Assembly (NCBI RefSeq): GCF_963921235.1
Contig: NC_086097.1
Span: 150,538,001-150,602,000 of the forward strand
Direction of reading: 5' to 3'
From: Mobula hypostoma
Taxonomy: Eukaryota
Length of the DNA stretch: 64,000 bases
Shown here one piece after another: positions 1 through 64,000 of this stretch; position 1 is the stretch's first letter; the number at the start of each line of letters is the position of its first letter. The notes beneath the pieces are model-generated. The model was not told the origin of the DNA. It was given only the letters and a program-made list of their open reading frames with translations, and ran no database searches. The translations under genes and the position numbers were made by a program.

Positions 1-1165
1 TAGCATGGGTGAAGCATTGGCTGGTCGGCAGAAAGCAGAGAGTGGGAATAAAGGGATTCTATTCTGGCTGGCTGCCAGTTACCAGTGGAGTTTTGCAGGG
101 ATCGGTGTTGGGACCGCTGCTTTTTACAATGTATGTCAATGATTTGGACTATGGGATTAATGGATTTGTGGCTAAGTTTGTCGGTGATACAAAGATAGGT
201 AGAGGAGCGGGTAGTGTTGAGGAAACAGAGAGCCTGCAGAGAGACTTAAGACAGTTTAGGGAAATGGGCAAAGAAGTGGCAAATGAAATAGACAATAGAC
301 AATAGGTGCAGGAGTAGGCCATTTGGCCCTTCGAGCCAGCACCACCATTCACTGTGATCATGGCTGAAATACTATGTTGGAAAGTGTATGGTCATGCTTT
401 TTGGTGGAAGAAATAAACGGGCAGACTATTATTTAGATGAGGAGAGAATTCAAAATGCAGAGACGCAAAGGGACTTGGGAGTCCTTGTGCAGGATACCCT
501 AAAGGTTAACCTCCAGGTTGAGTCAGTGGTGAAGAAGGCAAATGCAATGTTGGCATTCATTTCTAGAGCTATAGAATCTAAGAACAGGGATGTGATGTTG
601 AGGCTCTACAAGGCACTCGTGAGCCCACACTTGGGGCTCCTTATTTTAGAAAGGATATACTGACATTGGAGGGGGTTCAGAGAAGATTCATGAGAATGAT
701 TCCAAGAATGAAAGGGATACCATATGAGGAATGTCTGGCAGCTCTTGGGCTGTATTCCCTGGAATTCAGGAGAATGAGGGGGGATCTCATAGAAACATTC
801 AGAATGTTAAAAGGCCTGAACAGATTAGATATGGCAAAGTTATTTCCATGGTAGGGGATTCTACGACCAGAGTGCATGACCAGGTTGAAGGACGTCCTTT
901 TAGAACTGAGATGCGGAGAAATCACTTTAGTCAGAGGGTGGTAAATCTGTGGAATTTGTTGTCACTATTCGCTGTGGAGGCCAAGTCATTGGGTGTATTT
1001 AAGGCAGAGATAGATAGGTTCTTGATTAGCCAAGGCATCAAAGGGTATGGGGTAAAAGCAGGGGAGTGGGGAAGACTGGAAGAATTGGATCAACCCATGA
1101 TTGAATGGCTGGCAGACTTGATGGGCTGAATGGCCTACTTATGATCCTATATCTTATGGTCTTAT
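1..1165 (+). mobile_element. CR1 LINE 3' portion (RT C-terminus and 3' UTR), frameshifted
   Basis: ORF pieces VTSGVLQGSVLGPLLF..AKFVGDTK, KKANAMLAFI, LEFRRMRGDLIE, FSQRVVNLWN; 3' UTR motif GGGCTGAATGGCCT. Confidence 0.92.
291..364 (-). mobile_element. 74-bp CR1 3' end inserted in the opposite orientation into a CR1
   Basis: GACAATAGACAATAGGTGCAGGAGTAGGCC..., the same terminus as at 18129; flanked by TGAAATA at 284-290 and 365-371. Confidence 0.85.
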
Positions 1166-1525
1166 GGAATGAAATAATGAGCCACCTTCTTGAACAACGT
1201 TGTATTGTTACGTGGGACAGAGTGCCTGGCAATGTTATTTTGAATTTTTATAGAACACTGGAATACATAAGCCAATCTGAACTTGAGGTGGAGTGTAATG
1301 GCACTGGACTGGGGCAGGAAAAATTACTAGAAAGCCTCTGGGAATGAGGAATTTCAAATTTGTAGATAAATTACTTAATCGACTTTCTTAAGTGACCAAA
1401 GTCAGTGTGAACTGGTAATAACACGTCCTCCACACAATGGCACCTTAAGGATATATGGCTCTATTAGCCATATATCCTTAATATTAGCCAATATCCTTAA
1501 TATTAGCCAATGGCTCTATTCTCTC

Positions 1526-2120
1526 TGTAACATCCTGAGAAAGGTTTCACTGCTCATGTATTGGTCTTTCTGCAGAAGCACTGCTAATGTAATGGTTGTT
1601 CTGTAGCAACAGTGCTTGGGTTATGGCTAGAGATAATGGGGGTTTTGGAATGTGCGCTGCCAATGAAGGGAGTGTTTTTTTCTTGTTGTGTGCCTGAGAC
1701 CAAGGTGATCTGAGTCTTTTGCTTGGTGGAAGATGGAGAGAGAAGATACCAGAAAGGAGATGTCGTAGATACCAAAAAGAAGTGGACTTGAAGTGGGGCC
1801 AGGAGTCAACGAAGCCTGGGGAAATCGATGGAGGACCAGCGGAAAGGAAACCGTGGGCTCCAACTTGTGCACATTAGACTATTTCATTAAAATGGGCCCT
1901 TTTCTTTTTGTTTTACTTTACTAACCCTTTAGTCAAATTAAGAATTATAATTGCATAAGGGGTACTGTCTGTTATTTCGTGGTATTGATTTGTAACAGGG
2001 GAACATCTCATGCAGCATTCACACAAACAGGAGGCTTTGCACCCCCATCTCATATGTTTTTGATGGGTCCAGAGATTGTCTTTCCTAGACTTATGCAGCC
2101 GACAGAATCTGAGGGTTATA
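1526..2120. mobile_element. Probable solo LTR
   Basis: Begins TGTAACA and ends GGGTTATA (degenerate ...TTACA); flanks TCTC/ACTC resemble a 4-bp TSD with one mismatch; no coding remnant. Confidence 0.45.
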
Positions 2121-2179
2121 ACTCCACACTCATAACAGTATGGCAAACTTCAGTTAAAACACCATTTATCAATTCACTA

Positions 2180-2372
2180 ACATCAGCGGTGGAACAGGTG
2201 ATCAGCTTCACATTACTGGGTGTCAACATCTCAGACAACCTATCCTGGGCTCAATACATTAATGCAACCACAAAGAAGGGACAGCAGCAGCTCTACTTTG
2301 TTAGGAGTTTGAGAAGATTCAGCATGTTATCAAAGAATCAAGTAAATTTCTATAAATATATCGAGGAGATAT
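2180..2372 (+). mobile_element. Rex1/Babar-like LINE fragment (RT C-terminal region)
   Basis: VEQVISFTLLGVNISDNLSWAQYINATTKKGQQQLYFVRSLRRF. Confidence 0.8.
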
Positions 2373-2640
2373 CATGATATCAAATTACCTTGAGAATTAA
2401 CAAAGTAGTAAAATTCTAAACAAGCAACAATATGACCCTCCAAAAATAAAAGTCTTAATAATTTTTCCAATTCTTCTTATGTTCTATTGATGTTGACTGT
2501 GTAGACCAGTTCTGGTTAAATGGAAGTTAAGAACTTGTTGAATAATATGTCAGCAATAGGTTGTGTCTGGAGTGAGGGGATGGGGCCAGAGGTGGAAACA
2601 TACCAAATTAAGTTACAGTTACCTATGCACTTGTTCATAC

Positions 2641-2790
2641 CTTCGTGGGCCCAAATATGGCGCTGTAGGTCAGTGCCATTCTTCCGAAAATAGCAGTCAC
2701 AGTAAGGACATTTTACTGCTCGTTTTCCAATCAATCCTTTAAGTTGTACCCGTTTTCCCAGAATTTCAGAGATGGTGCTCATGGGAACTT
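2641..2790 (-). CDS. ZFAT: ZFAT internal coding exon
   Basis: (E)VPMSTISEILGKRVQLKGLIGKRAVKCPYCDCYFRKNGTDLQRHIWAHE+G. Acceptor ctgcag|AA, donor AAG|gtatga; 150 nt. Confidence 0.95.
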
Positions 2791-5577
2791 CTGCAGATAG
2801 ATGTTGAAAAGGTTTAAATCAGAGTGACTTTATAACTTGTGCATCAATAGTTGCTGTTAAAATGAAAGTGTGAGACCATGAGCAGGTATGTAGAAAAATG
2901 GGAGATTCGCTGGTTGAAGGATTACAGAGTAATGATGATAAGTACACACTCTTATTTACATTTCAAACAGCAGGAATCAAGAAAATCTATATCATCAGAG
3001 GAAATTATCAAATTGAGAGTTGGAGGTGTATTTTACATTAACATATTACACTGTACATGGAACGTGTTGGAAAATATATTTAAAATTAAGCACATCAGAA
3101 AGATCATGTGCACTCTACAAAAATAAATTCGTCCTTGGATTGACAGCAAATAAATGAGCAATTTGTGCATTGTATTCAACGTTCTAATGGTGGTTTCAGT
3201 GCTTTTGCTTCAATAACAAGTTTCTTTTCCTTTCAAGGATATTGGACTTTAAATTAAAATATTATCAGAATTCTTGATTGGAGTCAACATTGTAACACCA
3301 AGGATATAGAAATTCAAATGTCGACTATTATTCTTGCACTTCATTGCCAGGTATTCCCTTGGTCTTGGTGATGGTGAAAGTGTGGATGGGATTACTAGCT
3401 GTGGGGAAGTGTGATCAACTGGCAAGACACAGGACAAAACATCTGTGTGTGGGTCAGGGGAGAATGGAGAGAATTGTTGGGAAACATTGGTTACATCACC
3501 TGAATGAGTGAAATACCATCACAGTCACTTCTGTCAATAGCCAACTGTGGAAAATCAACAGCCCTTAATTTCTTTTAATATGAGATCTAACCACACCCTT
3601 CCTTAGAGTATTGAATACAACACCAATAACAAGCCCTCCACTTGCTTATCCGATTTAAAAAAGTCAGAGCTAATATTTACCTTGTATATATTTCAAAGCT
3701 ATCCTGATATATCTTGATCATCTTTACATTCAAAAATATCTCTGTCTCAATGACTTGCACATTTCTGTGGTTGACAATTCCAAAAAATTCAAAACCGAGA
3801 AATGAAATTTATTTTCATCTCTATTGCATAAGGCTGAATTATTCTCTCTTTCCTTAATTCTAAATTTTTTCATAGAGAAACAGCATTTTGGCATCTGTCC
3901 TGCCAACTTTTCAAAGAATCTTGTATTCATTTTTTTTGCCAGATCAGTTCATATTCTTCAGAATTTACATTCTTCCAATCATAAAAATTAACATCATGAT
4001 CATGGAAAATATTGACCATTTTGGGAGCCATCTTTTGCAAACATTGTGTTAGCTCCATCATTCATGGCTAATTCTACTGTAGCGTTAATTTGATGTTCTT
4101 CCAAATTCCAGTAACCTTTTTGTTCTTTCTTCTTATTAAAGATCTATCTATGTGTGCCTTAACAATACAGAAACACACTGCTTCCAAAAACCTTTCAGGA
4201 AGAGCGCTCTGTAGATACACAATGTAATGAGAGAGAGAAAAAAAACTGCACATTTCGGCATCAACTGGACAAATTGTTACTCTAGTTGTAGGTTATTCCA
4301 CAAAAGATACATCACCTTTATATCCCCTCAAAAAATTGTATATTCCAAAGTCATATTTAAAGGGAAAATTTTACCTCCTCTCTGTTTAACTAGGTGATAC
4401 CTCATTTTAAAGAAGTGACCGCTAGCATTTTACTTCAATGTAAAAAGTAAGTTTGCCAAACCTGCCTCACTGATTTAATAGGAACATAGAAATTCTGCAG
4501 TCCCTTGCATCTGTTCTAAAAATGAATCATATCTGAGCTGTAGTGTAACTTCACCTGCCAAGTTTGAATAATGCTACTTCACAAATATTTTTCAGTCTTG
4601 AGTTTAAAGGTATCTGTCATTAAAACAAGATGTCTACATTAATTCAAGAAACAAACTGCAAGTTTTGTACAGTGCATTGACCATACCATCTGTATATTTG
4701 GAAGTTCCACCCTTTAGTCCTTGCTAACATATTTGGTCAAAAACCCTATACTCCTTTAAATGACTTCCACTGCTCTATGCCTAATTGCCATGGAAAACTT
4801 ACATGAATGACTACAACAGCACTCAGTGAAGCCAAAGGTTGATTTGGTGGCTGAGGAAATAATTTCTCTATTCGCAGTGCATTATATTAGCAACACATGT
4901 CACCCAAAAATGAGGGCATTTGCTGATGCTATTTTATGGGATCTCTGATACACATGACATCTTACACATAAAAGGACAAAAGTAGCAGGCTCAAAGAAAT
5001 GCTACCACCATGAGTTGACTCCAAGTTGCACCATTCTGCTGTATTTTCTGACTAGGGTATACAATATCTTGTTGATTGCTGGGCTTAAACACTGGAACTG
5101 TATCATTACTGTGGGATTATCATCACTATTGCAACATTTTAAATAGGTGATTCATCTTTGGAGGGCTCTCTAGAAAAGACCAATAAACTTAGGCTGCCAA
5201 GCACACACCACATACTGTAGTCACTTAGTGGAGGATTTCCCACCAGGAGAAGAGTTAATCAAGTGCTTCACAGGAGTTGATCACTTTACTTTATTCATTC
5301 ATCAAAAAATATATTAGCATGGGATGACTTCTTGGATGAATACTGTCCAAATCCACAAGTTCCTGGAACGCCTGTAACATTATGTTCCGGTGGGAATTCT
5401 ATAGTGATGAAGCTTAGGTTTTCTCTCGATAATTTGAATTTAAATTCCATTTTTTTCTTCTCAACACCTAGAGCAGTTATTTACGTCCATCAAAGCACTC
5501 GAGTTCCTAAAAACAAATATGATACTCCAACCAACTGTATCTGATTCCATGGGTTTATTCAAGATCAACAAAGTATA

Positions 5578-5753
5578 TCACACAAAATGCTGGAGGAACT
5601 CAGCAGGTCAGGCAGCATCTATAGAAAAGAGAAGGGCCTCAGGCTGAAGTGTCGACTATACTCTTTTTAATAGATGCTGCCTGGCTTGCTGAGTTCCTCC
5701 AGCATTTTGTGTGTTGCTTGGATTTTCAGCATCTGCAGATTTTCTCTTGTTTG
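5578..5753. mobile_element. Short palindromic Penelope-derived element with 13-bp TSD
   Basis: Arms 5579-~5631 and ~5661-5713 are near reverse complements and resemble the termini of the Penelope element at 38382-40813. TCAACAAAGTATA at 5565-5577 and 5754-5766. Confidence 0.85.
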
Positions 5754-6643
5754 TCAACAAAGTATACGCCTTCTTTACTAAAAGATTCTCATTTATGGAC
5801 TTAACGTTGGAAATGATGAATAGAAACTTCCACTCCATGAACAAGCTTAGCTAGTCATAGAGATATTGAGACATGAAGCATAGAAACTGGATCTTTGACC
5901 TTTCCAAGTTGTTTCTGATCCTCAGGTACTTTGTCTGTATGAGAGTACTTGCCTCCATGATCCACTCAGACAATGTCTTCCAAATGCACTTTCAGTGAAA
6001 TAAATTCTTGCTAAGATCACTTCTAAAGTTCTTATAATCTTACCCTAGATCTAGGGCTGACTTTAGAGTCCTCTACTATGAAAAAAGCTTTCTACTATGT
6101 ATCCTATCAATGCCATTCATAATTTTGTGATCTTCACTACCCCCTCATCAGACCCTGTAAAACTAAACCAGCCTACCCTGTTTCTCTGAACAATTTAAAC
6201 ATACCAACTCAGAAAACATACATTTTCCATACATCCTTGCCACTTCAATTATATCCTTCCCACAGTGTGGCTACTAGAACCTTACACAATAGTCAAGCGT
6301 AGCCGAATCAACATTTTCTATAGGTGTACTATGATTGCCACGCCCTTACATTTGAAGCCCCAGTACTGAAGGCAAGTATCCTCACTACATTTGCTGTTTG
6401 TGTAGCTGCCTTTGGGGATCTTTGTCAATATATGCAATACAGCCATTTTGTACTTGATTTTTTTTTTAGCACTAAGTAGGGTAGGACATGTAATAGGAAT
6501 TTTAGCACTAAATACCTATTCTTCATGTACACATTGTGTTACTTAACTTTCATGCTTGGCAAATATTCAGTAACTTACTTCAATTTTAGGAACAACCTTA
6601 TCTTTCACTCAGTGACAAGATAGAATAGGCTGTAATAACTCAC

Positions 6644-6731
6644 CTGGGTGATATGTGGTGATGTGACACTTGATTAGTCGATCATCCGTAAAGGATTTCT
6701 CACAGACGGGACAATTGTATGTTTTCTTATC
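6644..6731 (-). CDS. ZFAT: ZFAT internal coding exon (one C2H2 finger; too short for the ORF track)
   Basis: Manual translation DKKTYNCPVCEKSFTDDRLIKCHITTYHP+G. Acceptor attcag|GAT, donor CAG|gtgagt; 88 nt; phase matches both neighbours. Confidence 0.93.
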
Positions 6732-7809
6732 CTGAATAGGTACATTGCAAAATAGAAAGAGCAAGTTGTCAAAATAACCACGTTTTCTTTTGACTTACTT
6801 TCTAACTGTATTTTGCTAGAAGCATTTTAACACTTACACCTTGCTTTTTATACGCAATCTTGTATAAACTACAATTTGCCAGCATTTCACCTTTGAGTCT
6901 CAGTCCAGTCCTCACTCACTGCAATGTTGGACTCTCACTTCCACTGTTCTTAAATGTCATTTGTGTGTGCAGTTACATTACCAAATCGCATGGTGCTTGC
7001 TTATGTCATTTCATTGGAAGCTGGATCAAAAAGTCATGACTGCTGACCTTTAAGTTAACATTTTAAAGAGGAGCAAATTACATAACCAGTCAGCATTTGC
7101 GTACGAGTTAAAGTGCCCTGGAAGGAGGAGCAATGCTTTAGCAACAGATTTTTCTAGGATTACCTCTATATGCTGTCATTTTCTGCACAGATGTCACCGG
7201 AAAAGATGCTGGTGTGCTTAACACTTATATTATAACTACTGAGGTGATCATCATTGTTTAACTTGTAGCAACTTACAACCAGTTATGCAAGGGAATCAAT
7301 TAAGTCAAAGAATTGGGGATGGGAAAAATCCCATCTCCAGTCCCATTTCAGAGGAACAATTTTACCCTCCCTTGAGTCCAAACCCACCATTTTTGAGCAG
7401 CCCCGCCTTAGTTTTATCACATCATTACTTTTACGGCTAAAACACATCTGTCAGTTGTCAGAGCAGGAATAACTTGATGATTGGAAGGTCTTCCTGTGGT
7501 TTGGAAATACGCAGGTAATGTTTCACTGAGGGAAAAAGTCTGCAAAAGCACCTTTAATATTTTTAATAATGTAAATTTTGCTAAGTTATCATTTATTCTG
7601 GATCCCCTGAAGGATGTTAGACCAATTTTGCACACCAAATAAATGAGTGAAACTCATTTTCTAAGCAAATATGCCCACGGTGGTGGTTTGCCAGATTGTG
7701 CTTTTCTGTATCATATATATGAATTTCATGATGTGGATATCTCTCACACAACAGAACATGGTCACCCCCATTTGAAATAAAGGCCTTTCCTTCCTCAAGG
7801 GATCTGTAA

Positions 7810-8030
7810 AAGGCCTCCGGTGAAATAATGCATTCTGTGCGCATATCAAGAGCATGAGCATAGCCAGAGAAAATGTGAACCCCTCAGATACCAAAGGGAT
7901 AATCTACTTATGAAGCCAGGAGATGTGGGTGAAGTCCTGACTGAATATTTCTCATCTGTATTCATCAAAGACAAGGATGTGGAAGAGCAAGTTCAGGGAA
8001 GAGAATGTGGATAATCTGGAGCAGATCGGC
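7810..8030 (+). mobile_element. Old CR1 ORF2 mid-region fragment
   Basis: Degenerate GEVLTEYFSSVFIKDKDV, comparable to ELNRYFGPVFT in the CR1 at 19720-19950. Confidence 0.6.
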
Positions 8031-8379
8031 ATTACTGATTTCATAAGGGTTAATATATCTTCTCTATAGAGGTTTGAATCAAGAGACATTTAATCAAGAT
8101 GGTGTCGGTGAAAAGCAGTGAGAATTTACAGGCATCATACATAACATTGAAGTATACTTCTTCTGAATTACTCTCATGGCAAGCTGCAGCCTGTAAATTC
8201 CCTTAAGTATCACATTTCCAAGCCGTCCTAATGGACGAGCGATTGCACAATCTTCTGAAGGACTTGGCGGTCTTAACTCCCAAGAATGCAGGTACAACAC
8301 CTTTGAACGGATGAAGGTACATCACCATGGCCGTAAGAGAGGGAGGAGGGGATGGCTCAAGCCAGACTAAAATGCTGGG

Positions 8380-11075
8380 GTATGAAACTTCCTCTACCTG
8401 GTACCTTGTTAGCAAATGTACACCCTGGAGAACAAGATTGAGAAATTAACAGCAAGATTATTGTATCGAATGGAAATGAGGGATTGCTACATTCTGTATT
8501 TCACAGAAACATGATTAACGCAAGCCACGCCAAATTCAGCAATCAGACCTGGGAGCTTCTCAGTAAACGGGATAAACCAGACTGCCGATTCAGTGAAGGC
8601 AAAAGGTAAGGTCAGTGATTGATGATAAATTCTTTGTGGTGCCCGAATACAGCAGTCTTATCTTACTCTTGTTGACCTTGAGCAAAAGAGTTCTCTCTCA
8701 TGATCCTGACCTAAGTTTACATACCATCTAAGACAAATGTTAAGCAAGCACTCGAGGTACTGAGTGCCGCCATCAGCCTATCCCGGCACCTTTCAAATTA
8801 TTGTCAGTAACTTCAATCAGGTTTGTTTGAAGAAATCATCAACATACCATCTGCAGCACTAGGGGTCCCAACACATTCGAGCACTGCTATAGTACCATAT
8901 GCAATGCACACTGTTTGATCCCTAGACTGTATTTTGGCAAATCTGATCATTTGGATCGTCTGGCTGAACTTCTCCTACATGCTGTATGCATGAAGAAAGA
9001 CTGAATGAAGAAAAGAACAGTACTCCTGGGAATTCCTGGGGAGTTAGAGGCCAAAGAGCAATGCTCCAGGAGTAAGGACAACAAAGGGGTGGTCGTGGGA
9101 GGCAGAGGAATGGCTATGGGATTGTTTCAAATCGCTGGATCAGAGGATCTGAACAAATACACCATGGTTGTCACAGACTTTATAAAAACAGTTGAGATGA
9201 GTGTGTCCCCAGAAAATAATTCACAGTCTACCCCAATCAGAAACCCTAGATGAATCATGAGATCCACAATCTGCAGAGCACTAGATTAGTGGCATTCAGT
9301 TTTGGTGCTCATGTAAAATACCTGAGGTTCACTTATGATATCCGGAGAGCCATCTCACATGAGAAGTAGCAATTCTGGACTAAAAGTGAACGTGAAGTTA
9401 TTCACTTTGGTGGCAAAAATAGGAAAACAGATTATTATCTGAATGGTGGCCGATTAGGAAAAGGGGAGGTGCAACGAGACCTGGGTGTCATTATACACCA
9501 GTCATTGAAAGTGGGCATGCAGGTACAGCAGGCGGTGAAAAAGGCGAATGGTATGCTGGCATTTATAGCGAGAGGATTCGAGTACAGGAGCAGGGAGGTA
9601 CTACTGCAGTTGTACAAGGCCTTGGTGAGACCACACCTGGAGTATTGTGTGCAGTTTTGGTCCCCTAATCTGAGGAAAGACATCTTTGCCATAGAGGGAG
9701 TACAAAGAAGGTTCACCAGATTGATTCCTGGGATGGCAGGACTTTCATATGAAGAAAGACTGGATGAACTGGGCTTGTACTCGTTGGAATTTAGAAGATT
9801 GAGGGGGGATCTGATTGAAACGTATAAGATCCTAAAAGGATTGGACAGGCTAGATGCAGGAAGATTGTTCCCGATGTTGGGGAAGTCCAGAACGAGGGGT
9901 CACAGTTTGAGGATAGAGGGGAAGCCTTTTAGGACCGAGATTAGGAAAAACTTCTTCACACAGAGAGTGGTGAATCTGTGGAATTCTCTGCCACAGGAAA
10001 CTGTTGAGGCCAGTTCATTGGCTATATTTAAGAGGGAGTTAGATATGGCTCTTGTGGCTACGGGGGTCGGGGGTATGGAGGGAAGGCTGGGGCGGGGTTC
10101 TGAGTTGGATGATCAGCCATGATCATAATAAATGGCGGTGCAGGCTCGAAGGGCCGAATGGCCTACTCCTGCACCTATTTTCTATGTTTCTATGTTTCTA
10201 TGACTAAAGGATGCTTGAAAGCTGTGGCAGGACATGGAGGCACTCACCTTCTACAAAGTGAAACCAAGCAACATAGATGACAACAAGGATTCGCTCCAAG
10301 ATGAGCTCAGTGCCTCTACTGTCACTGGTGGAATCAAAGGTAGTGATGAATCAGCAAAAGGGAGGGAGATTGAAAACCTGTCTGAGTGGTGCCATAACAA
10401 CCACTTACTCAATGTCAGTAAGACCAAGGAGCTGGTTATTGACTTCAGGAGGGGGAAATTGGAGATCAATGAGCCAGTCCTCATCAGGGAATCAGAAATG
10501 GAGAGCGTCAGCAACTTTAAATTCCTTGGTGTCATCATTTCAGAGGATGTGTACTGAGTCCAGCACTTAAGTTAGAGGCAGCTCCTCTACCTTCTTAGAA
10601 GTTTTAGAAGTTTGTGAAAATTTAGTATGTCAAATTTCTACAGATGTTTGGTGGAGAGTATATTGACTGATTGCATCACACCCTGGTATGGAAACACCAG
10701 TGCCCTTGAATAGAAAATCCTACAAAAAGTATTGGATATGGCCCAGTCCATCACCCGTAAACCGCATCCCATCACTGAACACATCGACATGGAGCGCTGT
10801 CACAGGAAAGTAACATCTATCATCAATGGTCACCATGATCCACGCCATGCTTTCTTCTTGCTGCTTCCATAAGGAAGAAGGTACAGGAGACTCAGGATCC
10901 ACACCACCAGGTTCAGGTACTGTTATTACCCCTCACCCATCAGACTTCTGAACCAGAGGGGATAACTCCACCCACCCCATCACTGAACTGCTTCCGCAAC
11001 CTATGGTCTGACTTTCAAGGATTCTTTACAGTGACACATTGTACTTTGATAATAAACTTACTTTGAACTTTGAAA
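8380..11075 (+). mobile_element. Rex1/Babar-like LINE, internally deleted and interrupted by a CR1
   Basis: APE-type N-terminus (LLANV..ENKI..LTARLLY..EMRDCYILYFTET) from ~8390. RT C-terminus ([38 protein letters not shown]) at 10320-10560. Most of the RT core is missing at a junction near 10315. 3' tail TGAACTTTGA. Confidence 0.8.
9391..10202 (+). mobile_element. Young 5'-truncated CR1 LINE
   Basis: Uninterrupted 217-aa ORF2 C-terminus (LVRPHLEYCVQFWSP, RRLRGDLIETYKI); 3' UTR GGGCCGAATGGCCT; (TTTCTATG)n tail. Confidence 0.93.
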
Positions 11076-11402
11076 TCTATAAGGCAAGATGACATCTATC
11101 CCATGCTGCTCTGTGAAACAAGGGAGGTTGCTCAGGCCATAAAAGCAATTTTTCCATTTACAGGTGAGGAGACAGAGAACTGGAAAGTAGCTAATGCTTT
11201 TCCTTTGTGCTTTCCAGACTAACTTCTCACTGTATCCTGGCATAAGTTTAAGGAGGAGATCAAGAAGAAAACTTGTAACTACACAATGGTGGTCTCTATC
11301 TCTGTGATAAGGAAATTTTTGGGATAAATCCTAACAGATAGAATTTATGTACATTTGGAAAGGAAGAGGTTGTCAAGCTGGCCTTTGTGCGAGGGAAATA
11401 TT

Positions 11403-12875
11403 AGAATCAGAATCAGGTTTATTATCACCGGCATATGTTGTTAAATTTGTTAACTTAGCAGCAACAGTTCAATGTAATACATAATATAGAAGAAGGAAAA
11501 TAAAATAAAATAATAAATAAATAAATAAATAAATTGCAGTATACGTATATTGAATAGATTAAATGTTCCGGATGGCTCTTGACATGTGTTGGCAACAGCA
11601 CATGACGAACATCGAGCTCTATAACGACCAACCGATGCTCACCACTAAAATCGAGACGAAAAGACTGCAACTACTGGGGCACTGTCTAGGCCACCCCAAG
11701 CTACCTGACAGCCTAGTCATCATATGGGAGCCCAAGCATGGGAGGATGAACCCTCGGCGCCCTCCCAAGACTATGGTCAACATGCTCCTAGAAGACAGCA
11801 GCGTGGCTAGTATAGATGAACTGAACACACAGATGAGGGAGAGGGAGAAGTGGAGAGTCCATCATCGTGCCCAACGCCGGCCCCCTAGGCCTGAGTTGAC
11901 GTAGTGGTAGTAGTAGAATAGATTAAAAATCCTACAAAAAACAGAAATATATATTAAAAAAGTGAGGTAGTGTTCACGGGTTCAATGTCCATTTAGGAAT
12001 TGGATGGCAGAGGGGAAGAAGATGTCCCTGAATCGCTGAGTGTGTGTCTTCAGGCTTCTGTACCTCCTGCCTGATGGTAACACTGAGAATAGGGCATGAC
12101 TTTGGTGCTGGAGGTCCTTAACGATGGATGCTGCCTTTCTGAGACATCGCTCCTTGAAGATGTCCTGGGTACTTTGTAGACTAGTACCCAAGATGGAGCT
12201 GACTAAATTTACAACCCTCTGCAGCTTCTTTCGGTCCTGTGCAGTAGCCCCGGCCCCCCCCCCCACCCCCATACCAGACAGTGACGGAACCTGTCAGAAT
12301 GTTCTCCACGGTACATCTATAGAAGTTTTTGAGTGTATTTGCTGACATACCAAATCTCTTCAAACTCCAAATGAAGTATAGATGCTGTCTTGCCTTCATT
12401 ATAACTACATCACTATGTTGGGACACCCAGGAACTTGAAACTGCTCACTCTCTCCAATTCTGATCACTCTATGAGGATTGGTATGTGTTCCTTCATCTTA
12501 CCCTTCCTGAAGTCCACAATCAGGTCTTTGGTCTTACTGACGTTGAGTGCCAGGTTGTTGTTGTGACACCACTCCACTGGTTGGCATATCTCGCTCCTGT
12601 ATTGCCTCTTGTTTCCATCTGAGATTCTACCAACAATGGCTGTATCATCAGCAAACTTATGGATGGTATTTGAGCTATGCCTAGCCCCACAGTCATGAGT
12701 ATAGAGAGAGTTGAGCAATGGGCTAAGCACACACCCTTGAGGTGCACCAGTGTTGATCATCAGTGAGGAGGATATGTTATCACCAATCCACACAGATTGT
12801 GGTCTTCTAGTTAGGAAGTCGAGGATCCAATTGTAGAGGGATGTACAGAGGCCCAGATTCTGTAACTTCTTTTAG
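11403..12875 (-). mobile_element. Rex1/Babar-like LINE 3' half, interrupted by an RTE
   Basis: [44 protein letters not shown]; tail (AGAATC)n at 11403 on the plus strand. Confidence 0.88.
11564..11915 (+). mobile_element. 5'-truncated RTE-clade LINE with (TAG)n tail and 12-bp TSD
   Basis: RMALDMCWQQHMTNIELY..RLQLLGHC..WEPKHGRMNPRRP. GAATAGATTAAA at 11552-11563 and 11916-11927. The uninterrupted site is visible in the paralogous host copy near 15457. Confidence 0.88.
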
Positions 12876-12984
12876 GACTGTGGTTCTCACTAACTTAGCT
12901 GATTTTTCTTCGAGAAGGTAACTAAGAAAATTGCAGGTGGTGTCAATCAGACTGAAAGGGACTTACCCCACATGGTATAAGAAC

Positions 12985-13165
12985 TAGAAATAGGAGCAGG
13001 AGTCAGACATCTGGCCTATCAAGCCTGCTTAACATTCAAAAAGACATGGCTAATCTAGATGTGGACTCAGCTCCAGTTCCCTGCCTTTTCCCCCATAATC
13101 CTTAATTCCCCTGCTTTGAACTGTCTCTTAACTATATTTAATGAGGTAGCCCCTAATGCTCTCCA
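12985..13165 (-). mobile_element. Degraded CR1 3' end
   Basis: AGAAATAGGAGCAGGAGTCAGACATCTGGCC...CCCCATAATCCTT resembles the reverse complement of the CR1 3' UTR. Confidence 0.65.
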
Positions 13166-13181
13166 GTATGCCTGAGAATGA

Positions 13182-13272
13182 CAAGGAAGGTCTTGATGCT
13201 GTGGATAGCAAGGAAGGTCTTGATGCTGTGGATAGCAAGGAAGGTCTTGATGCTGTGGATAGCAAGGAAGGT
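13182..13272. repeat. Perfect 27-bp tandem repeat, about 3.4 copies
   Basis: CAAGGAAGGTCTTGATGCTGTGGATAG x3 plus CAAGGAAGGT. Confidence 0.95.
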
Positions 13273-13449
13273 TGCATTAAGCCAGGGACGGCAAAGCTTT
13301 TTGATTGTGTGTGCCCAAACTGTCAATAACCTTTTAAACAAATTCTCTCACTTGCCATGTTATTTCTGAGTAAAGATTATCCTTAGTGAATTAGTAACAA
13401 TAATTATGGGCTTTTTTTTAAAAGAAAAAGGATGAATCCTGCTGCTATT

Positions 13450-13808
13450 TATTTATACTTTATACTTTATCGTCGCCAAACAATTGGTACTAGAACATAC
13501 AATCATCACAGCGATATTTGATTCTGTGCTTCCCACTCCCTGGATTACAAATATTAAATATTAAAAATAGTAAAAATTAGTAAATATTAAAAATTTAAAT
13601 TATAAGTCATAAATAGAAAATAGAAAATGGAAAGTAAGGTAGTGCAAAAAACCGAGAGGCAGGTCCAGATATTTGGAGGGTATGGCCCAGATCCAGGTCA
13701 GGATCCGTTCAGCAGTCTTATCACAGTTGGAAAGAAGCTGTTCCCAAATCTGGCTGTACGAGTCTTCAAGCTCCTGAGCCTTCTCCCGGAGGGAAGAGGG
13801 ACGAAAAG
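13450..13808 (-). mobile_element. Rex1/Babar-like LINE 3' end (different subfamily)
   Basis: Reverse strand encodes the degenerate C-terminal FRP..SGRRLRSLKTRTARFGNSFFPTVIRLLN motif; (TATACTT)n tail. Confidence 0.7.
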
Positions 13809-14137
13809 TAATTGTAATCATTGTAATATTTGTAATCATTTTACTGTTAACAGAAGTAAAACAGATTTTAAAAATGAAGCATTTTAGAAAACCCATTCAA
13901 AAATTAATATAATTAAAAAATATATAATTGAGAAGCTATCATTTCAAAATAGCATTGTTATTGTAATGGTTAACCATCTAAATGGCCATTCTTGTGAGTC
14001 TGCCAGTGTTTAGTGGCTTTAGCTCATTAGGCTTAGCTGGGATCAGGTTTGGGCAACATTAGGTATTTGGTAGGTTTCTCTCTTTCTGTTCATATTTGTT
14101 AATTCCTCACCTCTAAGAGCATAGTAGTTTAGTGAGG

Positions 14138-15432
14138 ATGACTCCAGGAACAGTGCCTTGTACTGTGTGTGGGATGTGGGAAATCAGGGAGACTGGAGGT
14201 CTCCCAGATAAACACACCTGCATCAGGTGAACCGAGCTGCAGCTTCTGAGAGAACATATTAAGGAATTGGAGCTGCAGCTCAGTGACCTTCACCTCATAC
14301 AGGAGAATGAGGAGGCAATAGACAGGAGCTGGAGGGAGGTAGTCACCCCTAGATTACAGGACAGGTAACTGGGTGACTGTCAGGAGAAGGAGGGGAAATG
14401 CACAGCCAGTGCAGAAAACACCTGTGGCCGTTCCCCTCAATAATAAGTTTACAACTTTAGATACTATTGAGGGGGATGACCTACCAGAGAAAGCTACAGT
14501 AACTGGGTCTCTGGCACTGAATATGGTGCTGTGGCTCAGAGGAGCAGAAAGGTGAAGAGGACTCCAGTGTTAAGAGGAGATTCTTTAGTCAGAGGAACAG
14601 AGATGAGGCTTTGAGGGTGTGACAGAGACACCTGGATGGTATGTTACCTCCCTGGTGCTAGGATCAGGAATCTCAGATTGGGTCCAAGGCATTTTCAAGG
14701 GTGAAGGTGTGCAGCCAGAAGTCTTGGTGCATATTGGCACCAATGACATAGGTAGACAAGGTGAAGAGGTCCTGAAGAAAGATTTTAGGGAGCTTGGTAG
14801 AAAGCTGAGAAACAGGACCTCCAGGGTGGTAATCTCTAGATTGTGGCCTGTGCCACATGTCAATGAGGGTAAGAATAGGATGATTTGGCAGGTGAATGCG
14901 TGGCTAAGTAACTTGTGCAGGGGGCAGGGATTCAGATCTCTGGATCACTGGGATCTCCTCTGGGGAAGGTACAACCTGTGCAAAAGGGATGGGTTGCACC
15001 TGAACCAGAGGGGGTCTAATATCCTCGACCAGATCCAGATGGTGTATACCCCACTGAGGGGGTCTAATATCCTTGACCAGATGGTGTATATCCAATTGAG
15101 GGGGTCTAATATCCTCGACCAGATCCAGATGGTGTATACCCCATTAAAAGAGGTGGCTGAAGATATTGCAGAGGCATTAGTAATGATCTTTTAAGAATGA
15201 CTAGTTTCTGGAATGGTTCCCAAAGACTGGAAAATTGCAGATGTCACTCCATTCTTCAAGAAGGAAGAGAGGCAGAAGAAAGATAACTCGTCTCACTTAG
15301 TCTCACCTCAGTGGTTGGGAAGATGTTGAGTCGATTATTAAAGATGACGCCTCCGGGCACTTAGAGGCACTTAGGTTTTCTCAATGGAAAATCTTACATG
15401 ACAAATCTGTTGGAATTCTTTGAAGAAATAAT
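14138..15432 (+). mobile_element. CR1 with ORF1 (CxxC, coiled coil, SGNH esterase) fused by internal deletion to mid-ORF2
   Basis: MTPGTVPCTVCGMWE at 14138; VLVHIGTNDIG and KRDGLHLN esterase motifs; then LKEVAEDIAEALVMIF, WKIADVTPFFKK, TNLLEFFEE of ORF2. Confidence 0.88.
15008..15145. repeat. Three tandem 48/42/48-bp units spanning the ORF1-ORF2 deletion junction
   Basis: GAGGGGGTCTAATATCCTCGACCAGAT(CCAGAT)GGTGTATACCCCA.. starting at 15008, 15056 and 15098. Confidence 0.9.
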
Positions 15433-15442
15433 AAGCGTCTAT

Positions 15443-15778
15443 TCAATACGTATATTGAATAGATTAAAAATTGTGCAAAAAACAGAAATACTACATATTA
15501 AACAAAAAGTGAGGTAGTGTCCAAGGATTCAATGTCCATTTAGGAATCAGATGGCAGAGGAGAAGAAGCTGTTCCTGAATCGCTGAGTGTGTGCCTTCAG
15601 GCTTCTGTACCTCCTACCTGATGGTAAAAATGAGAAAAGAGCATGCCTTGGGTGCTGGAGGTCCTTAATAATGGATGCTGCCTTTCTGAGACATTGCTCC
15701 TTGAAGATGTCCTGGGTACTTGGTAGGCTAGTACCCAAGATGGAGCCGACTAAATTTACAACCCTCTGCAGCTTCTTT
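15443..15778 (-). mobile_element. Rex1/Babar-like 3' fragment paralogous to 11916-12230
   Basis: Highly similar sequence; LPSGRRYRSLKAHTQRFRNSFF. Confidence 0.85.
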
Positions 15779-16789
15779 ATGTATGTTTATGTACCATATC
15801 ATTCTGATTCTATGTGAAAAGTGAATAAAAACATCAGTCTTCCTTCAGAAGCAGTGCATTAAGAACAATCAATACATTGTTAATATTGTGCTGCATCAAT
15901 TAATTCATGAAAGTGTTGCAGTCGACATAGACCCCAGTGTTTCAAAATACTTTTAGGCATGTGATTGAACGGATTGATGTAAATCAGAAAATAAGGCTTC
16001 AATTTATAACAGGCTGTATGATATTTAAACACTACAATCTTTATTCTCCAATTTTTGACCTTACTCAAATATAATAAGGCCTCATTTGTTCCTTAATCAT
16101 AATTAAGTTTATTTGAAATGCAGATTGGAGGGGTTCAGACATGCACTGGAAATAACTCTCTCATAATCATTGTCTATAAATGATGCCTGCATGAGTGCAT
16201 ATCTGTACGTGTGTTTGTGCATAACGTGGCCTTCCTGAAGTGACCGCATTGGTTCTCGTTCAGATGTATTAGGTTCACTGTCTATTTGTAATACTCATTT
16301 CAGAAGAGCAACACTATTTGATTTCTACTGGTGTTAACATCCACTTCTACAAGCAGAGAATACCTTGTTACTGATATAGGTACAACCAAGTCCTGCTGCA
16401 AAGACAAAATGTCACTATATTGCATCCAATAAGTAGCGGGTACCTGACAGTGCTTTGCACTCAAAATGCTCAGCAAGTGATACTTTCATAACCATCTCAA
16501 GTGAGTGGGCTATGACTAGCTATATTCAGTATATTATAAGATCAGAAAGGGAATGTTTTCCAGTGTTAATCTTCATTCACATCTCTTTAATCAAGGAATC
16601 CGTCCATACGGCAAATTCTAGACAACAACGAAGCCTGTGCTGAAAATCAGCAAGTAACATTGCACTAGGTAGGACCATCACAGACAAGAGAATCTAACCA
16701 TCTACTGTGACATTTTACAGAGTTACCATAGCAGAGTCCTCCACTATTAACTGCCAATGGGGGGGAGGGTCTGTTAAACACATAAATAG

Positions 16790-17440
16790 GAGGGAGGAGA
16801 AGATGGTGGTGCGACGCAGCGCACGCGGCCGTTCTGAATGATATCGATATGTGTTAACTAGGATGCTGTGCACAATCCTGATTTGATGGAGACAGCCATG
16901 AGAAGGGCAGAGGAACACCTGGAGAAACTTCTGAAATGCCTGCTCCACTGCCGCTGCTACTGTGCGATCGAGAATCTCCGGAGGGGAAGGCCCCAAATCC
17001 TCGGCTTTGCCTATTGCCTGTTGCCGGAGCCAGGGTTGAAGCGCTCGACAGAGATGGTGCTCGGTGCTCGGTGTTGGAGAGCTGGTCGGAGGCTCGGAGT
17101 TTTCAGACGGACTCGGAGTCGGACTGTGGTCGGATGCTTCCAGGATGCTGCATTGGCAAGTTTGCGGCGCTGGAGGTTCACCGTCTGTGTGAGATGATGG
17201 GACTTTCGAGAGACTTTGAGACTTTTTACCATGCCCATGGTCTGTTCTTTATCAAATTATGGTATTGCTTTGCACTGTTGTAACTATATGTTATAATTAT
17301 GTGGTTTTTGTCAGTTTTTCAGTCGGTTTGTCATGTGTTTCTGTGATATCATTCTGGAGAAACATCGTATCATTTCTTAATGCATGCATCACTAAATGAC
17401 GATAAAAGAGGACTGCGTGTCCTCATAATCTAATCTAATG
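16790..17440 (+). mobile_element. Non-autonomous SINE-like retroelement with CpG-rich head and (AATCT)n tail
   Basis: Begins GAGGGAGGAGAAGATGGTGG; ends TCATAATCTAATCTAA; flanked by TAAATAG at 16783-16789 and 17441-17447; no RT-like ORF. Confidence 0.7.
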
Positions 17441-17794
17441 TAAATAGTGAGAGTACAAGAGTACAAGAGCAGCTAGTCATTGAGAGCATTCAGCACAATG
17501 CCAAAACAAAAAATGTCTCAAGATACAAGTTTGGAGCATGATGGAATACTCCTTACTTCTCTGATACTTCAGCTCTAATAACACCCAAGAGCCACCTACA
17601 ATAAAGCAGTCCGACGACTGGCACAATGTACATCAGCATCAGTGTGTGTCAAGAGGAGGGGGAGATTGAGCAATATGAAATGAACACTTTGGGTCTAAGC
17701 AAAGGAATATATGGTTAAAATACAAAGAAACAGGAGAAGAAGCAGGCCATCTGCCCCCTTAAGCCTGCTGTGCTATTCTGTTACTATTACTGCT

Positions 17795-20528
17795 CCCTGT
17801 TACTATTGATGGTGAGGACGTGGATGTGGTGAGGACCTGGGCATGCACCTGGATGACAGACTTGAGTGGAGGACCAACACAGAGGCTGTGTACAAGAAGG
17901 GCCTGAGTCACCTCTATTCCTGAGGAGACTGAGATCCTTTGGAGTAAGTAGGCCTGTCCTTCACATGTTCTACCAGTTTGTTGTCACCAGTACAATCTTC
18001 TGTGCAGTGGTGTGATGGGGCAATGGCATCAACACGTGTGATGCCAACAGGCTCAATAAACTGATTAGAAAGGCTGGCTCTGTTATAGGAGTCAAACTGG
18101 ACACACTGGAGGCTGTGGTAGAACAAAGGACAATAGACAATAGGTGCAGGAGTAGGCCATTCGGCCCTTTGAGCCGGCATCGCCATTCACTGTGATCATG
18201 GCTGATCATCCACAATCAGTACCCCGTTCCTGCCTTCTCCCCATATCCCTTGACTCCACTATCTTTAAGAGCTCCATCTAACTCTTTCTTGAAAGCATCC
18301 AGAGAATCGGCCTCCACTGCCTTCTGAGGCAGAGCATTCCACAGATCCACAACTCTCTGGTGAAAAAGTATTTCCTCAACTCCATTCTAAATGGCCTACC
18401 CCTTATTCTTAAACTGTGGCCTCTGGTTCTGGACTCCCCCAACATCGGGAACCTGTTTCCTGCTTCTAGCGTGTCCAATCCCTTAATAATCTTATATGTT
18501 TCAATCAGATCCCCTCTCATCCTTCTAAATTCCAGTTTATACAAGCCCAGTTGCTCCAATCTTTCAACATACGACAGTCCCTCCATCCCGGGAATTAACC
18601 TTGTGAACCTACACTGCACTCCCTCAATAGCAAGAATGTCCTTCCTTAAATTTGGAGACCAAAACTACAAAGAATACTCCAGGTGTGGTCTCACCAGGGC
18701 CCTGTACAACTGCAGAAGAACCTCTTTGCTTCTATACTCAACTCCCCTTGTTACGAAGGCCAACATGCTTTCTTCACTGCCTGCTGTACCTGCATGCTAA
18801 CTTTCAGTGACCGATGAAAAAGGACACCTAAATCTCATTGTACTTCCCCTTTTCCTAACTTGACACCATTCAGATAGTAATCTGCCTTCCTGTTCTTGCC
18901 ACTAAGGCGGATAACCTCACATTTATCCATATTAAACTGCATCAGCCATCTATCTGCCCACTCACTCAACCCGTCCAAGTCACCCTGCATTCTCATAACA
19001 TCCTCCTCACATTTCACACTGCCAGCCAGCTTTGTGTCATCTGCAAATTTACTAATGTTACCTTTAATCACGTCATCTAAATCATTAATATATGTTGTAA
19101 AAAGCTGCGGTCCCAGCACCGAGCCTTGCGGTACCCCACTAGTCACTGCCAGCCACCTGCCATTCAGAAAGGGACCCATTAATCCCTACTCTTTGTTTCC
19201 TGTCTGCTAACCAATTTTCTATCCATGTCAGTACTCTACCCCGAAAACCATGTGCTCCAATTTTGCCCACTAATCTCCTATGCGGGATCTTATCAAAGGC
19301 TTTCTGAAAGTCCAGGTACACTACATCCACCGGCTCTCCCTTGTCCATTTTCATAGTTACATCCTCTAAAAATTCCAGAAGATTAGTCAAGCATGATTTC
19401 TCCTTCGTAAATCCATGCTGACTCGGACCGATCTTGCTACTGCTATCCAAATGTGCCACTATTTCATCTCTTATAATTGACTCCAGCATCTTCCCCACCA
19501 CTGATGTCAGGCTAACTGGCTAATTCCCCATTTTCTCTCTCCCTCCTTTCTTAAAAAGTGGGATAATATTAGCTACCCTCCAATCCACAGGAACTGATCC
19601 TGAATTTATAGAACATTGGAAATTGATTACCAATGCGTCCACAATTTCTAGAGCCACTTCCTTAAGTACCCTGGGATGCAGACCATCAGGCCCTGGGGAT
19701 TTATCAGCCTTCAGTCCCATCAGTCTATCCAACACCATTTTAGCCTAATGTGAATTTCCTTCAGTTCCTCCGTTACCCTAGGTCCTCTGGCCACTATTAC
19801 ATCTGAGAGATTGTTCGTGTCTTTCCTAGTGAAGACAGGTCCAAAGTACCTGTTCAACTCGTCTACCATTTCTTTGTTCCCCAGAATAAATTCATCCGTT
19901 TCAGTCTTCAAGGGACCAACTTTGGTCTTAACTAATTTTTTCCTCTTCACATACCTAAGAAGCTTTTACTATCTTCCTTTATATTCTTGGCTAGCTTACC
20001 TTCGTCCCTCTTCTTTTCTCCCCGTATTGCCTTTTTAGTTATCTTCTGTTGCTCTTTAAAAGTTTCCCAATCCTCTGGCTTCCTGCTCATCTTTACTATG
20101 TTATACTTCTTCTCTTTGATTTTTATACTGTCCTTGACTTCCCTTGTCAGCCACAGTCGCCCCTTACTCCCCTTAGAATCTTTCTTCCTCTTTTCAAGGA
20201 CCCTAGGAAAAATACTTTCAATCTGGACAATGTTTCTTACCCTCTGCATGCCACCTTGGCTGAACAGAGGAGCACTTTTAGTATAGACTAAGGCAACTGT
20301 GCTGCTCCATAAAGCGTTACCTGAGGTCATTCTTACCCTTGGTCATTAGGTTCTATAATGAGTCAACTATAGCCGGGGAAATGATGACTCCCTCCGGTTA
20401 GACTGTTTGAGGTAACTTATTTTTTATTCTTTCTTACTTCTCTTCTCTTCTAATATTTGGATATCCGTGTACTTGTAATGCTACTGTGACAGTATAATTT
20501 CCTTTGAGAACAATAATCTATTTATCTA
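17795..20528 (+). mobile_element. Rex1/Babar-like 3' fragment split by a CR1 (host parts 17795-18128 and 20196-20528)
   Basis: LGMHLDDRLEWRTNTEAVYKKGLSHLYSLRRLRSF..RLNKLIRKAGSVIG; the host resumes after the CR1 at 20196; (TCTA)n-like tail. Confidence 0.8.
18129..20193 (-). mobile_element. CR1 LINE, ~2 kb, covering the RT domain with frameshifts
   Basis: [57 protein letters not shown]. Candidate TSD AAGGAC at 18126-18131 and 20196-20201. Confidence 0.93.
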
Positions 20529-21864
20529 TGTAATCATTGTTGACCTATCCTAGGCCTCAATTTTTCCGTGCCAGTTCTACCAGAAATCCCACTGAAACAA
20601 CATTTCAAAATATGAATGATCTCTCTTTAAATGCTATCAGTCATCTAGCCTCCACAGCCCTCTTGGGGTAGGGAGTTGCAGAGTTTCAGGATGAGATCAA
20701 AATTTGTAAAAACGAAAAATTAGATGTATAAACTGAGCCAAACTAGTTCAACTGCAACTGCTACAGATTAAGGAATTATAGCTAAAAACTGGAGAATTAC
20801 AAATGTTGCAACCATATTCATATTCATAACATATCTTTGGAGATAATCCCAGTAAATAAATTAGCATGTAGCTTAACCTTGGTATGAGGAAAATTTCCAG
20901 AAGCAGTGTACTGATTACAGAAAAAACAGCATGGATCTCCTGAAGACAAATTGCATCCTTCTCATTTGACTGAGTCTTTTGAAGTAGGAACAAACGGAGT
21001 AAATAAGGACAGGTTATGAAAATGATTTAAAAATGTATGAGGTACATAATACAAAAGGAAGGTAGACATGAGGAATCATTATAAAACTCTGCATTTGCCA
21101 GCAATGGAGTTCTGTGTCCAGCTCTGAACAGCATACTTTACGAACGATGTCAAGGCTTTAGAAAGGTGCAGAAGAAATTTACCAATATAACTCTGGGTCT
21201 TAAATGATAGTATGGCCTAAACCTACAATATTTTGACAGAGATAAGCATCTCCTAAACATCCAAAACAGGAACTCATAATAGTGAAAGTTCAGTCATTTA
21301 GATGGGCAGGCATAGCACCTGATCACATAATCTTTTCATCCGTATTTCATGTTATCCTGACTAACAATTACAACCAAGAGCAACTGTAGAGACATCATGT
21401 TAGTAGCTCTCTGATGCCATCCATCCACCTGTTTGGATTGCTGTTCTTAAAAGTAATCTTTTACAGTTTTCATTAACTTTCCAAGCATAATCTTTTTTTT
21501 AAATCCAATATTTTTGCTAAAGCACACAAGCCAGAAGGAAACAAGTAGGCTAATTTTGGGCTGTGGCTGAATGATTAGGTCTCTTCCTATGGGCATTTGA
21601 ACTATTTTCTCAGCAACGCATTTCAAACTTCCCTTCATGTGACCACTTTCACACTTGTACTGGTCAAATCAACAATTTCACTAGTTTTACTTTAGCAATG
21701 ACAATGGTTGCTTTAACTTCAATGATTTTGATTAACCTAGACATTGCTTTTCTTCCCAAAATTAATCTTTTAAATTTTTTTTCCCACACATTTCTCCCAT
21801 TTCTGCCCACACTGTTTCACAGGAGCCAGCACCTGTCTGCTATAGATCCCCGGCCACCAGCCAC

Positions 21865-22320
21865 TTGAAGATTCACAAAAATGATTCCCGGATTGAATGG
21901 CTTGTCATTTGATGGCTCCGGCCTCTTTCACTAGAATTCAGAAGAATGATGGGTGACCTCATTGAAACCTATTGAATGGTGAAAGAGTGGATGCGGAGAG
22001 GATGTTTTCTTTGGTAAGAGCATCTAAGACCAGAGGACACAGCCTCAGAATAGAGGGGCATCCTTTTAGGACAGAGATGAGGAGGAACTTCCTTAGGCAG
22101 AGAGTGGTGAATCTGTGGAATTCTTTGTCACAGGCAGCTGAAGAGGTCAAATCTTTATGTATATTTAAGACAGAGGTTGATAGATTCTTGATTGGTCAGG
22201 GCATGAAAGGATATGGGGAGAAGGCAGAAGATTGGGGCTGAAAGGAAAATTGGATCAGACATGATGAAATGGCAGAGCAGACGTGACGGGCCAAATGGCC
22301 TATATCTTACGGTCTTATAA
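21865..22320 (+). mobile_element. CR1 3' fragment
   Basis: KTRGHSLRIEGHPFRTEMRRNFLRQRVVNLWNSL plus 3' UTR. Confidence 0.88.
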
Positions 22321-23481
22321 CAATGAAACATTTGACATATTTTCTTTGTATGTATGAAACCACTAACCCTCTACACTCTTTTTAAAAGAATGATCTGATT
22401 GCTAATAACTGCAAAGCATAATTTACCGTCAATGTCACCAAGACAGAATGATTCTGAATTCAGAGTGTAGGCAGTTTTTTGGTCACTTTTATGTTGAGAT
22501 AGAGTGAAACAGACACAACAAGTGCAGGATTTAACTATGAGCAAGACAGGTACATGCTCTTGGGGAGCTCAGATCATTCAACAATAAGAAGGTGATAATG
22601 AAGTTAACCCTGGATATCAAGAGCCTAAATTGCAGTTGATAGTTTCTTAAACAGTTACAGCAATTTAGTCAGTACTGTTGGTTGAATAAGCTAAGACATC
22701 AGACGAAACACTTCTTCAAGTAGGATGGAACCTGGATTCATCCTATCTGACAATTCAGACAAAACTTAATACACCACCAAGTTGTCAATGATCCTATTCC
22801 AACTGTAAAATGGAGTTACAGGAAGGACAGCTGGTGATGTAATAATAATTGTATTCTGGACAGCTGAATACAATTTTTACATTTCAAAGAACTACACAGC
22901 CAATTAATTACTTTTTAAATCTTTGTTGTTAGCTAGCCAGGGCTGGCAACTAAATTGGTACATTTATGACCATTAAAGTTCAGACAAAGCAAAAGGGTTA
23001 TTCGAAGGATAAATGACACTTAAGAGAAATTTTCTTGAATTGTGCTCTGGGATATTTTAGGTTTACCAAAATAATTAGACAGAAGGTCAGATTATCTCTC
23101 ACCCAAATAAAGAGCTCCTATCACAGTATTCATTTGGTGATGCAAGTACTGGTCAGAGGAGTGGAACTTAAGCTCATGATATTGTATGTATCGGGTCTTA
23201 TTATTATCAAGTCAAGGGTAACTTGTTATTCACAAATAGTGTTAGAGAAAAGATGGCATACTGTGTTAATATACTATTGATCCAGAAGCCTAAACTAATG
23301 AACTGGAGATATGACCAAATCTTACCAAGGAACTTAATTGACTTACATTCAGTTAATTAAATAAATCTATAGTAAAATAAAAACTCATATTAAAAACTAT
23401 AATCATGAAAGTTTGGTTAAAAAAAAAGCACTAAATTTGGAAATGTTTAGGTAAATAAAATCTGTAACTCTTAACCACATT

Positions 23482-23596
23482 CTACAGAGATGCTGGAAAT
23501 CTTGAGCACACATACAAAATGCTGGAGGAACACAGCAAATCAGGCAGCATCTATGGAGGGGATAAACAGCCAGTGTTTCAGGCTGAGAGTCCTTGA
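23482..23596 (-). mobile_element. Penelope terminal fragment
   Basis: GATGCTGGAAATC..CAAAATGCTGGAGGAACACAGC..CAGGCAGCATCTATGG, similar to 38395-38500 and 5579-5630. Confidence 0.7.
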
Positions 23597-23978
23597 GTGT
23601 GTTGCACCGTAGTTCCTAAGCTGTATGGCCAAATTACATTGCCAGAGACAAGAGCAATGAGATTGATTCTTAGCTGTGCTCTCAAAAAGTATATAAAGCC
23701 GTTTGTTTCAAGGACACTTTCAGATAGACAATGTAAACATGCTTTGAGAAAATACATTAAAAATACTCTCCATTGTGAGACGTAATAGGTTTGAGAAAAT
23801 TAGTTCTATTTTGATGATTGATCTAAGATTTTTTTTAAAAAAAGATCAGACAGCTTGGGCAAAAAGTAAAAGTCTGACTGCTTGGGGCAAAGCTCTGTGG
23901 ACAGCATCATTTTAGAAGCAATGCCTCTTGACACATCATCCTTTGGCATGGATTATCATGTCTGGGAGAGAAACTTAC

Positions 23979-24211
23979 CAGCTCACCATGGTTCTTCTGG
24001 TGTGCCTGCAGTTTGTACTTGTCCGCAGTGGTGTAGCGGCATCCCTCGGCCGGGCACCTCAGCTGAATGTTGCTGTGCTTCTGCACAACATGGCGCTTGA
24101 GACAGTTCTTGGTGATGGAGGAGTAGCTGCACTGAGAGCAGTAGTAAAGATGCTCCCTCGTGTGCGTCCGAATATGCATGTCATAGTGCACCTGGTACCA
24201 GTATAACTTTC
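23979..24211 (-). CDS. ZFAT: ZFAT internal coding exon
   Basis: (G)KLYWYQVHYDMHIRTHTREHLYYCSQCSYSSITKNCLKRHVVQKHSNIQLRCPAEGCRYTTADKYKLQAHQKNHGEL. Acceptor taaag|GA completes the split Gly codon of the previous exon; donor CTG|gtaagt; 233 nt. Confidence 0.95.
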
Positions 24212-24815
24212 CTTTAAAGAAGGGACAGGGCAGAAAGATAAACAGAGGAGGCACAGTAGATGAGGAGTAGGGCAGGTAGGGTGAGGGGTTTGGGTAGGGA
24301 GGGGGAAAGACAGTTCTGTTAAATAAATAAGTAGGTCTAGAAATGCTGGTCCTTTTTAGCTACGGGAAAGCTGTATGGGAAAATTCAGGGTGAAGCTTAC
24401 AGTTTCTTTTGCATAAGTTTCACTTTAAAGTGCTCATATTTATCAGTTCATAACTTTGCCCCACTTTAAATAACAGCCACCAAATTTATAGTAATATACT
24501 TAAAAGCTATGTGCAAGAAGGTTTACATCATAAAATGTGACATGTATGTGGCCTTGCTTTTTTATGTCCAAAATACAGTGGCATGCAAAAGTTTAGGCAC
24601 CCCTGGTCAAAATTTCTGTTACTGTGAATAGCTAAGTGAGTAAATAATGACCTGATTTCCAAAAGGCATAAAGTTAAAGATGACACATTTCTTTAATATT
24701 TTAAGCAAGATTTTTTTTTTATTTCCATCTTTTACAGTTTAAAAATAACAAAAAAGGAAAAGGGCCTGAAGCAAAAGTTTGGGCACCCTGCATGGTCAGT
24801 ACTCAGTAACACCCC

Positions 24816-26248
24816 CAGACATCCCACCTCTCCCGGGAGTTCCGGGAATCTCCTGCATATCCATAGTGGCTCCTTGAAGCCCGAAAATTATATACAATAT
24901 CCCGGAAATTGATTTTTTAGAGAGGGAGAGGGAAAAAAAAGAAAGAAAATGAATGAATCCTGCTTGGTCTCTCTTTGTGCTAAGTAGACCTATCCGTTTT
25001 CACTGTGGGCGGGCTTTACAGTCGTCCTCTCTCTCTCTTCCATATTCCATCAGTTCAGTTACTGCCTTCTGTAATGACGCTGAAATGATCCGAACAACTG
25101 TCGGTGATGAAGTACAAAAGTCTGGTGAAGAAATTCCCAAAGCTGGCGGAGACAACCTGACTACGCGAGGCTGTCCTATGCGGGCGGGGCACAGTGGCGT
25201 CTTAAAGCGGATTACAGCGGGGTTTAAATTGGAGTGAAATTCCAAAATCGTCTGCTAAGATATCTTTATAAATGCACTCACAGCAAGCAAATTCTTCGGG
25301 GTTTTTTTCCTGAAACATTTCCACTTACAGGTACATTAAAGCTCGTGATGGGCTGGGTTTAAGCGCAGCCGTTTTCAGAAGAAAAACCGATTTTAATAAA
25401 TACCCGGCCCCCACCGAGGTCTCATCATTAGGACAGCAAACTGTTTACCTGTGCTGCGCACTTTATATGTATTTTGAATTACATTTTATTAAATAATACG
25501 GTAATATATCGTTTTATGTGGTGTGCATGATATATGTATTGTGGCTACACCGTGGTCCGGACAGAGGATGTTTCACTTGTGGACAATCAGCCAGATGACA
25601 ATAAACTTGAACTTGACGATACAGAACTTCTAAATCACTCATTTAAAATCCCCCATTTCGGTGTAAAAAAGTAAGTTCTGATCCTGACTATTGCAGGCAA
25701 CGCGTGTGTGCGTGTGCGTGTGCGTGTGAGAGAGAGAGACACACACACACTACGGATGTATATGCGATTCGAATGGACATTAAGCAGCACACACCTGTAA
25801 TAACGATACACCTTATGCTTTTATTTCTTTTAGGAACCACAACATATCAGGGAGGCTAAGCACAGGGAAGGCTGCTCAAGTATTTCACAGTTCTTTTCAG
25901 CAGAAAACCAAAGTCTGACAGAGAAGGTCACTATAGCTGAGGTGTACTTTATATCTTTCATAGTTGAGCATAACCTGCCATTCCAGGTGTGTAAGCACAC
26001 AGGCAAGCTATTCAGGAAAATGTTTCCTGATTCAGAAATAGCAAAAAACTATGCCTGCTCATTTACCAAGACAGCAGCTATTGTGAACAAGGCACATTAA
26101 GACAGAATTCAGAAGTCAGCGGTCTCACAAAACACTTGTGAATCTGATGCCTTGCAAGATTAACAAATTCATTGACACAGACAGCTATGAGGTTGAGACT
26201 TCCGGTTGAGACCTCCCTGAAATGAGTTTTTGCAGGGTGGGATGTCTG
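24816..26248 (+). mobile_element. Internally deleted hAT-superfamily DNA transposon with 6-bp TSD
   Basis: 13-bp perfect TIR CAGACATCCCACC; CACCCC at 24810-24815 and 26249-26254; transposase remnant EKVTIAEVYFISFIVEHNLPFQVCKHTGKLFRKMFPDSEIAKNYACSFTKTAAIV at ~25920-26085. Confidence 0.85.
25703..25750. repeat. Compound microsatellite (GTGTGC)n(GA)n(CA)n
   Basis: Read directly. Confidence 0.9.
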
Positions 26249-27209
26249 CACCCCCTTTGGCAAGTATCACAGCTTGTAAACACTTTCTGTAGCCAGCTAA
26301 GAGTCTTTCAATTCTTGTTTGGGGGAATTTCATCCATTCTTCCTTGCAAAAGGCTTCTAGTTCTGTGAGGTTCTTGGGCCATCTTGCATGCACTGCTCTT
26401 TTGAGGACTATCCACAGATTTTTAATAATGTTTAGCTCAGGGGACTGTGAGGGCCATGGCAAAACCTTCAGCTTGCACCTCTTGAGGTAGTCCATTGTGG
26501 ATTTTGAGGCGTGTTTAGGATCATTATCCTGTTGTAGAAGCCATCCTCTTTTCATATTTGGCTTTTTCCCAGATGGTGTGATGTTTGCTTCCAGAATTTG
26601 CTGGTATTTAATTGAATTCATTCTTCCCTCTACCAGTGAAATGTTCCCCGTGCCACTGGCTGCAACACAAGCCCAAAGCATGATTGATCCAACCCTGTGC
26701 TTAAAAGTTGGAGAGGTGTTCTTTTCATGAAATTCTGCACCCTTTTTTCTCCAAACATACCTTTCCTCATTGCGGCCAAAAAGTTCTATTTTAACTTCAT
26801 CGGTCCACAGGACTTGTTTCCAAAATGCATCAGGCTTGTCTAGATGTTCCTTTGCAAATTTCTGAAGCTGAATTTTGTGGTGAGGACACAGGAAAGGTTT
26901 TCTTCTGATGACTCTTCCATGAAGGGCATATTTGTGTGGGTGTCACTGCACAGTAGAACAGTGCACCACCACTCCAGAGTCTGCTAAATCTTCCTGAAGG
27001 TCTTTTGCAGTCAAACGGGGGTTTTGATTTGCCTTTCTAGCAATCCTAAGAGCAGTTCTCTCGGAATGTTTCCTTGGTCTTCCAGACCTCAACTTGACCT
27101 CCACCGTTCCTGTTAACTGCCATTTCTTAATTACATTACGAATGGAGGAAACAGCTACCTGAAAATGCTTTGCCTTTTCTTACAGCCTTTTCCTACTTTG
27201 TGGGCATCA

Positions 27210-30200
27210 CGACCCATGCCTATCCATCGACTACGTGATAAGGAACTGCGAATCATGAAGGTAAACATACGTGGACTTCGATCAAATATAGGTGAACTTG
27301 CCAATCTGTGCACTGAAGAGAAACCTTCCATCATTATTGCTGTTGAAATATTCCTCGACTCATCAGTCCCAGGTGTAGCGGACTGCATTACCATCCTTAG
27401 CTACTCAATATGTTGCCGCAGAGATCAGGAGGGAACATCAGGAGGTGGCATTGCTGTTTACTGTTTGGAGGGTATTGTGATACCCCGTAACCCTAGGAGA
27501 GATCCGAAAGACCTTGAACTCATGTGGTTCACTGTGGCTCTTCAATCACAGAAACTACTAATTGGTGCCGTCTACCGACCTCCTTGAATACCTGGACAGT
27601 AACACCTTCCCCAAGTTGACAGAGTTCAGTGCACAGTCTGTGTTGCTTATAGGGGACTTCAATGTCCATCATCTAGGCTGGCTGGGCAGCCAAACAACTG
27701 ACAATGCTAGCCAGCACACACTACAACTAGCTGATAGTCTTGGTCTGCAGCAGATTGTGTCAGACCCAACAAGGGGGGAGTATATCCTTGCTCTTGTTAT
27801 GACAGACCTACCCGTGAAGGCAACAACTATGGCTCTTGTGGGTTCTTCAGACCACAACCCCATGCTAGTGAAGTTGGATGTTCCAGCCATACAACAGGAA
27901 AGTTTGGTGTTACGACAAAGCCAACTTTTGGGACATGTGTGGTCATCTTTCATCAACTGACCAGTCTAGCATTCTCAAAGACAAGAACCCTAAGAAGGCT
28001 TGCACCAAGCTTACAGAAGTTATATGTGAGGCCATGGGCATTCACAGTCCCAGCAAAATTGTTACTGAGAAGACTGGTGATAAAGTATGGTTTGATGACA
28101 AGTGCAGACGAGAAGCAAAGAAGAAACTTCGTCTCTACCGCCAGCTAAAGAAGTGCAACACCCCTGTTAATAAGGAGAAGTTTGCCCAGGCTGGGCAGTC
28201 GAGCAGAGAGACAGGCCCGAAGAAACCATAACATCAAACTCAAAATGACTTAACCAGTGGTAACCTTAGCAGTAAGAAGTGGTGGAATGTTGTGAACTCC
28301 CTCTCTGGAAGAACAGGCCACTCTGACATCCCTGTCATTGAGCACAATGGGTCTGTACATACAACAGCAAAGGATAAGGCCAATGTTTTCTGTCAGGCTT
28401 TTGCAGATAAATGTCAGCTCACAAATGCTAATGACCAGCCACCAGTTGTCAAGCAGCTTACTACCACCTCGCTGAACAAAATCATCTTCAAACCTAAAGA
28501 TATCAGGAAAATTATGCAACAGCTTCAGCCTGATAAAGCATCTGGCCCTGACCAGATTCCAACTAGGGTCTTAAAGGAATGCAGTGCAGATCTTGCAAGT
28601 CCTCTCTGCCACCTCTTCCAGCTATGCTTCTCGAGTGGTGTATTCTCAGAACAATGGAAAATAGCATCAGTAACACCAGTACACAAGTGGGATTACAGAG
28701 CTGATCCTACAAATTACCGCCCCATATCCTTACTCAGTGTCATCAGCAAGATAATGGAAGCAGCAGTCCACAAACAAGTTCAGAGCTACCTACTCCGTAA
28801 CAACTTAATTTCAAGTAGGCAGTATGGATTTAGTCCTGATCACAGTACAGACGATCTCCTCACCACCTTATCTCAAACGTGGAGCACCTTCTTAGACAAA
28901 GGTGGAGAAGTGTGTGTCATAGCCCTGGATATCAAAGGAGCATTTGACAAGATCTGACATAATGGACTCTGTGTTAAGCTGAGATCCAAAGGAATATCTA
29001 GAATGCTGTTTAGATGGCTGCAGAGCTACCTTCATGGATGGACAATCAAAGCTGTTATCTCTGGTCAGGCTTCTGATTCTTCAACCATCAATTCATCTGT
29101 ATCACAGGGTTCAATACTTGGGTCACTTCTGTTTTCCATCTTTATTGATGACTTGCTTGATGCATGCAGTAACAAGCTATACCTGTACGCTGACGACTCC
29201 ACACTGTTTGCACCATTTAGAGCAGGAGAGAGTAATACAGTGGCAGCAGGCCTGTATAGGGATCTTGACAGGATGAAAGCCTGGGCAGACGACTGGAATG
29301 TCTCCTTTGAGCCTACTCAGTGCAAGGCGATGGTGATGTCTAGGAAGAGGAATCCATCTAACCCCGTCCTGTGTTTTGGGAACTGCAAGCTGGATTTAAA
29401 GAAGGAGCTAGTCATCCTTGGTGTTAATATTGACAGCAAGTTGGTGTGGGATAAACACCTTTCCACTATTTCAAACAAGGCTGGACAAAGGCTTGGAGCT
29501 CTGCGGAAAGTAACATCTAAACTAGACAAAGAGGGCAGAGCCACGGTTTACAAAGCCCAGGTACGAAGTATTATGGAGTATGCCTGCTTATCATGAATGA
29601 ATGCCTCACAGAGTGTCCTCAGCCAGCTTGATTTCATTCGAAGAAAGGCTCTCAGGATTATAGGTGTAGATGAAGCCACAGCTCGTGAGAAGCTAGCCAT
29701 CAGTAGCTTACACCACAGATGACTGGTTGCTGCAGCTACTGTGCTATACAAAATGTACACCAGCCACAGCCCTGCAGACCTTCGCGTCATGCTGCCTTCA
29801 TCTAATGAGAGATGGCGCACCACACGATCAAGTTTATCTATGCCTGTTCATGCTGTTTCTATGCCTGATGCGAGAACCTACACACTGGATATAAGATTCC
29901 TTCACTGCGCTATCAGAATTTGGAACAGCCTTCCAGATGCTGTGGTTGCAAACATCTGCAATGATGGGGTCCAAGCCTTCAAGAGTCGAGTGCACAAACA
30001 CCTATCATCTCTGAGAGGGAAGTCACATGCTTCTTCATAAGCTATCATGAAGGGGACCAGGATGGCAATGCTTGGTTGTTGGTAGGTAGGGTTAATACCT
30101 GACTTTCAGGAGCACTTGTGAGTTATGTTCCAGCTGGACTTAGTCCTCAAACTGCTGGAGAACAGTGCGGAAAGAACAGGTGTTGTTTTCTCCCAGTAGG

Positions 30201-30506
30201 GATTAGTTTTTAGTTCCAAGTGATCCAGCCACGTTTTGTCACCCTGCAACCTTATCCTTCAATCTCTTTGAATTATGGAGGACAGCATGTGTATAAATGT
30301 CTCTCTCAAGCAGACTTCATCATGATCATCATGACTCCAGTATTTCTACTATTTTTTAATTGTACATATGATTTTTTTGTGTTCTATCACTGAGCAGCAG
30401 TGAACCATCTGATTGGCCTATCAGAGTTCTCTTTGGGAACTAGTTGACTTGATCAGCATTTCTGATCTCGCTATTGTTCGCGATTGCACTTAATAAAAAA
30501 TAAAAA
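27210..30506 (+). mobile_element. CR1-clade LINE of a distinct lineage; near-complete ORF2 (APE and RT) pseudogene with long 3' UTR and A-rich end
   Basis: MKVNIRGLRSN..GGGIAVY..GAVYRPP..LIGDFNVHH..SDH; KASGPDQIP, NYRPISLLS, QYGF, ALDIKGAFDK, QGSILG, YADDS. Tc1 sequence resumes on both sides. Confidence 0.92.
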
Positions 30507-31724
30507 TTTAATTTTCAGAGTGCTAGGCAGCTGCTTAGAGAAGCCCATGAGACAAGGTTTGAAGAGTCAGGGTATTTATAAAGCTTTGAAATTTGCATCA
30601 CCTGGCCTTTCCTAACGATGACTATGAATAAGCCATAGCCCTAACAAGCTAATTAAGATCTGAGACCTTGGTAAAAGTTATCTGAGAGCGCAAATCTCTT
30701 GGGGTGCCCAAATGTTTGCCTGGTGCTCCTTTCCTTTTTTTCACTCTAAAATTGTACAAAACAAAAATAATACACTAATCTTGCTTAAGATGTTGAAAAG
30801 AATGTTTCATCTTTAACTTTATGACTTTTGGAGATCAGTTCATCTTCTTCTCACTTAACTACTCACAGTAACAGAAATTATGACCAGGAGTGCCCAAACT
30901 TTTGCATGCCACTGTACATTTTTTTTGTTATGGGTTTACACAACCTCAGGAGTTTCCAAAGCATATTTACAGAAAATAGGGGCCATGCACTGGCACTTAA
31001 CTGCTTTAAGAAAATGCTCATATATACACATGCACTGTTAGTGCTCCCATTTAATACTTGGAGACCCAGTGGTCTTTCTACTCCCCCATTCCTACATTCT
31101 TGTATTTTTTCAAGTGCCATGCAGCAAGAAATGTAATGCCCAAAATATGCACAGCAAGAGGTACCACCAAATAGTTTATGATGTTGGTCGGGGGATAACT
31201 TTTGACTAAGCCTCCTGGGAACCCCCTGTTCTCATTAAGACATTTTTGACCTTTACTGCTCAAAACAAAAGCAACTCTTTTCTCAACTTTCTCATCTCTT
31301 CTAATGCAGGAATAGAAAGGAATGCCGACCTCCAGGATTTAAGGAGATGTATTCTGAGGGCTGTTCCTTGTCAAACAACATGATAATATTTTTTCTTTGT
31401 CATTAATGGGCTTTGTTGTGTATTAATTAGGACTTACATTTTCTGCTTTGTAAATGTTTCATATTTCAAATAAATACTGGATTAGTCATAAAGCATTTTA
31501 TTATCCCTGAAATAATATCTGCAGGTTCTATTTGTTCCTCTTACTGCATTTGCCGATTGCTATTTTTATAGGAAAAATAATTGTGCCATTGTGGAGGGAA
31601 TAAATGGTATCACGGTGTATCATGATTTTTATTGACTACAATGAACAAAAATAAATTGGACAGAAGTATAACTGTTAAAAAAAGATTGTGTCACAAACAG
31701 AGTATAGGCAAACCTACCTCACAT

Positions 31725-32110
31725 TCCATAAGACCATACGACTATAAGACATAGGAACAGAATTAGTTCTTTCAGCCCATCGAGTCTGCTCCGCCATTCC
31801 ATCATGGCTGATCCCAGATCCCACACAACCCCATTCACCTGCCTTCTTGGCATATCCTTTGACGCCCTAACTGATCAGGAAATGACCAACTTCCGCCTTA
31901 AATATACACACAGACTTGGCTTCCACCGAAGTCGGTGGCAAAACATTCTGCAGATTCATTACTCTCTGGCTAAAAAAATTCTTCCTGACCTCTATTCTAA
32001 AAGGTCGCCCCTCAATTTTGAGGCTGTGCCCGCTATTTCTGGATATCCTCACCATAGGAAACATCCTCTCCACATTCACCCTCCCTAGTCCTTTCAACAT
32101 CTGGTAGGTC
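31725..32110 (-). mobile_element. CR1 3' fragment
   Basis: GHSLKIEGRPFRIEVRKNFFSQRVMNL; (CATAAGAC)n-like tail. Confidence 0.85.
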
Positions 32111-32512
32111 AAAAAAATCAGATGAAGGAATCAAATTTGTTTTTGTCAAATCCTTTGGTGATCCTTTGTGTTTTCAGCAGAAAGTTCTCATGCTTTCATG
32201 AGAAAGTCCTCATGTCCATTGTACATACTATTTATTACAAATTACTATAAATTGCACATTGCACATTAAGACAGGGATCTGAGCTCAGCCATGATGGAAA
32301 GGCAAATTTTTACTCCTCATGTATGTGAAGGATGTAAGTAATAAAGTCAATTCAATTCAATTCATACTTGCTATGACCAGATGATGCAAATTCACATGGG
32401 GATTTGGTGATCTTGTTACCGATAGATTTGTGTGTTTGATCACCCTCAGGGAAATGGCTCAGATAGCTGATATCAAACCATCCTTTTTAAATAACAGAAG
32501 CATTTCTCCATT

Positions 32513-33058
32513 GCTGGTGGCCACACACTTTAATGCCACATCCCATTCCCATTCTGACATGTCTATCCACGGCCTCCTCTACTGTAAAGATGAAGCCACA
32601 CTCAGGTTGGAGGAACCACACCTTATATTCCATCATGCCTCCAACCTGATGGCATGAACATTGACTTCTCTAACTTCTGCTAATGCCCCACCTCCCCCTC
32701 GTAACCCATCCTTTATTTATATACACACATACTTTCTCTCACTCTCCTTTTTCTCCCTCTGTCCCCCTGACTATACCCCTTGCCCATCCTCTGGGCTTCC
32801 CCCCCCCTTTCCCTTCTCCCTGGGCCTCCTGTCCCATGATCCTCTCATATCCCTTTTGCCTATCACCTGTCCAGCTCTTGGCTCCATCCCTCCCCCTCCT
32901 GTCTTCTCCTATCATTTTGGATCTCCCCCTCCCCCCCTACTTCAAATTTACTAGCTCTTCCTTCAGTTAGCCCTGACGAAGGGTCTCGGCCTGAAACATT
33001 GACTGTACCTCTTCCTAGAGATGCTGCCTGGCCTGCTGCGTTCACCAGCAACTTTGAT
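32513..33058 (+). mobile_element. Penelope-like element 3' fragment (GIY-YIG C-terminus and terminal region)
   Basis: VATHFNATSHSHSDMSIHGLLYCKDEATLRLEE; highly similar to 40248-40808. Confidence 0.9.
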
Positions 33059-33059
33059 G

Positions 33060-33184
33060 ATTTTTCTAATCCTCTTCTGGACTCTCTCCAATGCCAGAAA
33101 ATTCATGCTTAGATATGGTGCCCAAAACTGTTCACCGTACTGCAAACGTACTCTGACCAATGACTTATGAAGCCTCAGCATTAC
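33060..33184 (-). mobile_element. CR1 fragment
   Basis: VMLRLHKSLVRVRLQYGEQFWAPYL..LALERVQKR. Confidence 0.75.
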
Positions 33185-33660
33185 ATCATCATCATGACAC
33201 ATGACGTGGGCGATCATGGTCTTCCACCTGTCTTTAAGCTGAGAAGTTATAAAAAGCTCTTCAAAACTTTTGCCTAACCATCCCTTGATGTAACTTATGA
33301 ATGCCATGCACTGTCAACTTTTTCTTCCATCAGTTTTTCCCGTTACTACAAGCTGGTGGAGCTTCTCTTTCTTCAGTACATGTTTCAGAAATTCCAGCTG
33401 CCATTTCCTGATTGACAATATTGGCTCTCTTCTCATTCCAGCCTTTCACAACACTTCCTCACTTGTCGCTCTGTCCTTCCACAATATTTTTATCATTTTT
33501 CTTAAAAAAACACATTTCTGCAGCTTCAAGTCTTATCTCATTTTGCTTTGATACTGTCCAACATGTGCTTCCATATGTTAGTCTGGAATGAACGTAGCAC
33601 TGCAATATTCTGAGCTTAATACCCATAGAAATTATGTTATTCTTTACTGTCTTGCTCACA
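33185..33660 (-). mobile_element. RTE-clade LINE 3' end
   Basis: IKLRILQCYVHSRLTYGSTCWTVSK..RLEAAEM; DRWKTMIAHV; (GAT)n tail. Confidence 0.82.
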
Positions 33661-34114
33661 CGTGCAGTGAGCAATCCCAAACCTTCTTCTAATTTCAACA
33701 TCAGCCCTACTGTCAAATAATAAAGAATAACATAATTTCTATGAGTACGAAACTCAGAGTGTTGTGGTGATACAGAGTGTATTCTGCAGTTAGGGCACAG
33801 AAACAAATATTAATTTCAACAGCAACCGGTCTTCAGATTTGAATATGGATTGCAGTTTGAATTCAGAACAGTTCAGAACAATGGTCTTCCTGGAGCTGCG
33901 GACTATGGTTGATTGTTTACCAGGAAATACTCATTCACTTGAGATGCCTGCACATGCATGAATGCAGCTAGAGAGACAATGCTCATTGATCTTAAGGATT
34001 TAAAAATGTGATGTACTTTGCGTTTAGGAGGTCTCTTCTTTCAAGACAGACTTCATGTGTGCAGAATTATACCAGCTTCAGTGTCTCCTGGTGACTTTTT
34101 TCAGTCACTACATT

Positions 34115-34132
34115 TGGGGGTTAGTCCGGGAT
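34115..34132 (+). promoter_or_regulatory. Primer-binding site, tRNA-Pro type
   Basis: TGGGGGTTAGTCCGGGAT matches the canonical PBS-Pro TGGGGGCTCGTCCGGGAT at 16/18 positions, 2 nt after the LTR-terminal CA. Confidence 0.88.
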
Positions 34133-37100
34133 ACATTCTTGACCCATCACATAGCCAGTGACCTCAGTAGTTTAAGTGGGTGATTATTTTTAAGATTAGC
34201 TTTACACTATGATCTGTTCAGGTTGGTAACCACAGGATCATGAAGTATAACAAATACGGCAGAGAGCTGAACTGATTGATATAAAAGTAGTGTGGTGTGT
34301 GTAGTTGCATGCGTTTATGTAAGAGATTAGACCTCTTTGGGTAATTTGGTGAGGCAGGGCCTCCGGTTGTGAAGGGTGGTTGCTGACCATTCAGGACACC
34401 ATTGGAATGAGAGTATACTCGTTTGGGGAAGTGCATAGTAGCAGGCTCATTTGCAAGCATGTTCATATGTTTTAAGAATAAGTCTGTAACTTTGGTGTAA
34501 CAGTTTTAAATGCAAAGGAATACAACAGGCATTATGAGTTCAGACACACACAAGTGGTAGATTGCAGAGTGCATACGCTATGGTTTTTAATACGTACTGT
34601 TTATTTTTTATAAGTCATTTATATTTTGTGTAGCTTGGGAATTAGTGTGGAGATATTTGGGGTGGAGGTTATACCCAGATATACTGTATCTGTCTGGATG
34701 GCACCGATTGAGGTTAGGCAACGTCAAGTCAAGAACCCTGATGACCCGAGCTAGGCCTTGACTTTGATCATAACCATCCATAAACCCTTCAGCCCTGGGG
34801 AGAAGCAGAGCATTTTATCAGAGCTGTCCTCACTTAAAGTCTCCTGCAAGAATGCAGAATTCTGGGCCAAGCTCGAGGAACTGGTTGAAGTTCATTAGAT
34901 GTACCTTAAAGATACATACGTGTTGGTAAAAGCGAAGTGCCCGAGGAATACGTGGAACAGTATAGCCCAGGGGGTGCACGATGGTACATGGGCAACTACC
35001 TGGAACACTAGCAATGAAGAGAGATATTGCTTCTTTAACAGGGAAGGTGAGGCAGTGACTGGGAGGAGGTGAGAGTAACTGGGGAACGATAATGTCAGTG
35101 ATTCAGAGAGCTGATGGGTCGCCATAAATTATGCAGAATGTAAATATCGAATATATGAGGAGTATTCAGAGTTGTAATCCTGGGAGGGATGACCCAATCT
35201 TCCTGAAAATGCTGAAGGAAAGCCTGTTCAGCCCAGTTTTAGATTTGGTGATAGTAGTGGGATCAACCGACTCCGCGATAGTATTATGGGCTAATGAGAA
35301 AGATCAGAGGAGGGGGAAGAGAAGTCGTAAAGTAGTTGCTGTGGTGACATCACAGGGGACTTGCCTTGTGAGCCAGCAACCAGGGCATCTAGAAAGGAAC
35401 TACTGAAATAGATGTGAGAGGGTGAAGGAGATGATTTGTTACATCTACGGCATCCAGGCCATGGTTGGAGACAGTGCCCTGAAAAGAGAGGAAAGGGTGA
35501 GAACCTCTCACCAAAGCAGGCAGAATCCATAGTAGAGCCCTCTCTTTCTGATTTGACTGCTGACCAGATGGCAGCCTCTATTACTATTGGTGGTCATCCA
35601 TGGGTGTACACAAGAGGTTTATTAAGGGGCGGACAATGTTGCAGCAATCATTAGTGAACATAGGGTTTTCAGTATTGATAACTAATCTACCCTTGCCCAT
35701 AACTGGAGAAGCGATTTACATTACTAGTGCAGGAGGTGAAACAATGAGGGCGGAGAGAAGTCAGCCCAGGTACTTGAGATTGAGGGAGTGCAGCTTCCTG
35801 TAGATTTTTGGGTGTGCCCAAACAATCCTGGGGATAGACTCACTGAGTAAGGCAGGTGCTATCATAGACTCAGAAAAAGGAGAAATAACATGGCCAAGAC
35901 AGGGACAGTGAATGTGTGATCCACAAAGCAGCTAACATGGCCCATAGGGAGACAGCAACCCCAAGCAGGGAGGAGAGATGGGATGATGTGTGAGAATCAT
36001 GTCAGAGGGTCCCAGGGGAGGGTCAAGCACAGTCAGGAGCTGTTAGAAGTAGCGCAGCTGCCTGAGGAGGTAGCAGTGATTGAAGTAAAGGCTCATCAGA
36101 AAGGGGATAGTAAGGAGCAGAAAGGGAATGAGTGGGCAGATGTCAGTGTGAGGAGGGCAGTAGAGAGCAGGAAGCAACAGAAATTACAAATGTACAGGAA
36201 GTAACTACAAATGTCAAGTTAGATTACATGGAGATGTGAGGGTCCACTGTAACCAGGATAACACATTGAGGGATCGAGCAAAGCAGGCTGGTAAGGGAGC
36301 AGGTTGAAAGGAGAGATTTTGCTCTCAGGTGGTGCTCCGGACAAACGAAACCTGAGTCGGTGTACGGTTCCAACGAGGCAGCCAGTGGAAACACTGGACT
36401 CAGGTTAGACAGTATGACTCACCTTCTTGTCACCCCCCCCCCCCCCGCCCACAGACAGAGCAAGAGATCAAGTGTACTCTGTAACAGTGTCATTGCTGAA
36501 AACACAGTGATGAACACCAACTGGCTGCATTAGACCTGACCACAGCTGACTGAAGCAGATCCACAGCAAATGCAAATGGAGATGACTCTGAGGGAGTGTG
36601 ACAGCGAGCTGTGAAAAGGAACTAATGTATAATGGTAACTGTACTCTGTATTGAAGGTTGGTTGCTGAAGGTAGATGATTACTGTAGTTGTATAGATCAG
36701 AATAGAAATATATTGGGAAGGGATCTGAGTTATAGCAGAGAGGTCAGTTTCCACAACTTCAATAGCATGGCAGACTGAGAAAGAGAAGAAATTGCACACA
36801 GAGTATGAAAGCAGTCACCCCAGCCCCAATGGGGAGTGAATTCAAATGAGCTGGGTCCTTTCAGTGGTTGAATCAGCAATCGTATTGACAGTCTGGAAGG
36901 AGGTGCCACCAGGGTCCTTGCAGCCGTTCAAACAGACAGCACCCCAAATCCTCCTACATCAATAGAAGGGTCTGTGAGGCTAGCTTATCTGATCATTCTG
37001 ACAATCTTTTGACATGGCATGGAGTGTGAACTGTTGCCTGTGAGCTATACTCATTTACCTTGCTCTTGCCTCTGACCAGTGAGTGACCACTGTTAGCTAC

Positions 37101-37291
37101 TGTTGAGTTTTAGCTATCAGAGAATGAAAGAGCAAAGATAAAAGAATACGATTAAACTGCAATCGGGCAACAGGGAAAGAGCCAACAGCCATATGAATAA
37201 CAAAGCTGCATTTTAAAGGCTGTTGGTCAGATTTCTGAAACAATCACAGTTTAAGAGTCTTGTAGTTAGCTATTAGGGATGATAGCGTAGA

Positions 37292-37392
37292 TGCAACACA
37301 AACAAAATGCTGGAGAAACTCATCAGGCCAGGCAGCATCTATGGAAAAAAGTACAGTCGACGTATCGGTCCAAGACCATTCGGCAGGACTAG
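37292..37392 (-). mobile_element. Penelope terminal fragment inside the ERV
   Basis: CAAAATGCTGGAGAAACTCATCAGGCCAGGCAGCATCTATGG...AGTCGACG...CAGGACTAG. Confidence 0.75.
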
Positions 37393-37444
37393 CTCCTTAA
37401 AGTTTGCCTTTCCTGGAACGGATTTCTTTTTGTCCAGGAAGGCC

Positions 37445-37456
37445 AAGAGGAAGGAC
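37445..37456 (+). promoter_or_regulatory. Polypurine tract of the ERV
   Basis: AAGAGGAAGGAC immediately precedes TGTTAC, the start of the 3' LTR. Confidence 0.75.
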
Positions 37457-37921
37457 TGTTACGGCATATTCTGGAATTCGGGTTTATAAGCAAATTTTAA
37501 TTTCAATAACAACTGATCTACAGATTGAACTTAAAACACACCTCAGAACAATGGTCTTCCTGGAGCTGCGGACTAGTGTTGATTGCAAACCAGGAAATAT
37601 TCACCTGAGATGCCTGCACGTGCATGAATGCAGCTAGACAATGCTCATTAACAATCAATCTAGGGTGTCTGGAGTGTTTCTGTGAAGACTTAGGTGCTTG
37701 AAAATTATATGCAATTTAAATGAAGGATTGTCAACCCAAATTACTGAAGTAAACAATATCATTGTAACCACTGAAACTGTATTGAGGTACCATTGATCTA
37801 AAGTGTATAAAAGTGAGATGCACTTTGAGTTTAGGAGGCCTTTTCTTCCAAGAGTTCCTTGAGTACGATGGCTGCTTGTGTGCAGAATATCACCAGGTTC
37901 ACAGTCATAACACTACATTCA

Positions 37922-38075
37922 TTTCACACTAACATATGGAAGTGAATGTTGCAGAATATCAAAGCAAAATGAGATAAGACTTGAAGCTGCAGAAACGTAG
38001 TTTTTGAGTAGAATGATGTATATATCATCGAGGGGCAGAGTAACAAATGAGGAAATGCTGTGAAAAGTGGGAATG
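37922..38075 (+). mobile_element. RTE fragment, inverted relative to the adjacent RTE
   Basis: TLTYGSECCRISKQNEIRLEAAET, similar to the reverse complement of ~33430-33585. Confidence 0.75.
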
Positions 38076-38480
38076 GAAAGCCATTTTGTGGTGTAACTCA
38101 CATTTAATTGCTCTAGGTTTTCTTGGCAGTGCAATCAATACTGACTTGCTCTTTTCTTCAGGTATTTCCCCACGAGAAAATCTGTCTCCCTTGCAATCCC
38201 AAAATCTTCCAGAGCTTGAATCATTTCTATAGCAATGACGACAGGCCCTACTGCCTTATTCTTTTTCATTTTTCCCACTGCTGCTCCAACTTCTGATTTC
38301 ATAATCGGTGGGCCATCCATGTTCTTAGTAATTATTGGCTTCTCCCCGCTCGTATCTTCAAACTAGTCAGCTATGTATTCACAAACAACAGGAATTCTGC
38401 AGATGCTGGAAATTCAAGCAACATACATCAAAGTTGCTGGTGAACGCAGCAGGCCAAGCAGCATCTATAGGAAGAGGCGC

Positions 38481-38516
38481 AGTCGACGTTTCAGGCCGCG
38501 ACTCTTCGTCAGGACT
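38481..38516 (-). ncRNA. Minimal hammerhead ribozyme motif in the inverted arm (ZFAT sense strand)
   Basis: Reverse complement reads AGTC-CTGACGA-AGAGTCGCGGCCT-GAAAC-GTC-GACT; core intact, stem II weakened. Confidence 0.7.
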
Positions 38517-39486
38517 AACTGAAGGAAGAGTGAGTAAGGGATTTGAAAGCTGGAGGGGGAGGGGGAGATGCAAAATGATAGGAGAAGACAGGAGGGGGAG
38601 GGATAGAGCCGAGAGCTGGACAGCTGATAGGCAAAAGGGGATATGAGAGGATCATGGGACAGGAGGTCCGGGAAGAAAGACAAGAGGGGGGGTGACCCAG
38701 AGGATGGGCAAGAGGTATATTCAGAGTGACAGAGGGAGAAAAAGGAGAGTGAGAGAAAGAATGTGTGCATAAAAATGAGTAACAGATGGGGTACGAGGGG
38801 GAGGTGGGGCCTTAGCGGAAGTTAGAGAAGTCGATGTTCATGCCATCAGGTTGGAGGCTACCCAGACGGAATATAAGGTGTTGTTCCTCCAACCTGAGTG
38901 TGGCTTCATCTTTACAGTAGAGGAGGCCGTGGATAGACATGTCAGAATGGGAATGGGATGTGGAATTAAAATGTGTGGCCACTGGGAGATCCTGCTTTCT
39001 CTGGCGGACAGAGCGTAGATGTTCAGCAAAGCGGTCTCCCAGTCTGCGTTGGGTCTCACCAATATATAAAAGGTCACATCGGGAGCACCGGACGCAGTAT
39101 ATCACCCCAGTCGACTCACAGGTGAAGTGATGCCTCACCTGGAAGGACTGTTTGGGGCCCTGAATGGTGGTAAGGGAGGAAGTGTAAGGGCATGTGTAGC
39201 ACTTGTTCCACTTACACGGATAAGTGCCAGGAGGGAGATCAGTGGGGAGGGATGGGGGGAACGAATGGACAAGGGAGTTGAGTAGGGAGCGATCCCTGCG
39301 GAATGCAGAGAAAGGGGGGGAGGGAAAGATGTGCTTAGTGGTGGGATCCCGTTGGAGGTGGCGGAAGTTACGGAGAATAATATGTTGGACCCGGAGGCTG
39401 GTGGGGTGGTAGGTGAAGACCAGGGGAACCCTATTCCTAGTGGGGTGGTGGGAGGATGGAGTGAGAGCAGATGTACGTGAAATGGG

Positions 39487-39577
39487 GGACTATTCCTCTT
39501 CTCCTGACTCTCACAGCTATCTGGACTATTCCTCTTCTCACTGACTCTCACAGCTATCTGGACTATTCCTCTTCTCA
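39487..39577. repeat. About 2.5 tandem copies of a 36-37-bp unit at the Penelope inversion junction
   Basis: CTGACTCTCACAGCTATCTGGACTATTCCTCTTCTCA repeated. Confidence 0.9.
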
Positions 39578-40717
39578 CCCTGTCTCTTGCAAAAACGCCA
39601 TCCCCTTCTCGCAATTCCTCCGTCTCTGCCGCATCTGCTCTCAGGATGAGGCTTTTCATTCTAGGACGAGGGAGATGTCTTCATTTTTTAAAGAAAGGGG
39701 CTTCCCTTCCTCCACTATCAACTCTGCTCTTGAACGCATCTCCCCCGTTTCACGTACATCTGCTCTCACTCCATCCTCCCACCACCCCACTAGGAATAGG
39801 ATTCCCCTGGTCCTCACCTACCACCCCATCAGCCTCCGGGTCCAACATATTATTCTCCGTAACTTCCGCCACCTCCAATGGGATCCCACCACGAAGCACA
39901 TCTTTCCCTCCCCCACTCTCTCTGCATTCCACAGGGATCGCTCCCTACACAACTCCCTTGTCCATTCGTCCCCCCCATCCCTCCCCCACTGATCTTCCTC
40001 CTGGCACTTATCCGTGTAAGCGGAACAAGTGCTACACATGCCCTTACACTTCCTCCCTTACCACCATTCAGGGCCCCAAACAGTCCTTCCAGGTGAGGCA
40101 TCACTTCACCTGTGAGTCGACTGGGGTGATATACTGCGTCCAGTGCTCCCGATGTGGCCTTTTATATATTGGTGAGACCCGACGCAGACTGGGAGACCGC
40201 TTTGCTGAACATCTACGCTCTGTCCGCCAGAGAAAGCAGGATCTCCCAGTGGCCACACATTTTAATTCCACATCCCATTCCCATTCTGACATGTCTATCC
40301 ACGGCCTCCTCTACTGTAAAGATGAAGCCACACTCAGGTTGGAGGAACAACACCTTATATTCCGTCTGGGTAGCCTCCAACCTGATGGCATGAACATCGA
40401 CTTCTCTAACTTCCGCTAAGGCCCCACCTCCCCCTCGTACCCCATCTGTTACTCATTTTTATGCACACATTCTTTCTCTCACTCTCCTTTTTCTCCCTCT
40501 GTCCCTCTGAATATACCTCTTGCCCATCCTCTGGGTCACCCCCCCCCGCCCCGTCTTTCTTCCCGGACCTCCTGTCCCATGATCCTCTCGTATCCCCTTT
40601 TGCCTATCACCTGTCCAGTTCTCGGCTCTATCCCTCCCCCTCCTGTCTTCTCCTATCATTTTGCATCTCCCCCTCCCCCTCCAGCTTTCAAATCCCTTAC
40701 TCACTCTTCCTTCAGTT

Positions 40718-40753
40718 AGTCCTGACGAAGGGTCTCGGCCTGAAACGTCGACT
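40718..40753 (+). ncRNA. Minimal type I hammerhead ribozyme motif in the Penelope terminus
   Basis: AGTC-CTGACGA-AGGGTCTCGGCCT-GAAAC-GTC-GACT: stem I AGTC/GACT, CUGANGA and GAAA cores, stem II AGG/CCT, loopless palindromic helix III (ACGT), GUC cleavage triplet. Confidence 0.8.
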
Positions 40754-42221
40754 GCGCCTCTTCCTATAGATGCTACTTGGCCTGCTGCGTTCACCAGCAA
40801 CTTTGATGTATGTAGCTATGTATTCAGACCGTCTCACCAGTATATCTGCTTTTTCAATGAGTATTGATCCACCTTTTGCCTTCAAACACCCACTAGATGT
40901 ACAAGAATTATCACCTATGATGTCCTCACCTTCGTGTGCATATCACCAGAATTTTTCAGTTTCTCAATTGCTTCACATTCGCCATTTATCAATTGTTCTT
41001 TTGCTTCCCTACATTATCGCTTGATTTCTTTGTTCAAGGTCCTATATTTGTTGCTATTCTTTGGCATGACTTTCTGTCTTTCTTTCCCTAGATCCAGAAT
41101 TTCACCTGTCATCTATTTCTTCTTCTTCTTCTTCTCTTTTTCAGTATCACTTTATTAGACACATCCACTATTGCCTTTTTAAACTTCAACCAGCTTGGTG
41201 TGTTCTCCACTGTCAGAGCTTCAAATCTCTTCATCACTGCTACAGAGTTTTTCACCTTCATGTCCCAATCTTTCAAGCAAGTCATTGTTAGACTTTATTT
41301 AACCATCTATGCTTAACGTTCAGCTTGCATATCACTGGAACATGGTCACTCTCACAGTCCGGTCCTGGCTATGCTTTGGACTGTTGCATGGCACTCCTGA
41401 AACACTGGCTGATTGTGACATAGTCTATTTGATTATGGTTCTGATCTTCTGGGCTTCTCCAAGTCCACAAACTTCTTATGTGTTGCTTGCACCATGTGAT
41501 TGTTATTATCTAATCATCTGCACGACACCAGACTATGAATCTCTCACCTCTGTCATTCCTGGTTCCCAATCGAAATGCTCCGACAATATTACCGCCTCAA
41601 TGTTGTCCAACTTTAGCATTCATATCCCCTATCACCATAACGATATCTTGTGATTTACAGTGGCCCTCTGCTTCTTGCAAGGTATCATATGAACTTTCTA
41701 TATCCTGTTCACTACTATTGGCTATTGGAGGACATGCTATTATTATTGAAATATTCATAGTCTGCCCTCGGAGTTTCACCAGGGGTCTTCTGTCCAATAT
41801 CCTATAAGGCTTTTGCTTCTTTCAGCACAGTTTGTTCATGTTTATCACCACCCAAACAGATCAGTTTGTATTCATCAGAATCAAAACATCCAGTCCCTTT
41901 CCATCTTTTCTCACAGTCCCAAGATGTTGATGTTCAAATGACCCCTTTCTTGCATCACATTCTCTAGCTTTCCATCTTGATAAAGAGTTTTCAAGTTTCG
42001 CATTGCTGTTTTGATCGTATCTTTGTTGTGGGGAGTGGCCCGATGACGATTGAGTCTGACGTATTGTATGTGAGTGCTTCTACCTAGTGAGGGGTCGTAG
42101 CCTGTGGGGAAGATCCTCTTCACTGTTGTTCTTCTTTTCTTTATCCAGGACCATGATTGTCCTCGGCAAATTTTTCTACGGAGGTGGTTTACCATTGCCA
42201 TCTTCTGGGCAGTGACTTTAC

Positions 42222-42480
42222 ATCCTTTCTTTTATATTATAGTACTCTCTTGAAATGAATGCTAACATTTTCCTTCCTCATCACCAACTCAACCTGCAAG
42301 TTAACCTTTAGGAAATCCTGCAACAAGATTCCCAAGTCCCTTTGCACCTCTAATTTCTGAATTTGCTCCGTGTTTAGGAAATAGTCTATGCCTCTCACTG
42401 TACTCAATCTGACACTGCTTTGCCCTTTCTCCTAAACTGTCCAAGCCTTTCAGCAGACTCCCTGCTTCCTCAGTACTGCC
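42222..42480 (-). mobile_element. Degraded CR1 fragment
   Basis: Reverse strand GSTEEAGSLLKGLDSLGERAKQCQIEY. Confidence 0.7.
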
Positions 42481-45400
42481 TGTTCCTGGATCCATCTACA
42501 GGCTGGATTTCCCAGCATTTTTCTGTGTGTAATTTCAGATTACAGAGTTTGCAGTTATTTGATTTTTATTTAAAATTAGATGAGAATTACATCTGTAATT
42601 CTAGGTTCACTTGCACTTGTTTTTTTTACGTAAACACCAGTGAAGCTTGAGTGCTCGGTAGGGTGTGCTGTGTTTTTTCTGCTGGTGGGGGAAGGGGATC
42701 GGTGCTTTGCTGCTGTTTATGCGTGGGTGGGGGGAGCTGGGAGGGAGCTTTGGGGTTCTAACATTTAACTGTCATTCATTCTTTGGGGCACTCCTCTGTT
42801 TTCATGGATGTTTGTGGAGAAAAAGAATTTAAGGATGTATATTGCATTCATTTCTCTGACATTAAATGTATCTATTGAAGACAGCAGTTTGGTTTGAGAT
42901 AGATCATGAGACCCATTACTTTGAGTGAAATTCTGCACATTGAAAAATTGGTCCAGTGACAGTTGGCAACAGTTGGCACTGGCATGGCTGCCATTAACTG
43001 TTTACCTAATAACATTGCTGGTTTTCATCACTGTTGAGAGAGATTACAACATCTGCATTCAATCTTATTGTTTACTTGCAGGAAAACTAGCAGCACACGA
43101 AGGCTGCAGGAATGTAACAGTAATTAAAGGGTCTCTCATATTAATGCTTGCACACTGCATCCACCAGCCTCAGTTTGCATACCGCTGGCCAATGAAAAAT
43201 TAATCAAGTTGTGCTTCATTTACTGATTGTAACCTATTTTCTCCAATTTGCATCTAAGCTGCAAGGTGCAATCACTTGTGCTTTGGCAACCTGCACTTTG
43301 CAATTAGCGCCAAGTCGTGGACAGGGTAAGTTGCCATGATACCATTCTTCCCACCCCACTTCAATTGTTCAAAAACTTCTCCTTCTTTTCCTCATCTTCA
43401 CGGCCCCCACATTTACCACTGCACTATGCCAACCATATGAAAAGTTCTTCATATGCAGCAGCAACAATATGGCAACTACAAGTTCTGCAGTCAGCTCTTA
43501 CGGGAACAGCTTAGAACTACAGCTCTTTTCAGCAGTTCTGAGTGAGCACAGCAGCTGTGAGATAAGTGCAGCACATCATCACAAGGGTGAAATCCAGATT
43601 CTAGGCATTATTCTCCTTGGGATTTCCATTGTTGCACATAGGGTAGGTTAGCGGAGCATCTTGGACCACGTTCTTTCCCCTTTCTTCTCCTCAATCAATG
43701 AGATGCCTTGAAATCTGCTATAAGGAGCAGATGGGTAACTGTCCAATAGTAATTCCATACACAGGAAACATAGTTGCACCCTGCTAATTAATACACATGC
43801 TAAATCCAAAGCAGATGTTGATTTGTGTAACAGGATGTTTCCACAATCCTATCTTATGTGATTACTCTAGGATCCAGCAGCCACATTCCTTGCTACCAAG
43901 TATCAGTGTTTCTTTTCATTTAGTACTATTAAGAAATGGTGAAAATATTTCCCATTACTGATGGTATCTTCATAAAGTGAAGATTACTAACTGGACTCAA
44001 TAACAAATAATATATGAAGTTAATTTCTGAAGGAAATCTTATCTCTCTTCTTTCCTAAGATGGCGCTGCATACGGCGGCTACATTGCGAGCTCCATTCCA
44101 AATCTACAGTATACTACTAGTTTCAATTCAGTTTTGAAGCTATCTCTCCTCTATTGTGATGCAATTCTAAAATCCTTCGAGTTAAAAGCAAACAATAACA
44201 AGTACTTACAAAATAATGATAATCAGGCCATTCAACACAGTGTAATGGAACCACCTAGTGGTCAAAAGGCAAGTTATGAATTTCTTACATGGTTTGTTTG
44301 CTTTAATTATTTCTGATATTTGCTCCCGGTCAATTGGTTTTGTAATCATAGCAAACTATGAGGGGGACTTGAAATGATGTTTTGGCCATCAGGATCAAAG
44401 CAGGCAATATCCCTCTTGATCAAGGAACACTGAGCAGTGCCTGCCCTTTCCAGTCCATGATCCACTCTGCTTCACGTGGCTGAACTTCTCTTTGAGTATG
44501 ACCTGTGGCTGAACTCAACATCTAGAAATAAAAATGGTTTTCCAAGATATTGTTCTGGGAACCTGAATGGATCCTATCCAAGCATGTTTAACCATGAGAA
44601 ATGTTGAATGTTCTTTGGCTCAGTCCTAATTAGGACTTCTCCCTCACACTTTTTTCAGTACATCTGCTTTCATTCCAAATTTAAAAAAAATCTTTCTCAT
44701 TTTTTCCACCTGCTTTGCCTTCATGTGGTCTATATTTTCCTTTAAGGCTCCTTGATTTTCAGGATTGGCCATTACTTTTAGCCCAATGAGTCTCACAACT
44801 GATTTGATCACAACTTCCAGCATTAACAATTCTTATTAAAAACTATATCAGATTGAACTGGAGCCCTAATTAAACACAGCCAGTTGTAAGACAGGCAAAA
44901 CAAAAGCAAAGTGCTGAAAACACACAGCTGGCCAGGCAGCACTTGTGTGGGATATTCTTAAAAAAAGATTGAATGGAAATACAATAACCAAGTGAACTGA
45001 CAAAGCCGTAGATAGCACAGAGACAGTATTAAGGTAAGCCAGCTATGACATCATTGAATAGCAGAATTACTTGCTGATTCTCCTATTTTAGCAATACAGA
45101 TTAGAATTACTTGAGATTCTTGCATGGAATAGAACTGTAGACAGGATAGATAGAACACTCCAAATTTATTTTACACTTTTGTGCCGATAAAATTTCTAAT
45201 TCCTAAATATACTGAAATGGAGGTATATAATCCAGATGCTGGGAGTTCAAATTATAATGTGCAAGTTGTTAAAATTAATCATTAATTATGGTCATTAGAA
45301 TAAAATATAAAGACCCAACTTGATACCTATCAAGGTATCCAGTGTTTAGGTGGACTGGGCTTTAAGTTGACTTCAGGTAGTGTAATCATCTTTGAAATTG

Positions 45401-48400
45401 CTGCTGTTGACATAGAACACCCACTAGAATTTTACATTTAGATCCTAAGCCAAATAGTTGTGCTGGTATTAGAGTATATCACTGTGATACCATCCCTATA
45501 TGTGGATTGACTTGATATATGCCCTTGATCTGTTTCTGCACATCACCATAGGACACTGGACAACTAGTAATCTTCCACTTGTTTGTATTTTTCAATTATT
45601 TTCCTCATTTGTCCAGATACAATTTGAAGATGCCCAACATATGAGTACTTCTTCTATGCAGAATTTATAAAGAGACTTGTGACTTCTTAGGAAATCTGCA
45701 GAATCAGAGCTAATTGCACAACTTTAAGCAAGGGTTGGGAATATTGTTGAAGTTTCTGGTGAAAGCAGACATCTATTTTCCTCAGCGGACTGTGTTTCCT
45801 GCAGAAATGCAGTTTCATGGGAAATGAGGAAGTACTCATGAGTGACAACAAAGGCAAAGAGACAGTTATATTTTATTCAGTTTTTAGGGAGCTTTGTGTC
45901 CAGCGTGGCTAATTGTCAGGAGAAGGAGGGATTTTCTTGAACTGCTAAAATCTTTCTGGTGAGGGGCTCCACAGTTGATATGGGAGTCCTACGATTGAGA
46001 TGATGTACCAATTTCTTAATAAAAGCTCTCTTTTCTGCCAGAATAACAATAACATAATTCCAAATCTTAGTTGAATTAATGCTTAAACAATGGCACTGTA
46101 GTGCTCAATTATTCCTTTCTGTGAAAAAGGAATTAGACTTCTCTTTGCAGATTTAAACTGATTATTCTGAACTGAGTTGTGATTTTTAAGCTAAGTTCTA
46201 ATTTTATGGCCTTTGGCAGTTTGAAACTAATGTACAGACATCTAATTATATTGCTTTTGTCTTAGAGTCATAAAGAAGTACAGCACAGAATCAGTCCCTT
46301 TGGCCCATCTAGTCCATGCCATAAACAATGTAAACTGCCAACTCCTATCAATCTGTCGTGGGACCATAGTCGTCCATATCTCTACCATCCATGTACAGTA
46401 CCTACCCAAACTTCTCTTAAACTTGAAATCGAGCTCACATGCACCACTTGGGCTGGCAGCTCAGTCTTGTCTGAAAAGGATCATTTAAAATGGCACCCTT
46501 TGACCAAATGATTCAACTAGTATACTGAAGTGTACTTAGTAGACAATGGTCAGCATCTCTTCTTTCTCCCTCAAACAATCTCCTACAAATTCCATCATGT
46601 ACTCTTTCCAATAATTTTTCTCTAGTATTATCAATAAAGATAAAGTATAATCAAGAAGAGAGAATTGACCATCTTTTTCATCTTTTACTCTCTACCATAT
46701 TTTATAGTTAAGTACCGAGCACTTTCATTACACTTTCATTTCCTTTTTATTAATTGTTCAAACCTATTCTTTACTTATTAGAGTTACAAAACAATTAGCA
46801 ATCAAATCTGCAGTTTTTCTCTGCATTCTCCTTTCTAATATTTTACTTCACTGAAATTGGCTTTGTAGATTTATCAGTTCCAAGCTCTCAGAACATCAAT
46901 GACCCCCAGTTAATTTCGATCAATTTTTTTTTATCATTTGCTGTATTTGAGAAAGGTCAAGTTATCTACACAAAAAGTTAAATTCTAGAATTACTGTTGG
47001 TGATATTAATGAAGGAATTCATTGTGAAAGAATTAATGATGATTCTTCCATGTGTATTTTTAATAGGTGCAGGGAAGGCATTTCATATAGATTTATATTT
47101 GCTTTAAGAAGTAAAATGAAGGATATCATGCAACTGTGGCATTCATTTGTCAGTGATAATTTGCTGAGAATAATAAAGACAGTTGAATATTATAAACTGA
47201 TTATCCTCAGCTATGATTTTCAAGGCAGAGTTGCATATTTATGTATTGAAAAAGTAAGTGAAGTTCCAAGTCTCAAGGCACAGTTTGACATGAAGGTTGA
47301 GAAGGTAATTCAAGAAGCAGTACTGCATTTATGTTAAGTATGTATAGCTCGAGTGAACTCTGTTTTAGTAGTTATCAGCAGTTATAAGTTTCTAGAGTTT
47401 TGGCTTGTGCATCATAAAGTGCCATGACTGGTCTGTTTCCATTCTTGAAATGCCATAAATAAATCTCAAGGTTCAAATATAGTGCATCTCAGCAGCATCT
47501 GTTCTGCAAAGCAATACTGTTTGATTTCAACTGATGATTACCTTCAAAAAGAAGTTTTGATACAAGTCTAATTACAAAATCAAAGGCTATTTAACAATGG
47601 GTATTAGCATATTGCACCCAATCTAAGTGCATCAGATTCTCAAGCAGTGAAAACTGGTTGGTGGGGGGGGGGGGGGGTTGCAAAAGAATTAAGAACAAAG
47701 ACTTTTACTCAAGCACCTCAATTTAATGGAGGTGCTAGATGGTACATTATTCACAATGAATCATGGATCAAGAAAAAAACAAGATAATTGCTCAAGGGTC
47801 AATGTTTACTTTATTACCACTGAAAATGTTTGGAATACCTGAATAGCTAACAACCTGCTATATTGTAGGGCAAGTTAAAAAAAGGATTAATTTTCTTTTG
47901 AAGATTTAAATTAATTTGGTTGCAAACCTATTAATGTCAACATCAATAAACCTCTGATATTTTGAAATTGTTGAAAATCCAAAGCAAGGGAAATTGAGGT
48001 TCAAGTTTTGTATCGCACTCAACATTGCTAGGACTGTGCACATTGCTTAGACTGACTGGCTATGCAGGTTTATTATGTTCCATCATCAAACCAAAAGCAT
48101 CTCTTATCAGGCAATGGAATAGCTTGTTACTGATGGGTTATGATTCTTGTTGGCTGATATTAACGAGACTGGTGCCTTTGAACAGTGGAACTCAAAACAA
48201 TACAATCTTGCTGTCAGACACCCAAAACAGCATCAATAACTTTTAATTTCCTATTTATACATCTTAAAATATCAACACTCAATGAAACAAATGGTTCAGT
48301 CTGAAACTGTGCAAGAAACTCAAGGCTGAAATACCAAAACAGAACTATTTTCTTCAATTAAACACCAATTAAAAATTTACAGTTGAGGTGATTCCACTTT

Positions 48401-48452
48401 CTTTGTACAAAAAAAGAATTAGAAAAACAATGACAGATAGATTATTTCTTAC

Positions 48453-49771
48453 CACAGTATCCACACTCCAGGTCCCCATAGACTTTCCTGATCTTCTCAA
48501 ATAGACTGACATTCAGTTGTCTCTTCTGTAAGCTGTCAAGAACTTGTTGGAAAGCCCCAGAGTCCACATCATCTTTTTGAGCATCCGTTGATAATGGAAT
48601 TTCTTTAACACCATCATCAAGGTGAACCATTTCAAATGGGTCTTCATTTTGGACCTCACAAGATCCGCATATTTTGAGGGAGTCAACACCCTCCTGGTCC
48701 ACAGAATGAGACATGTGGTTTGTTTCTATGCTTTCAGAATCTACTACATTATCACTGCTAACAGGTAAAGCTGGCAAGACTTCCTCTCCACACCTGTCCA
48801 AAGACCTCTGCTCGTTAGTTAAAGGTATATTTCCTTCTTCCAAAGAAACTGTATTATGCTGGATTGTCCCAGTGTGAAATGAAGGGTTATTTAGAACTTC
48901 TTCATGCTGACTAAGACTCTCTAATGGAATATGAGCTCCTCCATTTTCAAGTTCAATAAGGACCTGATGCCCTTGTGAATCATGGTCAGAGCCATTGAAG
49001 CCTGTACCCCCAGAATCCTCCAAGGCTTCTGGTTGAATGTCACCTCCTGCTTCCAGGAGATAGAAGCTCTGATTAATGGAGTTATTAAATACTGAATCTT
49101 CCCCCAAGTCGCTGTGGGCCTCCTTTACATGAGACTTCAACTTGACTGAGCTGACAAATTTCTTTGTGCACACAGAACAAATGTAGATAAATTTATGCTT
49201 GCGTACGTGTGTTTCCAGTGAATGGTACTTAGTGGCTCCATGATCACAGAGCTCACAAGCAAATGGGCGGTCATCACCATGGACGAGCATGTGCCGGTCG
49301 CGGTCCGATTCATTTTTAAACTTACGCTCACACACGTGACAGTCATAGAGCAGCTGCCGCTTTCCCTCCCTAGTCAACAGGCGCAGCTCATCATAGACCT
49401 CCTTGACTTTCTCCTCATCCATGTCATGGCTCTCCCGGATGTGCTTGAGAAGGTTCTTGATGTCAGAGTACTTTTTTTTGCAAAAGCGGCAATGCTGCTT
49501 GATCTTTTTGTGCACCCGCTCGATGTGCACTTTTAGGTGCCCTTTGCTTAGACAAGTAAAGGCACAGTAGTCACAGCTGAATTTTTCTCCTGTGTGCTTC
49601 CGCATATGAACTATAAGGTTGGCCTTGATGGTACTTGCATAGTCACACTGCATACATTTATAAGGCTTCTCATTGGTATGAATTCTGAGGTGAGCTTGAA
49701 GTGAGTGCTTAAATTTGAAAACTTTATTGCAGTATTCACAGGTAAATATCTTTAGCTGGGTTGTCCCTTGT
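48453..49771 (-). CDS. ZFAT: ZFAT large internal coding exon (C2H2 finger cluster, acidic spacer, first half of next finger)
   Basis: Translates as QGTTQLKIFTCEYCNKVFKFKHSLQAHLRIHTNEKPYKCMQCDYASTIKANL...HIERVHKKIKQHCRFCKKKY...REGKRQLLYDCH...IRKVYGDLECGYC, which I recognise as vertebrate ZFAT. Acceptor tttcag|A at 49771, donor G|gtaaga at 48453; 1319 nt. Confidence 0.96.
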
Positions 49772-51126
49772 CTGAAAGACAGGAAAAAATATCTTGTCAG
49801 TTTTCAGCTGCGAAACAACCCTTTATTTGCACAATATGATAGAAATTGTACTGATCATTCATCCTTCAAATTAATTTAGTCTCATGTGTTCAAAATTCTG
49901 TGGATTCAAATTCCACTCCAGAAAGCTGACTACAAAGTACAGGATGATCATCCTTTATAGTTCTAGGAAATTTCCATACTATTTGAGATGTAAAATTGTA
50001 AATTGAGCACTAGAATCCACTGCATTACCTGAAAAGTGTACTTTTTGGTATTCCAGACAATTTTAGTCCTCAATTAGCATTACTAAAAACAGATTAACTG
50101 GTCATTGTAGTCATAGAATCTTGTGCCTTCAAATTATCCAGCGTAATTTGAACTTTACAATGATGTGCCTTTAAAGTCTTTACTATTGCATAGTGTTCAG
50201 GTCATGAAAGTTGGGGCTGTAAGGAAACATTTTTGCTTTCCGCTGACATCTCTGAACAATTCCACTGATGTCAGGCACTTACCTTCTTACCACAAGTCAT
50301 CTTCAAAGCTAATGAACGAGTGGCATAGGCTCCTCAGTTACAGAGGCAGCATTACGAGAGAGCCTAGCCTTTTCCTCAAATTTCACTTACATTGCAGTAC
50401 ATTTGTAAGTGATCAAAAAAACAAAAGATGCTGGCTTTCATAAGAACTGATCGTACAGTGCTTCTGCTGTCCCAATAGTGACCTACCGTTTCAAGGCGAT
50501 TAAGAATCAATTCCTGAAAGGAGAATTGCTCACACAGTTCTGAGACAGATTTACAGGAAAGATACTGAGAGGCAAGTCCAAAATCACAGAGCAAATTCAG
50601 AAAATGGGATGACCACTTAGGACCATGACGAGACTAGATGTTTTCAAGTTTCTGAGTTTTTGAAATTCTCTTCCTCAAAAATCAAATCAAGTTTAATTAT
50701 CATTCAAACCATACATAGATACAGCTGAACGAGATGGCATTCAGCTGTATGGGAGCAAGGTGCAAATTATTCAAAATAGCAAGTGTGGATCCTCAATAAC
50801 ATTCAAGGACGTGTTTAGAGGATATGAGGATCAGATGGCCAAAATACACAAGTCAGTGGCTCAGTACAACCTTGCTGAATGATGGGGGGGAGGGTGGGTG
50901 AGAAGACACGGGCTTGTTTTGTTGTGCCTTGTGTTGTTCTGCCAAGCTTGAGGGCATGCTATGTTTGACCCCAGAATGTGTGGAGACACTGGGCTGCCCC
51001 AGCACATCCTCAGTTGCGTTGGTTGTTAACACAAATGATGCATGTCACCGTATGTTTTAATGTACATGTAAGAAATAAATTTGAATCTGAAAAAAATCTG
51101 AAAAATCTGACTCAGGGGATGACATG

Positions 51127-51505
51127 AATTCAGAATCAGGTTTATTGTCATAGGCGTACCTTGTGAAATTTATAGTTTTGTGTACAGTGCAGGCATAATA
51201 AATAACTAAGTTGCAAGAGAGCAAACAATAAATAAATAAATAAATAAACACAACAAAAGAAGAATACCAAGGTGTTTTTTTTTGAGTTCATGGACCATTC
51301 AGAAATCTGATCTCAGAGGGGAAGAAACTGTTCCTAAAACATTGAGTGAGGGTCTTCAGGCTCCTGTACTTCCTTCCTGAACGTGGTAATGGGAAGGGGG
51401 CATGTCTCGGATGATGAAGGTCCTTTATGATGGACGCTGCCTTCTTGAAGCAATCCCTTTTGAAGATGTTCTTGATAGTTGGGAGGTTGCACCCATAATG
51501 GAGCT
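51127..51505 (-). mobile_element. Rex1/Babar-like 3' end
   Basis: TCAGAATCAGGTTTATT tail and similarity to 11403-12200. Confidence 0.75.
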
Positions 51506-52204
51506 TCTTTTTCTTATGTTCATTAGTTTTGTATTGGTTTATTATATTGATGCATTTAGTGTTTTTAATTTACCTTAACTTTGTTTTAGCTATTTTGCAA
51601 TTAGAACTCAATAGCTAATTAATGGCATTATACATTCCACAGACACCTCACCCAAATGGTCATTCACTACAGGGTTTAAACAGATAGTCATAGCCCTGTG
51701 GATGATGACAGATTATTGATGGATCAAGGAGGAGGCATTACATAGTTCTGCTACCCTAACTTGCCCCAGTGAAGATATTTTAATGCTAAGATATTCAGAA
51801 AATCTACTGGATAACCCTTTCTTGCAGGCAAGTTAAAACAGCTATTTTATCTAGGATAGTAGTTATAGTCACAAATTTATGTGAAACGCAGACAAGATCT
51901 TCAAATCATAAATAGATTACTCTTGATTTTGAATTAAAAATTCAAGGTCATCAATATTTGACATTATTTACACATCATATGCCAGCTGAGAGAATATTGG
52001 GGTGAAAATAGCTTACATTTATCTGGTAAGTGCATTGAGAACTGCCAGCTATTTGCAGTGTGTTGCTCTGCACATGTCAGACCACCGTGCATGCCAAATT
52101 CAGGAGCCTGAAATGAACAGGAGATCAAATGCTAACGCAACTGTATCTGAGCTCCGTTCCACCATCACCAGAGCACTGACAAGAAATTGAAGATGGAAGA
52201 CAGC

Positions 52205-52475
52205 ATAGGAAAGTGTATGGTCATGCATTTCGGTAGAGGGAATAAATGTGAAGACTCTTTTCTATTAGAGAAGTAATTCAGAAATCAGAGGTGCAAAGCC
52301 ACTTGGGAGTCCTCGTGCAATATTCCTAAAAAGTTAACTTGCAGGTTGAGTCAGTAGTAAGGAAGGCAAATGCAATGTTAGCATTCATTGCAAAAAGATT
52401 AAAATATGAAAGCATGAATGTGATGCTGAGGCTTTAGAAAGCATTGGTCAGACCTCACTTGGAGTATTGTAAGAA
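52205..52475 (+). mobile_element. CR1 fragment
   Basis: Similar to 378-630 (QVESVVRKANAMLAFI). Confidence 0.8.
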
Positions 52476-52533
52476 GTTTCATTGTTCGAAGAAAATTAAT
52501 TATCCAAGTGCATGTATTATGTGTCACCATATA

Positions 52534-52835
52534 CAGTGGATTCCGGTTAATTGGGCCATTGCTTAATTGGGACAGCTGCTTATTTGGGACAACTCTTATA
52601 GAACAAAGAGTAATCACGAAAATAGCTAGGATTCCCTTCATTTCTTTAGGACACTGTGCCACTCAATTGGGACAGGAGACTGTTGTTGAACAGATTCTAA
52701 GTAGTGTCAGTCATGTTCACTTGTGTGATTATTAGACACTACACCATGCTTAAAGCAAGCAGTTTATAAATAGCATCAGTTGCGTGTGGTTGTGTTATGT
52801 TATCCATTTCGGCCAACTGATGCCGATTCAAAGCA
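52534..52835. mobile_element. Probable pogo/Tigger-type MITE remnant (one end only)
   Basis: TA|CAGTGGATTCCGGTTAATTGGG followed by repeated AATTGGGACA motifs; second TIR not found. Confidence 0.5.
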
Positions 52836-55800
52836 GTGACTTTTGATAATATTGCTTTTTATTTTGACTTAAAAAAAATTCAGACCATTGCCAAGGCATC
52901 ACAAAAATATTTGACATTAGCCACCTGGAGGAATATTCTGGCAGAATACAGTGTAGATGAAGTGGCTTTGCTATTTCCAGTGTATTCCTCCAAGTGGTGC
53001 AAAACATGGAAGATTACAGATTTATTAACACAAGACAACAGATAGCAATCCACAGGAGATTTCCCGTGATCTGGACCCTGTAACGAAAGTGTGTTTGTAT
53101 GCCACCCAGAAAGATCATTTCATACATAAATAATCACAATTAAAATCTTTAGGCCCAAAGCAAGAACCTGGTTATTGCTATTTGTCAAACCTTGCCAGAG
53201 GAACTCAGCAAGTCAGGCCGCGTCTATGGAGGGGAATAAATCATAGATTTTTTGATCTGAGACCCTTCATGAAGATCTCCATGATCACCTCCTATTATCT
53301 CAAACAATTTGCTCCTCATAGATTCTACTAAATTCCTCACAAATGAAACATCTGTAGTTTCCTGTTGTAGGAGCCATGTATCTTTTTCAGGCTGTCTGTA
53401 CTGTATTTTGTTTTGCATATTTATTATGGGTTATGGTAAATTGTTATGTGGGTTGGGGCATGGTAGAAGAAACTGAGTATAGTTATGTATTGGTGCTTTG
53501 TCCCAGTTAGTTAATTTAGTTTAGTTGCTCGTTAGAAGCAGCTGGGGAATGGATTTTTTTTTTTGTTGACTGCTAGTTTGAACGCTAATTATCTTATACT
53601 GCTTATTTCATTATTTTGCTAATTTGGTTATGCTAATTTCTAATATCGTGATACAAGATTTGCTCAATTGTGTGGTATTTGCCTGAGGGTCCGTTGCTTT
53701 GCTTTATTGGTTGCTGACATTTGAATTGAATGCTGTTTGTTTGGTCTGGTTTAAGTGTTGTGGACGTACAGACAGCTTGTTTGTTGCCGTCATTTATTGA
53801 AATATTGCCAGTGCATTTGCAAATGTACTATGGGTGAACAGAGTTAATTACAAGTTGTACAATAAGGAGAGAGTAACATGAGTGAATCAAAGCAAGGAAT
53901 TGACTTCAGCAACCCTGAAGTCGGGACTGGAGAAAGAGTAATTAAACTTACCGCCAAAGCTAAGGAAAATCAAATTGAAAATATTCAAAAGAAGTATAAA
54001 ACAAATGTGAACAAAATTAAAGGTTTAATATTATCAATTAAGAATCTTACGAAAAATAAGGAAAATGTCTTACAAGTGCAATCTTGTCTTGACTAATCTC
54101 TGTAAAGCTGTCGTAAAGCAACACCACAAGCTAATTTCATTACATCCCAAGAATGAACAAGAAAAACAAAATAAATGTTTTTCAAGCATTGATAGCTATA
54201 ACAGTGTATTCACAGTGGATGTGAAACAATGGCTGGCACAAACATGTTACAGTGAAGGTCATGTTGCTGCAACAAGTGAATATGTGTCTCACTTTACAAC
54301 AGACAATGTTTCTCAGATCCCAAGGCATGTTTTGAATATGTATACAGCAAATGACCCACAAGATGATATGAAACCAAAAGACAGTGTGTCATCTATCAGC
54401 GCTCAAAGCTCTGCTGCAGAAAGAAAATCTTCTGTACCTAATACCTCCTCTGGATGTGTTAAAACAGAGGTTGATTTAGCTGCATTGATCACATGTTGAT
54501 GATTATTGAAGGGCAAACATGCTCTAGCAGAGTAGGAGCTGTACCTCTTGGAACAGCTACAGAAAAGGCAGGAACAGCTTAAGTTGGAGGAAGAAACTGC
54601 CACACATATGGCTAAAGTTAATGTGCTAAGGGCTTCAAGTGTGGCAAGTTCTAAAAATGCTCCAGCAGGACAGTTCTATGGTGTGAATTCCTTTATTGAA
54701 AAGGTACAGAGAAAAACAAAAACGCACAATGTCAATGTTGATTTATTTGTTCCTCAAGTGTTTGGGATACATGAACAAAATCCCTAAAGGTAGTTCATGG
54801 TGTTTACTCTCAGCTTGCACTAATGAGGCATTCTGAACCTATGTCATATCCAACAGTTCAAAGTGCTCATGGAGACATTCATATACAACTCCTGTTTCAG
54901 ATGATAGAGGTCAAAACAGTATTATGGATATTATGTGGAAGAAAAATTAAATAGCAATCTTAATGGCAAAACAGCAATGCATTTCATTTTTGCTTAAAAG
55001 AATGATTCAAATCTTCGATGGTGATCCATTGCAGTATCATGCATTCATGAAGCGCTTTGAAAATTTGTGTTGAAGACAAGGCTATAGTGACTGCCTCTGT
55101 TTCCTTGAACAGTACACTAAGGATTACCCTGAGAACTTGTCAGAGGTTGCCAGCATGTCCACCCTAAAAAAGGATATGTCAAGGCTAAGGCTTTACTACA
55201 GGAACATTTTGTTAATGAACAGAAAATTGCATCCACCCACATGTAATTGGTTCTTTCTTGGGTACCTATCCAATCTGAAGATGGGAAAGCTCTTCAAGAC
55301 AACAGTCTTTTTCTTAGAGGTTGTTGTAATACTACGGAAGAAGTGCAGTACATGCATGAGCTGGACATGCCGGCCAATATGTTGATTGTCACAAAGAAAT
55401 TGCCCTATATGCACAGGGATAAGTGGAAAATGGTGGTCTATAAACAGCAAGAAAGACACAACCGTAAGACTATTTTTGCTGACGTGGTTGATTTTATTGA
55501 AAGACAAGTAAAGACTGCTACAGTCCCTGTATTTGGGAATATACAGGTTGCTCCAGTATAAGCAGAGGTGTGAACTAAACTAAATCACAATTTTGTTCTA
55601 AGGCTAAAGGAAGCAGCTTTGTCTCTACTGCGGCCACTGTCAGATGTAAAGCTAAAATGGAACCTGGAACTAATGGAAGGAAAATAGTCACATCAGCCAA
55701 AAGGGTTTGTCTGTTCTGTGAGGGTGAACATACATTGGATTCCTGACCACTGCTACTCATAATGAGGAGATTGCCTTCCTGAAAGAAAATGGTGTTGGTG

Positions 55801-57654
55801 CTTTTGATGTTTGTGTACAGGGCACATCAGCAAGGATTGCAGGAAGCATCTTTCATGAAAGGTATGCAGTGGAAAGCATCCCAGCGTTCTTCATATTCAC
55901 TCTAATGAAAAGCAAAACAAGCCATGAAAGTATCAGACACAACAGTGAGTAGTGCCCTGGTGACCAAAGGCCTTACAAGGGCCAATGATCATAATTGTAA
56001 ACGTCCCATAGTTCCAGTACAAGTGAAGTCTAAGAAGGGTAAGAAGACGGTGGTTACTTATGTTCTCTTAGATCTAGAGAGTACAGTGGGCCTCATGAAC
56101 AAGCTCAACCTCACATGAAAAAGGACATGCATACTCTTATGGACCATGGGTCAAGAGAATGTAATGAGTAGCTACATTGTTTCAGGATTGGAAGTGACTG
56201 GCTTAGACAGTAAAAGCTATTGTCAATTACCTAATGTCTATACACAGGAAAGGATGCCGTCCATCGAGGGAACATTACATGACAGAGGGATCTCCAGGAA
56301 TGCTCTTATCTAAAACATGTCCATTTGCCAGAGATTGAATCAGAAATTGAGCTGCTGATGGGGACAAATGTACCTAGAGCATCGGAGCTGTTGCAAGTAA
56401 TTCACAGCATTAATGATAGACCCTATGCAGTTAGAACAATGTTGGGTTGGACTGTGAATGGACCACTAAAAGGAGACAATGGTGATGAGAAAGACTGTGC
56501 ACAGCCTGAGCTGACAGTTAATAGGATCCAGTTTTGAACTTGGATGAGCTTTGACAGCAGCAGTTCAAGGTAGACTTCCCTGAATGCAGTCAAGATGAAC
56601 AAACTGGCTTTTCAAGAGAAGACCGTAAATTCATGGAACTACTTACAAAACTGGTAGATAGCCACTTCCAAATTAGTTTACCTTTGAGAAAGGAGATTAA
56701 CATGCCAAAAAACCAGGAAGATTGGTGAATAGCTTGCTATAAATCTAAGGAAGATGTTTAAGAAGGATTTGTCATTAACACAGCTTCTATGAAGGATGTC
56801 ATCTGCGAAGGCTATGCTGAAAGAATGGCAGCAGAGATTCTGGAATCAGTGATGATAAAGTCTGGTATATTCCACATCATGCTGTTTACTACCACTCCCC
56901 ACTCCCAGAAAATAGAAACCTTTTGTGTTTGACTGTGGAGTGACTTTATGACTATTCAGGGAACATCACTTAATGCTCAGCTTTTACAGGAACCAGATCT
57001 TACTAGCTCACTGGGGGAAGTCATAAGCAGATTCAGAAAAGAACCAGTGGTGATCATGGCAGAAATTGAATCAATGTTTCATCAGGTTAAAATACCAGCA
57101 GAAGCTGCAGATCTGCAGAAGTTTCTCTGGTGGCCTGATGGTAACCTCAGCAAGATATGGTGGACTTTAGCATGAGGCAGTTCTCTTTGGAGCAACTGCA
57201 TCACTGAGCTGTGCCAATTTCACTCTTAGGAAATGTGCAGAAGACAATGAAAAACAGTTCAGCTGTGCAACAATGGATACGGTTTTGCATTGCTTTTATA
57301 TTGATGACTTCCTTGTGTCTGTGTCCTCTGAGGAAGAAGTAGTGTCTCGCTATCATGACCTTGTATTCATCTGTGCTAAAGGCAGCTTACGACTCACAAG
57401 GTGGATAAGTAACAGGCATAGCGTGCTAGCCATGACACTGGAAGAGCAAAGAGTGAAAGACGTGAAGGATTTGTATTTGGATCAAGATACTCCTTCAGCG
57501 GAGAGGGTGCTGGATGGTGCATTCAGCCTACTACTTTCAAGTTTAAGATCACGATCCAAGATAGACCACTAAGCCAGAAGGGGGAGCCTCCCCACAGCTA
57601 GTTCGATCTATTATCCTTTAGGAATCTTGAGTCCACTAGTGCTATGTGCTAAGA

Positions 57655-58850
57655 CAGGGGTCCCCAACCTTTTTCGCACTGCAGACCGGTTTCATATTGC
57701 ATATTGACAATATTCTTGCGGACCGGCCGACCGGCGGGGGTGGGGGGGTGGGGGAGTTGGGGGGGGTTGCCAACGGACAAGAGTAGCAGTCAAATATGCT
57801 GGGTTTACCCCGAAAAGACTACAATGACCATGAAGCCTTGCGCAGGCACCAGTGCGCATGCGTGTACGATTTTTTTCTACAAATCGTTTTTGACGATTCT
57901 GTTCGGTGGGGGGGTGTTAATCACGACTGCAATATAGATGATAATTAGCTAATACACTCAATTTCGTTTCTAAAAGGGTTTATCTAACAAATTTAATATT
58001 AAACACACAGCGCATATTTTCCTCACATGAATGTAGTGATAAGTCAATTATCAGGGGAGGACAGGGGAGCTTGAAGTAAATGTTGAACGAACTTCCAGTA
58101 GAAGTGGTAGAGGCAGGTTCGATATTATCATTTAAAGAAAAATTGGATAGGTATACGTACAGAAAAGGAATGGACGGTTATGGGCTGAGTGCAGGTCGGT
58201 GGGACTAGGTGAGAGTAGCGTTCGGCACGGACTAGAAGGGCAGAGATGGCCTGTTTCCGTGCTGTAATTGTTATATGGTTATATAAGTCAATAGCATCAT
58301 AACATTTTAAGTATCTTTTGGATATTAAACACACAGCACATATTTTCCCCATATGAACATGTAAAATCATTGCAACACACCAATATCGCTGAATCAGTGG
58401 GAGCCCTGGGCTTGTTTTCCTGCAGCAAGACGGTCCTATCAAGGGGTGATGAGAGACAGCGATACTCGAACGGGGCTCCTTATGTCCAGTCTATTCCGCA
58501 ATTTAGTTTTCGTTGCATTCATTGCAGAGATATGTTGGAAATGGAAGCAACGTTTTCAGTGCTTTTGTGGCTATCTCAGGATATTCAGCCTTGACTTTGA
58601 TCCAGAATGCCGGCAGAGATGTTATGTCAAACATACTTTTCAGCCCACCGTCATTTGCAAGCTCGAGGAGTTGATCTTCTTCCCACGCTGACACGGATGA
58701 CGCGCGGGTAATGACCTCGCATGCGTAATGGCTCAACAGTGGGCGTGACAGGGAATGAGGAAAGGTGCAGCTGACTCCTATCGCCAAATCATATCGTTTC
58801 CTCGCGGCCCGGTAGCGCATGCTCTGCGGCCCGGTGGTTGGGGACCGCTG
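57655..58850 (-). mobile_element. hAT Charlie-type non-autonomous transposon with 8-bp TSD
   Basis: TIRs CAGGGGTCCCCAACC and GGTTGGGGACCGCTG; TGCTAAGA at 57647-57654 and 58851-58858; hAT dimerisation-domain remnant EEDQLLELANDGGLK..FWIKVKAEYPEIATKALKTLLPFPT. Confidence 0.93.
58049..58282 (+). mobile_element. CR1 3' end nested in the hAT element
   Basis: NELPVEVVEAGSILSFKEKLDRY, CR1 3' UTR and (GTTATATG)n tail; ATAAGTCAAT at 58039-58048 and 58283-58292. Confidence 0.85.
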
Positions 58851-60585
58851 TGCTAAGAGGATCCTACAAGATCTATGTAAGAAAGAGCTTGGCTGGGATG
58901 ACACTGTACCTACATCAGTTGCACATGAGTGCACCAGCTGCCTGGAAGAGCTCTGCCAGTTTGAAGACTTCAAGGTTGCCGGATGTTAGAACCCCCTGGA
59001 TTTTGGAGAAGTTACTGCTGCACAGTTACAAAACTTTACGGATGCAAACAAAGATGGCTACGGAGCAGTGACCTACCCATTGTTGCACAACACTCAGGTG
59101 CACAGTGCTTTTATCATAGAAAAATCTAGGATAGCTCCACTGATGTCAGTTTCCGTCCCTCAAATGAAGCTCACCGTTGCTATGGTGGCAAGCCGTATGG
59201 ACACATTGTGGAGGAAGGAGTTGCATATGCAGCTTGATGACTCAGTTTTTTGGGCTGATAGTACTTTGGTGTTGAATTACATCAAAAATGAAACTTCCAA
59301 GTTTGCAAACCTTCATTGGATCCAGAGTTTCATAAACTCTTAAGGTCTCACAGGCATCTCAATGGAGTTATGTAAACACTTCAAGCTATTCAGCAGATGT
59401 GGCCTCTAAAGGGCTGAAGGTGATAACATTCCTGAAGAATGAGACATGGGTGTCAAGGCCTCAGTATCTTCTTCAGCTTGTAAGGGAATGGCCAAGACAG
59501 TAGACTGGATTCTTAGATTTAAGAACCTGCTCTTGTTTCTTAGTTGAAAGAGAATGCAATCAAACATTTTCTTGCTCAGTCTGATTTCGATGAAGAACGA
59601 CAAAGGCATCCTTTAGACACAGAATGTTTTGTTAGTGCACTTCAATGCTTTATAGCAAGATGAGGACAGGTTCGTGAACTGCACTCTGATAATGTGACAA
59701 ACTTTGTTCAAGCTGTGTGTAAGTTGAGAGAAGGTATTGAGAAGTAGAAACACTCATAGATCAGTGATGTCCTTCTTCAAAAAGGTCATCCAATTACTAA
59801 AGCATTATCTGATCCCAATGGTTTGGAAGCACTGACACCCAACCTTCCGTTGTCTCAGGTCTAAAACACAATTTCCTCCCAGGAAACATTGCGCACATAG
59901 TTGACGACACAGCGCCTCAAAACTCATGAATCATGAGAAGAGTCATTCATGTCTTTCCAGACAGAAGAGGATTTGAGCAGCTAGAGATGCTTCAAGATTA
60001 AGACAAGCTGTGTGGACAGGCCTATAACCAAAACCTGTCTTTTACAGGAGGCAGAGGTTTGAGGAGCTACAGCTCTGGAAGCTTCATAACTTTAACTTGA
60101 CAGTGAGTGGTGGAAAGATCACTGTGTTGGGCTAAGTGTTGGTAACCTCTGTTCTAAATGACTGTTACATGACTTGACTGGAAGAAGAAAGTAGAAAGAT
60201 GATAATTGCATAAATGTTAAAATGTTTATCCCTGAAGATTTCATGTGTCCTATTATTGTAGTATGTACTTGTTAGTATTACAGTGTAATAATTAGGGGTC
60301 GGGACGTAGGAGCCATGCATCTATTTTCAGTCTGTTGGTATTGTATTTTGTGTTGTGTGTTTATTATGAGTTACGGTAATTTGTCACATGGGTTGGGGCA
60401 TGGTAGAAACAGATGAGTATAGTTATGTATTCACGTTTTGTCTTAGTTAGTTAAGTTTAGTTAAATTGCTAGCTAGAGGCAGCCAGGGAATGGATATATT
60501 TTTGCTGATGACTAATTTGAACACTAATTACTCTTATTCCATTTATTTCATTATTTTGCTACTTTGGTTACACTAATTTCTAATA

Positions 60586-62218
60586 CAGGTTTGCCCCACC
60601 ATCCGAAGGTAGAGCGTTCCTGTGAAACGGTTTGTAAGCCGAAATGTCGTAAAGCGAAGAAGCAATTACCATTTATTTACATGGGAAAATTTTGTGAGCG
60701 TTCGCAGACCCAAAAATAGCTTACCAAATCATGCCAAATAACACATAAAACCTAAAATAACAGTAACACATAGTAAAAGCAGGAATGATATGATAAATAC
60801 ACAGCCTATATAAAGTAGAAATACTTTTCCACAATCATTGCCTGAACTGTTCCCCATAGCGAAAATCTCACGCAAGCGCCGTCGGCAGAAAATCTCACGC
60901 AAGCGCTGTTGGCAAAAACACGGCGCAAGCGTCTTCAGTAACCTTTAAGCTATGAAGCTGCCAAATCATACCAAATAACACGTAAAAATACACAGCCGAT
61001 ATAAAGTAGAAATAATGTATGTACAGTGTAGTATCACTTACCGGAATTGGTTCAGCGCCGAGCACACTTTTGGTGTATTAGACTGAGTTGTCAGAGTTTG
61101 GGTGGTGCAGTGGCCCCCACCCTCCAGGCTGCCGACCGATACATTGCTGCGAGGCATGCAGGAATGCAGCGGTAGCTGGGAGACACATAGCACATCTTTA
61201 AGAAAAAAGCCGAAATAAACATGCTAATTAGTTAGGTGCTGCCTGGCACGTAATTGTCGGTCCAGATCAGTGCCGATTGCCGATTGCATCGCCTTTGATC
61301 TGGGCTGACATCTACGTGTGGGTCAGCACCTAATTAATTAACATGTTTATTTTGGCTTTTTTCTTAAAGATGTGCTGCGTGCCTCCCGGCTACTGCTGCA
61401 TTCTCCGCGAATCGGTACAGTATCTGTCCGCGGCCTGGGTGTTGGGGTGGGACACTGGGGTGTCATCTTGTTGTCTGTTTCCATTAGAGCAGGCAAGCTC
61501 ATCTTCTCCTATGACTGCCCGCCTCGATGTCAAAGGTCGAGGTTCGTCGTCTGCTGTGGCTGATGTGGAAGGCTTGCTTGACTGCTGAGCCTCGTGCATT
61601 TTTCTATCACACAGTTCTTTGTAAGGACTCAAACCATCTTGCAAATATCCCCTAAAGCTACGTACCCTTTCAAAATTAAAGTCGTACTTTATCATTGCAG
61701 CGAAAATCTCACGTAGTTGCTTCACTTTTGCTACTGCATTCGGTTTCGATTGTTATCCTTTCCTCTTCCAATTGCATCAGCTCTTCATCTATCAGATCTT
61801 GGTCATGGGATGCCAAAACCTCTTCAGCATCATCTTCGTCAGCTTCCACAAGCCAAACTCACTTCCTCCATTCTTTGTTCACCACGATCGAAACGCTTAA
61901 TTATGTCTAGTTTTACGCTAAGTGTAACACCCTTACGAGCTCTTTTAGGCTTTTCCGACACCATAGAACTCATCTTGCAAATGGCTGCTCACAGGCACGT
62001 GTTAAAGCAATGCCGGCTAGAATGCAGTTCTAAATCTGGGGAAAGCGGCTGCTCGGGGTGCGCGCCGATTTTTTTCGCATGCTGAATTTTTTATCGCGCG
62101 CTGCTTTTTTTTCGTAACAGTGAAAATACCCTCTGAAAGCGAAAACAGGTTACTAATGTAGGTCTTTCGTAACAGTGAGGTTTCGTAAAGCAAACGTTCG
62201 AAAAGCAGGGGACACCTG
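60586..62218 (-). mobile_element. pogo/Tigger-type non-autonomous transposon inserted in the BEL 3' LTR
   Basis: TA|CAGGT...ACCTG|TA with imperfect TIRs; acidic pogo C-terminal remnant (EEVLASHDQDLIDEELMQLEEE..YKELCDRK). The LTR sequence is continuous across the TA when compared with the 5' LTR. Confidence 0.88.
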
Positions 62219-62394
62219 TATCGCTCTATAAGATTATTTGTCTTTGCTGGTTTCATAATAAGGGATCAAACATACTTTTTGCGACTTGGAACTCAATTAT
62301 CTGGAAGCGCATCACACAGAGTCAAGCCCCTCACTCAGCCTCTCAGTCAGTGGTTTTGGTTTGTTTTCAAGTAATCACTACACCTGCTTTTACC

Positions 62395-63152
62395 CCAGTG
62401 ATGAAGTGTTTTGAAAGGTTGGTGATGAAACATATCAACATCTGCCTGACAAATAAATGGCTTGGATCCGCTCCAATTTGCCTACTGCTGCAACAGGTCC
62501 ACAGCAGATGCCATCTCATTGGGTTCTCACTCAACCCTGGAACATCTGAACAGCAAGGATGCTCTTTATCGACAATAGCTCAGCATTCGATACCATCATC
62601 CACTCAAAACTAATCAATAAGCTTCAAGACCTTGGTCGCAATGCCTCATTGTGTACTTACATCCTTGATTTTCTCACTTGTAGACCTCTGTCAGTTTGGA
62701 TTGGCAACAATATCTCCTCCGTGATCTCCATCAGCATAGGTGCACCTCAAAACTCTGTGCTTAGTCCCCTGCTCTACTCGCTTTTCATTTATGAATGTGT
62801 CGCTAAGCACAACTCCAATGCCATATTCAAGTTTGCGGAATCAAAGGTGGTGATGAGTCAGCATACAGGAAGGAGACTGAAACTCTGTCTGAGTGGTGCC
62901 ACAACAACAACCTCTTACTCAATGTCAGCAAGACCAAGGAGCTGATTATTGATTTCAGGAGGAGGAAACCAGAGGTCCAAGAGCCAGTCCTCCTTGGAGA
63001 ATCAGAGGTGGATAAGGGTCAGCAACTTTACATTCCTTGGTATTATAATTTCAGAGGACCTATCCTAAGCCCAGCACGTAATTGCAATTATGAAGAAAGC
63101 ACAGCAACGCCTAAATTTCCTTAGGAGTTTGCAAAGATTTGGCATGGCATCT
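62395..63152 (+). mobile_element. Rex1/Babar-like RT fragment
   Basis: [39 protein letters not shown]. Confidence 0.85.
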
Positions 63153-63154
63153 AT

Positions 63155-64000
63155 AGGCCGGTGGGTATGTCATCAGTAGTGGGAAAGTTATTGGAAGGTA
63201 TTCTAAGGGACTGGATAATTAAATACTTGAATAGGCAGGGACTGATTAAGGATAGTCAATGTGGCTTTGTGCGTGGTAGGTCATGTCTAATCAATCTTAC
63301 AGTTTTTCGAAGAAGTTACTAGTAAAGTTGATGAAGGCAAGGCAGTGGATGTTGTCTGCATGGACTTTAGCAAGGCCTTTGACAAGGTCCCACATGGGAG
63401 GTTGATCAAGAAGGTTCAGTTGTTTGGGTTTCAAGATGAGATAGTAAAGTGGATTAGATATTGGCTTTGCGGACGAAGCCAGAGCGGGGCGGTAGATAGT
63501 TGCCTCTCTAACCGGAGGCCTGTGATTAGTGGAGTGCCACAGGGATTGTTGCTGGATCCATTGTTGTTGGTAATCCATACCAATGATCTCGATGGTAATG
63601 TGGAAAACTGGATCAGCAAATTTGTGGATGACACCAGGATTGGGGGTGTACTGAATAGTGAGGAATACTATCAAAGCTTGCAGCAGGATCTGAACCAGCT
63701 GGAAAAATGGCAGATAGAATTTAATGCAAACTTGTGTGAGGTTTTACACTTTGGGAGGACCAACCAACATTCGGTAGGGCAACAAGGCACACAGTAGAAC
63801 AGAGTGGTCTGGGAATACAGATCCATAATTCCTTGAAAGTGGTGTCGTAGGTAGATAAGGTCATAAAGAATGCTTTTAGCACATTGGCCTTCATAAATCG
63901 ATGTATTCAGTACAGAAGTTGGGATGTTACGTTGAAATTGTATGACATTGGCGAGGCCTAATTTAGAACGTTGTGTTAAGTTTTGATCACCTACCAAGGA
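63155..64000 (+). mobile_element. CR1 RT fragment running off the window end
   Basis: MDFSKAFDKVPHGRL, SGVPQGLLLDP, KFVDDTRIGG. Confidence 0.88.

Follow-up and report, generated by a model that had tools for sequence, protein, structure and literature searches.

An intron of ZFAT in the ray Mobula hypostoma holds an inverted Penelope-like element (PLE) with a minimal hammerhead ribozyme (min-HHR) motif on each strand, which raises the question of whether the copy carried by the ZFAT pre-mRNA can act as a ribozyme or is a by-product of transposition. The original prediction, made from a window of 64,000 nucleotides (the whole stretch of DNA analyzed here), allowed for cleavage in trans with transcripts of other family copies or for masking of the motif by a long fold-back duplex. 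Our analysis points to a passive fate. One PLE insertion, made up of two 5'-truncated copies, very probably left two inert motifs in the ZFAT intron as a relic. The plus-strand motif is a PLE minimal hammerhead motif, and the ZFAT-strand one a damaged and likely masked copy.

Structure of the insertion

The sequence from 38382 to 40813 is one head-to-head, 5'-truncated PLE insertion lying between exact 13-bp direct repeats (Table 1). Over 1073 nt its arms differ by 26 substitutions and 6 gap columns (97.2% identity), two of the gap columns being an end artefact. Neither arm is nested in the other: the left one has an additional 39 nt at its 3' end, and the right one about 200 nt more at its 5' end. 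A 225-aa open frame with the GIY-YIG domain spans 38812-39489 in the left arm; the right copy is frameshifted by one base near 39983. Where the strand switches, three nucleotides (GGA) are common to both sides, and the 37-nt unit repeated there matches PLE coding sequence; the junction was likely formed by slippage of the reverse transcriptase (RT) and joining at microhomology. Capture of host DNA at the center of the insert was ruled out, as the junction sequence is element-derived.

Table 1. Coordinates of the insertion, its motifs and the host intron within the window (TSD, target-site duplication)
Feature	Position	Strand	Remark
Left TSD, 13 bp	38369-38381	+	Exact 13-mer, found only here and at 40814-40826
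39-nt Penelope tail	38382-38420	-	Left arm only
Left arm, 5'-truncated PLE copy (linker, GIY-YIG, 3' repeat)	38382-39489	-	Sense to ZFAT pre-mRNA
Min-HHR motif, ZFAT-sense	38481-38516	-	Core intact, stem II broken; predicted cut after 38485
Junction, element-derived	39490-39540	+	About 1.4 extra copies of the 37-nt unit
Right copy, 5'-truncated PLE	39541-40813	+	No tail; about 200 nt longer at the 5' side than the left arm
Min-HHR motif, family type	40718-40753	+	Antisense to ZFAT; predicted cut after 40749
Right TSD, 13 bp	40814-40826	+	Exact 13-mer pair
ZFAT intron hosting the insertion, 24,241 nt	48452 (donor) to 24212 (acceptor)	-	tblastn of P0001 and splice-site reading

The left boundary is also visible in sequencing contigs. 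Family depth climbs from hundreds to millions across the tail edge (38364-38399), and loose contig ends cluster at 38378-38383 in all four runs compared. Outside the insert, the flanks form one coding-like frame when read across a single copy of the TSD (1 stop, compared with 10 in each other frame), and low-copy repeat contigs stop matching at 38381 (6 of the 17 flank pieces listed), which together indicate that the target was itself an older repeat. We take the interrupted remnant (38180-38381 and 40814-40933, minus strand) to be LINE-like, judging by a protein motif.

Inverted truncated copies with a one-sided tail are called typical of PLE insertions in the accounts that we drew on (PMC8557442, PMC3846280). 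The present case agrees with these accounts of EN+ PLE insertion in its head-to-head arms, its tail at one end only (39 nt, compared with 30-40 bp), its TSD, its microhomology junction and its choice of an older LINE-like repeat as target. It differs in that the truncation of both copies lies downstream of the RT core, which leaves no full ORF, and in the length of the TSD, which is 13 bp here and 8-10 bp in the rotifer examples described.

A second, tiny head-to-head insert of the same family lies at 5578-5753 between exact 13-bp TSDs (5565-5577 and 5754-5766). Its tail is likewise on one end only, and its arms are truncated within the motif region and contain no full motif. The same layout without full motifs implies that inversion is a property of the insertion and needs no ribozyme pair.

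ZFAT was correctly placed on the minus strand: a 444-aa frame (49779-48448) matches P0001 at 100% identity, and P0001 is a ZFAT cluster with 39 members whose representative is labelled Mobula hypostoma. Because ZFAT is transcribed from this strand, the minus-strand motif is the sense copy in its pre-mRNA. Within its intron, the insert is separated from the donor by 7.6 kb and from the acceptor by 14.2 kb; the gene extends past the window.

Element family and age

The proposed PLE origin is borne out by the C-terminal GIY-YIG domain and its alignment with relatives. PF01541 (GIY-YIG) matched the two arms with 22.5 and 20.8 bits (E 1.4e-4 and 4.9e-4), just below the cut-off of 22.6. Upstream of this domain, both arms have CX4CXXC, which fits the CX2-5CxxC motif of the RT-EN linker that is described as diagnostic for Neptune/Nematis-type PLEs (PMC8557442); by this motif the element would be a Neptune/Nematis-type EN+ PLE. 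The frame has 14 matches among rays, sharks and a sea urchin, which align with it along its entire length; the alignment, made with 7 of them, takes in both CX4CXXC and the GIY-YIG motif. Weak, below-cut-off matches to RVT_1 occur in three of the six relatives scanned, the RT region being absent from the truncated insert itself. The family patterns had no loci in the viral contigs and metagenome contigs scanned. Judged by titles and the opening lines of abstracts, none of five papers retrieved on Penelope in elasmobranch genomes deals with this family, which does not imply absence from print, and the family lists in published supplements could already include this element.

The element ORF is also contained, at 76% and 81% identity, in two annotated ray proteins, P0122 and P0126, whose names make them isoforms of a divergent kinase-domain gene and a chitinase-domain gene of the host, respectively. 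This could possibly reflect exonisation or an annotation artefact.

To place the insertion within its family, the region 38130-38640 was compared with the contigs of four runs, in which 75,264 (X1), 39,101, 6,446 (X9) and 3,482 contigs matched; X9 is guessed to be an RNA run. The contigs carry no information on strand, RNA ends or editing. In X1 the contig depth adds up to about 6 million over the motif, compared with 79-410 over the flank; such sums do not measure copy number, and some differences in X1 are left uncounted. Six minority alleles at which the insert departs from the family majority were checked, and all six are common to both arms, indicating that the arms derive from one source. 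For three of these shared alleles, the upper bounds on their share of depth are 39%, 44% and 22% in DNA of organism A, compared with 2.7%, 0.8% and 1.8% in organism B. The source lineage of the arms would therefore be a subfamily enriched in organism A, and since the shared alleles mark a subfamily enriched in one species, we infer that the insertion is young. An insertion as old as the split of A and B is compatible with one flank contig of organism B that has only 3 differences in 210 letters. Among the contigs listed, none bridges the junction in organism B or C, and the site is seen neither empty nor filled in organism B.

Route of formation

We infer that the structure probably arose by two-ended, target-primed insertion. 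The element protein would make a 13-nt staggered cut in the old LINE-like remnant, and reverse transcription would be primed from both DNA ends, one cDNA beginning at a tailed start site and the other at an untailed one on RNA of the same source lineage. Both cDNAs would stop early and be joined after slippage at the 3-nt microhomology. The hammerhead would serve the parent element, in RNA processing through a tandem or protein-assisted motif, and not ZFAT. A biochemical parallel is available in Poseidon of Anolis carolinensis (PAc; Frangieh et al. 2024, PMC11167929), whose protein is reported to nick both strands and to extend them from two start sites, by which the tail is defined. The present arms similarly have two 3' ends a tail apart, and nicking and extension of both strands in the manner of PAc would give the present structure. 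In contrast with PAc, the present element has the CX4CXXC linker of Neptune/Nematis type and no start codon at the stem II of its motif.

An inverted structure could also come from self-priming, the fold-back of one cDNA without the use of two DNA ends, an unlikely but not negligible alternative that concerns the route only. Self-priming on an antisense template has been proposed from palindromes at inverted junctions (PMC3846280), and the rare alleles common to both arms speak for it. However, neither arm contains the other, which simple copy-back of one arm would not give, and the junction is a direct 37-nt repeat with a 3-nt microhomology and no palindrome. Non-nested arms and a direct-repeat junction make two-ended priming the better fit. 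With its non-nested arms, single tail, shared rare alleles and 13-bp TSD, the locus is a fossil that fits both-strand priming, which is an open step in PLE transposition.

Anatomy of the hammerhead motifs

The two 36-nt motifs lie where they had been predicted, at 40718-40753 on the plus strand and 38481-38516 on the minus strand, so that each strand of the inverted insert does carry a core-intact motif. Both run in the order AGUC, CUGACGA, an extra A, a 12-nt stem-II region, GAAA, CGUC and GACU. The AGUC/GACU helix I, the CUGACGA and GAAA core boxes and the palindrome ACGU (15.2-16.2) that replaces helix III were all found in both as claimed, and C17 falls at 40749 and 38485, with cleavage predicted after each. 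The full min-HHR core (C3-U4-G5-A6-N7-G8-A9, G12-A13-A14-A15.1 and U16.1-H17) is thus present in both arms, and helix I has 4 bp in each, within the 4-5 bp expected of a type-I min-HHR.

These motifs resemble the min-HHRs of metazoan PLEs described by Cervera and de la Pena (2014, PMC4209133) in their core boxes, 4-bp helix I, extra nucleotide between 9 and 10.1, palindromic 15.2-16.2 without a real helix III, location in terminal repeats and dual occurrence on opposite strands. Dual min-HHRs on opposite strands had thus already been published in that paper, where fish PLEs are reported to have the extra base after A9, the palindrome and low activity even in tandem. The present motifs differ from those described there as follows: the 10.1-11.1 pair is G.U (A-U in the other register) in place of the usual G-C, helix II has 4 bp and is broken in the ZFAT-strand copy, and the two motifs are 2.2 kb apart compared with 100-700 bp.

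Two of six core matches in the window pass a descriptor that combines the core with a 4-bp helix I and palindromic 15.2/16.2, and each of 200 dinucleotide shuffles gave no match. The looser core-only pattern is weak by itself: it matches 4 times, a number that 4 of 100 shuffles (mean 1.04) also reach. The Infernal check that had been proposed was negative, as Rfam hammerhead models gave no match at gathering score over the whole window and none at E<=10 over 38350-40850.

Position 11.1 (38493 and 40741) is U in three of the four full-length motifs in the window and C in the fourth, and so the G10.1-C11.1 pair, a highly conserved min-HHR trait that stands outside the published descriptor, is absent from three of the four. 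A G.U pair at this place may, we presume, lower activity. U at 11.1 may perhaps be usual for the family in these rays, in which case the closing pair would be G.U or A-U; the position is absent from the 40 of 147 family-variant rows listed.

Loose contig ends also cluster at 38516, the outer edge of helix I, with 169 contigs in X1, 163 in X6 and 9 in X11. The notion that they mark a conserved motif beside diverging upstream sequence was dropped, since the loose letters agree at a level of only 0.4 in X1 and X6, which is also what true insertion ends show. This position is probably a preferred point of 5' truncation and not a cut site.

Decay of stem II

The expectation of an equivalent stem II in both arms failed: the minus-strand copy is substituted at 38503 and 38499. 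In the plus copy, helix II consists of 4 bp (G.U, G-C, G-C and U.G) after the unpaired extra A, with a predicted hairpin energy of -2.3 kcal/mol. The minus copy fails a test for a 3-bp helix II in both registers, each of which contains an A.C mismatch, and its predicted energy is 0 kcal/mol (no stable hairpin). All catalytic core bases, the GUC and helix I of this ZFAT-strand copy are intact. At 38499 and 38503, 95.3-99.5% of contig depth in all four runs reads the other letter, which is that of the right arm, and because the family depth carries the right-arm letter, the stem-II changes of the ZFAT-strand copy represent private decay.

Substitutions between the arms number 2 in the 36 motif nucleotides and 24 in the other 1031 (Fisher p 0.22). 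The motif was not spared from substitution since insertion and there is no purifying signal, in numbers that are small. Across the family, none of 12 variable sites falls inside the motif (P=0.17 by length), as counted from 40 of 147 variant rows. A high-copy ray family of this kind offers the numbers for testing selection on minimal hammerheads.

Predicted folding on the ZFAT strand

Both motifs are predicted to misfold as monomers, with a probability of the hammerhead fold below 0.001, and the short motifs fold no better than shuffles (z -0.37 and +0.15). These and the following energies come from a nearest-neighbor model that leaves out tertiary contacts, proteins, helicases and co-transcriptional splicing. 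Weak folding alone is no proof of inactivity, since the PAc hammerhead is protein-assisted; it is also reported to be dispensable for insertion in vitro (PMC11167929).

PLE minimal hammerheads cleave as dimers according to Lunse et al., as cited in a review (PMC6765202). The two motifs of this locus had been called paired, a description for which we found no functional basis, as copies on opposite strands cannot form an active dimer in cis: a single transcript holds one motif and its antisense, not a tandem dimer. A cis partner was sought on the ZFAT strand within the window, which has two older, decayed family ends, neither of them core-complete. The end at 37293-37394 (minus strand) has a copy at 37355-37390 that carries C at 11.1 and is altered in its core at positions 6 and 14, and the end at 23488-23580 (minus strand) is without the 5' core box. 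Nor is the locus a non-LTR retrozyme, which is described as a run of at least two units on one strand, every unit having a complete hammerhead (10.64898/2026.07.22.740005); this identity was ruled out because the copies are inverted and carry PLE coding sequence.

The suggested masking by the long fold-back duplex is, on the other hand, strongly favored by folding. The minimum free energy (MFE) of the 2541-nt ZFAT-strand RNA is calculated at -2381 kcal/mol, and in that structure 34 of the 36 motif bases and 1054 of the 1069 left-arm bases pair with the other arm. The ZFAT-strand motif and the antisense of the right arm give a predicted -65.0 kcal/mol. Judging from the coordinates, transcription of the ZFAT strand would produce the antisense arm about 2.2 kb ahead of the motif, so that its complement would already be waiting. 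The ZFAT-strand motif, whose stem II is mutated and which is predicted to be enclosed by a fold-back duplex of 1.07 kb, is thus likely inactive.

Possible effects on ZFAT

The ZFAT-strand copy could still be a substrate, because its core, GUC and helix I are intact. In a double hammerhead the core of the partner cuts the GUC of its mate, and it is therefore conceivable that the ZFAT-strand motif pairs by way of ACGU and helix I with an intact transcript of the family, which would provide core and stem II, and is cut in trans after 38485, perhaps with the help of element protein. Family copies are extremely abundant (75,264 contigs in X1) and occur in the guessed RNA run X9 as well, and the PAc ribozyme is reported to cleave with the help of protein (PMC11167929). 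Nevertheless, we consider such cleavage highly unlikely. Predicted energies of a double hammerhead in trans are -9.5 kcal/mol for two right motifs, about -5 kcal/mol for left and right, and -0.1 to -0.7 kcal/mol for two left motifs; the heterodimer would thus have to compete with the cis duplex of -65 kcal/mol, whose antisense arm would be made first. Moreover, unconstrained motif dimers are predicted to favor an extended, non-catalytic duplex (-27 to -28 kcal/mol), which the two 36-mers form at -26.7 kcal/mol. The published record points the same way, as min-HHR activity is described as low even in tandem constructs (PMC4209133), and the PAc study reports that no RNA-seq reads ending at the PAc cut site were found (PMC11167929). 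Trans cleavage of host introns, if true, would be the first in vivo effect of PLE hammerheads on host genes.

It might instead be the 1-kb intronic hairpin that is the active feature, as double-stranded RNA edited by ADAR or as a structure that slightly affects processing of the ZFAT intron. Long intronic duplexes undergo editing, and the predicted MFE and near-complete pairing of the left arm given above would supply one. However, editing of such a hairpin would be a passive consequence, compatible with a relic and no sign of function, and we regard an active role as very improbable.

One may speculate more broadly about a genome crowded with near-identical min-HHRs, in which active family transcripts or protein-RNA particles of the element would cleave in trans those intronic copies whose GUC and helix I are intact, including copies that have lost a working stem II. 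This would amount to a genome-wide ribozyme network acting on host pre-mRNAs such as that of ZFAT, in which fold-back insertions would be tolerated since their own antisense arm shields the site. To us this seems scarcely credible.

Domestication of the motif to regulate ZFAT splicing or pre-mRNA turnover, as in the hammerheads of RECK, CTCL and DTNB in amniotes (PMC6155905), has a precedent in these type-I motifs that are likewise intronic and sense to their host gene, and the ZFAT-strand core is intact, but its likelihood is negligible: the amniote motifs are described as canonical in form and conserved across species, whereas the ZFAT copy, lying 7.6 and 14.2 kb from the splice sites, is one member of a vast repeat family and of a species-enriched subfamily, sits inside its own antisense duplex, and shows no canonical type-I fold under purifying selection, with helix II broken by two private changes and substitutions not depleted in the motif (2/36 vs 24/1031).

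On the relic reading, this locus is an ordinary and clean example of a PLE insertion structure and of a motif that are both already in print.

Other repeats in the host intron

A solo family copy of 543 nt lies at 32517-33059 on the plus strand of the same ZFAT intron, antisense to the gene, and is 88.8% identical to the right arm. Its helix I and cut site are broken, no clear TSD was seen around it, and its predicted pairing with the left motif amounts to -56.6 kcal/mol. The intron also contains a 257-aa open frame at 26169-26942 on the minus strand, which we take to resemble a Tc1-type transposase.
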